From: a virus
Length of the DNA stretch: 64,000 nucleotides
Strand: one strand, 5' to 3'
Virus record (IMG/VR): IMGVR_UViG_3300033145_003080
Location: 1-64,000 of that record
The notes under the pieces are model-generated. The model made no database searches. It had not been told where the DNA came from and saw only the letters and a list, made by a program, of their open reading frames with translations. Of the stretch, positions 1 through 64,000 are shown in pieces (position 1 is the stretch's first letter; every line of letters begins with the position of its first letter). Both the position numbers and the translations under genes were made by a program.

Positions 1-153
1 ATTCATAGGACGAGAGGTGTTGTGATAGGTTCGATAAGAAGTCTGAAAAAAAGCGCTATTGCTTTGAGAACTAAATGGGATAATAATTTTTGCGTGTCCT
101 ATAATAAAACCAAACTGCTGCAAAGGACTAATGGTTTGATCTATTCTTATTAG
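1..153 (+). CDS. iscB: 3' end of an IscB-family RNA-guided endonuclease (truncated by the window edge; not in the ORF track)
   Basis: Frame 1 reads IHRTRGVVIGSIRSLKKSAIALRTKWDNNFCVSYNKTKLLQRTNGLIYSY*. This aligns with the C-terminus of the IscB at 15551-16753 (SNRTKGVVIGSIRSLKKACITLRTSFDNNFQASYNKSVLLWRPKGLIYC). Confidence 0.8.
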   Translation: MHRTRGVVIGSIRSLKKSAIALRTKWDNNFCVSYNKTKLLQRTNGLIYSY

Positions 154-316
154 GGGAGAGAGCTTCTTGAAAATTTATAAGTTTTTATAAGTTTTCTAAA
201 CCAGGACAACTAAAAAGGGTGGATTTTTTTTCTGCCCTTTTTCTATAATTGGTTAATAATGATTTTTTAACTATATTATGAGTAACACCTTATATAGCTT
301 TAACAAGCAGATTTGT

Positions 317-524
317 ATGTCACAAAAGATTACAAAAAATTTTTCATTCTATGAATTCAGGCCAGGTGATATATGAAAAAAATCCTAATACGGGTGCTGA
401 GTGGGTGCATTTTGGTGCTGACCCTAGTTATTATTTTTCAAACAAAATTATTAACTTTATCAGAAGAAGTCCATTTCTGGTTAGTATGGATGGCGGAAAA
501 AGCTACCGAATAGCAAACCATTAA
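317..524 (+). pseudogene. Internally deleted peptidase M15A-like endolysin remnant
   Basis: N-terminal MSQKITKNFSFYEFR is joined out of frame to GQVIYEKNPNTGAEWVHFG...; both resemble the ends of M15A peptidases, and the central catalytic region is absent. Confidence 0.55.
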
Positions 525-534
525 AAGGGTAAAT

Positions 535-2013
535 ATGGTTTTCGCATTTGTTGAGGTCATAAAGACCAAAGAGAATTGGTTTTATATTGAATGGGACATG
601 ACCCCTTCTCAGGGCGAGTCTACTGATGACTGGAGGTTCCAGATACACTGGAGCTTTGACCCAGCTTCAGGTTATATCCCGATAACTGATGAGCAGGACA
701 ATCCTATTGAAATAGATGGTGCTGTTGGCCCGTTGTCGTATATCCATGAGCATAATCAATATAATTTTAATAAAGACCGGTATTATAAAGTCCTCGCAAT
801 AGATAAGTTCCCTGCACCTACTACTGAAGCAATTGCCGTGTTTGGTCAGACTGAAGAAGAAGATCCTCTATTAATTTCTACTTTTGGATATATAAATGCG
901 GGAGCTGCCAGTGACGGCTTTTTCTCAGACATGGTATGGATAGGCATGTATAAAGATGGTATACATGAAACCATTAAGCATGCTGAAGATTTGTTATACA
1001 CGATGTATCAAGGAGAGCCATGCCTTGTTATAAAACGAAAAAGTTTTGGCGCGCGTTGCCCGACTTGTTGGTCAGTGAACCGCAGACAGACTATGCGATC
1101 TCATTGTGATACCTGTCATGGAACTGGATTCGTGATCGGTTATTATCAACCTATTCCTATTCAGATATCATTTGATTCAGATCCTCGAAAAACTGATAGC
1201 CAAAAAGAATGGGAAAATACTTATGACACAAAGCGTGCAAGGTTATGCAATTATCCATTATTAAGAGCAAAAGACCTAATCGTCAATACTGATGATTATA
1301 AACGGTATGTTGTCACCCATGTTGAAACAACGAAATTGCCTAAATTAAGCGAGAGCTCGATTGTTCTTTCAAAGCAAAATTATACCCTCAGTCAATTGCC
1401 TACGCTGGAAGAGCTTAACCCGGACGACAACGAATATTTTATCGATGTAGACGGCATACCGGAGGTTCCGGGTAGTGAAGATGGTGGGTCAGGAAGTGGC
1501 ACTCCATATTTCAATGACCATATGCCTGTTTCTGTTGATGCGCCTATTATTATAACTGACGAACAACAACATCTTGCTCTTGATATAAACACAGATGATT
1601 TTGTGGTTGAAGATGGTAAGTTAAAATTAAAATACAGCTCTGGTGCAATTGGAATTGATACATTTATCTCTGCTGAAATAATAGCGACACCATTAAGGGT
1701 ATGTGCAATAAATGATGATGGTGAGGTAATTGTTGCTGACTATACAAATATAACCCATCTTAACAGAGTGGTAGGGATCAGTTTAAATGTCGCAAGTATA
1801 GGAACCGAAATAATGGTTCAAAAAATGGGTGTTCTGTCAAATCTGAGTTGGAATTGGGACATTGGAGAAAGTATTTTCTTTGATGGTGCTGGAAATTTAA
1901 CCCAAACACCACAAACACCAGGAATTGGTTTTTTTATGATAATAGCAAAACCTTTATTAACAACATCAATTGATATATTATTGAGAAGCCCTGTAATAAG
2001 AGCTGTACCATAA
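535..2013 (+). CDS. Putative head-tail joining/neck virion protein with Cys cluster and C-terminal extension
   Basis: RCPTCW...HCDTCHGTGF..GYY motif of the kind seen in large-myovirus structural modules; lies upstream of the tail genes. Confidence 0.5.
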   Translation: MVFAFVEVIKTKENWFYIEWDMTPSQGESTDDWRFQIHWSFDPASGYIPITDEQDNPIEIDGAVGPLSYIHEHNQYNFNKDRYYKVLAIDKFPAPTTEAIAVFGQTEEEDPLLISTFGYINAGAASDGFFSDMVWIGMYKDGIHETIKHAEDLLYTMYQGEPCLVIKRKSFGARCPTCWSVNRRQTMRSHCDTCHGTGFVIGYYQPIPIQISFDSDPRKTDSQKEWENTYDTKRARLCNYPLLRAKDLIVNTDDYKRYVVTHVETTKLPKLSESSIVLSKQNYTLSQLPTLEELNPDDNEYFIDVDGIPEVPGSEDGGSGSGTPYFNDHMPVSVDAPIIITDEQQHLALDINTDDFVVEDGKLKLKYSSGAIGIDTFISAEIIATPLRVCAINDDGEVIVADYTNITHLNRVVGISLNVASIGTEIMVQKMGVLSNLSWNWDIGESIFFDGAGNLTQTPQTPGIGFFMIIAKPLLTTSIDILLRSPVIRAVP

Positions 2014-2046
2014 AAAGAAATTTCATCTTAAGGGGTATTTAATATA

Positions 2047-2227
2047 ATGGCTGAAATTAATATTTTGTCTATCAGGCCGTTGGATTATCGTGAAGGTTTT
2101 GATGTGACTGTTGAGATGGTTGCAGACGATGGGCGTGTGGGAAATAAAACTTTTTTTTGTTCTTGAAGGTAGTTCATTTTATATTGAAGATTTAGAAATT
2201 CCAGAAGGGATAGGTTTTAGTATCTAA
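2047..2227 (+). pseudogene. Small gene frameshifted at a T8 tract (2151-2158)
   Basis: MAEINILSIRP...GNKTFF stops early. Removing one T extends it (VLEGSSFYIEDLEIPEGIGFSI*) to a TAA that overlaps the ATG at 2227. Confidence 0.5.
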
Positions 2228-3747
2228 TGCAATTAATTTGTAAAGTAGGCACACGGTATCCAGACCCGAATGACCCACGACATTTTACATCATGGCGTGA
2301 CGGTCAGATTATTGCGCATACTTATAATGGGCATGTTGCTCTGGGCACTTTACAGAGTAAGCACCATTGTATTATCCAAATTCCTAATGCCGACTATTGG
2401 AAATTAAGAGGTTCTACAGATTGGAAATCTACTAAACCAGCAGTAATGAATTTTAAAAAATATATATGCGGTGCCAATTTATCCGGAAAGTATAATTGGG
2501 AGTTGACCGATTCTGGTTTACATACGCCTAAACGTGAACGGGATTTCTTTGTTGATTATAAATGGTTAGTACAAGAGGGGTATATAACACAAGCACAATA
2601 TGAGGATATTTACAATCAAGATAAAGTTGCAGATATTCAGTTACCAATACTTGACTGGACAGATATTTTAAAGCATGAGGATATAGACACACATCTTGAC
2701 GATATTGGATTGCTTACAAAAGGTTCTGTGTCTGCGGGGACTTTCCAAATAGGTACAGGCGGCGGTGCTGATTATGCAACATGGGATTTGTTTTTTGCTG
2801 ATTGGGCTGCTCAAATGACCAATGATTTAAAAGGCGAAGGACAAGACGAAGAAACTGCGACTGCCCAATCAGCAGACATTTACATTGACACAAATGGATA
2901 CAAACTTACAATTACCACAGAGGTAGGTGCGGAAAATGGCGGAACATATAGTGGATGCAGGGTTAATTTTGGAACTTCTAACAAGTGGGAATTTGATGAA
3001 TCGAGCAACGGCACTTTTGATGATTTTGAAATATCGAAAATAGCAATGGATTGTACCGGTGGTAATAATTATGGTATAAGGTTATTTGATGGGGGGGATA
3101 ACGGTTCCTGGTTAGCAAATAGAATGTATATCAAGGGTGGCTCTACGGATTTGGCGGGTTTGTATGTTTATTATCAGACAACTAATGTGACTGTTCGTAA
3201 CAATATTTTACACGGTTTTGGTGATGGGGATGGTTCTGTAAACGCCGGTTTGTTTTTAAATCTTAGCAATGCTGAAAGTACAAGTAATTATTACTTTTAT
3301 AATAATACATGTTGTAAAAATTATAATAATTTTCGACAATATTCATCGGATTTATCTAACTCTCCCACAATAATTACTAAAAATAATTTATGTCAGGGAA
3401 ATTTAGGTGGTAGTGATTATCTTGATGCTGGTGCAGGGTTTGGTACCACGGCAAAAAATTATGGTGAATCAGACAGTCCGGATGCATTGACAGAAAACTT
3501 CCATGATGGCACATCCAATTTTACTAATTATGATGGAAACGATTATACAATGGCCTCCGGCGGAGACGCAATAACCACTCTGAAAGCCGGTGAAGATTTA
3601 ACCGGGATTTTTACAGATTCTATTGCTGGCAGGACACGACAGGCAGCCACATTTTTTATTGGGGCTGATTGGATTGAAACGGAAGTTGGCGGTCTATCAA
3701 TACCAGTAGCAATGCACCATTACACAAAAAACATAGGAAGTAGATAA
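2227..3747 (+). CDS. Virion-associated protein with C-terminal beta-helix (pectin-lyase-like) region
   Basis: Asn/Gly-rich repeats (VTVRNNIL, YFYNNT, ITKNNL); coupled by TAATG overlaps on both sides. Confidence 0.5.
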   Translation: MQLICKVGTRYPDPNDPRHFTSWRDGQIIAHTYNGHVALGTLQSKHHCIIQIPNADYWKLRGSTDWKSTKPAVMNFKKYICGANLSGKYNWELTDSGLHTPKRERDFFVDYKWLVQEGYITQAQYEDIYNQDKVADIQLPILDWTDILKHEDIDTHLDDIGLLTKGSVSAGTFQIGTGGGADYATWDLFFADWAAQMTNDLKGEGQDEETATAQSADIYIDTNGYKLTITTEVGAENGGTYSGCRVNFGTSNKWEFDESSNGTFDDFEISKIAMDCTGGNNYGIRLFDGGDNGSWLANRMYIKGGSTDLAGLYVYYQTTNVTVRNNILHGFGDGDGSVNAGLFLNLSNAESTSNYYFYNNTCCKNYNNFRQYSSDLSNSPTIITKNNLCQGNLGGSDYLDAGAGFGTTAKNYGESDSPDALTENFHDGTSNFTNYDGNDYTMASGGDAITTLKAGEDLTGIFTDSIAGRTRQAATFFIGADWIETEVGGLSIPVAMHHYTKNIGSR

Positions 3748-6700
3748 TGGATTTAAGAGCAAATACAGCGGTTGACGTTTTGATAGGTCCTTTTGTAGAT
3801 AAAACAGATGGTAATACTACTGAAGATGGTTTGACTTTGCCACAAGCTGAAATAAAATTATCTAAGAATGGTCAGGCATTAACCCAGAAAAATGATAATA
3901 CAACAGCAGCGTTTGACGATGACGGCTATTACAATTGTGAACTTGATAGTACTGATACTGATACAGAAGGCAATTTGGTATTGATTGTTCACCAATCTGC
4001 GAATGCATTGCCGGTGAGACATGAATATAATGTACTTTCCGAGGCTGCATGGGATAGTCTGTATATTGCTAAAGACGACGGCTTTATGGATATTAATATC
4101 AAAACTGTAGGACGTGCTGATACTCAGGAAACCGAAGCAAACAATCTTAAAGCTGCATGTAGTAATTACTCTGTTACAAGGGGGTTGACAGGTACAGCAG
4201 TACCCGCCGCCGTCTCTGATGCAGCTGGAGGTTTGGTAATTAGTGATGCCGGTGGACTTGATTTAGATGTTGCGCTCAAAAGGGGTATGTTCTGTGGCGG
4301 AGAAGTTTATGTTGATGCTGGTGGGACAAATAGCACAACGTGGCCGTATGGTACACCTACTTATCCTACAGATACCATTGCAAATGGGAAGACTATAGCT
4401 GATGCAAATAGTTTAGATAAGTTTGTTATTCACGGTGATCTTACTATGTCAGCAGCTATGGAGAACTATACCTTTTTCGGTCATGGTCATATGGAAGTTG
4501 CCCATCGAATTAATATTGATAGCCAAAGTGTTGAACATTCAGTTTTTAATGAATTGGTTATTCAAGGGACTATGACTAATGTAACTGGCATTCTCAATAT
4601 AACACGCTTTACCGAATGTCAATTGTGGGCGTTGTCTGATATTCATGGCCTTGCTATTGGCGGCGCACTTCTTGGTGCGTGTTCGATTCTGGATGGTGGT
4701 ATAGCAATATTTAACGATGTAGGTTGTGGTGCCTTGGCAGCATGTACCCTTACACTTCAAGCGCCTGCTATTTGTATTATTGCAAACATGAAAGGCGTTT
4801 TGACGCTTGCCGGAATGGATGGTGGTACATGTAATATTTCAATGCAAAATGGTTCCATACTTACAATAGACAATACCAACAGTGCCGGGACTATTAATAT
4901 TACAGGAACAGGTTCAATCACAGATAATAGTCAAGGTGGATGCACAGTTAATATAACAAAACCTGAAGTTGATACCGTGGAAGTTGGTGGAACATCACAG
5001 ACAGCAAATGATAATGGTGCAGATATAAATACTTTAATTACAAATGTGGGTACTCCTGCAAATATAGATTCCGGTGGTGCTACTCTTTCGGATAATCTTA
5101 AAAAGATTGCAGATGATAATAGTGGGGCAACATTTGATGCTACAAATGACAGTCTTAACAAAGTAAGAATACATATAGGTGATGGAACAAATCTTACAGA
5201 AGCAGGAGGAACAGGAGATCACCTATCTGCTCTTCCTAACCAAACTATGAACATTACCGGTAGTTTATCTGGTTCAGTCGGTAGCGTAAGTGGTGATGTT
5301 GGTGGAGATGTAAAAGGGAAGGTTGATGGTACTGTAACTGGGAAAACTCCTGCTGAAGCCGGTGATGTTATGAACCTTGCTGCTGATGCTATAAAATCGA
5401 CTTCTTACGATGAAAGTTCAGCTTTTCCAATTAAATCAAATGATGCCGGAGCTACTCAGATTGCAAGAGTTGGGGCAGATGGTGATACTTTAGAAACTTT
5501 AAGTGATCAAATCGATTTACAAGCTACCGCAACAGCGCTATCTACACATGATGGAAAATTAGATATTGTTGATGCAAATGTTGACGATCTGTATGAGTCT
5601 CATATTATTCTTAAAACAACAATCGAATCAGCAAACCGGAATCCAACTAATTTACAAATGGCGGCCGGTATTCCTGGTGATAATCAATATAACGGGCTAA
5701 CCGCTGTTTTTCAGGATGGAAATGATGATTGGTACGCAAGGCCAATAACAGATTATGCAGAAATAAATAATGTGATTACATGGTCATTGGCAACTGAACT
5801 AGATCCAAAGGATGGTGGAACAATCTATATAGTTGCTGCACCCGCCGCGGCCGCTGCAGGTGGCGGAGATGCAACGGAAGCAAAACAAAATACCATGATT
5901 GCTAAACTTCTCGCATACGTTCGGTTGATGACGCGTAGTGATGCTGCGGTAGAAACAGACGCTGCAGTTGAATTAACAGCCATAAACGCTGATGAAGGAG
6001 CGGGGGCGGGTGATTACTCATCACAAACACATTCTCAGGAAGCTATTATAGATACAGGAAACGCATCTTGGACAACCGGAGGGGCTGGTTCTCTATCTAC
6101 TATTATTAATGTTCAACCTCTAATTCCATATAATATAGACCTGGCGAATACGGCTGTTTATCGAATGGGTTTGATGTTGATTAATAGTCTCGATGATTTG
6201 CCGAGCACCGCTGAAATAACACCAGGAACCATTTCAATTGATAGAAAGGCTATTGGTGATACTACGTGGAGTTCTATTATATCTGATACAGCAATGTCAG
6301 AAATAGCCGGTTTGGTTTATTATGATGAAGTTTTTGATTCTGGTTCGAATTATGCAGAAGGCGATTCAATAAAAATCACAATGAAGAATGTTAAAATTAC
6401 AGTAGATGCTAATGATCATGAAATTATAGGATCGGCTGGAAGGGTCTTTTATACCTCGATAAAGCAAACGATGGTAGGCACCAATAATGCAAATACAACA
6501 GTTCCTGATCCCGCTGGTACTGCCGCCACTTTGCATACTACTACTGATGGGAAGGTTGACACGGTACAAGCTGATCTTGATATAATAACTGGATCTGACG
6601 GTGCAATCTTAGCCACCACACAGCCCAATTATGCACCCTCAAAAGCCGGTGATAATATGAACCTTGTAGATGATGCAATAACAGCCTCTAAATATGATGA

Positions 6701-7832
6701 AACTACTGCATTTCCTGTAAAGTCAAACGATTCAGGCTCAACTGAAATCGCCCGTACTGGCATCGATGGAGATACTTTGGAAACTTTAAGTGATCAAATC
6801 GATTTACAGGCAACTTCAGCAGGATTGTCAACCCATGATGGAAAGCTTGATACTGCACAGAACGATCTTGACATAATAACCGGCATAGATGGTGCAACAT
6901 TAGCAGCTTTACAGCCCAACTACGCGCCTTCAAAAGCTGGTGATAATATGAATCTTGCTGATGATGCGATTACAGCTTCTAAATACGATGAGACCACTGC
7001 GTATCCTATAGCATCTGTTGATAGTGGTGTTACTGAAATTGCAAGGACCGGGGCTGATAGCGACACTCTTGAAACTTTAAGTGATCAAATCGATTTGCAA
7101 GCTACTTCTGCCGCACTTTCTACACATGATACAAAGCTGGATATTGTTGATGCAAATGTTGATGATTTGTATGCTTCTCATATTATTCTTAAGACGACAA
7201 TTGAATCAGCTAACAGAAATCCAACTAATTTACAAATGGCCACTGGTATCCCTGATGATAATCAATATAACGGATTAACAGCAATTTTTCAGGATGGAAA
7301 TGATGAATGGTATGCAAGGCCGATAACAGACTATGCAGAAACGGACAATGTAATAACATGGTCATTGCCGACTGATGCAGACCCCAAAGATGGCGGGACA
7401 ATTTACATAATCGCTGCACCTGCAGCGGCTGCTGCTGGTGGTGGCGATGCGACAGAGGCTAAACAAGATGTTATGATTGCCAAGCTTCTTGCATATGTTA
7501 GGCTGATAGCACGTAGCGACGCTGCGGTAGAAACTGATGCAGCAGTTGAATTAACAGCTATAAACGCTGATGAGGGGTCAGGTGCCGGTGATTTTTCAAG
7601 CCAAGTTGATTCGCAAGAAGCTATTAGTGATGATGTTGGTGATATTATAATTGACATACTCGCCATGACCATCGATGGGACTGCTACGTTTGAAGTAGCA
7701 ATGAAACAGATATTGGCTTATTGCGGCAATGATATGACCAGGTCTGGAGATGCGTATACTTATAGGAATTATGATGACGATGCTGATACTATGGTAATAA
7801 CAGGATCTGATTCAGGAAGAGTACGTTCATAA
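3747..7832 (+). CDS. Large acidic, repeat-containing virion structural protein (fibre/decoration-like), 1361 aa
   Basis: Ala/Asp/Thr/Gly-rich. The GDxMNL..DAI...DTLETLSDQIDLQAT unit occurs 3 times and a long block (about 200+ aa) is duplicated. Confidence 0.6.
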   Translation: MDLRANTAVDVLIGPFVDKTDGNTTEDGLTLPQAEIKLSKNGQALTQKNDNTTAAFDDDGYYNCELDSTDTDTEGNLVLIVHQSANALPVRHEYNVLSEAAWDSLYIAKDDGFMDINIKTVGRADTQETEANNLKAACSNYSVTRGLTGTAVPAAVSDAAGGLVISDAGGLDLDVALKRGMFCGGEVYVDAGGTNSTTWPYGTPTYPTDTIANGKTIADANSLDKFVIHGDLTMSAAMENYTFFGHGHMEVAHRINIDSQSVEHSVFNELVIQGTMTNVTGILNITRFTECQLWALSDIHGLAIGGALLGACSILDGGIAIFNDVGCGALAACTLTLQAPAICIIANMKGVLTLAGMDGGTCNISMQNGSILTIDNTNSAGTINITGTGSITDNSQGGCTVNITKPEVDTVEVGGTSQTANDNGADINTLITNVGTPANIDSGGATLSDNLKKIADDNSGATFDATNDSLNKVRIHIGDGTNLTEAGGTGDHLSALPNQTMNITGSLSGSVGSVSGDVGGDVKGKVDGTVTGKTPAEAGDVMNLAADAIKSTSYDESSAFPIKSNDAGATQIARVGADGDTLETLSDQIDLQATATALSTHDGKLDIVDANVDDLYESHIILKTTIESANRNPTNLQMAAGIPGDNQYNGLTAVFQDGNDDWYARPITDYAEINNVITWSLATELDPKDGGTIYIVAAPAAAAAGGGDATEAKQNTMIAKLLAYVRLMTRSDAAVETDAAVELTAINADEGAGAGDYSSQTHSQEAIIDTGNASWTTGGAGSLSTIINVQPLIPYNIDLANTAVYRMGLMLINSLDDLPSTAEITPGTISIDRKAIGDTTWSSIISDTAMSEIAGLVYYDEVFDSGSNYAEGDSIKITMKNVKITVDANDHEIIGSAGRVFYTSIKQTMVGTNNANTTVPDPAGTAATLHTTTDGKVDTVQADLDIITGSDGAILATTQPNYAPSKAGDNMNLVDDAITASKYDETTAFPVKSNDSGSTEIARTGIDGDTLETLSDQIDLQATSAGLSTHDGKLDTAQNDLDIITGIDGATLAALQPNYAPSKAGDNMNLADDAITASKYDETTAYPIASVDSGVTEIARTGADSDTLETLSDQIDLQATSAALSTHDTKLDIVDANVDDLYASHIILKTTIESANRNPTNLQMATGIPDDNQYNGLTAIFQDGNDEWYARPITDYAETDNVITWSLPTDADPKDGGTIYIIAAPAAAAAGGGDATEAKQDVMIAKLLAYVRLIARSDAAVETDAAVELTAINADEGSGAGDFSSQVDSQEAISDDVGDIIIDILAMTIDGTATFEVAMKQILAYCGNDMTRSGDAYTYRNYDDDADTMVITGSDSGRVRS

Positions 7833-7845
7833 TTGGGAATAATAA

Positions 7846-8064
7846 ATGTCGCTTTTAGGTCCAAGATCAATAGTAGTTGGTGGATGGTTTGGTGCTGATG
7901 GTGTATCGGCACCTGACATTAATGTCATAGTAGATGGTTGGTTTTCTCCATTAATTTCTGATATAAAAGCTATATTTATTAATGACGATGGAAATTATGA
8001 AGAAGTTGGCGTTCCATTATTAGGGCTAGGTGGAGATGGCCGTTTCATAGAAGTGGATCCTTAA
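7846..8064 (+). CDS. Small acidic hypothetical virion-module protein
   Basis: 72-aa ORF co-oriented with the module; contains a duplicated V.V.GWF motif. Confidence 0.5.
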   Translation: MSLLGPRSIVVGGWFGADGVSAPDINVIVDGWFSPLISDIKAIFINDDGNYEEVGVPLLGLGGDGRFIEVDP

Positions 8065-8135
8065 AATATTATATTTATAAAATAATAATCATAAAAAAGT
8101 TAAAAGCATAATTAATCTTCCCCGTTCAGGGAAAA

Positions 8136-8546
8136 ATGGAAGACATTATGAATGAGTCTATGGACAGGGAACTGGGTGAAATTCAACAAAAGTTAGAAAA
8201 TACTTCTGGTAACCTTAAAAACGTAAGGGATGACTTAACCAGGCTGTTTCAAAATATAGAACAAGGTGGAAAAGATACCCTCAGGGAAATGTCTAGGGTC
8301 GAAAATAAAATCAATATTCACGTAGAGACTGACAAAAAAGAAATTATCAAAAATGATATCATCGATTTGGAAAAAAAAGTTAGAGAAAATGAAAAAGCGA
8401 TAAATAAAGAAAATCGCGAAAGAGCTGTTTTTGAAAAGGAAATTAAAACCGGAGTACGGTTTACTAAATACATGGCGGGAATACTCGGTATACTCGCTAC
8501 TATATTAAGTACTATCGCAGCTGCATTTGCATATTTCAAAGGATGA
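8136..8546 (+). CDS. Coiled-coil protein with C-terminal transmembrane helix (holin-like)
   Basis: Charged coiled coil followed by hydrophobic YMAGILGILATILSTIAAAFAYF. Confidence 0.45.
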   Translation: MEDIMNESMDRELGEIQQKLENTSGNLKNVRDDLTRLFQNIEQGGKDTLREMSRVENKINIHVETDKKEIIKNDIIDLEKKVRENEKAINKENRERAVFEKEIKTGVRFTKYMAGILGILATILSTIAAAFAYFKG

Positions 8547-8550
8547 TAAC

Positions 8551-9297
8551 ATGAGAGTAGCAATTATAGAAGGCGATGATGAATTTAGATATTATCTAAA
8601 AGAAGCGTTGAGTAAAGAAAACAATAAGGAATGGCAAATTTTATTTTTTAATGACACTCCTGATTTTGGAAAAGTTGAAATCAAAATATTTAATACCATC
8701 ATCGTCTCGCATACACTAAGGACAATGGAAGGTGTAGAGCTCCTACAGTCAATCCATGATAAGACAGATGCCGATTTATACCTTATATGTGACTCTGTTG
8801 ATTGTATATCGAAAACGAATTTGTCGCATGATTATATAAAAGGTGTAATCAAAAAAGATCCACAAATGATAATCAATAAGCTTAAATATCTCGAAACGAA
8901 ATGCAGGCTTAACCGAATGATTGCGGTAGAAGATGAGAACATGAATAGGGTTGTAGTCAGTGCTAATGGTTATTCTTTTGAGATCAATAATAATATTGCA
9001 TTTATAGAAATAAAGAGGATTCTGTCTGAAGAAAGTAAAAACGGTTTAGTAAAAAAGATCGACGAATCTAATGTTGACAATGCTATCGTTTCATATCCAG
9101 ATAGAGATTATATCGAAACAATGCATTGTAGTCAGATTTTCGATATTTATAAAGCAATATTCAATCATGGTGGGAAAATGGTTTTTTGTAACACGAATAA
9201 TAAAAGCGTTGACGCACTTCACGAATGTAAGATAGATCTAATAATGCCTATTTTCGATGATCGAGAAAAGGCAATTGAATTTTTTTTGCATACTTAA
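8551..9297 (+). CDS. Pseudo-receiver (REC-like) plus STAS (anti-anti-sigma-like) fusion protein
   Basis: N-terminal MRVAIIEGDDEFR...IIVSHTL..MEGVELL follows the REC pattern. C-terminal ...HGGKMVFCN...IMPIFDDREKAI follows the STAS pattern. Likely start is ATG 8551. Confidence 0.6.
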   Translation: MRVAIIEGDDEFRYYLKEALSKENNKEWQILFFNDTPDFGKVEIKIFNTIIVSHTLRTMEGVELLQSIHDKTDADLYLICDSVDCISKTNLSHDYIKGVIKKDPQMIINKLKYLETKCRLNRMIAVEDENMNRVVVSANGYSFEINNNIAFIEIKRILSEESKNGLVKKIDESNVDNAIVSYPDRDYIETMHCSQIFDIYKAIFNHGGKMVFCNTNNKSVDALHECKIDLIMPIFDDREKAIEFFLHT

Positions 9298-9388
9298 TTT
9301 TAATGATTTTAAGAGCTTATCTTTGCCTTTCGCACCTTTTAGACTTATATTATGAATAGGACGGCTCTTTGAAATCATGTGGTAAACT

Positions 9389-10312
9389 ATGCCAGTACCT
9401 TTATTAAATTTTCCACTTTCTGCGGTTGTTGATGGTATATTAAGTTATACTAAATGGCTATTCGCAAACGAATTAATAACACCACCAGCATATCGTTATT
9501 CTGAAGAAGATAGGGCAAGCAAAATAAGAATAAGTGCACCATTTGTTATCGACAATGAAAAGCCTATGAGCTCTCCTTTTATAGTGGTTGAAAGAGGGAC
9601 ATTTGCTTTTCAAAATAGTATAATCGATAATTTGAAAGAAGCAACCCCTAATACCTTCGAGACAAAAAAAAGAGTTGACATAATGGATGGTTATGTCAAT
9701 GTAATTGTTGGCTCACGATCAGCAGGAGAGGCTTCAAGTATAGCAAATTTTTTAGCTATTAATTATCAGGCAGATCGGCACGGTATTGCTTCTAATTTAA
9801 AGTTTGTAAGGAATTTTAATTATGTTGATGTCGGCCCTGAAATACCGGTATTTAAAGATGCCGAAGTAAAAAGGTGGGAAGTAACTTTACGAATGGCGGT
9901 ATCTATGCAGTTTGGATGGTGTACCGTTCTACGTGAACCTGAATTGTGGACTAAAGTATCCATATACGCTATAAACTCTGATTGGGGCAGTACATCAAAC
10001 ACTGGGATAGTTGCAGAAGGTCTCGACACATTAACCGACGCAAATGCTAATTTTGGATTTCTTGAGGCAAATGATCCGAGACTTATTGAAAAAGAGCTGC
10101 AAGAAGGGTATTATTATATTAACTTCACGGGTAACCCACAACACTACCCAATTGCAGAAATTACGGATCCGAATACATTAAAACTTCTTACGCATGATGT
10201 GGATAATAACCCGGTTCCATACTCAGCGCCTGAAAGCGCTGTTGATTTAGAATATGAATTGTATTGGAATTGTGTACATATACGCGGGGATATTCCGAAC
10301 AATAATACTTAA
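9389..10312 (+). CDS. Putative tail completion/terminator protein
   Basis: Immediately upstream of the sheath; P.IVVERG motif; position typical of myovirus gene order. Confidence 0.45.
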   Translation: MPVPLLNFPLSAVVDGILSYTKWLFANELITPPAYRYSEEDRASKIRISAPFVIDNEKPMSSPFIVVERGTFAFQNSIIDNLKEATPNTFETKKRVDIMDGYVNVIVGSRSAGEASSIANFLAINYQADRHGIASNLKFVRNFNYVDVGPEIPVFKDAEVKRWEVTLRMAVSMQFGWCTVLREPELWTKVSIYAINSDWGSTSNTGIVAEGLDTLTDANANFGFLEANDPRLIEKELQEGYYYINFTGNPQHYPIAEITDPNTLKLLTHDVDNNPVPYSAPESAVDLEYELYWNCVHIRGDIPNNNT

Positions 10313-10327
10313 GCAAGGAGAGTTAAA

Positions 10328-12892
10328 ATGAGCGCATATCAAGGACCGCATGTTGCAGTCACACAGCAGTTTGTTACCAGCCCTGGTGCAATTGCTATAG
10401 AGGACTTGCCTTCGGTAGACGTTGGTACAGCCTTCGATGTTTTTGAAAAAGAACAGATCGGTTCATCATATGGTATCGTTGACAGAGAGCTTGGTTGGGG
10501 TGCAGATAAAGTTATTTTCGATAAAGATGTGATTAACCAGAGGGCTTTTGATTTTTATCCCGTAAAAGGTTTTGCAAATTCTCCGTTCGGGAATATAGAC
10601 CTCGAACTGTTGGGCGCGAACCTTTCAAGTGTTGGGGTAACGCTGGTAAGGGATAAGACGTATAAAGTTCCGGACACTGAAAAGGTGGCAGGGGCATGTG
10701 AGGGAATAGTTCCTTACTATAAAAGAATTTTAACTACTGGCGATGTACAAATACTGGCGTCTGATTTGAGAACAGTCGTTATTGTAGGCGGGACTGTAGT
10801 AACAGCTCAAATCAAACCTGGTCAGAATGTGTATGTTACCACAGACGGCGGGACAAACTGGGTACTTGTTGGTGTTGTAGGTTCGATTGGAAATGATGAG
10901 ACAAAAATTCGTCTCGCGGCTCCATATTCAGCACCTATCACCACTGGTGATGGTATAGTCGTTGGTGCGGCATCAAATGTTCTTGAAGATATTCCAAATA
11001 CACTGTATGATGCAACCGCCGATTTCATCACTACGAAAATAAAGGTTGGAGATATTGTCTATATTTCCAGCTTAGCTATCGCAGCCTCGGTCGCCAATCC
11101 TATTGCCGCCTCAGTTGTTTCAATTATTGACAAAAATACTTTGAAATTCAATACCGTCACACTTGCCGCTGGTCGGGTCGATTATAACTATCTTCAATAT
11201 CAGGATTTCACCGAAACCCCCGGCTCAACCCTTCAGCTTTATACTTATTGGATTGAGCGTTATTGTGGTTTTTCACAGAACTACGGTATCAAAACGCTTA
11301 ATACTGGTGCCGGCGTTGCTGTTACAAAGGTAAGCGCCAGTGTATTTAAAGTAGTCGCATCAGACTTTCCTATTGTTAATGAGGGTGATGTGTTCATCGT
11401 TACTACGGCGAATGTTGCTGACGGTGATGAGGAACGTGATGTAACTCCAGGGTTCCGTCCTTACAGAATCCAAACTATTACTCTTACCGATGCCGGCGTC
11501 AACTACGAAATAACTGTTGATGGAACAATTTATCTGTCTGGCACCTCTCCTGAAACTGAATATTCTGGCAGTGAATATGTTAGTATCTGGTCACCAAAAG
11601 TTGAAACTGCAATACTCGGTGATTTTCGTGCAGTCCGGGAAGAAGAGCTCGGCGTTGTAAAACGCATCACTAGTGTTGAAGATATTGTGACTGCCTGGTC
11701 AAAAGATGGTGAAATTAGTGTTCATAATGAGCTCGCCATGATGGCCTTGATAACATTTGCTCTTAACCGTGGCAAGGTAATGTACGGTGTGAATGTTGAT
11801 GCGACTGAATCTAATCTTACAGCACAGTACACTGATGCTTTTGACGAGCTTAAATTGTACGATGTATACAGCCATGCTCTTGGAACCGATGATGCCGGTG
11901 TTAACGCAGTTGCTGGACCTTATGCTGATGGCCAGTCTGAGCCTTATGAGGCTCATGAAAGAACTGTTATTATGGTTTATGATGAGGATGATGTTTATCT
12001 CATGGGTACCGATACCGGTTCTGTTGCAGTAGATGGTGTTATAACAACAGATGGTGTTTTTGACCCTATAGCCTCCGGCCTTACTGTTGGTGATATTGTC
12101 AAGATTTATGATTCCAGTGGTGATTATGTTACTGAAGCCGCTGTTATCGTAACCCCTTCTGCACCCACCACAATTGAAACAGATTATTCAGGTGTTGTTC
12201 TCGGCGCAGGTCATGCTTTCAGGTTTCTAAGTGGTCGTAAAGATGATCAGGCAGTGCGTATAGGTGCAATTGATTACGGCAACCGGCGCGCAGCAGTTAT
12301 CTGGCCAGGATGGTTCCAAGCTGAATTCGGTGGAGAAACATATACGCTTCCTCCGTATTACATTTCTGCTGCAATTGCAGGTATGGATGGTGGGATAAAA
12401 GTTTCTCAGTCGTTCACCAATTTCAATTTTAGTATTCCTGGATTATCGAACATCCAACTTAACACCAATCACTATTTCAGAAAGCTTCAACTTGATGAAA
12501 TTGGTAACGGTGGGGTTGATATCATGATTCAGGATACTCGTATCAGCCAGTCTATCAAATCGAGACACGATCTCACATCAAATATGGATGCGGTGGAATA
12601 TCGTGAACGTTCGATAACCAAACAGGCTGATGTGGCAGCGAAGACAATCCGTAATGCAATTAGCCCGTATGTTGGTAAATACAACCTCACACCTGATCTC
12701 TTCAGATTTCTTGGTCAGGTCTGCTCTATAGTAAGCACCAAACTGGTTAAAGGTGGAATTATTGCACGGCTTGCAGTACTGAAAATCAAGCGTGATGAAG
12801 TAATTTCTGATAAAATTAATATCACGATGATAGCAACTGTTTTTGTTGCCGGTAATTACTATGACGTAACATTGATTGTCATTTCACGATAA
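10328..12892 (+). CDS. Contractile tail sheath protein
   Basis: MSAYQGPHVAVTQQF N-terminus; C-terminal PPYYISAAIAG...RHDLTS...RERSITKQAD sheath domain; GGAG RBS. Confidence 0.75.
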   Translation: MSAYQGPHVAVTQQFVTSPGAIAIEDLPSVDVGTAFDVFEKEQIGSSYGIVDRELGWGADKVIFDKDVINQRAFDFYPVKGFANSPFGNIDLELLGANLSSVGVTLVRDKTYKVPDTEKVAGACEGIVPYYKRILTTGDVQILASDLRTVVIVGGTVVTAQIKPGQNVYVTTDGGTNWVLVGVVGSIGNDETKIRLAAPYSAPITTGDGIVVGAASNVLEDIPNTLYDATADFITTKIKVGDIVYISSLAIAASVANPIAASVVSIIDKNTLKFNTVTLAAGRVDYNYLQYQDFTETPGSTLQLYTYWIERYCGFSQNYGIKTLNTGAGVAVTKVSASVFKVVASDFPIVNEGDVFIVTTANVADGDEERDVTPGFRPYRIQTITLTDAGVNYEITVDGTIYLSGTSPETEYSGSEYVSIWSPKVETAILGDFRAVREEELGVVKRITSVEDIVTAWSKDGEISVHNELAMMALITFALNRGKVMYGVNVDATESNLTAQYTDAFDELKLYDVYSHALGTDDAGVNAVAGPYADGQSEPYEAHERTVIMVYDEDDVYLMGTDTGSVAVDGVITTDGVFDPIASGLTVGDIVKIYDSSGDYVTEAAVIVTPSAPTTIETDYSGVVLGAGHAFRFLSGRKDDQAVRIGAIDYGNRRAAVIWPGWFQAEFGGETYTLPPYYISAAIAGMDGGIKVSQSFTNFNFSIPGLSNIQLNTNHYFRKLQLDEIGNGGVDIMIQDTRISQSIKSRHDLTSNMDAVEYRERSITKQADVAAKTIRNAISPYVGKYNLTPDLFRFLGQVCSIVSTKLVKGGIIARLAVLKIKRDEVISDKINITMIATVFVAGNYYDVTLIVISR

Positions 12893-12939
12893 GCGATGCT
12901 CAATTAAAATAGAAGTATTAATTAAAGGAGGAAATTCAC

Positions 12940-13743
12940 ATGCCACCTATCGTAGATTTGCAGGAATATATAGACCATTCAGGCGGATGGGATTGGGAAG
13001 ACGCCCATGTATCTCAGGCTTACATTTCCCCTCAAGGTATTGACACAAAAGAATCGATTGCAATAAATGATATTGTTGAATCGGGAACCGTTCTTATCGC
13101 TGCAGGTCCATCAGACCTGGATAAAGCAGTGGAAGACCCTGATGGTTTTAGGGTTGTACCTATCGGCCTTATCGAAACAGCACAGATAAGTATGAATAAA
13201 CCGTTAAGCCGGATATTTGAAATCGGCTCGAAACTCAGCTATATCATACCCGGTCGTACCGTTGGTGGGATAAGCCTTAGCAGAGTATTCTTTGATGGCC
13301 CAAGCCTTTTGAAGGCTATCTATATGGGTGAGGTAAAGTCCGACTTTGCCACACAGGATAAAAAATTCGCCAAATTTGTATCGAACCCTTATTATATTAA
13401 TGGTGACGAAACTTATCAGAAATTCGCTAATATCGGTTCTGGTAACCTGGCGATGAACCTTGCTTCGTCTTTTTTTGAACAACCTATTGGTCTTGCGTTT
13501 TATTTTAAAGATCAACAGGATGATGTGGTAGGACAAACCTATTTTGAAGGATGTCGCGTCAGCACATTGAATATGGGTATATCTGCGAATATGAATGTGC
13601 TTACCGAATCTATCAATATGGAATTTATACGTTGCAGGCCTATCAACACTGCTGCATCGATAGACTATGTGAAGGGGGAAAATTTAGCTGATCTCAATAT
13701 TATTTCTGAACAGACGAATTGGGATTCCAGCGTTATTACATAA
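12940..13743 (+). CDS. Tail tube protein
   Basis: Follows the sheath; IGLIE...RIFEIGS....IPGRT...ISLSRV and YFEGC motifs; strong AAGGAGG RBS. Confidence 0.7.
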   Translation: MPPIVDLQEYIDHSGGWDWEDAHVSQAYISPQGIDTKESIAINDIVESGTVLIAAGPSDLDKAVEDPDGFRVVPIGLIETAQISMNKPLSRIFEIGSKLSYIIPGRTVGGISLSRVFFDGPSLLKAIYMGEVKSDFATQDKKFAKFVSNPYYINGDETYQKFANIGSGNLAMNLASSFFEQPIGLAFYFKDQQDDVVGQTYFEGCRVSTLNMGISANMNVLTESINMEFIRCRPINTAASIDYVKGENLADLNIISEQTNWDSSVIT

Positions 13744-13765
13744 TAATACTACCTTTCTAATAGTT

Positions 13766-13801
13766 AAAAAAAAGAGAGCTTGAAATGGCTCTCTTTTTTT
13801 T
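13766..13801. terminator. Bidirectional intrinsic terminator after the tail tube gene
   Basis: A8-gagagc-loop-gctctc-T tract. Confidence 0.8.
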
Positions 13802-14640
13802 CCTCTAACTAAATTTCGAACATTATTCTAATCAACCCAAAACACAACCTCAAGGTGGCGGCTTGTACCGGAATTGCAGATCTCATCGGGGGTCGGTATT
13901 GTCCCCATGAAATGGGTTTTCGTAATTTGTCGAAGCAACAAATTGTAGAAATCTTAGAGGAAAATGAAACTCCAACTTAAATATAGCTAAACTTTGCTTT
14001 GAGACGCAACCCCGAAAGAGCGAGCAGAATTCGTCCGCGGGCCGTCATCTTCAGCAGACGCTTCAAAGACCATCGGGTCCCAGTCATCATCGCGTCGACC
14101 ACTCAGTGGTATTTTTTGCCTTGACGATACATCAAGTGTAAAATCTTGGAGTTAAATATACGAATTAAAAATAAGAAGGTGTGGAGATCGCTCCCCACAC
14201 CTCTTGCAGTAACGGCTCTAGCTGCAACTTGTCTCTGGATAATAAAAAAAGTTTTTTTATTTTCCGGAGACCTCCAATGGTCGCTGAAGCAGCGATGTAT
14301 CTTAGAACCTTCTGGAAAAGGAATTTCTCAAACTAAAGTTCGAATCGTTTGGCGAGGTACGGCTTCCCTTCGGCGCCTAAATGATAACACTTCAACTCCA
14401 GGTCGGGTCCCAGACGCAGATTTCCAAATCGATTGATCGGGAAAGTTGGATCCCCGCGGCAGCCAGCAGCTTCCGGATTCCGGGTGGATCCGAGCCAAAC
14501 CACCACCCCATAACGTGTCGTGTTTTGATTTGCTCTCAGCAAATCAACGACCAGTCTGAAGCGAACTCCGCTCCAGAGCGAGCTTCATGGCTGAGTATGG
14601 GGTGGTATAAGTAAACGCTGACGAAACGTCAACGCATTTA
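13801..14640 (+). ncRNA. Candidate large structured ncRNA (about 840 nt), family unassigned
   Basis: GC-richer than its flanks, no credible ORF, many nested stems. G-U pairs, a cUUCGg and a cGAAAg favour the + strand. Confidence 0.65.
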
Positions 14641-14705
14641 TATCCTTTGAGAAAAAAAGGGGTAAAAATTAATTAACCCATTCACTATAATAGTTATTTC
14701 AATTT

Positions 14706-15014
14706 TTAGCTTAAAATAACATCTGTGTATTTCTTTTCTTTTTTCAAACCCTGCACCATACCGCAAACCTTTCCTTTTTCAAACACAATTACTGTAGGTA
14801 AGTATGTGATTGAATATTGCGCCGCAAGGTTATAATTTTCAATTGCATCTATTTTAAAAAAATTAATATTTTCAGTTTTTTTCATTATCCTTTTCAAAAC
14901 GGGTTCTATTGTTTTGCAATGCCAACATAATTTGCTAGAAAAAAGAACAACAACCCGTTTGTCGCTTTGTAACACTTCTCTTATGAAAGTGCAATTCGCT
15001 ATTTCTTTCATCAT
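14706..15014 (-). CDS. Thioredoxin-family protein
   Basis: CWHC active-site motif, cis-Pro motif YLPT, 102 aa. Confidence 0.85.
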   Translation of the reverse strand: MMKEIANCTFIREVLQSDKRVVVLFSSKLCWHCKTIEPVLKRIMKKTENINFFKIDAIENYNLAAQYSITYLPTVIVFEKGKVCGMVQGLKKEKKYTDVILS

Positions 15015-15550
15015 GTGCTCTGAAATATATCTTCAAGCATACCAGTCACTTCTTCTTTTACCGTTTTGGCTTTGCGTTTGGTTCCGGGAAAGAACTCTTT
15101 CATATATTTAGTTTCATTATTGCAATTAGGGCATGGTTTTCCGGTATCATCCCATGCACTACAGTAATCGCATCTCGACCTTCCGATACGTTCATCATCA
15201 ACGATTTCTTCAATATCGTTTTGATATATTCTTAATCCAACATTTGTTATATTGGCTATCGGCTTTGTGTTTAGCTGCTCTTTAAATAAATGTTCGGTAT
15301 CAATTTCAACCCACTGACCATTTATTAATTTAAGCTTTTCTGCGTAACTGCCAGAATATTTATTATGGCAATTTTCTTTCAGCCTTACTTTCAACCGGGT
15401 CCTCCTTTTCAATATCGTCGTAATATATTTTCTCAACCACGACTGGTGTTTCTTTATCACTATTCAAAGCATTGACGTTGTTGACAAAATGAGTAAATTT
15501 TTCAATAAAATCGATAGGGATAGACAGGAGGATATTAATCCTACCTTTCA

Positions 15551-16753
15551 TTATCCAAGCCCCACGTTATAAAACTGAATTCTACAATATATTAAACCTT
15601 TCGGTCTCCACAATAATACACTTTTATTGTAGGAAGCCTGAAAATTATTATCAAAACTCGTCCTAAGTGTTATACACGCTTTTTTAAGACTTCTTATAGA
15701 ACCAATAACAACACCCTTTGTCCTATTAGACACTTTAATAATATCGTAATGTTTAAAACCATTCTTTTCAAAACATGTTTTTGTAGGATTGCTCTCCCAT
15801 ACCTTTGCTCTTTTTGGTATTATATTATAAATATCACTTTTGTATTCACTTGCACCAACCATTGCTGATGCATCGTGATAATGCTCTTTTTTTAATCCTA
15901 ATTTTTTTCTTGTCTTTGCAGTCATCCAACCAAAACATATCTTTACTATTCCAAATCTTTTTTTTAATTCATTAAATAAATACCATTTACCTTGTTGAAG
16001 GTGAGCCTGATATTTAAAGTGTTTAGGTTTTCTATTAAGTACCCAGGTGTCATTATGGAGATCTGTATGACACGTTTTACATAAAGTGATTCCATTGCTA
16101 ACCCTGTTTGTTCCCCCTTTTAATTTTGTATTTATGTGATGCGCTTGCAATTCATTTTTACACCTACAATGTTGACAGACATAATTGTCTCTCCATAAAA
16201 CCTTTTGTCTCCAATTGTTCCCTTCATACTCAGATAACTGATACTCTTTTCCTGTTAACTTATAACCAGCGCTAATTGAAGATATGTCAAACTGCCCCTG
16301 CTCAACAACACACTTAGTTATATTTAATCTCTTTTTAATATCATCAACTACCCTCAGAATTGATTCTTTCTTCTGTTTAATTGTCGGTGGCAACCAACCC
16401 TTTTTACCTCTATTTAAAAACCTTGCTTTACGGTGTCTTAAATTTCTTGATCTTCTTGCTTTTCGGTATTGCGCCCTCTGAAGCATTTTTCTTGAAACAT
16501 CCTGCCTTAATTGAATATTACCAGCAAATACTATTTTATTACCATGAGCTACTGATATTCCAACTATTTTCGCACCGTCATCAATTCCAACTTTAAATTC
16601 CCCAACAGGATTTTTAATTTCTTTATTCAATTGAATTGTAAAAGGTTCAACAGAATACACTTTAGCCCTACCGTTCTTCAGTAAAAGCCTGGCCCTTGCT
16701 CCATTCGTTGGAAGCAAAGGCTTGCCTCTACTGTCAATTACAAAAATAGACAT
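15551..16753 (-). CDS. iscB: IscB RNA-guided endonuclease (OMEGA system)
   Basis: PLLP (PLMP) N-terminus; RuvC-I GIDDG; Arg-rich bridge helix; RuvC-II E (VVEQGQFD); HNH (CQHC...HH...N...LCKTCH); RuvC-III HYHDA. Confidence 0.92.
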   Translation of the reverse strand: MSIFVIDSRGKPLLPTNGARARLLLKNGRAKVYSVEPFTIQLNKEIKNPVGEFKVGIDDGAKIVGISVAHGNKIVFAGNIQLRQDVSRKMLQRAQYRKARRSRNLRHRKARFLNRGKKGWLPPTIKQKKESILRVVDDIKKRLNITKCVVEQGQFDISSISAGYKLTGKEYQLSEYEGNNWRQKVLWRDNYVCQHCRCKNELQAHHINTKLKGGTNRVSNGITLCKTCHTDLHNDTWVLNRKPKHFKYQAHLQQGKWYLFNELKKRFGIVKICFGWMTAKTRKKLGLKKEHYHDASAMVGASEYKSDIYNIIPKRAKVWESNPTKTCFEKNGFKHYDIIKVSNRTKGVVIGSIRSLKKACITLRTSFDNNFQASYNKSVLLWRPKGLIYCRIQFYNVGLG

Positions 16754-16960
16754 TTAAGCTATCTCCTTTTAAGGTTACAGTGTTCTCGACAAAGACCGCC
16801 TGTTCTTTATATAAGCCCTTTCGAACATTCTCCAGAGCCATTAGAGCCTCAAGCTGAACAAACTCAAGGGTAACTATTCTTTCGAATAAACAGAAGTCGT
16901 AGCTGTAATATTTCACCCATAACAGTGGACTTAATTCCCAGCTTAGCCTTAAAGCTGTTC
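16754..16960 (-). ncRNA. omegaRNA (HEARO-like) scaffold upstream of iscB; boundaries approximate
   Basis: The minus strand has GCTACG...TAGTTACC...CAGCTTGAGGCTCTA...TTTGTCGAG motifs and hairpins directly 5' of iscB, the canonical position. Confidence 0.7.
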
Positions 16961-17766
16961 TATCAAAATCTGATAGATTTTAGTAAATCTTTATAAATTT
17001 TTACTAACTGTTATGAAGCCTTTCTGTTGTTTGTTCAAGATTTGGTTTTGATAATAATTCTATTAACTCTTTATATGACAAAGGCCTTCCTTTCTCTGTA
17101 AGATGTTCAATATCTCCAGCGCCAATAAAATAGCCTAATGGTAAATTCATTATTATATGGGCGAGCTTTTCCCGCGTTGCATTGTAATAATATTTTTTCA
17201 GAAAAATATAAAGGAACTCTTTAAATTTTGGCTCTACTAAAGAGTCGAAATTCGCCATTAACTCATCAATGTGTTGTGACACTATTTTTCCTTATTTTTC
17301 TTCTGTCGAAAAACCGGTATTCTAGTCTGGCATGTCGGACATACAATAGATGCGTTCTCATTATCATACAGTGCAAGCCATACATTTTTACACAGGTGAC
17401 AACGGACGTGTTTGGTAAGATATCCTGCTTTTGTGTACTTCTGCAGTCTGATTTCCTTTTTGATTGCCTCTATAATATTGGCAGTTACGATGTCGTCCAC
17501 ACGAAGTTCCCTTGCACGCTTTTCTTCATATGCTTTAAGCATCGCCGTCATAAGGCTTATATCAGAGTTTGTTTCAAAAAAAATTAACATAATAAATCCT
17601 AACGCTTACCTTGCTTTTGGATCTTTTGCTGCAAACCAAAATTACTCCTTACTTTATAGTTATTACAACAAATCTGCAAATATCACAGATAAAAATATAG
17701 GTAGCAGGATTTTTCCCACTACCTATAATATACAATAAAATATTGAAAATTACACTAAGTCTTATT

Positions 17767-18351
17767 TTAAGACCCTTCTCCTGTGTCAGGAGCCGCTCCT
17801 GTGTTGTCATCTTTTGCATCAGACTTTTGATCACCCGGTGTCTTTTTCTCAGCCTCATCATCAGCATTGTCCGATTTTACAATAGACAACGGCGTCTCTT
17901 TGCTTGGTGTTGGTTGTTGAGACGACGTTTGTGGTAATTGGGATTTCTCTAACGGTTCCGGGCACCCTTCTTGTTGAGGACCTGTGTTTTGTGGCGGTTC
18001 GTACGGCGGCAATGGTGGTTGGGTTGTCATCTCTGGTGGTATCTGCGGCGCTCCTGGCGGCTGCGCCGGAAGAGGTGTCTGTGGTGGAGGATAATCCTGC
18101 GGCGATTGTGGCGCCTGCGAAAGATCAGGAGGTCTAGTTGACTGCTGCGGTTGTTGCATTGGCTGTGGTATCGTTTGTTGTGGGCTAGATGCAATTTTTA
18201 CACTGAATGCTTGTGCACCCTGCTGATTCAATGAAAATTCGAATCCAGGAGTGTACATACGGACCGTTTCCGCCTTGTAGCTCAATGGGTGTATAAATAG
18301 AGACCCCCATCTGACAATTAAATCATCACGGATATCAATGATAATTCTCAC
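17767..18351 (-). CDS. Pro/Gln-rich low-complexity protein
   Basis: GGAGG RBS with GTG start; disordered PQ-rich and acidic C-terminal region. Confidence 0.6.
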   Translation of the reverse strand: MRIIIDIRDDLIVRWGSLFIHPLSYKAETVRMYTPGFEFSLNQQGAQAFSVKIASSPQQTIPQPMQQPQQSTRPPDLSQAPQSPQDYPPPQTPLPAQPPGAPQIPPEMTTQPPLPPYEPPQNTGPQQEGCPEPLEKSQLPQTSSQQPTPSKETPLSIVKSDNADDEAEKKTPGDQKSDAKDDNTGAAPDTGEGS

Positions 18352-18724
18352 TGACCCTCCTTCTGTTGGTTAAAAAAGTTAATTAATAAAAAATACATTA
18401 ACGGTATGCAAATGGTAATACAAAACTCTTTTTTGGTCTTCGAGCTCCTTCCCACGTAAATGATAATGTTGCTTTTCTATATGCGCAGCCTTCATTTGTT
18501 CACATTTCTTCTTAGCCTTTTTTTCACTACCGATGACAACGGCCTCTACCGAATCATTACAACATATCACATGAATTGGTTTTGATAGTATTTCGTTAAG
18601 CTTTAATTTAAGCATGTTCCATCTATGCGCCCAGCCAGCACCTTTTACTGGATATCTTTCTTCAATCTTCTCAAATAATTTATCAACAGGTTTCATACTA
18701 TCCCTTTCTAAAAAAAGGAACCGG

Positions 18725-20428
18725 TTAATAACCGGCCCCTTTGTCTAAATGCCATTCAGCCAGCCTGGCTGCCCTGCCCTCGTGGCCCTTTCGGGAATCC
18801 ACTTTCGCCACCATCCCAATAAGTGCGTTACCTCTATTTAGAAGTTCAATGAATTCATTTTCTTTGCCAAGTTGCCCAGGACCAAGTTTGAACCCTTTAC
18901 CTGAATCAAGAGATTTAAACCAAATTGCTCCTGATGGCTTCCCTTTCGGACCCCATCCTAAAGCAACGTATGTCACCTCCCAATCGTGAGCTTCGCCCCA
19001 AAACCTCTGTTTATGACCTTCATTGATACTCTTTCCTTCTGGAACACCAACTAAACCTTCAATCCCTTTATTTATCTGTATCGCAACAAGTTCTGGTAAA
19101 TTTATAAACTCACTTAAATCTGCAAACGTTTCCTGCAATTTACGATTTTCAAAGAAAGCAAGATCAAATACCGGCTTGCCTTCCCATCGGTCGATACGAT
19201 ACATTCTGAAATCAGGAATAATATTCATTGGTCGAATCTTATCAGAATTAAGAACCCCACCGGTTTCAGCAGCAGTGAGATACCTGTTTCTTCTAAACCA
19301 GCCGGCCGGATTAAGCGGATTGAACTTTCTTTTAAACATCAGCTCACCAATTCCTCGAGGATGAGCTTTATGCCTTATTCTGAATAACTCCGGAACTTTG
19401 CCAGAATATTGTATTCGGTCACCAGTTACAATACTCACTCGAGGTGACCACCAGGTCGTCTCTTTCTCTATAGTATCGAAATAAGCACTGGCACCATCAT
19501 ATTTTTTAGTCACAGTACAAGGATCCACGTTCTTTTTAAATGTTTTAATATCCTTGTCAGTTTTAAGGTACAATCTATCTTCAAAAGAAGGAGACATTTT
19601 CTTTATTACACCCCAAGTCACTATAGGTGCTTTTTTCTTATCCCCTGGAAACAGTTTATGTAAATAAAGCAACCTGTGCTTGTTAAGAATCGGACAATAC
19701 ATCTTAATCGTTTTTCCAATACCATTATCAACAGACATTATTTCAACCGGTTCGTTAATAATAACTTGTCTGGTCAGACCTGCGCCATATCCTTTAATAC
19801 CAGACTCACCAATGTTCCATGACGTCTCAGCGTTTGTAATAGAATGATCAAAGCTCTGAGCCATTCTTGAATTATTCATTACCTCTTCCCTGAGTAAATT
19901 CAGAATTGCAAATCTGCTCTTTGCAGTAAGCCCACCATCTTTATCAAACTTAATATCATTCATAATCGGTTTGCTACCAAGATTTATTACTAAGCTCAGA
20001 TGGCCTATATGGATATCAAGATGGGGATTCGTAGCCTGATGAAATACAATCCTCATATGTTTTACGACTCGTTTATTCTGATCAATCTCATCTTCGATCC
20101 ATGTTTTGCCACCCATGCCGTTGATTTTGATGATAGGTCGCCTGATAACCATAGCCCGTTTGTAAGTTGGTATTATTACTTTCTTGACATTGCCAAATAC
20201 AGCATCTTTTATAGTACTGCATGAAAACATACGGACAACATCATCCAGAGATTTCGCTTCAGAATATTTTTTGATTGTAGGGATGTACATAAATGCTTTA
20301 AATATCCATTTAACCTTTGTCATCTTCAACACTTTAGGCCAAGCTGGATTAACCCATTGATAAAGGTCTTTGCCTCTGACCAACCCTTTCGCCAGCCGTT
20401 TCATTATCATCTCCAATCTTCTTCTCAA
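18725..20428 (-). CDS. ATP-dependent DNA ligase-like protein with N-terminal LigD phosphoesterase-like region (start uncertain)
   Basis: Motif I KYDG, motif III GEL, motif IV EGLV, C-terminal OB-fold (GFKLGPG); upstream HQA..PHLDIHI. Confidence 0.6.
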   Translation of the reverse strand: MRRRLEMIMKRLAKGLVRGKDLYQWVNPAWPKVLKMTKVKWIFKAFMYIPTIKKYSEAKSLDDVVRMFSCSTIKDAVFGNVKKVIIPTYKRAMVIRRPIIKINGMGGKTWIEDEIDQNKRVVKHMRIVFHQATNPHLDIHIGHLSLVINLGSKPIMNDIKFDKDGGLTAKSRFAILNLLREEVMNNSRMAQSFDHSITNAETSWNIGESGIKGYGAGLTRQVIINEPVEIMSVDNGIGKTIKMYCPILNKHRLLYLHKLFPGDKKKAPIVTWGVIKKMSPSFEDRLYLKTDKDIKTFKKNVDPCTVTKKYDGASAYFDTIEKETTWWSPRVSIVTGDRIQYSGKVPELFRIRHKAHPRGIGELMFKRKFNPLNPAGWFRRNRYLTAAETGGVLNSDKIRPMNIIPDFRMYRIDRWEGKPVFDLAFFENRKLQETFADLSEFINLPELVAIQINKGIEGLVGVPEGKSINEGHKQRFWGEAHDWEVTYVALGWGPKGKPSGAIWFKSLDSGKGFKLGPGQLGKENEFIELLNRGNALIGMVAKVDSRKGHEGRAARLAEWHLDKGAGY

Positions 20429-20860
20429 GTAATGTTACCAGTATAAGAATTATTATTACCGACATTACCGGCACAACCATTGTTGATTCAAAAAATGCTG
20501 GAAGCATTATAAAAGTCGGAAATTCACCTATTATATGGGAAAGCCCTACTGATGCCAGTGTCAATATTACGACCGCTTCCCAATTATCAGCAATGTCCTT
20601 CAATATCTTTTTACCTTCCTCCATTATAATTTTGGCAAAATCGACTGATCTCCTTTTAATCAACTCCCAATTCTCTTTACGACCTTCATCAGTTTTTAGA
20701 TTTGCTGCAAATTCGTATGTAGCAAAGGACACATCAATCACAATCTCAATCGACCGGTCGGCGATTTTCATTGCCAATTCAGCAGCAATGTTGTATTTTT
20801 CTCTCAATTTAAACTCCATTTTATCCTCCTTATTTGTAAATAATTATCTTTCACTATATA

Positions 20861-20888
20861 GTTATACCAAATAATAGTCATTAATAAC
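20861..20888 (-). promoter_or_regulatory. Repeated phage promoter GTTAT-N14-TGGTATAAC (representative copy)
   Basis: The same spacing occurs at 21325-21352, 29430-29457, 31847-31874, 32360-32387, 32853-32880, 33315-33342, 38556-38583, 40020-40047, 42572-42599 and 54942-54969. Nearly all copies are intergenic and upstream of minus-strand genes. Confidence 0.8.
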
Positions 20889-21822
20889 TAAAAAAAAGGC
20901 AGAGAAACCCTGCCTTATTCTATCATAATCAAACCAACTTTTTTAAAGAGCCATGAAAGCCAGCCCGTTTTCAACTTTACTAATTTGTGTCCTTTTCTCT
21001 GACACACCCAGCATGGTGAAAATGACCCGTTATTCATTTCGAACACAGCGTGCTCTTTACCGCATACTGCACATGGCTTCACAGAAATTATGTATGTCCA
21101 TCTTCGTTTTCTTCTTTTACTTCGAGACATAGGTCGATAATACATTCAGGAACGCCATGTTCGAATTGTGTTTTGCCAGCAAGTTCGAGGGCGACTTTCT
21201 TCGCTGTTTCTTCATCGTCTGCTGTTACACGAAACTCTTCCATGGCAGTAGCTGCTTTTACTACTGAAATATCAAAATCCGGCACTGCAACCTCCTTGTT
21301 TAAAAATAATTATATCTAACTATAGATATACCATAAATGGGATGATAATAACTAAAAAAAAGATAGCTGGCATAATAACGGCCAGACTATCTCTTTTCAT
21401 TTTTAATTACTGTCGAAGAAATGATAATAAAACACTTCATCAATCCTTTACTTGTTAACTCCCACCTTTATCCCAGTTGCGGGTCATTTTAACAAATCTA
21501 CCATATTGATCACCGGTAAGCGCCCGCACCATTTGGTCAAGGGCGTACGCTTTATGGTGTGCTCCATCAGCAGTACCATAATCCATTGCTATTCTGAGAG
21601 CTTTGATAATTCTACCAGTTGGCTCTCCTATCTTAAACGGATCAATGCCGAGCGCATCAATACACCCAGCAAAACATATACCAGTGCGATCGCACTCAAG
21701 GCAATCAGGCGGTTCTTCATTATTAAAACTCTTTTGCTCGGCTGCCATATCAGCGGCATCACGACGTTTTTCGAACTCATGGTCGTTTTGGGAATCCTTT
21801 TGCCCATTAGTTAACTTCTCGC

Positions 21823-22191
21823 TCATGCTGTAACCTCCACATCAGGTCTTTTATCCTTTGCCAGTTTGTCCTGCATGAGACGCTCTGCTATCAAGGCTTC
21901 AAGCAAGTGAAGATAATTCTGAGCGTCGCCGATTTTATCATCAATCCACTTCTGGTCGATGTAATCATATTCACCCAGCCCAATATCACGAATAGCATCA
22001 AATATAGCTATATTATGTTTCTCAACCATTCCATGCAATGCCAGTTCTGGCGTTTCATGTTTACGCATCGCAGCTTCTTTGAATTGGTGTAATCGGTCCT
22101 CACGGCCGTATCTTCTACCTTTACTGGAAAGGATAGCTAAGTTCTTCTCCATTCGCTTTTTTACAAGAGCGTCAAAAGTGGCGTAGTCCAA
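21823..22191 (-). CDS. MazG-like/DUF1599-type alpha-helical nucleotide-modification-associated protein
   Basis: K..xYG...L.xF...K.GD..NYL.LL pattern. Confidence 0.5.
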   Translation of the reverse strand: MDYATFDALVKKRMEKNLAILSSKGRRYGREDRLHQFKEAAMRKHETPELALHGMVEKHNIAIFDAIRDIGLGEYDYIDQKWIDDKIGDAQNYLHLLEALIAERLMQDKLAKDKRPDVEVTA

Positions 22192-22943
22192 TTATCCTCC
22201 TTTTACTTTTCGATAATGTTTCAAAATATCTTTGAGTGAATTCATCCCAGTTTTGGCGACGAATCCAACAATTTCATCAAAATAATCCATACCTTTATGC
22301 AAGAGTGTCTCAGATGTAACTGCGCACCCCTGTTTAGGATCATGGTACAGCTCGTAATACTCATTACCATCCATAAAGAAGTGGTCGGTACTTGATGACC
22401 TGATAACAAATAGGTGGTGCTTATCAATATATTTACGATAGTCAACCCAATCGACTACAGGGTCACCAGTATTAAACTTGACAGTTTTCTTCCCGACACG
22501 TAGGTCAAACGATTTGTATGATGACTGCTTCGGCTCATCATAATCTACTAATAGAAATCCTTGTTGGTTCATGGCATTCTGGCATGCTCTGGAATTTCAT
22601 GCACCACACCATCACAACCTGGGTAAGGACATGCTTTATGAATATCTTCACTAAACCCAACACAATCCTTTGCGCATTTTCCGCAGGTAAGAATTTTGTA
22701 TCCGCACACATCTTTAGACTTTGTTGAAGTAAAAACCTCCTCAATACACTTTTCTCTTCTGGTTATTTCGCCACCATCACCAATCCGCGGTCCGGTTGAT
22801 TTGCATTTAGTAGTACATTGTAGAAAATACTCAATCTCTTCATTATTGCTTACATATTCGCGACTCAAACTCATCGTCTCACCGCAGTATAAACAATAAT
22901 ATTTAACTGTGCCTTTTTTCTTTATTAATGCCATCTATCCTCC

Positions 22944-23510
22944 TTACCTAATTCTAAACATCGGTTTTATCCACGGTTCATCAACGAGGCGAAAGAACTC
23001 CTCCTCGGTCGGAACCGGTATTATTACGTCAGTACCTTCCCAGCGGAGATATCCGCCCTTTGATTCCATTCCGACCTTCTTGGTTTCTTTATCAATCATT
23101 CGTTTTGAGTATTCAACCGGACCGGTCCGAAACATAACCATCAGACCGTAGTTATCTCGAGTAACCATGTATAGATTAATTATAACATCATACTCAGGAT
23201 GGAGTCGCTGAGTATATTTACCTTTCTCAGGATCACCCTTCATCTTCAACCATAAGTTAACCAACTTGATAAAACCACCAGTGCGGGTGGGCCCGAAATT
23301 AAGAAGATCGGTCTGTATAGTTATTAATTTCGGGACACAGACAATAGAAATGCTATCCCCCTTACTCCGATCGCGCCTGAGCCAGTCAACAACACAGATG
23401 CCCTTCTCTTCGCAGTGAGGAAAAAGATCCATACATATCGCAGTTGCGATCTTCTCTCCTTCTGCTTTTAGAATACAACCATCATTTGACTTCAATAGTG
23501 TCTTTTGCAT
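22944..23510 (-). CDS. Mini DNA polymerase X-family protein, catalytic residues substituted
   Basis: LRR, FRTGP and PTEEEFF...PWIKP..R PolX motifs; likely start ATG 23510. Confidence 0.65.
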   Translation of the reverse strand: MQKTLLKSNDGCILKAEGEKIATAICMDLFPHCEEKGICVVDWLRRDRSKGDSISIVCVPKLITIQTDLLNFGPTRTGGFIKLVNLWLKMKGDPEKGKYTQRLHPEYDVIINLYMVTRDNYGLMVMFRTGPVEYSKRMIDKETKKVGMESKGGYLRWEGTDVIIPVPTEEEFFRLVDEPWIKPMFRIR

Positions 23511-24146
23511 CACTATCCCCCTTCGGCCATTCAAAATCAGATGGAGTCTCAGGTTCTTTCCTATCTGCAAAAAAAGAAAGGCAATATCCATGAGGGTCAT
23601 ATCCCATCAACATCATCGCATTCTCTACATCCCCCTGTATGTCAGCATAGAAAAAGAACTCCTTTTTATCCCATGTGCGCGTTCTGATTCCAGTGTCAGA
23701 AAGTACGTGTACTTCATCAGGGATGCCATCGGTTCTCTTCTCTAAAGTGGGCATACTCTTCTGCCCGAGAAACAATCCTTCGTCCCCGGCGGTCCCGATA
23801 AGCTCCTTCCTATCTTCTTCGCTTATTGTCTGTTGGTAAGCCAGTATCTCCACTATCTTCAATAGTGTTCTTTGCATCGTCATCCTCCTTTTCCCAAATG
23901 TGATCAAGTCCAGCAAGGGCTCGTTTCATACAGGTTTTACAAATACCTTTCTTGCCAACGTTTCCGCGCCAGATAGAAAAGGATTCACCATCATCCCTAT
24001 TTGCGGCATACCTACACATTGGACCTTCAACATCACCAAACGTACCCTGGTACAAATGTGCGAGCGGTGGGTGTGGGTAATCCCTGCCAAGGCCGGCTAT
24101 ATATCCTTTAGGGACTTTATATTTATCATAAACTCTCTCTGCCAAT

Positions 24147-24710
24147 TTATCCTCCCAGCCTATCTTTCATTATTGTGGCTACTTCGTCCATGTTACTACC
24201 ATCATAACGAATGACCTGAAGATGATAGTATTTTTCGTTGTAATTATGCGCAGGCATAATGACAAGACCCCGCGGTCTCCATTTCAACCATTTCTCTATA
24301 TGTTCAGGCCAATCGTCTACTAAAACTTTACCATAAATGAGCCCTTTGTCTCGAGTGATTGTGACATCAACATTATCAGTATTTTGATTTATCCACATTT
24401 TCTTACCCATCCACGACTTGGGATTTTTTCTTGGACCCTGTGTTAATATCATTCTTTTATAACCAAGGTGCCCCGCTAACGTCCAGATATCAAATCCTAG
24501 TTCTAACCTTTTAAGACTCGTCCACCAGCTTGTTTTGGAAAGTATTAAATCTCTCCGCGCCTTTAAATAATCAGGAAGAGTATTTCTTCCAAATTCAACA
24601 TATGGAGGTTCTAAGGGCGACTCTAACGCTTCCATACTATCACGCAATGCGGTCTCATAATCACATAACGTTCCATCCATATCAAACAAAGCAATATCTT
24701 CTGGTTTCAT
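24147..24710 (-). CDS. HAD-family 5'(3')-deoxyribonucleotidase
   Basis: FDMDGTLCD motif I, K..W, VLVDD, HNYN. Confidence 0.8.
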   Translation of the reverse strand: MKPEDIALFDMDGTLCDYETALRDSMEALESPLEPPYVEFGRNTLPDYLKARRDLILSKTSWWTSLKRLELGFDIWTLAGHLGYKRMILTQGPRKNPKSWMGKKMWINQNTDNVDVTITRDKGLIYGKVLVDDWPEHIEKWLKWRPRGLVIMPAHNYNEKYYHLQVIRYDGSNMDEVATIMKDRLGG

Positions 24711-26280
24711 AATATTTCCTTTTATATAAAGTGGGTGGCGGTTGCCTGGTGATGTCAGACCGGAGGATAAAAGGCCAAAACATCACGCCGCCACCCTTCC
24801 GGAATTACTCCTGCAAATCAAACCCAATCATTTCAGCAATACCATACATACTGTCATCGCATTCGTGATAAATTTTATTTATCTTGTCAGCTTCTGCCAT
24901 TTCATAGCTTGTCTCAGTAGCCAAGAGGGTCCGCATTGAATTGACCACACCAATCATCTCTTCAGGTGTTTTCTTTAATTCTTCGCCACACCTCATACAT
25001 TTAAACACTAACTTCATTTTCTTTTTTGTCATAGCCAATCTCCATTTTAAAGCGAATCGATAAATGCTTGAGTTTTTGCAACCAGGCTTTGAAAATTATC
25101 AGCTTCTATATTTTGCAAGCCTTTGTACCTCCACGGGCAAATCGAATTCTTGCCTCATACTCAATAGGCCTTGTCTCATCAAAAATATTTTTACTTATTT
25201 CGAACGTAATTGATTTGATATTTTTCTTTTTGAATGGATCTTTAAATTCAACAATCCCTGTTGCTGCGTTTATTAAATTAGGCATCTCCACGTTATCCTC
25301 CAGGAAAAAGTACTTCATTTAAATCTGGGATTTTATTACCATCAGCAAGCATTTGAAGATGGTATATACATACGTGATAATGAACAATGTTTACACACTG
25401 GATTGTGAAAAACGGTGATGCAAATGTCGTATTGTTCATCATGTAACACACACTTATAAGTAAATTTTCTTCGTTAAGCAGATAGCTCAATTCAGTATTC
25501 TTATCATGGATTCTATATTCCACAATATCCTCCTTTACGTTTGCGTTTCAAGGCAGGCAAGCCTTGTTCAACGAACTTTCGTACATTTGACCTTTGGTCT
25601 TTCTTTTTAAAAATAGTACCCTGAGTGCTTATGAATTTACACTTAGGGCAAATAAAGCCCGGGAAGTGGCAAAATACCACCCCCGAGCGCATTTCTGTAT
25701 TACATTCAGGGCATATCATAACATTATTTAGCTCCTTCAAACTCAAGTATCCAAATATTGTTATTATTTATCTCTTCCTTCTCATGCTGGACTATGTTCC
25801 AATCCTTATATATCTCAGGTTCCCCGGCATGATTAAGTAAGAATGATGAATCCTCTCCCTCCTGAAGCATTAAACAGAAAAAGGGAGCTTGGCCTTTATA
25901 TTTCAACAACCACTCATAAACGGTCAGCAGATCAGCACACACAGTCTCTTGTTTCGGTACTGGTATATTAACCTTCATTTGAGATGTTGGTCTTTTATAA
26001 CCGATTACTTTTCCAATGATATCTTTGATTTTAGGCATTTTGGCTTATCCTCCAAAATAGCGGGGTTATATGATGAAAGACCCATCTTTCGAATGGGTCT
26101 CAGTAAATGTATTTAAGAATTTACAAAACTCACCCGTTGCAGCTAAAACCGATATAATATTCTGGATAGGCATTTGAGTCGATTCGCTTATTTCTATAGC
26201 ATTGACAACTTCCTGAAATATTATATCAACCTTATCCTTCAACACTTCTAATTCATTTTTTACCATGTATACTCCGATTG

Positions 26281-26691
26281 TTATCTGAGAGACGGAACGC
26301 CAATCTTCTTTTGCCTCCTGGTTGCCTCAAGTATCGGCATGTTGGCTTCAGTAGGAATATAAATCGTTTCAGAAGTACCATCATGCAAACCTTTAACCCA
26401 CAACCATTGAATGTATGGTGTAGTCAATTGTTTATCGATAATAGCAACCGCCCTGGCTGTTCCATGAGCGCGGATGGTATCCTCTGCAAGTCTATGTGTC
26501 GCCGCCCCTTTTCCAGCTTCAGCTTCCTCGATTATTATCATCCTGTCATATTTTGCTTCTTCCAATGCAGCCTTTCCCTTTAACGTTTTTGAATACACTG
26601 TATATTTAGGTATACCCCACATTGCAAACGCAATAAGTAATATTGATAAAATCGTATAAAGAGTATACTGCAAAACCTTATTGTTTATCAT
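26281..26691 (-). CDS. Membrane-anchored SPFH/band-7-like phage protein
   Basis: N-terminal TM helix; YIQWLWV...IYIPTEANMPILEA C-terminus. Confidence 0.55.
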   Translation of the reverse strand: MINNKVLQYTLYTILSILLIAFAMWGIPKYTVYSKTLKGKAALEEAKYDRMIIIEEAEAGKGAATHRLAEDTIRAHGTARAVAIIDKQLTTPYIQWLWVKGLHDGTSETIYIPTEANMPILEATRRQKKIGVPSLR

Positions 26692-26739
26692 CAGATTTCC
26701 TTTCTCCTAATTTTAGGACGTTTTAGTAAGTATTAGTAA

Positions 26740-27024
26740 CTATTGATATACAGCTTCGACAATACCATCGACAGCCTGTTTGAAAAACTCTTTCATAGCC
26801 GTTTTCTGATCATAATTGCGATCAGCCACTTTAAGCATCCACGGATATGTATATACTATTTTGAGAAGAGCCATAAGCTCTGGAGACGGGGCAGCTGCTT
26901 TCTCAGCTCTCTTTATTGCTCCGTGCTCCAGGTCCAGGGCATGTTCAAGTTGTGCATCAGTAACTCCAAGATCTTTTCTGATAGCAGCTATCAAAGTTTT
27001 TACTTTACGATATTTCATCTTCAT
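26740..27024 (-). CDS. XRE-like helix-turn-helix protein
   Basis: IRKDLGVTDAQLEHAL...IKRAE...P pattern. Confidence 0.55.
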   Translation of the reverse strand: MKMKYRKVKTLIAAIRKDLGVTDAQLEHALDLEHGAIKRAEKAAAPSPELMALLKIVYTYPWMLKVADRNYDQKTAMKEFFKQAVDGIVEAVYQ

Positions 27025-27460
27025 CCTCCATATGGACAGGTTGCTGGTGATTTGGGCCTTCTACATATTTCATATTTGCAGCGAAATGGAACACATAATC
27101 ATCAGCTGCCAAACGATCGGTTACATGGACTGGATTGGTTTCATAGTCCCCCTTAAATCCACATGGGCCTTGACCCCATTGATTAACATCCCCTCTTACT
27201 CCAATCCAATTGCCGATACAATACTCTGCAATAAATGTTGATGGTATTAAAGCATCCCTGTAGTCCTTAACAGAGGCAATATAACCACAGGAAGGACATA
27301 TAAATTTCCACTTATTCATATCAGAAGTTTTAAATATCAACTCGCCCATTAGCTTCCAGTTTTCGTGAGATATGATTATCTTACGCCTGGCATTAAATCC
27401 AAATCTACCAACAAGTTTCCGGGCCTGTTCAGGAACGTATAATGGTGGCTTATTATCCAA
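27005..27460 (-). CDS. VVA0879-like Cys-rich phage protein
   Basis: WKFICPSCG...DY...CIG...C...P.HV...F.FA. Confidence 0.5.
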   Translation of the reverse strand: MDNKPPLYVPEQARKLVGRFGFNARRKIIISHENWKLMGELIFKTSDMNKWKFICPSCGYIASVKDYRDALIPSTFIAEYCIGNWIGVRGDVNQWGQGPCGFKGDYETNPVHVTDRLAADDYVFHFAANMKYVEGPNHQQPVHMEDEDEIS

Positions 27461-30400
27461 TTATCCCTCCACGGTTATTTTGACACGACGACATTTACGA
27501 TAAGCACGTTTTCTAAATTCGTCAGCTTTTTCCCACTTATCATAATTCGTCAAGTCTTTTACTTTTTTCTTTAATAATTTAGCCAGCTTCTCTTTTCTAA
27601 AATTAGCACCATCAGCGAAATATCTGAAACAACTTTTATCAGGATCGCAGTGCTTCTTTTTCCATTTTGGGTGGCAGGTGTCAGTATTTGCCCCATCAAT
27701 TTTCCCATCACAAAGTTTCAGTAGATTTTTACCGGTTGAAATTGAATAGCAGTAAACCGTTACTTTTTTCCGCCGACTCATAACACCTCCTAGACGTCAG
27801 GGTACTTTTGTTTTAACCTCGCCAGCTCAGCGAGCTCTTTCTCCTCTGCTTCTTTCTCCTCATCATGCTTATCAACATGTCTTTTGAATTCTTTCAGGTC
27901 TGATATACTGACAGGCTGTGATTTCTCTACCTCAAGAATGAGAATCGATTGGACCTTATCAAGCCCACATAAGAATTCAGAGCTATCTTCCAAATCTTTA
28001 GCAGGAGCAAGCATGAGTTTTACCATTTCCTGCGCACCAGCCATGTCAACACAACCTTCAAGCCGCATCCAGTTTTTATTACAACCGATGCTATGATCGC
28101 AACCCTCCCCGACACCTACTACTAAAACCCAAAACTGATTCATTGATCCTCCTCATTAATTTTACGTAAAAATCTCTACACTCCAAGGTCGATTTGAAGA
28201 ACATCGTCATCCTTAAGTGATTCAATCTTCTGCAAGATGCTTGCGTAATGGCTGATTTTCTCGATATCGTCCCCATCTTCCATATCATAACCATGTTTTT
28301 CCTCGTTCAGCCAATCATGCTCGAGAAGTTCCTTCTTCTCCACAACATACGGATCTTCATCCGGCAAATCCCCTTCATCTTCAAGAAAGGTATAAAGGGC
28401 AGTGACCTCTTCGTCATTCAACTCAGGGTCGTAACGCACAAACTCAAGTTTTTTCATTTACGTTTACTCCTCTTTTTTTAAAGTAATCAAGTTATTCTGT
28501 TTATTTTTTCTCCTTACGGACAAGCTTCGATAAATCAAGTGGAACTTTTTCATGCCAATCAGATGGTCCATCCTTATGCACAATAATGTTCCACATAATC
28601 CAGAAATTGAGAGTCCAGAATAAAAAATTCAACTCTATATGAAACGATTTCCAACTCCTGTTCCATCCACTGTGAACGCCTTGAGGCCAAGTTCTGATAC
28701 CAAACCCCATACCTCTATAAATAAAGTGTTTACCAAGAAAGAAACCTTTCGTAGTAATATACAGATTGTACATACCATTCTTTATCGGCCTCCATTGTAT
28801 TTTATACCATCCCGGATCTTTTTCAGGCCACATTTCTTTTAGAGGTCGCAGTTTTTTAAGAAATTCATAATCACAACTTACAGTCACCTCCTAATCTACT
28901 CGAGTGAGCTTGTCATTCTTTTTACATTGGGGGCACCATGGGGCCGATACCCCTATTTTGTCAGATGTCGGCGTGCCGTAACACGGGCCTACATATCCAC
29001 AATGGCCACATTTGTACTTATTTTTTACACTCTCAGGATTTTTATTATCATTTCTAATAGCAAAATCACTCGAAGTCCATTCGCAGACTTCTCCATTAAC
29101 ATCGGGTATATTAACAGGCTTGGTATTACATTTTACTGCGATCTCAAGCTCTTCACCAATACCAGCATAATCGATAATAATAAGAGCTTTGCTGTTATGG
29201 GCCTCAACAGCAGTTTGCACATCTTCCATATTTAATAACCCATGTGTGTGAAAAAACATTAACCCCCTCCTTCCGGTTTGAATTGGTTTTCGAATCCTCC
29301 TTATTTTTCTCGTGTCATTCCCCACAAAGTATCCCTGATCAGTTTGTGAATATTCCAAAAATATTCTGCGTATATGGACAAAACTGCTATCCAAACGCGC
29401 AATATAATAGCGATCCACTTTATACGATTGTTATACCAGTTTTATCCATAAGATAACCAGCTCTATATGACTACTCATTGCGCAGCCTCCTCTCCTGGAA
29501 AAGCTTCTCCGAGCGCGCCATGCACTTCGCCCTCAATTGAGGTCTCCGGCTCTGTATCCCTGTCGTGTAAAATTCCCGGTTTAAGAGGAGCGAAACTCAT
29601 TGCACTTAAATCTGGCATAAGAGCCGCATCCACACTTGCATCACAAAACATGCTCCTCAACGGCGGTATTGGTGCTGGAATACCAAGAAACGTTATATCA
29701 GTGGGGCATAATATCGCCAACCTCCTGCTTTTTATATTTTCAGCAATAACAACTATCTTGCCGTCATGCTGATACAGTCCATGGAAATAAAAGCTATTAC
29801 CATGATCGTCTCTACATTTTTTCATTTATTATGCCCTCTTTATTATTTCACAATTACAATCAATATTACGGCTATCGCAGAAATGTTTAATCCATATCCA
29901 TTCCACCTTTTCAGTCGTCAATCTTTCGAACGTTATAACTTTATCACCATAAGCATCCTGCAACATGCTGTTCCTGTTGACAAAAAAAAACCTGTTATTA
30001 TACATATCAACAGTAAATAAGACAGTGTCTGATACAAATAATAATCGATACAACAGGTTGAATCCCGGGTGATATTTTCCCTCTGTTTTAATAAGAACAT
30101 TTCCATACGGATTTAATTGAGATATTTTCTCTTTTGTCAAGCCTATTTGCTGCAGGTCTTTATCGTTTCTCAGGATGATTGAGATTCTATACGCTACCAT
30201 ATATCGTTCTCCCAAGTGTAACCAATGCGTTTATCTTTGCAATGTTCTGCAAATTGATTAAATATTCTAGGAACAAAAGTACCGATTAAATGAATATTAT
30301 TTGGATATTTTAGCTCAAATCTATATACCATACCATTAACCATAACTGGAAAACCTTTATAGTTCACGCAAGCTAATAAACCAAGTAACTGATATTCATT

Positions 30401-31024
30401 CTCATACGGAATCACGCTATTATCGATATATTTCAAATCATTTCCGTATCTTATATGCAGATTGTCCCTAATAACCTCTTTGGTAATATTTAAAGCCTGC
30501 ACATTACCCGTATTGCTCAGACCCATGATCAATCTAATTTTGTCAATCATACATCTGTCCTTTCTTGGGTTATATGATTTTATAATAAATATTTTTACTA
30601 TCAAAGTATTCACGAGAAATGTACAGTTCTTTAGTACTGCAATTTCTAGTTAAATTTATCTTTTGTATACCATTGATACTATCATTATAATATGCGGTTT
30701 CTCCTGTACAATTAAACATGTATGGTGTTATATTAGGGCCATCTATATATATCGGAATTGATGGAACCGCTATCTCTTCACCCGAAGTTTGGTCAATACC
30801 TATTACTAAAAGCCACAATCCATTAAACAAAGTTCGTTTCATAAAGAAATGATCGCTGAATAAGCTTTCATAACTCTCTTTCATTTGTATAATTAATTGT
30901 CTGGTTATACCCAGTGACAGTAAATCATCACTGCCACTGATTATAACCTGCATTGAATAAAACTCCCGGCCCCGGCGCACATATGGATCGTATAGCCCGG
31001 CAAACCGGGAATTAAGTACTGACA

Positions 31025-31792
31025 TTATATATTATCCAGGAAATGATCCGAGACAGAGTTGCCAACTGATATTGAATTAAATCCCCTCATTTCATGAGAT
31101 GCGACATAAGTCATAGCGGTATACAATCCAAAGAGAGTTGCCTGCTCAATATGCTCAATAACGCTTCCCCATTTTGATTTGGGAATTGTTGTGCTTCTAT
31201 ATGCAGCCTGGATGTCTTTGGTGGTTGCCGTTGCTTCTGTCATCTCCTGCAGCCTCGGTGCAATTGCAATAAGCTTCTCAGCTCCGACAGATATGTTTTC
31301 AACTGCATCATCAATCAGGAACGTTTCTTTGTCGCTATGGTAAATTGCGAAATAACCAAACCGGTTACGGGAAATGAACTGGTTCATACAATGATAATCG
31401 CAAGCAAACATTTCCAAGCCGAATTTACTACTGCCATCATAGGCGTTTCTCATCATCATACCCAGGTGGATCTGATGCTCTCCATTATTTTCCTGATGCG
31501 TATTAATCTGGGTTATTGGATCGATAGTAATAAAATAATGCGCGTACTTTCTACCATCCCAGATTAATTTTAATTCACGCCATTCACGGCCCGAACGACT
31601 TCTGATGTCATCACCGACATCTCTGGCAATTGAATTCTTTATCAAATGCCAGTCCTTATGCAGTATTCCTGCGAGTTCCCACTCGCCATCATCATTCTGT
31701 ACTCGAATACCTACTTTCGAGACAGCATCTCCGCCGACCTCTACCGGTTCCTGGCGAACTTCCGCAAACGGATTGGAGAAAATTCCTTTCAT
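31025..31792 (-). CDS. DUF932-like domain protein
   Basis: RNAYDGSS....F....C.N.......H motif. Confidence 0.55.
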   Translation of the reverse strand: MKGIFSNPFAEVRQEPVEVGGDAVSKVGIRVQNDDGEWELAGILHKDWHLIKNSIARDVGDDIRSRSGREWRELKLIWDGRKYAHYFITIDPITQINTHQENNGEHQIHLGMMMRNAYDGSSKFGLEMFACDYHCMNQFISRNRFGYFAIYHSDKETFLIDDAVENISVGAEKLIAIAPRLQEMTEATATTKDIQAAYRSTTIPKSKWGSVIEHIEQATLFGLYTAMTYVASHEMRGFNSISVGNSVSDHFLDNI

Positions 31793-32382
31793 ACAATCCT
31801 TTCTTCGAAGAAAAGTTAAAAAATAATAATTAGTGTATACATTATAGTAATTCCAGAATAGTTGATTTGATAACAGCTAAAAAAAAGCGCAAGTTAACTG
31901 CGCTCTTCTTTGCTATCAATGATTTCATTAACATGTTTTATAGCATTTTGTGTAAGCTCAGCGACACTATCAGATATCAAAGTCAAATCGATCTTTGGAA
32001 ATAATTTTGCAGTCTCAATGATCATCATTCTGGCAACATCTTCCGGCCTTTCAATTTTTTCGAAATCAATATTTTGAGCAACGGTGGATGATATAAGATT
32101 AAACAATACATCACATTCAGCGTATTCTATCTCATGCCCAATAATATTCTCTATGGCTGCTTTAATTGAATCAAACAATTTCGCCTGTTTCTTTACAATT
32201 TTGAAACTATCTATAAAAAATTCCATTGACGCACCAATCTCAGGCAATACAGTGCATAACCGTTTAATATTCTCTTCACGAGCTTTGGATATATTCAGAA
32301 TAATTCTTATGCATAATGTCTCCCGTTATGAATGAATAGTTATTTCCTTTACTATTATACTTATACCAAATTTTCGGGTTTT

Positions 32383-32829
32383 CTAACCATCCAGAATACC
32401 CAACCAGAGTCTCGTAACATCAGACAGGTCAGGCAGTTTGAATATATCCTTAATCGTCATGAACAGTTGCTCACTGTGCTTCTCAGGTTCTTTATTCTCA
32501 AGCGTACCAGTGTACTCCAACGCCTGAAAGATATGACTGTGCGTATGGACTATAACGTCATTCTTTTTATATACGAACATCCTGTCTTTTAGGAATACAG
32601 TCCTTGTTATAGTCAAACCGGTTTCCTCAAGCATCTCAAGACGAATTGTTTCATCAAGAGAGCTTCCCGGCATAACCTTGCCGGCAGGAATCGTCCATTT
32701 ACCAATCTTAACGTGTTTCTGCATTAGAACTTTCTCGCAACTCCTGTCCTTAATAACGACAGCAACGCCAGAGTGATCTATAAGATCCTCTGCGGTGTAT
32801 AACTCACTGTACGAAACCCTATGTATCAT
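32383..32829 (-). CDS. NUDIX hydrolase
   Basis: PAGKVMPG...IRLEMLEETGL Nudix box; EPEKH. Confidence 0.8.
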   Translation of the reverse strand: MIHRVSYSELYTAEDLIDHSGVAVVIKDRSCEKVLMQKHVKIGKWTIPAGKVMPGSSLDETIRLEMLEETGLTITRTVFLKDRMFVYKKNDVIVHTHSHIFQALEYTGTLENKEPEKHSEQLFMTIKDIFKLPDLSDVTRLWLGILDG

Positions 32830-35529
32830 ATAACGACCCCATTCTCCTTATAGCAATTCCAGAATAGTTGATTTGATAACAGCTAAAAAAACGCAGTGTT
32901 ACCTGCGTTTCTCTTTCCTCTTTTCCTTTATTCTGCGATACAAATCGATGGTAAACTTTTGATTATCTCTACCCATACCATCCCAACCTTTTTTGGCTTG
33001 TTCATAAGCTTCATCGATATTGACCACACCCTGAAGAAATTTAATCGCTTCGATTCCTTCTTCTTCAGTATATCCTTCTACAGCTTTTGTTTCAGACATA
33101 CTACCCTCCTTATTTTTTCTTTTTTATTACTGCTCTTTTCTTTATCCTGATTGTTTGAATAGTTTTAATTGGTATATTATAATCAGGATGGAATTTTTTA
33201 GCTTGAGTTTGCAAAAACTCATGTACTTTCCTTTTACGATTACTGCGTTCAACAATACATGCCATAATGCCCTCCAGGCAAAAGGGTTGATAATTATCTC
33301 TTACAACTACTATACTTATACCAGATTATCGGATTTTCTAACGCTTTGATAGCTAAAAAAAGCCCTATCTCATAGTCAAGTGGTGTCGCCGCCGAGAGAC
33401 ACCGTCCATTATAGAGATTGGGCTTCTAAAGCTTTCTGTATCACTTCTTTAATAAAAGTAGGATTTTCAATCCGATCACATTTGCAGTTTATCACACCAG
33501 AGAATGATGTTATTACATCGCGATTGTAAATATCTGGCTTATACCACTTGATTGGCTTTATCATTTCGGGAGACAAAAACGTTTTAGCTATGAATACGTC
33601 TCCAAAATCCTCAAGAACCAGTATGCCAACGTTCGCATTTAAATGATAATAATTTTCATGCCTGCCATACTCGAGATCTCCAGATAATGTCATTCCAGAT
33701 AAAATATCAACACTAGTTGCCGGGCCATTAAGCGATTCCTCTAATTTCTTAGCCAGATGGTCGTAAAGAATAGGACCTATCCGCTCTTCAAACCTTTCAA
33801 GGCAATGCTCAGTAAAGAATATGTTTCCACAGCAGCTATGATAGTACGAGCCATACAGCTTACCCTGACCGGCAACTGTAAATACACGGTCGAGGTTGGT
33901 ATTGAAATACATAGTTTTATTAACGTTGTTGATTTTAAAATGTGTAAGACTGACCCAACGGCCATATTTATTGCGAACTCTCCTGGTAACCTCATCCTTA
34001 ATCTTCTTTTCTTTACGTAAGCTGATTCGCTTTTTTGCGAAGCTTTTACCAAGGATTTTATCACATGCATTGGTGAATATAAGATTCATCATAGCATCGT
34101 TATATGGTTCAAAAGAGACTGTTTCGAAATGTTCGTTGAGTAGGGCGAGATAAACCTGCTCCTGTTCTTTGTTACGTTTTATGGAACTTTTTCTTTTCGT
34201 TATACACCTCCTTAATAATAAGGAAAATCCCATTCGAGCCTGGTGAATTTAGGCACCCAGCGTTCGTGAAGTTGCAGCTGCACGGCTGGAGGATTATTCT
34301 GTCCTTTTAAAATGAGATTTTCCAATTTATGGTTGTTTGTACTATTGACTTCTGATTGAAAATAACGTTAAAAAACGGGAACTAGTTTGCGGTTCAAGAG
34401 ACACGGCTGATTACCACAAACCCAATCAGTACAAGACTCACATTGCTTATCAAATTCCCACTCAGAACAAATTACACCCCTTCCGTTTTGTAAATCCTCC
34501 CTATTATCCTGAGAATTGCTAATAACCGAAATAGAAATATTCTGATTAACATATCGATCAAGCAAATCACAGAGAAAGATGCCATCCACTTGATTATCGA
34601 AACTTCTTTTACCCCCTTTAGCACCTTGAAGTATATAACAGGGTACACGTTTGCCACATTCACCTGTAAAACCTTTCCAAAGCAAGCCACTGATAACCAT
34701 AAACATTTCTCCAATGGCATCTATTTGTCTGCCAGGCACTGTTGCTCGCGTTTCAACTTTCTGGGATTTGCGAGCTTTTTCAAGAATATGCTTGGCATCA
34801 ACCAGGGTTACAAATTCAACCGGCACATCATTGAATTCTAATTTAAACACAGTGTACCCTTCCCACTTCTTATCATTTTGACAAAGCGGGTGTTTAAATT
34901 CACTCATAAAGCAATCCTCCTTTTTTTCCTGATTTTGGCGGATCTTCCATTGGTATAACTCCAATAAGCTCACCTATTACCGTTCCTTTATTCTCAGCAT
35001 CCGCCACTTTCTGTGCTTCTGCCCACGTTTCCGCTTCAACCCTGTAACCATACATTTCAAGTGTTATGTGACAGAACTTATTAGTACACCATGTTTTCAC
35101 ACTACCCCCTCCGTTTCCCATTGTGCATTCATTATTTTTATAATTTCGGGGGTACAATCTTCCTGCCCAACCCTTTCTAAAAACTCTTTCATACCATCAG
35201 ATACAGGTCCACATACTACCCAAGCATGACGATGTTGTACTTCTTTAAGCGCCCACTGAATTGCCGGTGATTTTTTCGGCAATCGTTCCTTTACAAATTT
35301 ACCATGCTCTCCACAAAAATATGAAGCTAACACAGCAATCACTTTTGAAAGACGATACTCTTCTTCATAAAGATTCTGATATTCGTCCGCAAAATTCACA
35401 CATTCGCCAATGGGCGCTTTAGATGCGTGTTTTTTGAAAAAATTTAGCATTTGGTCACGCTTAACCTTTGTCTTTCGGACATCTTCCACTTTTACCTCCT
35501 TAGTCGAAATTTTTACCCCCTTGTCCATA

Positions 35530-36396
35530 TTATTTCACCTTGTATGGTTTAGATATAATCTCAGACAATTCAGGCCCTTTCCAATATGGCATGATCCATT
35601 GATATCTTCGCAATTTACGACCCACACCATAAACCTGATGCGTCCAATGGCCACGGACAAGAAACCTTTTATCTAAATTCCACTTTTTTACATGGCGTTT
35701 AGGTGTAAAGCGGCTTGGTGGTCTAAGTCGTATAAACTCCCTTGTAACCTTCTTACCTTTACTAACTTTGTATTTTTTCCTCACAACTGACTGGGTGTCA
35801 TATGCATCTCTTCCTGGCTCATTAATATACAGCACTGAATTTATAAATATATTCAGTACTTTCGGCACCAACTCTTTAACTCTATGATATTTTGATCCCA
35901 CCTCATTTTCCGCCCAATCTCTCCATGAAGATGAGCTTTTTATCGAAATATCAAACCAACCTATAGTTTCAACACCCTTACCATTAACTGGGTATATTGG
36001 CATTATTAGAGAATCAGATTCCCTATCATCATTAAGCTGATAATGGTTTGTTGCCAGGATCGCCTTATCACTCATATACATAACACTGAATATATCTACG
36101 TTATCCTCATCATCATCATCAGTCAGGATATTAGTATTAAATAATCTCAAGTCTCCTTCAATTATAAAATTGTTAAATGGCATATTGATATCGGCCAACT
36201 TAAAATCTAGTGGCACATCAGTATTAACAAACGCCTCTATTAAATCTTTTGATAAAATAAAGGTTTTCATACCAGTCTTTTTCCATATATCAATAAGCGC
36301 CAAAAATGAAGCATATGGCCGATACTGCCCGTCAGAACCATTTGTTATTATAAAATCTTCAAGAACTCTAATTCTTTTTAATAAATTCATAATCAC
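35530..36396 (-). CDS. Hypothetical protein with C-terminal VRGHW...WI.PYWKG motif (paralog 2)
   Basis: Clear paralog of the adjacent ORF 36393-37337. Confidence 0.75.
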   Translation of the reverse strand: MIMNLLKRIRVLEDFIITNGSDGQYRPYASFLALIDIWKKTGMKTFILSKDLIEAFVNTDVPLDFKLADINMPFNNFIIEGDLRLFNTNILTDDDDEDNVDIFSVMYMSDKAILATNHYQLNDDRESDSLIMPIYPVNGKGVETIGWFDISIKSSSSWRDWAENEVGSKYHRVKELVPKVLNIFINSVLYINEPGRDAYDTQSVVRKKYKVSKGKKVTREFIRLRPPSRFTPKRHVKKWNLDKRFLVRGHWTHQVYGVGRKLRRYQWIMPYWKGPELSEIISKPYKVK

Positions 36397-37337
36397 TCCA
36401 CCTTATATGTTTTTGATACAATCTCAGATAATTCCGGACCTTTCCAGTATGGCAATATCCATATTCTTTTTCTAAATGCACGTCCCTTACCGTATGCCTG
36501 CCTTGTCCAGTGACCTCTTACTGTAAACCGTTTCTCTATTTTTCTTCCCGTTCCACTATTCAGTATTGACAAGTAACGTTTCGGTGGTTTAAGTAAAATA
36601 TACTGACTCTTTACCGTTCTCTTCTGACCTTTTATTTTATATTTAGAATGACCAACTGATTCAGTATCTTCTTTTTTTCTTCCAGGCTCGTTGATATACA
36701 TTATTGCATTGAAAAAGATATTAATAGATCGCTGAGCCTCCGGTATCGTAACTACACCCCTATACTGGTTAGGCTTTTTTGATTTTTCACATGCCGATTC
36801 AATCGATTCGTTATTGAGGAGATTAACCCACATGTGATCAAGACCAAATCCATCAAGACCAGGAGATAGGCCCGAAATGGATACATCCCAGGCAACATCG
36901 TTTTTAATCTCCCCATTCCTTGTTACAAGAAGTGTCTCATTATGAGTTATAGCATTACTATTTATAAATAATAAAGCGTGCACATCAGCATTATCATTTT
37001 CACGTATATTAACTTGAAATAGAGGTTTCTCACCTTCGATAAGAAATGTATCGAACGGATAGTGAAATTCTCCAGGTGTGATATCCATTGGGACATCTGT
37101 CAATGCAAATGCGTCAATTAGCTCTTTTGAAAGACGAAATGTTTTTGCACCTAATCCTAACCATAACTGTAATTTTGTATACAGCGCAGTAAAGTCATAT
37201 GTTACATCTTCAACGGCCTGGCTTGATGGAGTATACTTCATTGAATTGATAAGCTCTTTTGTTTCCTCCATTCTTTTAAATATATTCACATTATCCTCCT
37301 GATTAAAAAAGTGTCTGCGCATGGAAGCTACCATCAC
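36393..37337 (-). CDS. Hypothetical protein with C-terminal VRGHW...WI.PYWKG motif (paralog 1; start probably internal near 37291)
   Basis: Shares KTFxLSKxLIxAF..TDVP.D, YINEPGR and RFxVRGHWTxQxYG...PYWKGPELSEI with paralog 2. Confidence 0.75.
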   Translation of the reverse strand: MMVASMRRHFFNQEDNVNIFKRMEETKELINSMKYTPSSQAVEDVTYDFTALYTKLQLWLGLGAKTFRLSKELIDAFALTDVPMDITPGEFHYPFDTFLIEGEKPLFQVNIRENDNADVHALLFINSNAITHNETLLVTRNGEIKNDVAWDVSISGLSPGLDGFGLDHMWVNLLNNESIESACEKSKKPNQYRGVVTIPEAQRSINIFFNAIMYINEPGRKKEDTESVGHSKYKIKGQKRTVKSQYILLKPPKRYLSILNSGTGRKIEKRFTVRGHWTRQAYGKGRAFRKRIWILPYWKGPELSEIVSKTYKVE

Positions 37338-38569
37338 TTTTGTTTCTTCAATTTTTCTGAATATGTTTCATTACCCACTCTCCTCTTTTGCCAACTCATC
37401 CTTCAAAAGTTCTACCAGCTTTTTAAAATCAATATAAAGCAGAGTACTTGCATCACCAGACTCACCTCCAACACAAATAAGCTTTTCTTTTACCCATTTG
37501 TTTTTAATATATTCTCTTAACTTATGTGTATTACCTGGTATCTTAGGCTCATATAATAGGGGGTGGTTACCTTCCACTATTACACCGTCATCCGAGATTC
37601 CCCAGCACACATCGTCTGAGATGCTGTGCAGCCCTTCCGCTCTATAATTAACATTTGCACGCTGGTGATTAGATGGCAAATTAAAAAATTTAGACAATCT
37701 CTTTAAAAAGCTCACGGCTACTCACCTCCCTGCCAAGTTTTTGGTATTCTGCCAAATCCAACTGAATCCAAACAAGGTCGCACTCATTATCTTTTATAAG
37801 CGCTGTCATTGTTTCTATTAAGTTTTTGTATATTTCCTCTCTTTTCGACCTGCGTATGCCATAAGCCTCTTCGACATAATCAAATACATAAGCTTTAGTT
37901 TTATTATCGTAATACATATCATATAACAAACTTATTGAATTTTCTTTCTCAAAAATAAATCTGCCATAATAACTTTCAACAGCGCAAGTGTATATCCCGG
38001 CCTCAAGACCAGATAGTTTTATTACGAAGGTTTTAACTTCAGTAATTTCATGATTAATGTCTCCCATTTTATCCTCCTGATTAAAAAAAGCGCCTGGTCA
38101 GGGCGCTATGGTATGCGCGAGGTTGAACATAAATAAAATTATGACAACCACGATAAATATAAAGATTTTCCACTTCATTGTATACTCCTTAGAATAAAAA
38201 GAGACGGCCGGGATACATTGTACAGAAAATCCACCCAGGAACTGTACAATTGCTCAACCAGCCGTCGCCCTCATCATTGCCCCTCCCCCAAAAAAGGGAG
38301 GTTTATATACCCAATAAGTGCGGATATTCACTACCACCATCGATGGAATCGTTAGAATGCGCCGTTCCACCAATATTTTCTTCACTACCGTCATCCAATT
38401 GATACTCTTCTTGGCCAGGCCGATAGTCCGGATCGCTAATAAATACTTCTTCACTATCATCTTCAGGAAAAGGCATATCATCCTCCATACGTTTATATTA
38501 AATTTTACTTAATTTGTTCATAATAAAAAAATAATACCTATCCATTACTATTATGGTTATACCAAGAAT

Positions 38570-38601
38570 GTGATTATTATAACAGATAAAACTGTTATCT
38601 T
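38570..38601 (-). mobile_element. Putative TnpB right end / 3' part of the reRNA scaffold
   Basis: The stop codon is followed by hairpin ATAACAG-N6-CTGTTAT and then AATAATCAC, ending in TCAC as in IS605-type right ends. Confidence 0.55.
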
Positions 38602-39711
38602 TTAAGCATAAGCTAAAGTGTGTAACCCCACACTTAATATATTTTTTGCGGCATTGAGATCTCTATCAATACTTAATCCACATTTATAACACTCATATTG
38701 CCTAGTAGACAGTTTCATAACTTGTCTATTTCCACAATTAGAACAATCTTGAGTAGTGTAGGCTGGGTTTACCTTAATCACTGTTCGTCCGGCACTTTCA
38801 GCCTTGACAAACAATATATTAAGAAATAGACCCCACGCCGCATCGTTAATTGATTTTGATAATTTTGGCTTTTTACCTTTAATTACCATATTTTTTATAT
38901 TAAGATCTTCAACACATATTACATTATATTTATTTATTATATTTCGAGACAATTTGTGACAAAAATCTTTCCTTTGGCTCCCTACCTTTTCATACCGCAG
39001 TGCAACTGATTTTTTATTTTTTGATGTATTGTTTTTTGAAAAACGCCTTTGTATCTTAATTATTTTTTTTTCTTCTTCTTTAAAAAATCGAGGATTATTA
39101 ATCCTTTCACCGTTAGATAATACGGCAAATGTTTTTAACCCAACATCTATACCAATTTTATTATTAATTTTATGTAATTTGTTTATAGGGATATTGTTAC
39201 ATACAATCGAAACAAACCATTTTCCAGTTGGGGTTCTTTTAATAGTACATGTTTTAGGACTACCAAACATCTCTCTATGTTTTATTATTTTAATTAATCC
39301 TATTTTTGCAAGATTTATATGTGTGCTACCAACATTAAATGGTGATCCACTTTCTGGGCATTGAGGATAAGTAAAAGAATCATACCACCCAGTACCTTTA
39401 AACCTTGGGTGTCCTGGCTTTTCGCCTGACTTACATCTTCTAAAAAATGATTTAAAAGAAAGATCTACTCTAATAACAACATTTTGTAATACTTGTGAAT
39501 AAATACCTTTAATCGTTTGTCTATTTTTTTTAATTGATTTTAGACTATTCATTTGACTAAAACATGATATAGATTCTTTTTTATCTTTCCAAATACATAT
39601 TCTTTCAGACAATAAATGATTGTACAACCATCGACACTCTTCCAATATATTATTGAGGAAACGTTTTTGTTTGTTTGATGGGTATATTCTATATTTATAT
39701 GTTTTAAGCAT
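38602..39711 (-). CDS. tnpB: TnpB RNA-guided nuclease (IS200/IS605 family, no TnpA seen)
   Basis: MLKTYKYRIYP start (ATG 39711); RuvC D (GIDVG), E (VEDL), Zn ribbon CSNC..CYKC, D (DRDLNAA). Confidence 0.92.
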   Translation of the reverse strand: MLKTYKYRIYPSNKQKRFLNNILEECRWLYNHLLSERICIWKDKKESISCFSQMNSLKSIKKNRQTIKGIYSQVLQNVVIRVDLSFKSFFRRCKSGEKPGHPRFKGTGWYDSFTYPQCPESGSPFNVGSTHINLAKIGLIKIIKHREMFGSPKTCTIKRTPTGKWFVSIVCNNIPINKLHKINNKIGIDVGLKTFAVLSNGERINNPRFFKEEEKKIIKIQRRFSKNNTSKNKKSVALRYEKVGSQRKDFCHKLSRNIINKYNVICVEDLNIKNMVIKGKKPKLSKSINDAAWGLFLNILFVKAESAGRTVIKVNPAYTTQDCSNCGNRQVMKLSTRQYECYKCGLSIDRDLNAAKNILSVGLHTLAYA

Positions 39712-39717
39712 ATTATT

Positions 39718-39746
39718 AATATAGCATAAAATAATAAATATTGCAA
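39718..39746 (-). promoter_or_regulatory. Sigma70-type promoter predicting a leaderless tnpB mRNA
   Basis: TTGCAA-N17-TATATT with extended TG, 6 nt before the ATG; no RBS. Confidence 0.6.
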
Positions 39747-39840
39747 AGTTATTAGCTAAAAAAAAGAGTTGAACCTGTACAGCGTTCAACTCTTTGGTAT
39801 TGAGGACCCACCCATTGGTTTAAATCCTCAATTCCGATAT

Positions 39841-39967
39841 ATTACGATTCTGATTTGGCGTCGGATTTCTTTTCTTCCTTCTCGCGTTTCTTGAATATCT
39901 TCGGAAGGAAAATCGTTCCGAGTACACCAACAGCCGTGCCGGCTGCATACTTAAGAAGCTCTTTCAT
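39841..39967 (-). CDS. Small membrane peptide (about 41 aa, not in ORF track; coordinates approximate)
   Basis: AAAGGAGG RBS; MKELLKYAAGTAVGVLGTIFLPKIFKKREK...; directly downstream of a promoter copy. Confidence 0.6.
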
Positions 39968-40052
39968 TTGAGCCTCCTTTCTCCTCATTTGGTGAGGGCT
40001 GTTTATATCTTACACTATACTTATACCAGATTACGAACCAAAATCACGCCAT

Positions 40053-40454
40053 TTACAGCTCTTCCAGCATTTTCTCAATTTCTTCGACGGAATGGTCCTC
40101 GAGAGCTTCACCCTTCTTCTTCTCAAGAAGCTCCATAAGCCTCTGCTTCTTGGCCTTTGTCAGTATGGCCTTCTCAACCCTGTTAGCATAATTAACCTTG
40201 TGGTCCCTGATATGCTCAAGAATACCGAGCCTTATTTTTAATGAAGGGTCTACTTCGGAGCCCTCTACAACAACAAATGCTTCATTACCCTCATTATCCC
40301 TCACAGCATTTGTCATGGCTTTACCAACAACATCAATCGACAGATTGCCTTCTTTAGCTGTTAACGGAAGATCCCAAAGGTCCTCTGTAGAAAGGTTGCC
40401 TTTGGGTGTTTCGAATCTGAGCTTCTTACGGCTCGCGTAAGCAAATATGTCCAT
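40053..40454 (-). CDS. Conserved-looking phage coiled-coil protein
   Basis: KLRFETPKGNLSTEDLWDLPL motif; RBS; paired with the upstream 672-aa gene. Confidence 0.65.
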   Translation of the reverse strand: MDIFAYASRKKLRFETPKGNLSTEDLWDLPLTAKEGNLSIDVVGKAMTNAVRDNEGNEAFVVVEGSEVDPSLKIRLGILEHIRDHKVNYANRVEKAILTKAKKQRLMELLEKKKGEALEDHSVEEIEKMLEEL

Positions 40455-40464
40455 TACACACTCC

Positions 40465-42483
40465 TTAAAAGTTTATTTTAATAGTACGAGAAAAACTCCC
40501 GGATAACTTACACAGGACAGAACTGCTTTTGGTACTCGAAAAACCCAGGCCGCTCAATTGATTATCAGACTCTTCGGCCTTAAGCTTCGAACCAAGTACC
40601 TCAAACACCTTCCGGTGCTCAGTTAACTCATTACTGAGGAATTCATTGAAAAATCCCCTGGCTTTTTTCTCATTTTTACATCCATCGAGAATGAAAAATA
40701 CATGACGGTTACCGGTCTTATGCCCATCCCAGTGATTAGGAGAATTCATAATCATAGAAACCTTATGGAACTGATGGGTTGGTATGTTCCATACAGTTTT
40801 ACTGACTGTTGTGGATGGTAGCGATTTGGTAATCGTAATACCTTCTTTTCTTGAAAAGGTAAATATAGCGACCTCAACCCTTCCAGCCCCAGATACACGC
40901 TTGCTATAATGGAACTTATGAATATCCCCATCATATTCCATTTCAGCATCAAATCCGACATCGACATCTTCACGAGGAGAATAATTCTCTACGAAAAATA
41001 TGTATGTGCCCTCCTGCATTTTTGCCCTGTTGGTATACACGATATGCTCAACAGCTTCCCTTGATCCGTTGTCGCCTACATTCATATCAACATCCTGCTT
41101 ACCTGATGACGGATGGGTAATATTCCTATTGGAATAATAGATATGATTACCATTAGGCTCTTCAAGGTGTATATCAAGATCATCATAATTAAACCATCCA
41201 AGAGTAAGGCCCAAAACCCCACTAATATTTCCACCGGCCTTCTTAACTCTTTCCCTCATAGAGTCAGCAACCTCTCCATTGTAAGCCCAGGAGAAATTGT
41301 TATGCCATCGAAAAATACTCTTCGTACCAAGTTGCATCGGTGCGATCAGGCTCATGAGATTATTTATATGCCTGTTTTCAAACATTAGCTCAACAGTATC
41401 GACGTTTGGAAGAATATCTTTTATAAAATTATCAATACCAATCTCTTCCACCTTGCTAAACTTTTTTGCATCGACAGCAACCTCACTCTCAAGAACATCA
41501 AGTGCCCCCATCGATTTCTTGGCCTCACGATCAGCAAAGATAACATTATTGACAGTGATATCATCAACGATCGCGAATCTCCTCTGGAGAGAGTTCTCAA
41601 TACCGAGCTCGGCAACTTTCTTCTGTGCCTCAGCTATCATCCCTTTGGTGATCAATGCAGTTGGCCTTTTATAATTCTCCGGAGCCACCTTCGATTCGAA
41701 CATACGTACAGCATCATCAAGCTCTACATTATTAGATATATCAACAAGCAATGTTCCAATGACAGAATTTCTCATTCTGGATGAACCACCAAGCCTGAGT
41801 GATGTTGTCCAGCAATAAATATCGAGATCTTCTTCCAGAACTAAATCGAACTTCTTTTTTTCAGCAATAAAAAGCTCAACTGTATCCTTATGCTCTTCAC
41901 CGCGATATAGCGAATTTTGCTCAATAAGGTCAAGACATGTTTCCGCCGCAGATAATGATATTTCATTCATCGCCTTCAAGTACATCTCCTTATTAGTTCT
42001 CAGGCTGGATAAGACGGTACCTATCTCATCATTCGGTTTAACAACATCTGCAGGGAGTTTTAAAAAAAAATGTCCCCACCGCATAGTTTCACCATCGTCG
42101 AGCATTTGGGTATTATAATCAGTACCGACAGTGTTTTGGTAATAGAAGAATGCATCCCTGATCGGTTTTGATTTTACTACATTTGACAATTCGTTAGCAA
42201 CAACCTTATAGGGCCCGTCTATTTCGATATCCCATATTGATACTAACTTATTGTCAACTATAGAAACTACGTGTCCACATGCTCTTATGAAATGCTTGCA
42301 TGATTGACAGTCGTATTCAACACGCTCTCTGAACATTTTATTTATTCCTTCAGGGAAGCTTCCGAGATAGGTGTTCCACAACGTGTCTTTCTCAACATTT
42401 ACGACAAATAATTTTTGATTCCTCATAGAATCAAATTGTTTTTGAACCGCAAGTTTAAAATCTTTAAAATTTAATCCTTCCAT
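40465..42483 (-). CDS. 672-aa phage protein with YfaP/DUF2135-like segment
   Basis: LGW...DDLDIHLEEPNG.HIYY....G..DVD.N.....VEHI motif. Confidence 0.55.
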   Translation of the reverse strand: MEGLNFKDFKLAVQKQFDSMRNQKLFVVNVEKDTLWNTYLGSFPEGINKMFRERVEYDCQSCKHFIRACGHVVSIVDNKLVSIWDIEIDGPYKVVANELSNVVKSKPIRDAFFYYQNTVGTDYNTQMLDDGETMRWGHFFLKLPADVVKPNDEIGTVLSSLRTNKEMYLKAMNEISLSAAETCLDLIEQNSLYRGEEHKDTVELFIAEKKKFDLVLEEDLDIYCWTTSLRLGGSSRMRNSVIGTLLVDISNNVELDDAVRMFESKVAPENYKRPTALITKGMIAEAQKKVAELGIENSLQRRFAIVDDITVNNVIFADREAKKSMGALDVLESEVAVDAKKFSKVEEIGIDNFIKDILPNVDTVELMFENRHINNLMSLIAPMQLGTKSIFRWHNNFSWAYNGEVADSMRERVKKAGGNISGVLGLTLGWFNYDDLDIHLEEPNGNHIYYSNRNITHPSSGKQDVDMNVGDNGSREAVEHIVYTNRAKMQEGTYIFFVENYSPREDVDVGFDAEMEYDGDIHKFHYSKRVSGAGRVEVAIFTFSRKEGITITKSLPSTTVSKTVWNIPTHQFHKVSMIMNSPNHWDGHKTGNRHVFFILDGCKNEKKARGFFNEFLSNELTEHRKVFEVLGSKLKAEESDNQLSGLGFSSTKSSSVLCKLSGSFSRTIKINF

Positions 42484-43335
42484 ATTGTTAACCTATCCTT
42501 GTTAAATTAGTATGAATTATAAAAGTAAAGGGCTATTACGCCCTTTAATATGAATTAATCTCTACAAAATGGTTATACCAGAATAGGATTGGTTATAACG
42601 AAATAAGAAAAACTTTCACTTTTACAAAAACTTTTTCTTGATTTTGCGGTAATAAGGAGGTAAGGTCACCCCACACGCTAAATGCTTTGCCCCACAATGA
42701 AGGCAAAGCTTACCAATTAGCCGAAGCGACCATGGGTACACTTTAGATATAGATCTACAGAATGGGCATTTAATAAATTCATGTTTACTATCAGTATCGA
42801 TTTTATATCTATCATGTACCAAAGAAGCTTGATAAAAGTGGAGTACCAAATTGCGGAGATTCATCTGAATCGCCTCCTAATGGGTAAAATTTATTGTTCA
42901 ATATGTAAAACCTATTGCCCGAATCACTGTCACCAGAAATTGCCAACCCACCATCAGCATTTGAACCAGTAATAGACGACATACTACATTCAGAAGAACC
43001 AAAATCAACACCCGTAAATATTCCATCCATATACCGTCTGAATCTTTCATTTACAGGATTCATTAACATTTCGCCAGGAAGCATGTCATTATTTCTATTT
43101 GTCCGACGGGCCGTTCTGTTCCCTGAATGGTTTGCATAACCTTCTGCAAGGGGTGGTTTACAAAATTCTGCAAGGTACTCATTTGCAAAAACAGGCGTAC
43201 CTGCCTCATCAAGAAAGTCTGCAAATTCTTTCCATAATCCACCCCAACTGTTGAGTCCAATTCCGTTCACCATTCTATCTTTGCGAACAAAACCAACATC
43301 TGATTCAACCCAATTTTTGAGAATTGTTTCCATAG

Positions 43336-44925
43336 TTACTCCTGGATAGCATCAATAAAATATCTAGGAAAAAACCTTTTGTTTCGGATAAGAAAACCTC
43401 TGAAAGCTGAATCTAATATGTAAATATGGCACCAATCGTCTTTATGACGAACACCGCGGCCGGTTACCTGCACAAGTGTTAAAGCAGCTTTCCATACATA
43501 CCATCCCGGGTCTATCTCCTTCCTCCGTTTAATCTGAGGATCTCCAAGAAATGCAAATGGAATCTTCGCAACTATAATAAATCGGGCAAGATCGTCTTTT
43601 AAATCAATTCCCTCACTGAGCGATGGCGATATCATCACCTTCGGCTGTTTATGGGTAATAAAATAAGACAATGCCTGGCCCCGGTCACCGCCATCATGAC
43701 CAATTAATCGGCTTTTATACTTAGGTTCTATTTTATCATTAATATACCTTGATATTTTAAAACTATGAGTATAAATTAGTCCTTTATGGTCCTTGTGCAC
43801 ATCCATTATGTCAGAGATGTCTTTCGTAATAAAGGGGAGGGTCTCTTCTATATTGGTATAACTCATCGAACCGGTATTAATAAAGAATATTTTACGCCCA
43901 TCCGGAGGAAACGTGGAAGGAACCCGGTAGAATACAGCCTCCCCTTCCGGTATGCCAAGGTTCTTGCAAAAATTTACCTTATCCAATATAGTGGCAGACA
44001 TCAACATATGCTTATCACCATAATTAAATAAAAGCTCTTTTGCGTATGGGGCTACCGTGACCGGTTTGAAAAATATCTGATCATGGTCACTATTATTTTT
44101 ATCCCTCTTTAGGTCATGAATCCACTCATTCTCATTAGAAGTCTCGAAGAACTTTTTTATCTTCAATATCTGCGTTTCAAGCCGAGTGTTTATATTATGC
44201 AGGCGCTTAATACTTTCGATGATAGTGTCGCCACCAGAATTGGCATTTTGGAATTTTATTTTCAATTCACCAATAGCACTTTCATTCGATACCACCTCTC
44301 CGGCAAATAATTCAGATAACTGCTTGAGCCATGAATGATAATCTTCAACCTTTTCGTAATCCGGAATGTCAGATATCGAACCAAGTTTTCTTAAATATTT
44401 CGATGTAAACTTTATTTCAACAAAGTTCATTAACTCTTTATCGACACCGTGAGCTTCATCATAAATTATCATGTTTACTGGTGGAAATATCTTCGCATAA
44501 TAGGTCGCATATAAAAAATAGGTATAATTCATCAGTGCGATTTTTGAATTCAAAGCTATTTTCTTTGCAGTCTCATATGGACACGAACTCGGATCCGGAC
44601 ACCTACCAACTGTGCAAAAACCATCATCACACGTGCTGTCTTCCATCTGTTCGCATGGATAATTACTCCTACCCATCAATTCGGCAAAGTCAGGAGAGCC
44701 ATAATCGTGAACATACTGAGTCTGCAAAACTTTTTGAGATGTTAATAAGTACGAAGGTGCAAAATGCATACCCATCGTAATCGCCATAGGTGATTTGCCA
44801 GATCCGCATGGTGCTTCTAAAATTATATATTTAGAACCGTCATTATAAGCCTTTTCCATCGTGAGGATGGTTGGTTTTTGGAATTGACGGTAAGTGTCGT
44901 GCGGGAAATGTGTTAAAATAGTCAA
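43336..44925 (-). CDS. DinG/XPD-like SF2 helicase
   Basis: Q motif, EAPCGSGKS, Cys cluster (Fe-S), DEAH, MSAT, EGID, Q..GRGVRH.DD. Confidence 0.88.
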   Translation of the reverse strand: MTILTHFPHDTYRQFQKPTILTMEKAYNDGSKYIILEAPCGSGKSPMAITMGMHFAPSYLLTSQKVLQTQYVHDYGSPDFAELMGRSNYPCEQMEDSTCDDGFCTVGRCPDPSSCPYETAKKIALNSKIALMNYTYFLYATYYAKIFPPVNMIIYDEAHGVDKELMNFVEIKFTSKYLRKLGSISDIPDYEKVEDYHSWLKQLSELFAGEVVSNESAIGELKIKFQNANSGGDTIIESIKRLHNINTRLETQILKIKKFFETSNENEWIHDLKRDKNNSDHDQIFFKPVTVAPYAKELLFNYGDKHMLMSATILDKVNFCKNLGIPEGEAVFYRVPSTFPPDGRKIFFINTGSMSYTNIEETLPFITKDISDIMDVHKDHKGLIYTHSFKISRYINDKIEPKYKSRLIGHDGGDRGQALSYFITHKQPKVMISPSLSEGIDLKDDLARFIIVAKIPFAFLGDPQIKRRKEIDPGWYVWKAALTLVQVTGRGVRHKDDWCHIYILDSAFRGFLIRNKRFFPRYFIDAIQE

Positions 44926-45849
44926 AACTTTTTATCCTCCTGTAAATTATTTGAATTTGTTTAATATCATTTGTCATTTGGCACCATAATTTATTCACTC
45001 TCTTTATTTATTAATAGTTACCCGCTAGCTTTATTAGTTGGCGTAGAAAATTGCCTCCATAGCGTTCCGGGCGTGCCCCACAACAGGAGTTAGCGACATA
45101 TAATATAAGCCCGTATACAGGCTGTCCATTATTAATAGTCACCGGCTGGTGCGTTCTCCACATCCATCCACAAGAATTGAACTCGTTAACACGCCCTATA
45201 ACCATAAAAGCAATTTCCTATATTAACCAATAATTACTCATCAGCAGAACTAATATCTCTGAAATGGTCCTGATGTTTTTCTTCACCATGGTTACCTAAC
45301 TGTTCAAGAACTTCTCCAAAATTACCGTAGAACCTTTCTCCGCATAGTTTACAATCACCATAACCATTTTCAACAGTCTGGCCGACCATATTAATTATAT
45401 CAACCATTGTTTCTCTGGCTTCTTTTGTAGGTCCTTTGCGGATTATTTTAAATATAGGAAAGTGTTTATCAACCGTATCTCCAGAAACCTGTTCCCACAT
45501 TTCTTGATTAATCCTTGCCGGCATTGTCCATCCACAATCACCACCACTATGGCACGCATAAGTGCCACCAGGATGTTCTGTAAACCGCTCATAATAAACC
45601 TCATCACTACCACATTTTGGACACTTCTCAGGATGTGGATGCATAGTTTCTAGTCCGACCCACGGGTTACCTCCCTTTGCCCATCCAACTTTGAATTTCG
45701 TATTTTTACAATACGCATGCAGCGCAAGCGATACATTATCCGGATTCAACCATAACGGATCATCCGGCGTATCATATTCAATTATAATCGCTATTTTAGG
45801 CATAAAGTTCCCTTGTTATTATTTATAAAAAACGATAATGTATTAATCG

Positions 45850-46404
45850 CTAATTTTCTTTTTTCTTAGCATCTTTGTAATACTGCGGCTCAAGTGTCGG
45901 CTCTTCAGTGTGTGCCTCTACACCGCTGTTCAGTCTGAGAAAATTACCCGAGCCGATTGATGGCCCGTTTGGTAGGTGAACGAATTCGACACAACCATCT
46001 ATCTTTTCGTCCAAGGCTAATGGAATTAGCCAATTTAAATTGTATATACATGACCCGTCGATACAGAATCCTATATCTCCTCGGCCGCGTATATTGCTTT
46101 TTACTATTGTTTCGGTCTCTACAGTCTTAGCATCCTTGAATGCTTTACAATCAGCTGCTGTATAAAACGATACACTGAAATTTACATTATCTGTTATAAC
46201 AGCGAATTTCCTCCAATCTTCATAATGAACACCAGCCTCTTCTTCAAACTCGCGTATCATGGCATTTAATTCACACTCTCCACCTTTCACCTTGCCCCCT
46301 ACACCATTTAATGCCCCGAGCTGCCATGCTGGTTTTTGTTTTCTAATGAGTACAACATTACTCATCAGCTGATTAAACATAAATCCGACTACATAATTTT
46401 TCAT
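45850..46404 (-). CDS. NUDIX hydrolase (second copy)
   Basis: NGVGGKVKGGE....AMIREFEEEAGV. Confidence 0.85.
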   Translation of the reverse strand: MKNYVVGFMFNQLMSNVVLIRKQKPAWQLGALNGVGGKVKGGECELNAMIREFEEEAGVHYEDWRKFAVITDNVNFSVSFYTAADCKAFKDAKTVETETIVKSNIRGRGDIGFCIDGSCIYNLNWLIPLALDEKIDGCVEFVHLPNGPSIGSGNFLRLNSGVEAHTEEPTLEPQYYKDAKKKEN

Positions 46405-46413
46405 ATACCTTCT

Positions 46414-47136
46414 TTACTTTATTAACTTAATTCCTTCTCGATATTTCTCTTTTGTTCTTTTGTTCACTCTCAATGGCGTTTCTACAGCCTTTTCAACTGA
46501 CCATCCGCAATCATTAATTCTTACAGATAGTGTTTTTGGTGATATGTTAATTACATCAGCCAAATCTGGAAGTGTATAATTTTTACCTTTATAATTTAAA
46601 ATTTTATTAAATCTGGTATTTCTTGATTGTTCTTTTTGTGTTGCCCATCGGCAATTTGATGGCTCATAATTACCACTATTATTAACTCTATCTATTGTGT
46701 GGTTGTTACTTGACGGGAAGCCCATGTCGTATATGAAATTCATAAACTTTTTAGAATTAAATTTTATACTATTTTTATCAGCCCATCTATTACAAATTGA
46801 TATACCTCTCCCACCATAATTAATCCAACTGTCATCTTTTTTATCAAAACACCTTCTAAGCATACTATTATATCTAGTATATAATTTATGATTTGTAAAT
46901 CTGTGTGTTGAGCGATTTGTTAAAAGCTTACTTTTATAACAGCCACATGATTTTGTATGGCCAGATGCCAAATTGCATTTTTTAACTTTTATAATAGCGC
47001 CACATTTACACATACATATAAATTTACTTGGTATATATTTTTTATTTCCTGACGCATACCTCTCTCCGGTATATACTGGTTTAATGTATTTAATTAATTT
47101 AAGATACCCAATAGTATCACCAATCTTAAAATTCAA
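46414..47136 (-). CDS. HNH homing endonuclease
   Basis: CxCxCG...KSCGC, YGGRGI.IC.RW, TIDRVNNSGNYEPSNCRWAT.KEQ..N. Confidence 0.85.
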   Translation of the reverse strand: MNFKIGDTIGYLKLIKYIKPVYTGERYASGNKKYIPSKFICMCKCGAIIKVKKCNLASGHTKSCGCYKSKLLTNRSTHRFTNHKLYTRYNSMLRRCFDKKDDSWINYGGRGISICNRWADKNSIKFNSKKFMNFIYDMGFPSSNNHTIDRVNNSGNYEPSNCRWATQKEQSRNTRFNKILNYKGKNYTLPDLADVINISPKTLSVRINDCGWSVEKAVETPLRVNKRTKEKYREGIKLIK

Positions 47137-47227
47137 GGTTATTCCTTTCTTTTATATATTAAAAAAACAGGGAGGCGGCTCGTGTGACCGTTTCCCCATT
47201 CCCACTAGAAAGAAGATAGTCCCTAAC

Positions 47228-48133
47228 CTATTTTCTTCTCCACTTGCCATTAATATACTCAAATATCATTTTGTCTTTATAACTGATTGTCGGAGCACCT
47301 GCTACTATTTCGACAATTTTATATCCCTGCGGAAGAGGCATGAGATATTTATCACCATTCACACTGGCAATAACTGTTTCTATATCAAGAAAATAATCGC
47401 GGATCTCAACATTAACCATCCCCTGGCCACGAACTTTTTCATATGATGCTGTAAAACCGGCAACCTCATACATTTCACTGCGATCAATTTGAACCTGCCC
47501 GCCTGGTTTAAGTTGTTCACCTTCCGGCTTCCCCCTGCTATGGAATTGATTACCAGTGGTTCTGTTCCGTGCTATTCCACCTTCCTGTGGAGTGTCTGAT
47601 CTGGCATCCTGGGTCTGTTCAGTATCAAATCCAGGTTTTTGTGACTGGGATAAAACCTGTGCTTCGACCGTTTTATTCAAATCAATACCGGTACCTTCTT
47701 CTATTGCCGGAAACGAGGTTTCACCTTTGGGTTCTTCCCCCTCTGTTGCGTCATCTACAATAGGAATATCTTCCACTACCGGTTCGGCAACAGCATCTTC
47801 AAGACTCGGTCCGACTTTTTTATCCTCATCCTCGTCAGCCATCTGCTTAAGCAGTTCGTCAGCCGGCGGGACAACAGGTTCATCTTCCCCGGGCGGCGCC
47901 GGCGTTGTGAGCTCTACCGCATCATCGCTCGGCAGCTCAACATCAGATTCATCGATCATACCGTCATCAGCTTCCTGCGTGGCCTCCTGCTGATCCTGAC
48001 TATCATCAGGGTGCGGCTGCTTTTCCTGCACATCATCATCATCTTTTTCATTCTCTGCAGGCTGATTGCTCTCCGGAGGTGTATATTCTCCCTCACCATC
48101 CAGATGTGGTTCACCAGCATTTAAATCGTTCAA
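47228..48133 (-). CDS. Highly acidic, largely disordered protein
   Basis: About 200 aa D/E/P-rich N-terminal region and a small folded C-terminus. Confidence 0.6.
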   Translation of the reverse strand: MNDLNAGEPHLDGEGEYTPPESNQPAENEKDDDDVQEKQPHPDDSQDQQEATQEADDGMIDESDVELPSDDAVELTTPAPPGEDEPVVPPADELLKQMADEDEDKKVGPSLEDAVAEPVVEDIPIVDDATEGEEPKGETSFPAIEEGTGIDLNKTVEAQVLSQSQKPGFDTEQTQDARSDTPQEGGIARNRTTGNQFHSRGKPEGEQLKPGGQVQIDRSEMYEVAGFTASYEKVRGQGMVNVEIRDYFLDIETVIASVNGDKYLMPLPQGYKIVEIVAGAPTISYKDKMIFEYINGKWRRK

Positions 48134-48436
48134 GAGTTCTCCTTCTTTACAATTTGTTGAATATCAATCCATACATTTGGCATTTCATCAACCAATATAG
48201 GATTTTTTACTATTATATAAATGGGAAATTCAAGAGTGATAATTCCAGTTCGATCGACGAACCCAACTTCACAGTCTTTACTCAGACTCTTTCTAAGTAT
48301 AATAAGTAATTCTTCATTATTTATTATATCTTCATGCGATTTAACATGATACTCGCTCTTAAGGCTTCCGTTCAGATAAACTATCCTGACATCAAATCCG
48401 TGGAACGACTCATACCCATAGGTAATATTTTCTGGA

Positions 48437-48649
48437 TTAACTTTCAATTTCTTGCCGAATGGATGGTCCATCCCCTGTCCCTCCTAATTCAATACAAAAC
48501 TGTTCGGGTTTTTCGATATATGCATTTGCAAAAGCAGATAGAACGAGCTGCATGGATTTATGGTTCTGTTTCTTCACAGTCTGTTTAAACTCTCTCCTTT
48601 TACCCCGGGGAAGTTTTAAATTTACTGTGACAATATCATTATCAGTCAT
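48437..48649 (-). CDS. Ribbon-helix-helix-like DNA-binding protein
   Basis: VTVNLKLP...RREFK......KSMQ.VL..F...YI. Confidence 0.55.
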   Translation of the reverse strand: MTDNDIVTVNLKLPRGKRREFKQTVKKQNHKSMQLVLSAFANAYIEKPEQFCIELGGTGDGPSIRQEIES

Positions 48650-50071
48650 ACTTCACCTGCTGGTATATGGAAAAAATACAGATAAAATCTACATTTCTTA
48701 ATATACTACAATTTCTTAAAAAAAACTAATACTTTTTCATATATTTTTACCCAGTACTTTCAACCACCTCGGCAGGCTCAACTTTTTCTTTATCATCCAG
48801 CAGCTCAACATGGCCAATACTATCTATTCTAATCATATGGCTGAGGTTCTGACCTTCACACATCAAAATATATTTATTATTAACATTTAAACGATCAAAT
48901 TCACCGACATATGTATTACCATCAGTCTCAAAGATCCTGTAAAACTCACCAGTTTTCATCTGAACACCCTTAATGGTGGTAATATACTCATATTGTCGAT
49001 CGTTTTTCGTTGCAGGTATAATATTAGCAATATCATTAACATTAATTCTGCTACTCACATTGCCCGCCCACGAGACCACTTGGTCTGCCACTTCATCGTA
49101 ATGATGGAATATACCATTAAACCAACCGTTGTCTTTTAATTGTATTTCATATATTTCACCCTGAACCATATGGGTACCAAACATAGTGATTTCAGCAACA
49201 AACCCACTACCGGTTGCCCTTTCTCCATCTTCTTCATCATCTTCACAATCTTGATAATGATCACCCCTTCCTCCATACCTCCTCCTCACCATTTCACGGT
49301 CATCCATTTCCTCCTGCACCATTTCACGTTTCCATGGAATATATGCGAGCAATACAGTTATCACCGGACAATCATCAGGACAGTCACACTGCCCTCCCAG
49401 ACAGCAGGCGTCTTGTCTGATATTGTTCCCCGCTCCCATTTGGTCATTTTCTAATTCAGCAATATCATCATAATGGGGACATGGCAAATTTCTTAATTCT
49501 TCGAATATTTTGCGCGCCCCTTCCGGAACGGCGTTACCTTTTAAAAACAATTATTTCCCCCTTTTTTTTCTCATAAAGTTTATAGTGCCAATTTTAAATA
49601 CTTCAGCGACATCTTTTATATTCCATCCCATTTTGTGGATGCTACCAATCACCCCGTCGATAAAATCATACAATTTAGTCCTAAGTTCATCAATCGGCCT
49701 TCCATGCCTGATAAACCGACGTATTAATTCACTGAAATCATATGGATCTATTTTTTCATTCAATTCGAGATAGTAATCAGCCATTATTTCAGCAACTGTT
49801 TTATCATCAATCTCAAAACACTGGCCCACGATGTTTCTTAATTTAGCTGCCAGGGCCATACTTATTCTTGTGCGATAGATCTTACCGACTATTTGCCTAA
49901 TACATTTGCAGGAATAGTCATAAGGGTATAGCTTTTCATTTTTTTTCAACTCAAACTCCTCATTTAAGCGATTAAAAATTTATGGATTACTTTACAAAGT
50001 GGCAAGGATTTACGAAAAATCAATGCCTTATTTTTCAGTATTTCTTGACGAAATAAGTGGTTTCATGTACC

Positions 50072-50088
50072 TGCAAGAATTGTGCCAA
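50072..50088 (-). promoter_or_regulatory. Sigma54 (-24/-12) promoter consensus
   Basis: The minus strand reads TTGGCACAATTCTTGCA, an exact TGGCAC-N5-TTGCA, in an intergenic region about 120 nt upstream of ORF 49551-49949. Confidence 0.55.
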
Positions 50089-50239
50089 ACTCATTTTAAG
50101 CGTTTAACAAAATCTAGATCCCATGATGACATAAAGTGCAAGTAAAGCTTGCGGGTTTGTCACTATAGATTTGGTGTAAACCCATTTTTCTTGTAACACT
50201 TTGGTTACACGATACATGAAAGTATTCATTTTGTCAAGC

Positions 50240-50420
50240 CATATATAAAGATAAGTTATTATTATATATATATATATATTTTTATATATATAATATAATA
50301 TTATATAATACATTGATATATAATTAATTATATAATTAATTGATTAATTATGTTCTATAAACATATAGAGATTGAATAATTAATTTTAAAAAATATAATT
50401 TAATGACAAATATGCAAGTA
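50240..50420. repeat. Extremely AT-rich tract with (TA)n runs; possible origin/unwinding element
   Basis: tatatatatatatata and taattaatta runs inside a ~700-nt gene-free gap. Confidence 0.5.
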
Positions 50421-53400
50421 AAAAGGGTGTTTATATCAATAAGGGTATTTCCCTTACGTATATGTAAAAAAATTGGAACACAGTTATTTTTAGTTTAAGG
50501 ATTTTTACTCCGGCTAGAGGATAGCCGGTAATAAGTAATATATATCAAATCAAAATCCTGTGCAAGCTTTTTCTTTTAAGATATTCCAGTTAACCATTAG
50601 TAGACAGCCTCAATCTCTCCTACCTGGACCTCAACCATATCACCGCCCCTCACACCGACATTTAAAGCCGGGGTATTGGCAATGGTACCTATCAATGTAC
50701 CTTCAACTGTCTTTTCAGATATAAGCACCCAGAGACGCTCCAGTTGGCCGGTATCAAACATCTTCAAAAGACCTTTTCACATAAATACCGATAAAATCAT
50801 CGACGGGCCAGAACCGGTATTTCTGATTAGGCTTTGGTACACAATTACCGCGGACCAGTGCTATATTACTAATATGTTCTTTTTTATTCACTTCCATTCT
50901 CCATTTAAAAAAAAGGTGAGGAATTAAACGTTTCCCCACCTATATTTCATAAAAGGCATCTTTTGTATCAAATTATCAAATCAGTAACACTTTTCAAATA
51001 CCACCAAATCCTGGTATTATTTTCTATAGAATCGTATTCAAGGGTTAGGGTATCAGTTACTTTGTAATAAGTTGTATCCCCGGGGATTTTATATATATAA
51101 TAAGCACGCAGGATAACATTCTGATGTTCAGGCAGTGTTACTTGATAGTAGCTATGGGAAGTATCCCCAATACAATGTATTGCAAAAGGCCTTTCGTCTA
51201 TTGTAAAAGTGTTTTCAAGTACCCATATGGTATAGGTGCATTTAATACCATTGGGGTAACTTTTCGTTCGATGAAATTTAATTTCGACGTTCTTTTCATC
51301 AGAAACGTCCATTCTTGGCGATACAGGATCGCATAAACAAAAACTTAGCACTAAGGCTGTTAATATAATTTTAAACATAATCATTTCCAATCTTCTCTTT
51401 TGAGAATTTATTATTTTGCGGAAGCGGTTTAATTATCCTCTATTTATATTTTATAAGCTCCCATCGCCTTAATTGGCGATATCCAGAATATTGATTTACA
51501 TTCTGAACATTTAATATTCATCGCCAAACCACCACTAGGGCCTTTTAGCATTGAATCGTGAGCACTGCATACCGGACACATCCTTTTCTCCTGGATAGTG
51601 ATCCAGGTATCGATTTTCTTTTTAACACCATCAACCCACTCTTTATTACCACTAACATTCGAAATCGATACACCTTCATAATTAATAGAAGTCTTTTTTT
51701 TAGAATTGAATATATTATGAATAATCATACGATACAGATAAAGAACCGTAATAGCTCCCATAACACATAATATAAACAACACCAGGTTCTCAGGCACCAC
51801 TTTATCCTCCTTATTTGAGTATTTTCCTTTTCAGGACCTGCACTTTATCCTGCAGTTTATCTAAATTTTCTCCGTGCTGGATGGATGAGATGTAGCCAAG
51901 AGTCGATTCAAGCACATTTGCGATATCCATCAAGATTTCTCTTTCCTTGAGATTGAACTTGCGCTCCTTCTTACACAGGGCTTTCTGTATTGAATTACCA
52001 AGCTTTACCGGTAATAGTTTAACACCACAAATCCATTTAATAGATGATAGTTCGCTAATAGTAGTGTTTACGTTCTTCGCTCCCGAAAGAATACTGACGA
52101 GCAAATATCTTCTCATATTTTACAATTCTCCTTTTTAGCAACGGTAAGGGGCCCTTCGGTTATACACCCTTAAGTAATTTTTTACCACATCAGAAGTGCC
52201 AGGTTTATAAATTGTCTCAATACCCCTCGCCAAAAACCCCTTCCATTAATTGGTTAAATTCCGTTTCAACATTAATTATTGCAGGATCTTCTTCGGTCAC
52301 ATGGGGCTGATCGCAACACAAACACCGCCGTTCCCATTTCAGATATGCACCATTACAACCGGCACATGGGATTTCAAGACAAAGCCCTCTAATGGCAATG
52401 ATCATATATTTTATTTTCTTCCAGAAGTCATAGGTGGTAGTAATTGGTATACGATCGCATATTATTATACTTTTGTTTGAATTCCCGAACGTGATATCAT
52501 AATTATGATATGAATAATATCTTCTATGTATTTTCCAGACAAATCTGTTAAAAGTGCTTGAATTAAATCTGGTACCAGTTTCCTGGAGACCATTTTCATT
52601 AACCACAGTGGCTATGAAGGTTCCACTATTAATATCGGAATGCATTATAGCATCAAATTTTATTTGTACCAAAAGCTTCCTCCATTAAATGGTTAAATGA
52701 TGTTGCAAGGTCTGGATTTAATATCTGTTCATATCTACAGCCGGAGCATCTTTTTCCTAAATAATACCGCCATATACCATTACAACCAACACATTCAACA
52801 TCAAACACTAGTCTGAACATTTGCATTAATTCATGACAGCTTTTCCAGAAATTGGATTTAGGTATGAAATCAACCATAATTACTTTATTAAAAGGTGCAT
52901 CAAGCATTGACACATCATATTCATAGGCGAAATTTCTATAAGAATACGTCTTATTGTATTTTTTTCTGACAACCCTGGCGAAGGATTCAACAATAGTCTC
53001 AGTAGCGAAAGTCTCTTTTGGATGAACAGCTTTTATCAGGAGAAATCCATATGGTTTCACACTGTGCTCAGCTGTATCAAAAGTAATTTGCATAAAACCT
53101 CTCCTTGACAATAAATTAATTATGTCTGATATATTTAATTTTTCCACATATCCTTCTTTTTTTTAATGAGCTTCAGCGTCGCAACTGCTGATATTATTTA
53201 CTTCTGCATGGATATTATAGTAACGGTAATATGGACTTGCATTATCCAGATTAAATATGTAATGCATAAGCCGAACAATCTGGCCGTAGAATTTTAAATT
53301 CAATTTTTCCACCATCTCATATTGATCTGGAAAAAACTCATGAAGATGGATTGGAACGGTATTTTCAATCTCTCCGGTATATTGTGAGGCGATGGCCGAT

Positions 53401-54993
53401 ATATATTCGTTTATTGTATCATATTCATAATTATGAAGCGCTTCTGCAATAGAGTACTCACTGATATTGCCGAGCTGGGTTTTTGTTGGGAACACTTTTT
53501 TCCACAACTGGACAGCATCCTTTTTTTGTAATTCATCAAGCATTTTATTCAAGCCTTCCTTTGGGGGCTGTGGGATCTAATTTTTGAATCTTATCCATAA
53601 TTGTATTAAATTTTTTCGACAACCGGCCGATGCTGGGCCTGATTGTTAAAGCGAGAGAGGCACCACAGCTGAATTCATCAAGCTCTGAATTGTATGCTTT
53701 ATAAACCAACCGGGCTCTGTATTTTAACAGTTGTATTCTTATCGATTTTATCATTTATCAACCCCTTCTATGGAGACAGTATTAATTAAACCCCCTTTGC
53801 AATATCCAATCCACTTCCCTTTATAATGAACGGTACCCTGGATTATATGAGATGGTATTTTGATAAGTTCGAAGAACCCGGCGTACCAATATTCGTTTTC
53901 TGCATCGATAATTGCAATGAAGTATTCTTTTTTAAAATATTCAACAATTAGAGAACGCAGTTGTTGGTTAGATTTTGTTTTTAAACCAACCTTACCCATG
54001 TGCCTTTGGGCTTCAGGGGCGAGATTCATCATAAACAACCCGGCAATAATTTTATCATTTAAAGCTTTCTTAAGGAGCTTGCACAGCCATTTGTTATACA
54101 TCTTTTTTCGCCATTCATTTTGCACTTATAATCCTCCTTATTTTTATTTCAATCGCTTAAGTAAAATTAATAATAATCAGTATCACAACATTCAATATTA
54201 CTCATTATCTTAGCAACTGTTTTCCAGTTATAATTAAAACTAGTCCCTAAATAAAACACAGACCTGGCAAGCATAATTAGATGGTCATCATAATATTCTT
54301 CAACATCACTCCTTATTTCTCTTTCACATTTAAAATATTTCTGAAGATGCTCTGGGGCTTCTTCTATTTTTTTAAGTGCACATTGACATTTGTATTCAAC
54401 AAAATCTTCAGTCCTATCCCACTCTCCAACATAACTTCTTGCAATACTAATTCTTGAGGCGATTTGCAAGACTGTGCCGTTTAGGGCTTTTTGATATAGA
54501 TCAATTGCAGCAAGACGATCAGCTCTGGTTATTGGTTGTTGTTCTGGCATTATTTATTTTCCCTGATATCACAGATTTCTTTTAATGTCTGGTGAGCATG
54601 ATCAGGTATATGGTTAAGCCATTTTTCAGCCCATTCCAGAACCAGAACAGCAAGCGCTTCCCTGTCCCGGGAAACTAATTTTATATTATCGATTTCAAAA
54701 TCGTTAAAGTGAAGTGTTTTGTGACATAGCTTTATCGAAACGCATGTTTGGCCGTTTTTTATACTTTCTATAGGTTCGCCAAACAGCGCGCATGAATCTT
54801 TACACTCTTTATTTTCTCCATCCGGACAGAATTGTTTCGTCATTTCTCCACGGACTTGAATTATTAAATTACCTTCATGATCAATTTTACCCTTCATACT
54901 CCCTCCTTTAAAAAGAATATTGGCTAACACCATCTATAATTGTTATACCAGAATAAACATGATGATAACAGCTAAAAAAAATAATTGTAAAAT

Positions 54994-55024
54994 AAAAAAA
55001 ACCTCTTCATTTCTGAAGAGGTTT
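54994..55024 (-). terminator. Intrinsic terminator
   Basis: aaacctcttca/tgaagaggttt stem with A tract (U tract on the minus strand). Confidence 0.75.
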
Positions 55025-56078
55025 CATTATTTTAAAAAAGCTTATTCTTAATACACTTAGGCGCTTACCATGGGTAGCTTAAGCACGTTTAACGTGAATA
55101 TCCTTCCGGAACTTTTTATGTATTTAATATTTCCGCTATACAATTTACCACTATACAATTTATCACTTTTATCATTCTTAATAACAAATTTGAATTCACA
55201 ACAATTCATATCGTTTATAAATGATGTCCTCATTAAACCATCTGGATGTTCGATCCCATTGTAATTGCCTGGATGTTCAATTTTTCCAAATAGGGTCGCC
55301 TCTTCTGCGACGATGTAGAATTCTGAAAAAACAATATCAGTCAAAATAACATTGTCAACCTCGATGTCTATTGACCCCAGCTCAGTTGCTTTGTCAATAT
55401 TAACAGGGGGCTTGCTGAAACTTGATGTAGAAAACAATAATAGTACAATTAACCAGACGAACATACCAGACACACGAAAAATATTGTGCATGCCCAACCT
55501 CCTTTTGTTGAATTAAGAAAAAAATTAATGGATATAGATTTAATAGATATTACTTTATATAATTATTATTCCACAATAAATCAAGAGATAACAGTTAAAA
55601 AAGCAAAATCATTTTTGCCCTTTAATCCAATTTTCTGCCTTTTTCATCGCCTTTGCCTTACTTACGGCATTTCCCACCATGAATTGAAAAACCTTTATTA
55701 TGATATAACCCTTTGGGAGGTTCTCTATTACCTGGATGGTAGCAGTTTTTTTCTTTCCCTTCACAGCTTTGCCATGGCCTCTCGACAATTGAATTTGATA
55801 TGTCACATCGGCAATCATATCCGCTTCAAACCAGAATTTTTTACTCATACTCGTATCGAGGTCCGTGTTACTGTGGGCTGACAGGTCAACGAGGAATTTT
55901 GTGATTGTGCCGATACGTTTTGGGTCGTTGTGTGGCGGCATCCTTTTCATGAGCGGTTCTTTTCTTGCTTTGAGAACCGGACCGGTGAGATTATGAAGGT
56001 ATTCGGCGATACCTTTCATAGCTTTTACTTTAACGATTCGTCTTTTTTTCTTAACCATATCATTCAACCTTTATCTCC

Positions 56079-56978
56079 TTATTTACAAACTATATCGAAA
56101 AACGCAGAATCAAGACGCTCATAGTCATTATTTGTTAAATTATGAACATTCAAAGTTTCAGCAAATTCTTTATACGCATCGAGATATTTTTGACAAAAAT
56201 CATCAAGGGCATGGATATGGGGACCTTTGCCGAGCTCTTCGCCATTCTTTTTCCGAAGAAGCAAACTAGCAACGGCTTTACTCACATCATTAAAACCACC
56301 CGAAGGCAACATTTCAGCAAATTTAATTAACCTATCGAATTCCATTGGAGGAACACTGGTATTTCTCATAATCCATTCACATACATAAAGAGGCCGGAGG
56401 ACGTACAGATATTTTTTAACTATCACATCACCCTCAACATTTATGATATATTGAGTAAAGTTTTTCCTTGCCATGTGTTCGTAGTGATAGATGCCCGCTT
56501 TCTTCTTAAAAAAATCAACTGCTAATCGTTTGACGGCAGAGATAACAAAGGGGCGTTCCATGTATACAATAGGAGAATAAAGCCATTCTGCCAAGGCTGG
56601 ATTTCCTTTTGATATCAGCTCCATTACTTTAGAAATATCAAATCCGACAAAATCAAGATCTTCCCTCTCGAGACTGCGAATAAAACTACTCGTTGCAATA
56701 TCGCCTTTATTCCGATCGATAACTTCACGACGTGGTTTTACTGTAAAATAAGCACCTGGCCTGCGTACGTAAATGAACCGGATATCATTATCACTATCTT
56801 CAGATGCAAAGCCCCAAGCTTTACTACCAGATTCGCAGGCGTAGATAATTTTGAAATTCTCTAAAATTTCGATTTCTTGTAATACTTCAAGAATTCGTTC
56901 TTTTTTAAATACTTCAATCGATCGGCTCAATTGTACCTCCTTTATAAATAAAAAAAAAGAGTGAGTGGGACGTTCCAA
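56079..56978 (-). CDS. Pol-beta-superfamily nucleotidyltransferase (RlaP/YcgL-like; start uncertain)
   Basis: ESGSKAWGFASEDSDNDIRFIY, NP...EWL.SPIVY, KKYLYVLRP. Confidence 0.8.
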   Translation of the reverse strand: MERPTHSFFLFIKEVQLSRSIEVFKKERILEVLQEIEILENFKIIYACESGSKAWGFASEDSDNDIRFIYVRRPGAYFTVKPRREVIDRNKGDIATSSFIRSLEREDLDFVGFDISKVMELISKGNPALAEWLYSPIVYMERPFVISAVKRLAVDFFKKKAGIYHYEHMARKNFTQYIINVEGDVIVKKYLYVLRPLYVCEWIMRNTSVPPMEFDRLIKFAEMLPSGGFNDVSKAVASLLLRKKNGEELGKGPHIHALDDFCQKYLDAYKEFAETLNVHNLTNNDYERLDSAFFDIVCK

Positions 56979-57058
56979 AGATCGAACAGACGAAGAAGCG
57001 GGTAGCCATTATCGCTGTTCGAAAGGGAAACCCTCCCGGAATTCCCACGCCCACTCAC
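56961..57058 (-). ncRNA. Small structured RNA candidate
   Basis: Closing stem GTGAGTGGG/CCCACTCAC, inner TCGAACAG/CTGTTCGA stem, followed by a U tract. Confidence 0.5.
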
Positions 57059-57102
57059 CCAGTTAATTGGAATGCCTGGTAAATTTAAACACTAGATATT
57101 AA

Positions 57103-57762
57103 TTAATCATTTCTTTTTAACCACCGCTTTACAGTTGTGGGGCTAACACCATATTTGTCACCAGTTTTTTTATATCCAAAACTCCCAACACTTCTAATTA
57201 ATTTTTCTTTATCAATATTTTTTATTATACGCCTTTCTTTACTCTCACATTTAGTACACCGTGTGGATTCTTGTAAAATTTTTTTGCCACATTCACATCT
57301 TTTCTTTGGTAATTTTTTACACTTAATATTTCTTCCTGTAAAGGTTGGTAATTGACTATCACAATTTGGACAAACTAACCTTAAGTTTTTTTGTCTATTA
57401 TCATTTCTGACACCGTTTATGTGATCCATTATAAGTACAAGCGGTTTATTTTTCCATTTTTTTATTCCACAAATGTAACATTTATATTTTAATAGCCCTA
57501 AATTAATCAATCTTTTTTTTAGTCTTTTTCCTTTATATGTTGAATTTTTTACCATTATTTTATTTAAAGACATCGGGCTGGATCTACCACCATATCTCCG
57601 ACCTAAAAAATGGGGCCAAATTATCTTAAGATAGTTTATTCTTTTTTTTACAGAACAGGGGTTAGCATGTGGATTTAGACCCAACTCTCTCATTACAGCG
57701 GAGGTGGTAACATTGTTTTTAACAGCTTTTCTTAATTGTTCATCTGTCCAAGTTCTTTTCAT
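57103..57762 (-). CDS. HNH endonuclease within the tRNA cluster
   Basis: CYICG..W....L...DHING...DNR..NLR.VCPNC; own TTGACT-N17-TATAAT promoter 5 nt before the ATG. Confidence 0.85.
   Translation of the reverse strand: MKRTWTDEQLRKAVKNNVTTSAVMRELGLNPHANPCSVKKRINYLKIIWPHFLGRRYGGRSSPMSLNKIMVKNSTYKGKRLKKRLINLGLLKYKCYICGIKKWKNKPLVLIMDHINGVRNDNRQKNLRLVCPNCDSQLPTFTGRNIKCKKLPKKRCECGKKILQESTRCTKCESKERRIIKNIDKEKLIRSVGSFGYKKTGDKYGVSPTTVKRWLKRND

Positions 57763-64000: not shown

Follow-up and report, generated by a model that had tools for sequence, protein, structure and literature searches.

Large, elaborately folded RNAs of bacteria and phages are, to our knowledge, rare, and the few described include GOLLD, ROOL, OLE, raiA and HEARO. 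Each of these large RNAs opened up new RNA biology when it was found, most recently with RNA-only nanocages. In GOLLD and ROOL, neither of which has an assigned function, a conserved core is joined to a poorly conserved “variable linker”, and in GOLLD and OLE palindromic loops make symmetric contacts between copies (PMC12286853). The element described here shares with GOLLD and ROOL its phage origin, a length of several hundred to more than 800 nt, and an elaborate covarying fold with a conserved core and a variable part. The original prediction had drawn this comparison, which holds for size and phage origin and fails for covariance-model membership: neither model matched the window, the interval 13600–14900 at E values up to 10, or any of 15 related loci. 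Our preferred reading, to which we assign a probability of about 60%, is that a stand-alone gene for a non-coding RNA of about 920 nt lies on the minus strand of a gap between two convergent gene sets, and that its product probably acts in trans as a scaffold; this judgement is drawn from sequence and predicted folds.

The window, i.e., the whole stretch of DNA that was analysed, covers the first 64 kb of an IMG/VR virus contig that is 149 kb long, carries inverted terminal repeats and has a GC content of 0.376. Open reading frames between 535 and 13743 lie on the plus strand, and from 14706 onward nearly all are on the minus strand, leaving a 962-nt gap between the convergent sets (13744–14705) in which the RNA candidate is located. 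The gap has a GC content of 0.46–0.55, above that of its flanks, and its plus strand carries more C than G. On the right it is bordered by a thioredoxin gene (14706–15014, minus strand) and on the left by a plus-strand gene for a protein of 267 aa (12940–13743). The latter had been labelled the tail tube gene, a label for which no support was obtained, as the protein has no match in Pfam, PHROG or PDB (including a PDB profile search) and its AlphaFold model is poor, with a mean pLDDT of 47.6, and unfit as a query for structure searches. An ORF with RRXRR and HNH domains (IscB-like; 15551–16753, minus strand) lies 850 nt from the element, and IscB, TnpB and HNH genes are present in the phage genome. 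The tRNA genes of the window are found at 57.8–58.3 kb, away from the element.

Two features generally looked for in a stand-alone non-coding RNA, the lack of a conserved ORF and compensatory changes in the helices, are both seen here. No ORF longer than 96 aa occurs in 13744–14705, and none is conserved in the relatives described below; the 96-aa ORF matches one of them (L005) in two separate pieces with about 52% identity, which we take to reflect a frame shift, and it has no other convincing match. A gene hidden by another genetic code was considered and rejected, since reading TGA as W or TAG as Q opens only unconserved frames of 203 and 125 aa, which are open on both strands alike. When the window was scanned with cmscan against Rfam at the gathering threshold, only two tRNAs were returned, and a permissive scan of 13600–14900 (E up to 10) gave only noise around the terminator. 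Rfam offered no family for the element in the 15 related loci either; the covariance models of OLE, RNase P, tmRNA and the group I and group II introns did not match, ARAGORN found no tRNA or tmRNA gene in 13600–14900, and no similar DNA was found among GenBank phages. The candidate keeps the standing originally proposed for it, that of a large, ornate non-coding RNA without a known family.

More than 200 close relatives of the 267-aa protein occur in metagenomes, and about 140 loci around them were retrieved for comparison. Most of these lack a long gap and instead carry, 50–100 nt from the 267-aa gene, a minus-strand gene of 210–250 aa that is annotated as dGTP_diPhyd_N wherever Pfam data exist. 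A decayed copy of this dGTP-diphosphohydrolase-like gene was considered as an origin of the gap and rejected, as tblastn with 18 such proteins recovered nothing in the region. In one subclade of the relatives, a homologous element of 0.9–1.15 kb occupies the same place. Its carriers fall into group A (the window, L004, L041 and L005) and group B (L010, L011, L140, L145, L146, L138 and the truncated L014). The elements share only about 70% nucleotide identity or less, with many indels, whereas the flanking protein is 80–93% identical. The presence of the long element varies among equally close phages, and many of the non-carriers have the dGTP-diphosphohydrolase-like gene in its place; since many equally close relatives do without it, the RNA is dispensable for this phage group. 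No gene consistently co-occurs with it among the relatives, and no candidate partner protein emerged.

The predicted RNA consists of three paralogous junction modules (D3, D2 and D1) and three linker hairpins, which follow one another on the minus strand, 5′ to 3′, as promoter motif, D3, linker hairpins, D2, D1 and terminator; all features of this and the next paragraph are given for that strand. The largest module, D3 (14324–14654), is closed by the helix P1″ (14646–14654 with 14324–14332). Inside it, hairpin H0/H1 (core 14615–14635) bears an invariant G-UUU-C cap, and helix H2 (14596–14606 with 14502–14512) encloses a three-way junction of the arm H3 (14552–14595), the helix H4 (14547–14551 with 14517–14521) and the hairpin H5 (14525–14547). 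Helix H6 (14494–14500 with 14347–14353) carries the insert V3 (14354–14493; GC 0.57), which is hypervariable in sequence and length, and the conserved junction strand UCGAACUUUAG (14333–14343) continues into P1″. D2 (13968–14153) is closed by 14146–14153 with 13968–13975 and contains the hairpins hpA (14120–14136) and hpB (14098–14110), the insert V2 (about 13998–14097) and a junction strand at 13976–13989. D1 (13801–13961), closed by 13954–13961 with 13801–13808, has hpA at 13924–13944, hpB at 13904–13916, the insert V1 at about 13829–13903 and the junction strand UUCGAAAUUUAG at 13809–13820.

The modules follow a common plan: a closing helix of 7–9 bp, hpA, hpB, an insert-bearing arm and the junction strand. 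The loop of hpA, a U-rich triloop closed by G-C, is common to them, hpB of D3 is expanded into the three-way junction, and in D1, D2 and D3 a conserved single strand of 11 nt, UCRAnCUUnAG, runs into the closing helix at its 3′ half. Two direct repeats reflect the same kinship: 13800–13820 and 14324–14344 (21 nt, 86% identity) link D1 with D3, and 13949–13965 and 14141–14157 (17 nt, 82%) link it with D2. No second copy of any module was found elsewhere in the 149-kb genome. Between D3 and D2, the linker (14176–14297) folds into three hairpins that show compensatory changes between the window, L004 and others. The first (14281–14297) has a CUU loop closed by G-C, the second (14231–14271) is an AU-rich hairpin of 20 bp that is missing from group B, and the third (14176–14203) consists of 12 bp followed by CUUAUUUUUA and is terminator-like on the minus strand. 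This last hairpin is conserved in all relatives. It could stop many transcripts after D3 (reading 14203–14176), in which case D2 and D1 would be made only by read-through.

The module number varies within the family, as two further loci, L022 and L147, have a D3-like core and a D1-like module. In L005, a 1.9-kb TnpB element has inserted between the linker and D2, splitting D3 from D2 and D1, neither of which is visibly decayed; the modules therefore need not work as a single molecule.

Much of this architecture had been seen in the window itself. The long-range stems of the original prediction, TCCTCTAA (13801–13808) with TTAGAGGA (13954–13961), AACTCCAA (13968–13975) with TTGGAGTT (14146–14153) and ACCACCCCATA (14502–14512) with TATGGGGTGGT (14596–14606), are all present, as are local hairpins at 14177–14202, 14231–14271 and 14281–14297, and the view that closing stems delimit domains is borne out by the relatives, in which each is conserved or covarying. 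The proposed search for homologs and covariation likewise gave conserved elements in about 11 phage contigs with many compensatory changes. In pairwise and multiple alignments, entire helices are swapped in this way, e.g., ACCACCCCATA/TATGGGGTGGT in the window for TATTTCTTTAAC/GTTAAAGAAATA in L010. When D2 and D3 were aligned with plain MAFFT, RNAalifold yielded few helices, since hairpins were out of register, and a model-based alignment was used instead. As a formal test, a covariance model, R1, was built of the 5′ half of D3 (193 positions, 54 pairs) from six group B sequences only, all of them distant relatives. In the window, R1 gives 52.5 bits (E about 1e-12) for the copy at 14488–14659, minus strand; the other group A copies, which like that of the window had not been used in the model, reach 77.6 (L004), 60.6 (L005) and 55.4 bits (L041); the E values of the four range from 1e-12 to 1e-19. 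Weaker matches (E 1e-6 to 7e-4) were obtained in L013, L022, L023, L035, L056, L063, L086 and L147. All R1 matches are on the minus strand and all lie in ORF-poor gaps.

In an alignment of 18 sequences, which was fitted to R1, so that pairing and G.U are favoured, and whose members are also related by descent, 93.5% of the paired cells can pair, compared with 69.6% in shuffles and 39–44% with the partners slid by 1–3 columns. In the same alignment, changes on both sides occur in 47 of the 54 pairs, and the covariation score is 0.411 versus 0.134, with none of 500 shuffles as high. The closing helix P1″, which lies outside R1 and begins exactly after the conserved junction strand, is formed with 7–9 bp in nine of ten sequences and covaries, with variants such as UUUCUCAAA/UUUGAGAAA, UUAACGA/UCGUUAA and CAACAA/UUGUUG. 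Of 11 relatives, 10 gave the predicted closing helix in the minimum free energy structure of D2 folded in isolation, and hpA and hpB took the same places; D1 folded alone gave its predicted closing helix, with hpA and hpB fixed in place, in nearly all 11. In pair tables, the stems of hpA and hpB of both modules differ by compensatory changes among the relatives.

The strand that is transcribed was originally thought to be the plus strand, with the RNA made as part of the late transcript. According to this reading, the RNA would prolong the transcript of the plus-strand gene cluster at its 3′ end, by read-through of the terminator at 13766–13801. The plus strand does fold better than dinucleotide shuffles (−260 kcal/mol, z −3.9), its Watson–Crick helices are identical to those of the minus strand, and it has short terminator-like hairpins at 13904–13916 and 14098–14110. 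The minus strand of the window reaches −286 kcal/mol (z −4.6), however, and in 11 of 11 elements it folds better than the plus strand by 16–72 kcal/mol, which also holds for each module alone. The claim that G-U predominates among the non-Watson–Crick pairs of the plus strand did not hold up either: in the covariation-supported helices of the model, the fit to which favours G.U, the minus-strand reading has 62 G.U cells against 23 A.C, and these 62 turn into A.C mismatches when the plus strand is read. Moreover, hpA and hpB of D1 and D2 contain 26 G.U pairs. A strong terminator stands between the plus gene and the element, and the minus strand has a conserved promoter motif, whereas no such motif is conserved on the plus strand. 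Folding, G.U counts, R1 matches, promoter motif and terminator together make the minus strand the most likely RNA strand, and we regard the plus-strand reading as very improbable. The stem beside the U tract, formerly placed at the 5′ end, would accordingly be the 3′ end.

The promoter-like motif, GTTAT-N18-ATAAC, is found at 14693–14720 (minus strand), where it shares bases with the stop codon of the thioredoxin gene. It is a variant (GTTAT-N15-TGAAATAAC-TAT-TATAGTG) of a family of minus-strand promoter motifs of this phage, GTTAT-N15-TGGTATAAC-nAtnATAGT. The pattern matches six times in the window, where 1.1 matches are expected and none of 100 shuffles reaches six, and eight copies of the motif occur in the 149-kb genome. 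Four of the five other copies in the window, which are canonical, are situated 10–90 nt upstream of minus-strand ORF starts. The motif at 14693–14720 is kept in all full-length relatives and also borders the gaps of L022 and L147 on their 5′ side. At the other end, an intrinsic terminator that is bidirectional (13766–13801, both strands) consists of A8-GAGAGC, a loop of 8 nt and GCUCUC-U8, with 14-nt arms that are 100% complementary; among the relatives its stem covaries and the A and T runs are kept. It would end both the plus gene 12940–13743 and the minus-strand RNA. Promoter-like and terminator signals of its own on the RNA strand, a third feature generally looked for in a stand-alone non-coding RNA, are thus present.

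Taken together, transcription would start a few bases downstream of the motif at 14720–14693, pass through D3, the three linker hairpins, D2 and D1, and end at the terminator 13801–13766. The product would be a stable scaffold that works in trans and is produced along with the minus-strand genes of DNA metabolism, which carry the same promoter family. Its three repeated junctions would provide three copies of one binding surface for a protein or RNA partner, with the inserts as loops that are tolerated or displayed.

The element is always found at the 3′ end of a cluster of minus-strand genes for nucleotide metabolism, a position that would also suit a cis-acting RNA of the minus-strand operon, i.e., a very long leader or attenuator with tandem sensors for the dGTP-diphosphohydrolase-like gene, or a protective 3′ UTR of the thioredoxin operon. 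Such a role is suggested by two loci in which a PF18909 gene comes after the element: in L147 a terminator hairpin and then the ribosome-binding site of this gene are found downstream, and in L022 the ribosome-binding site is separated by 4 nt from the closing helix of D1, at its 3′ half. In all 11 three-module elements, the window included, only a terminator follows on the minus strand, however; tblastn finds no homologue of the dGTP-diphosphohydrolase-like gene in the window, and no covarying alternative pairing between D1 and the terminator was seen. The gene upstream is not conserved, being thioredoxin in the window and L005 and unrelated ORFs in L004 and group B, while a conserved promoter motif of its own precedes the element. 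With no gene behind it on the minus strand, either in the window or in the three-module relatives, a variable upstream gene and a separate promoter motif, the evidence argues against a cis role, which we consider unlikely.

The inserts V1–V3 stand apart from the scaffolds. They measure 60–250 nt, have a GC content of 0.40–0.68 (0.53 when pooled), are hypervariable and align poorly between relatives. That they form long helical arms was considered and rejected, as they fold about as well as dinucleotide shuffles on both strands, with z about 0 in most of 32 cases; only V1 and V3 of L041 stand out, and V3 of the window has z +1.1 on the minus and +1.8 on the plus strand. A role as antisense to phage genes was likewise rejected, the best match in the 149-kb genome being 14 nt, which is the chance level. 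V3 of the window holds the palindromes GGATCC (twice), CCGCGG, TCCGGA, ATCGAT and GGCGCC. When the inserts of 11 phages were pooled, 161 palindromic 6-mers were counted against 66.1 ± 7.4 in dinucleotide shuffles (2.4-fold, z 12.8), 43 against 17.0 for 8-mers (z 6.7) and 17 against 4.2 for 10-mers (z 6.6), and in the scaffold blocks of the same phages palindromes are not enriched (z 1.3 or less). In the window's own inserts the enrichment is mild (8 versus 4.5 expected), and its whole element has 17 palindromes per kb versus 19 in the flanks. Palindromic hexamers are retained between phages at 15.8% versus 5.4%, a figure that was set aside as evidence since enrichment alone raises coincidence by a similar factor.

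The palindrome enrichment keeps two further readings alive. One is that the inserts are working parts on rigid display scaffolds, either multivalent, self-complementary stickers through which many copies of the RNA assemble into a cage or condensate, or decoys for a host factor that binds short palindromes; if true, either would make this a hitherto undescribed kind of phage RNA. The strong enrichment in the inserts and its lack in the scaffolds speak for it. Self-dimerisation of the inserts found no support, the cofolding gain over the monomers being that of shuffles (mean z −0.4; 0.0 to +1.8 for the inserts of the window), which speaks against it, as does the mild enrichment in the window's own inserts, and there is only an outside chance that this display reading is right.

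The other is that the region acts at the level of DNA, as tandem miniature non-autonomous mobile elements, a hot spot for recombination or nucleases, an origin or a packaging site. Such mobile elements would have conserved ends, terminal inverted repeats of 7–9 bp and freely drifting middles, and the modules do show conserved ends and hypervariable middles. The inserts could be protein-binding sites or repair scars, their 6- to 10-bp palindromes, strongly enriched in these parts alone, being strand-symmetric. The patchy presence among equally related phages, the TnpB element that landed in the spacer of L005 and the IscB, TnpB and HNH genes of the genome would all fit. Against this, helices far from the ends covary with a strand-biased excess of G.U, which is expected of RNA and not of duplex DNA, and the closing helices change between clades, a misfit with ends recognised by one transposase. 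The region is also GC-rich, while origins are usually AT-rich. The strand-biased G.U excess, the covarying internal helices and the single copy per genome thus argue against a DNA-level element, which we hold to be unlikely.

The RNA has an unusual design, with a single junction module used three times, each time with a fast-evolving, palindrome-rich insert. It is outlined from end to end by the promoter motif, the modules and the terminator, and together with the strong covariation this makes it tractable for structure probing, cryo-electron microscopy and pull-down experiments. It may serve to mark uncultivated sediment and lake phages of 150–200 kb that form a widespread clade, and it offers a concrete case in which to ask what phages gain from large non-coding RNAs.

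Several described systems share single traits with the element. An omega RNA lies directly 5′ of iscB, and a TnpB guide RNA overlaps the 3′ end of tnpB. HEARO/omega RNAs and TnpB guide RNAs are structured RNAs of 150–300 nt in genomes rich in IscB and TnpB genes, and here, too, an IscB-like gene lies nearby. The element, however, is on the 3′ side of the IscB-like gene on the minus strand with two ORFs between them, does not match the HEARO covariance model and is carried by relatives without an IscB-like gene, and its variable parts of 60–250 nt contrast with guides of 16–20 nt. Tandem riboswitches also have repeated junction domains, each closed by a P1 helix and with a conserved junction strand, and in some relatives the element stands upstream of a nucleotide-metabolism gene as a riboswitch leader would. 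In the window it has no downstream ORF (none was found on the minus strand between 13801 and the convergent gene), it is far longer than such leaders and has a hypervariable insert in each domain, and no known aptamer family in Rfam matches it. In CRISPR and TIGR arrays, which also occur in phages, structured conserved parts alternate with hypervariable ones (PMC12045711). Here, there are two or three units of 160–330 nt with the pairing across the variable part and not within a short repeat, and a repeat search found only two-copy families of 11–21 nt spaced by 192–524 nt.

A screen of IMG/VR in 2023 predicted 10,006 unnamed candidate structured RNAs (PMC10690425), and some entry among these motifs may cover part of the RNA. 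Set against Rfam 15 and GenBank phages, no description of its modular architecture, strand and inserts was found, and on sequence grounds it appears to represent a new family of large phage non-coding RNA. From GOLLD and ROOL it differs in that it does not, in the window, lie beside tRNA genes, and from GOLLD and OLE in that the cofolding test gives no sign of self-association; above all, where GOLLD and ROOL form one multi-pseudoknotted fold, this RNA is predicted to be built of three paralogous junction modules in tandem.

The variable inserts of the RNA, which in the window lie at about 13829-13903, 13998-14097 and 14354-14493, are rich in palindromes. Across the 11 elements (the window and its 10 homologous copies), perfect palindromes of 6 to 10 bp occur in the inserts at least 2.4-fold more often than in dinucleotide shuffles (z of 12.8 for the 6-mers), whereas the conserved scaffolds and the flanking genes carry no such excess. 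The enrichment is strongest in the inserts of the related phage loci L010, L011, L140, L145, L146 and L014, and many of the palindromes are classical restriction-site sequences. The inserts of modules D2 and D3 also have in common an exact 11-nt direct repeat, TCGGGTCCCAG, at 14073-14083 and 14403-14413 of the window. Near the 3′ end of D2, a 15-nt stretch (13990-14004) is 87% complementary to 14326-14340, which lies in the junction strand and closing helix of D3; this complementarity may be an inter-module contact or an alternative pairing.

In L005, a 1.9-kb insertion (L005:5207-7105) occupies the spacer that runs from the linker hairpin to module D2 and cuts the homologous element in two; it carries a TnpB gene of 370 aa, with Cas12f1-like TNB and OrfB_IS605 domains, and a helix-turn-helix ORF of 183 aa. 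At the position of the element, the related phage L144 has a gap of 2.2 kb (L144:3823-6029) with a different content: its minus strand carries one or two tRNA-like genes (3899-3984 and 4004-4104). The gap also contains four copies of a hairpin with AATCATTCCTTAGTTAT behind it, and a variable stretch that includes palindromes stands before every copy. The covariance model R1, built on the 5′ half of D3 from six relatives, gives no match in this gap. Selfish nucleases are abundant around the RNA locus in relatives: the upstream minus-strand genes L022:3301-5319 and L147:5720-6828 contain intein, HNH, NUMOD3 and LAGLIDADG domains, the L147 gene being a ribonucleotide reductase that carries an intein.

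The 267-aa plus-strand neighbour (12940-13743) belongs to a family whose closest named relative (identity 90%) is listed by NCBI as part of a metagenome-assembled genome labelled “Thermoproteota archaeon”. The label could be an artefact of binning or could hint at the host. Elsewhere, a minus-strand motif family, GTTAT-N15-TGGTATAAC-nAtnATAGT, which includes an extended −10-like TGnTATAAC, recurs in the window (20861-20888, 29430-29457, 38556-38583, 42572-42599 and 54942-54969) and in the genome (82590-82617 and about 140052-140079). Minus-strand ORFs mostly start 10-90 nt downstream of its copies, and the family is probably an early or middle promoter of the phage.

Two ORFs upstream of the RNA, and on the same strand, lies a gene (15551-16753, minus) for an IscB-like protein of 400 aa with RRXRR (PF14239, E 6.6e-54) and HNH domains. 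Its omega RNA would be expected in the 250-nt gap at 16754-17003; at the Rfam gathering score, HEARO gave no match.
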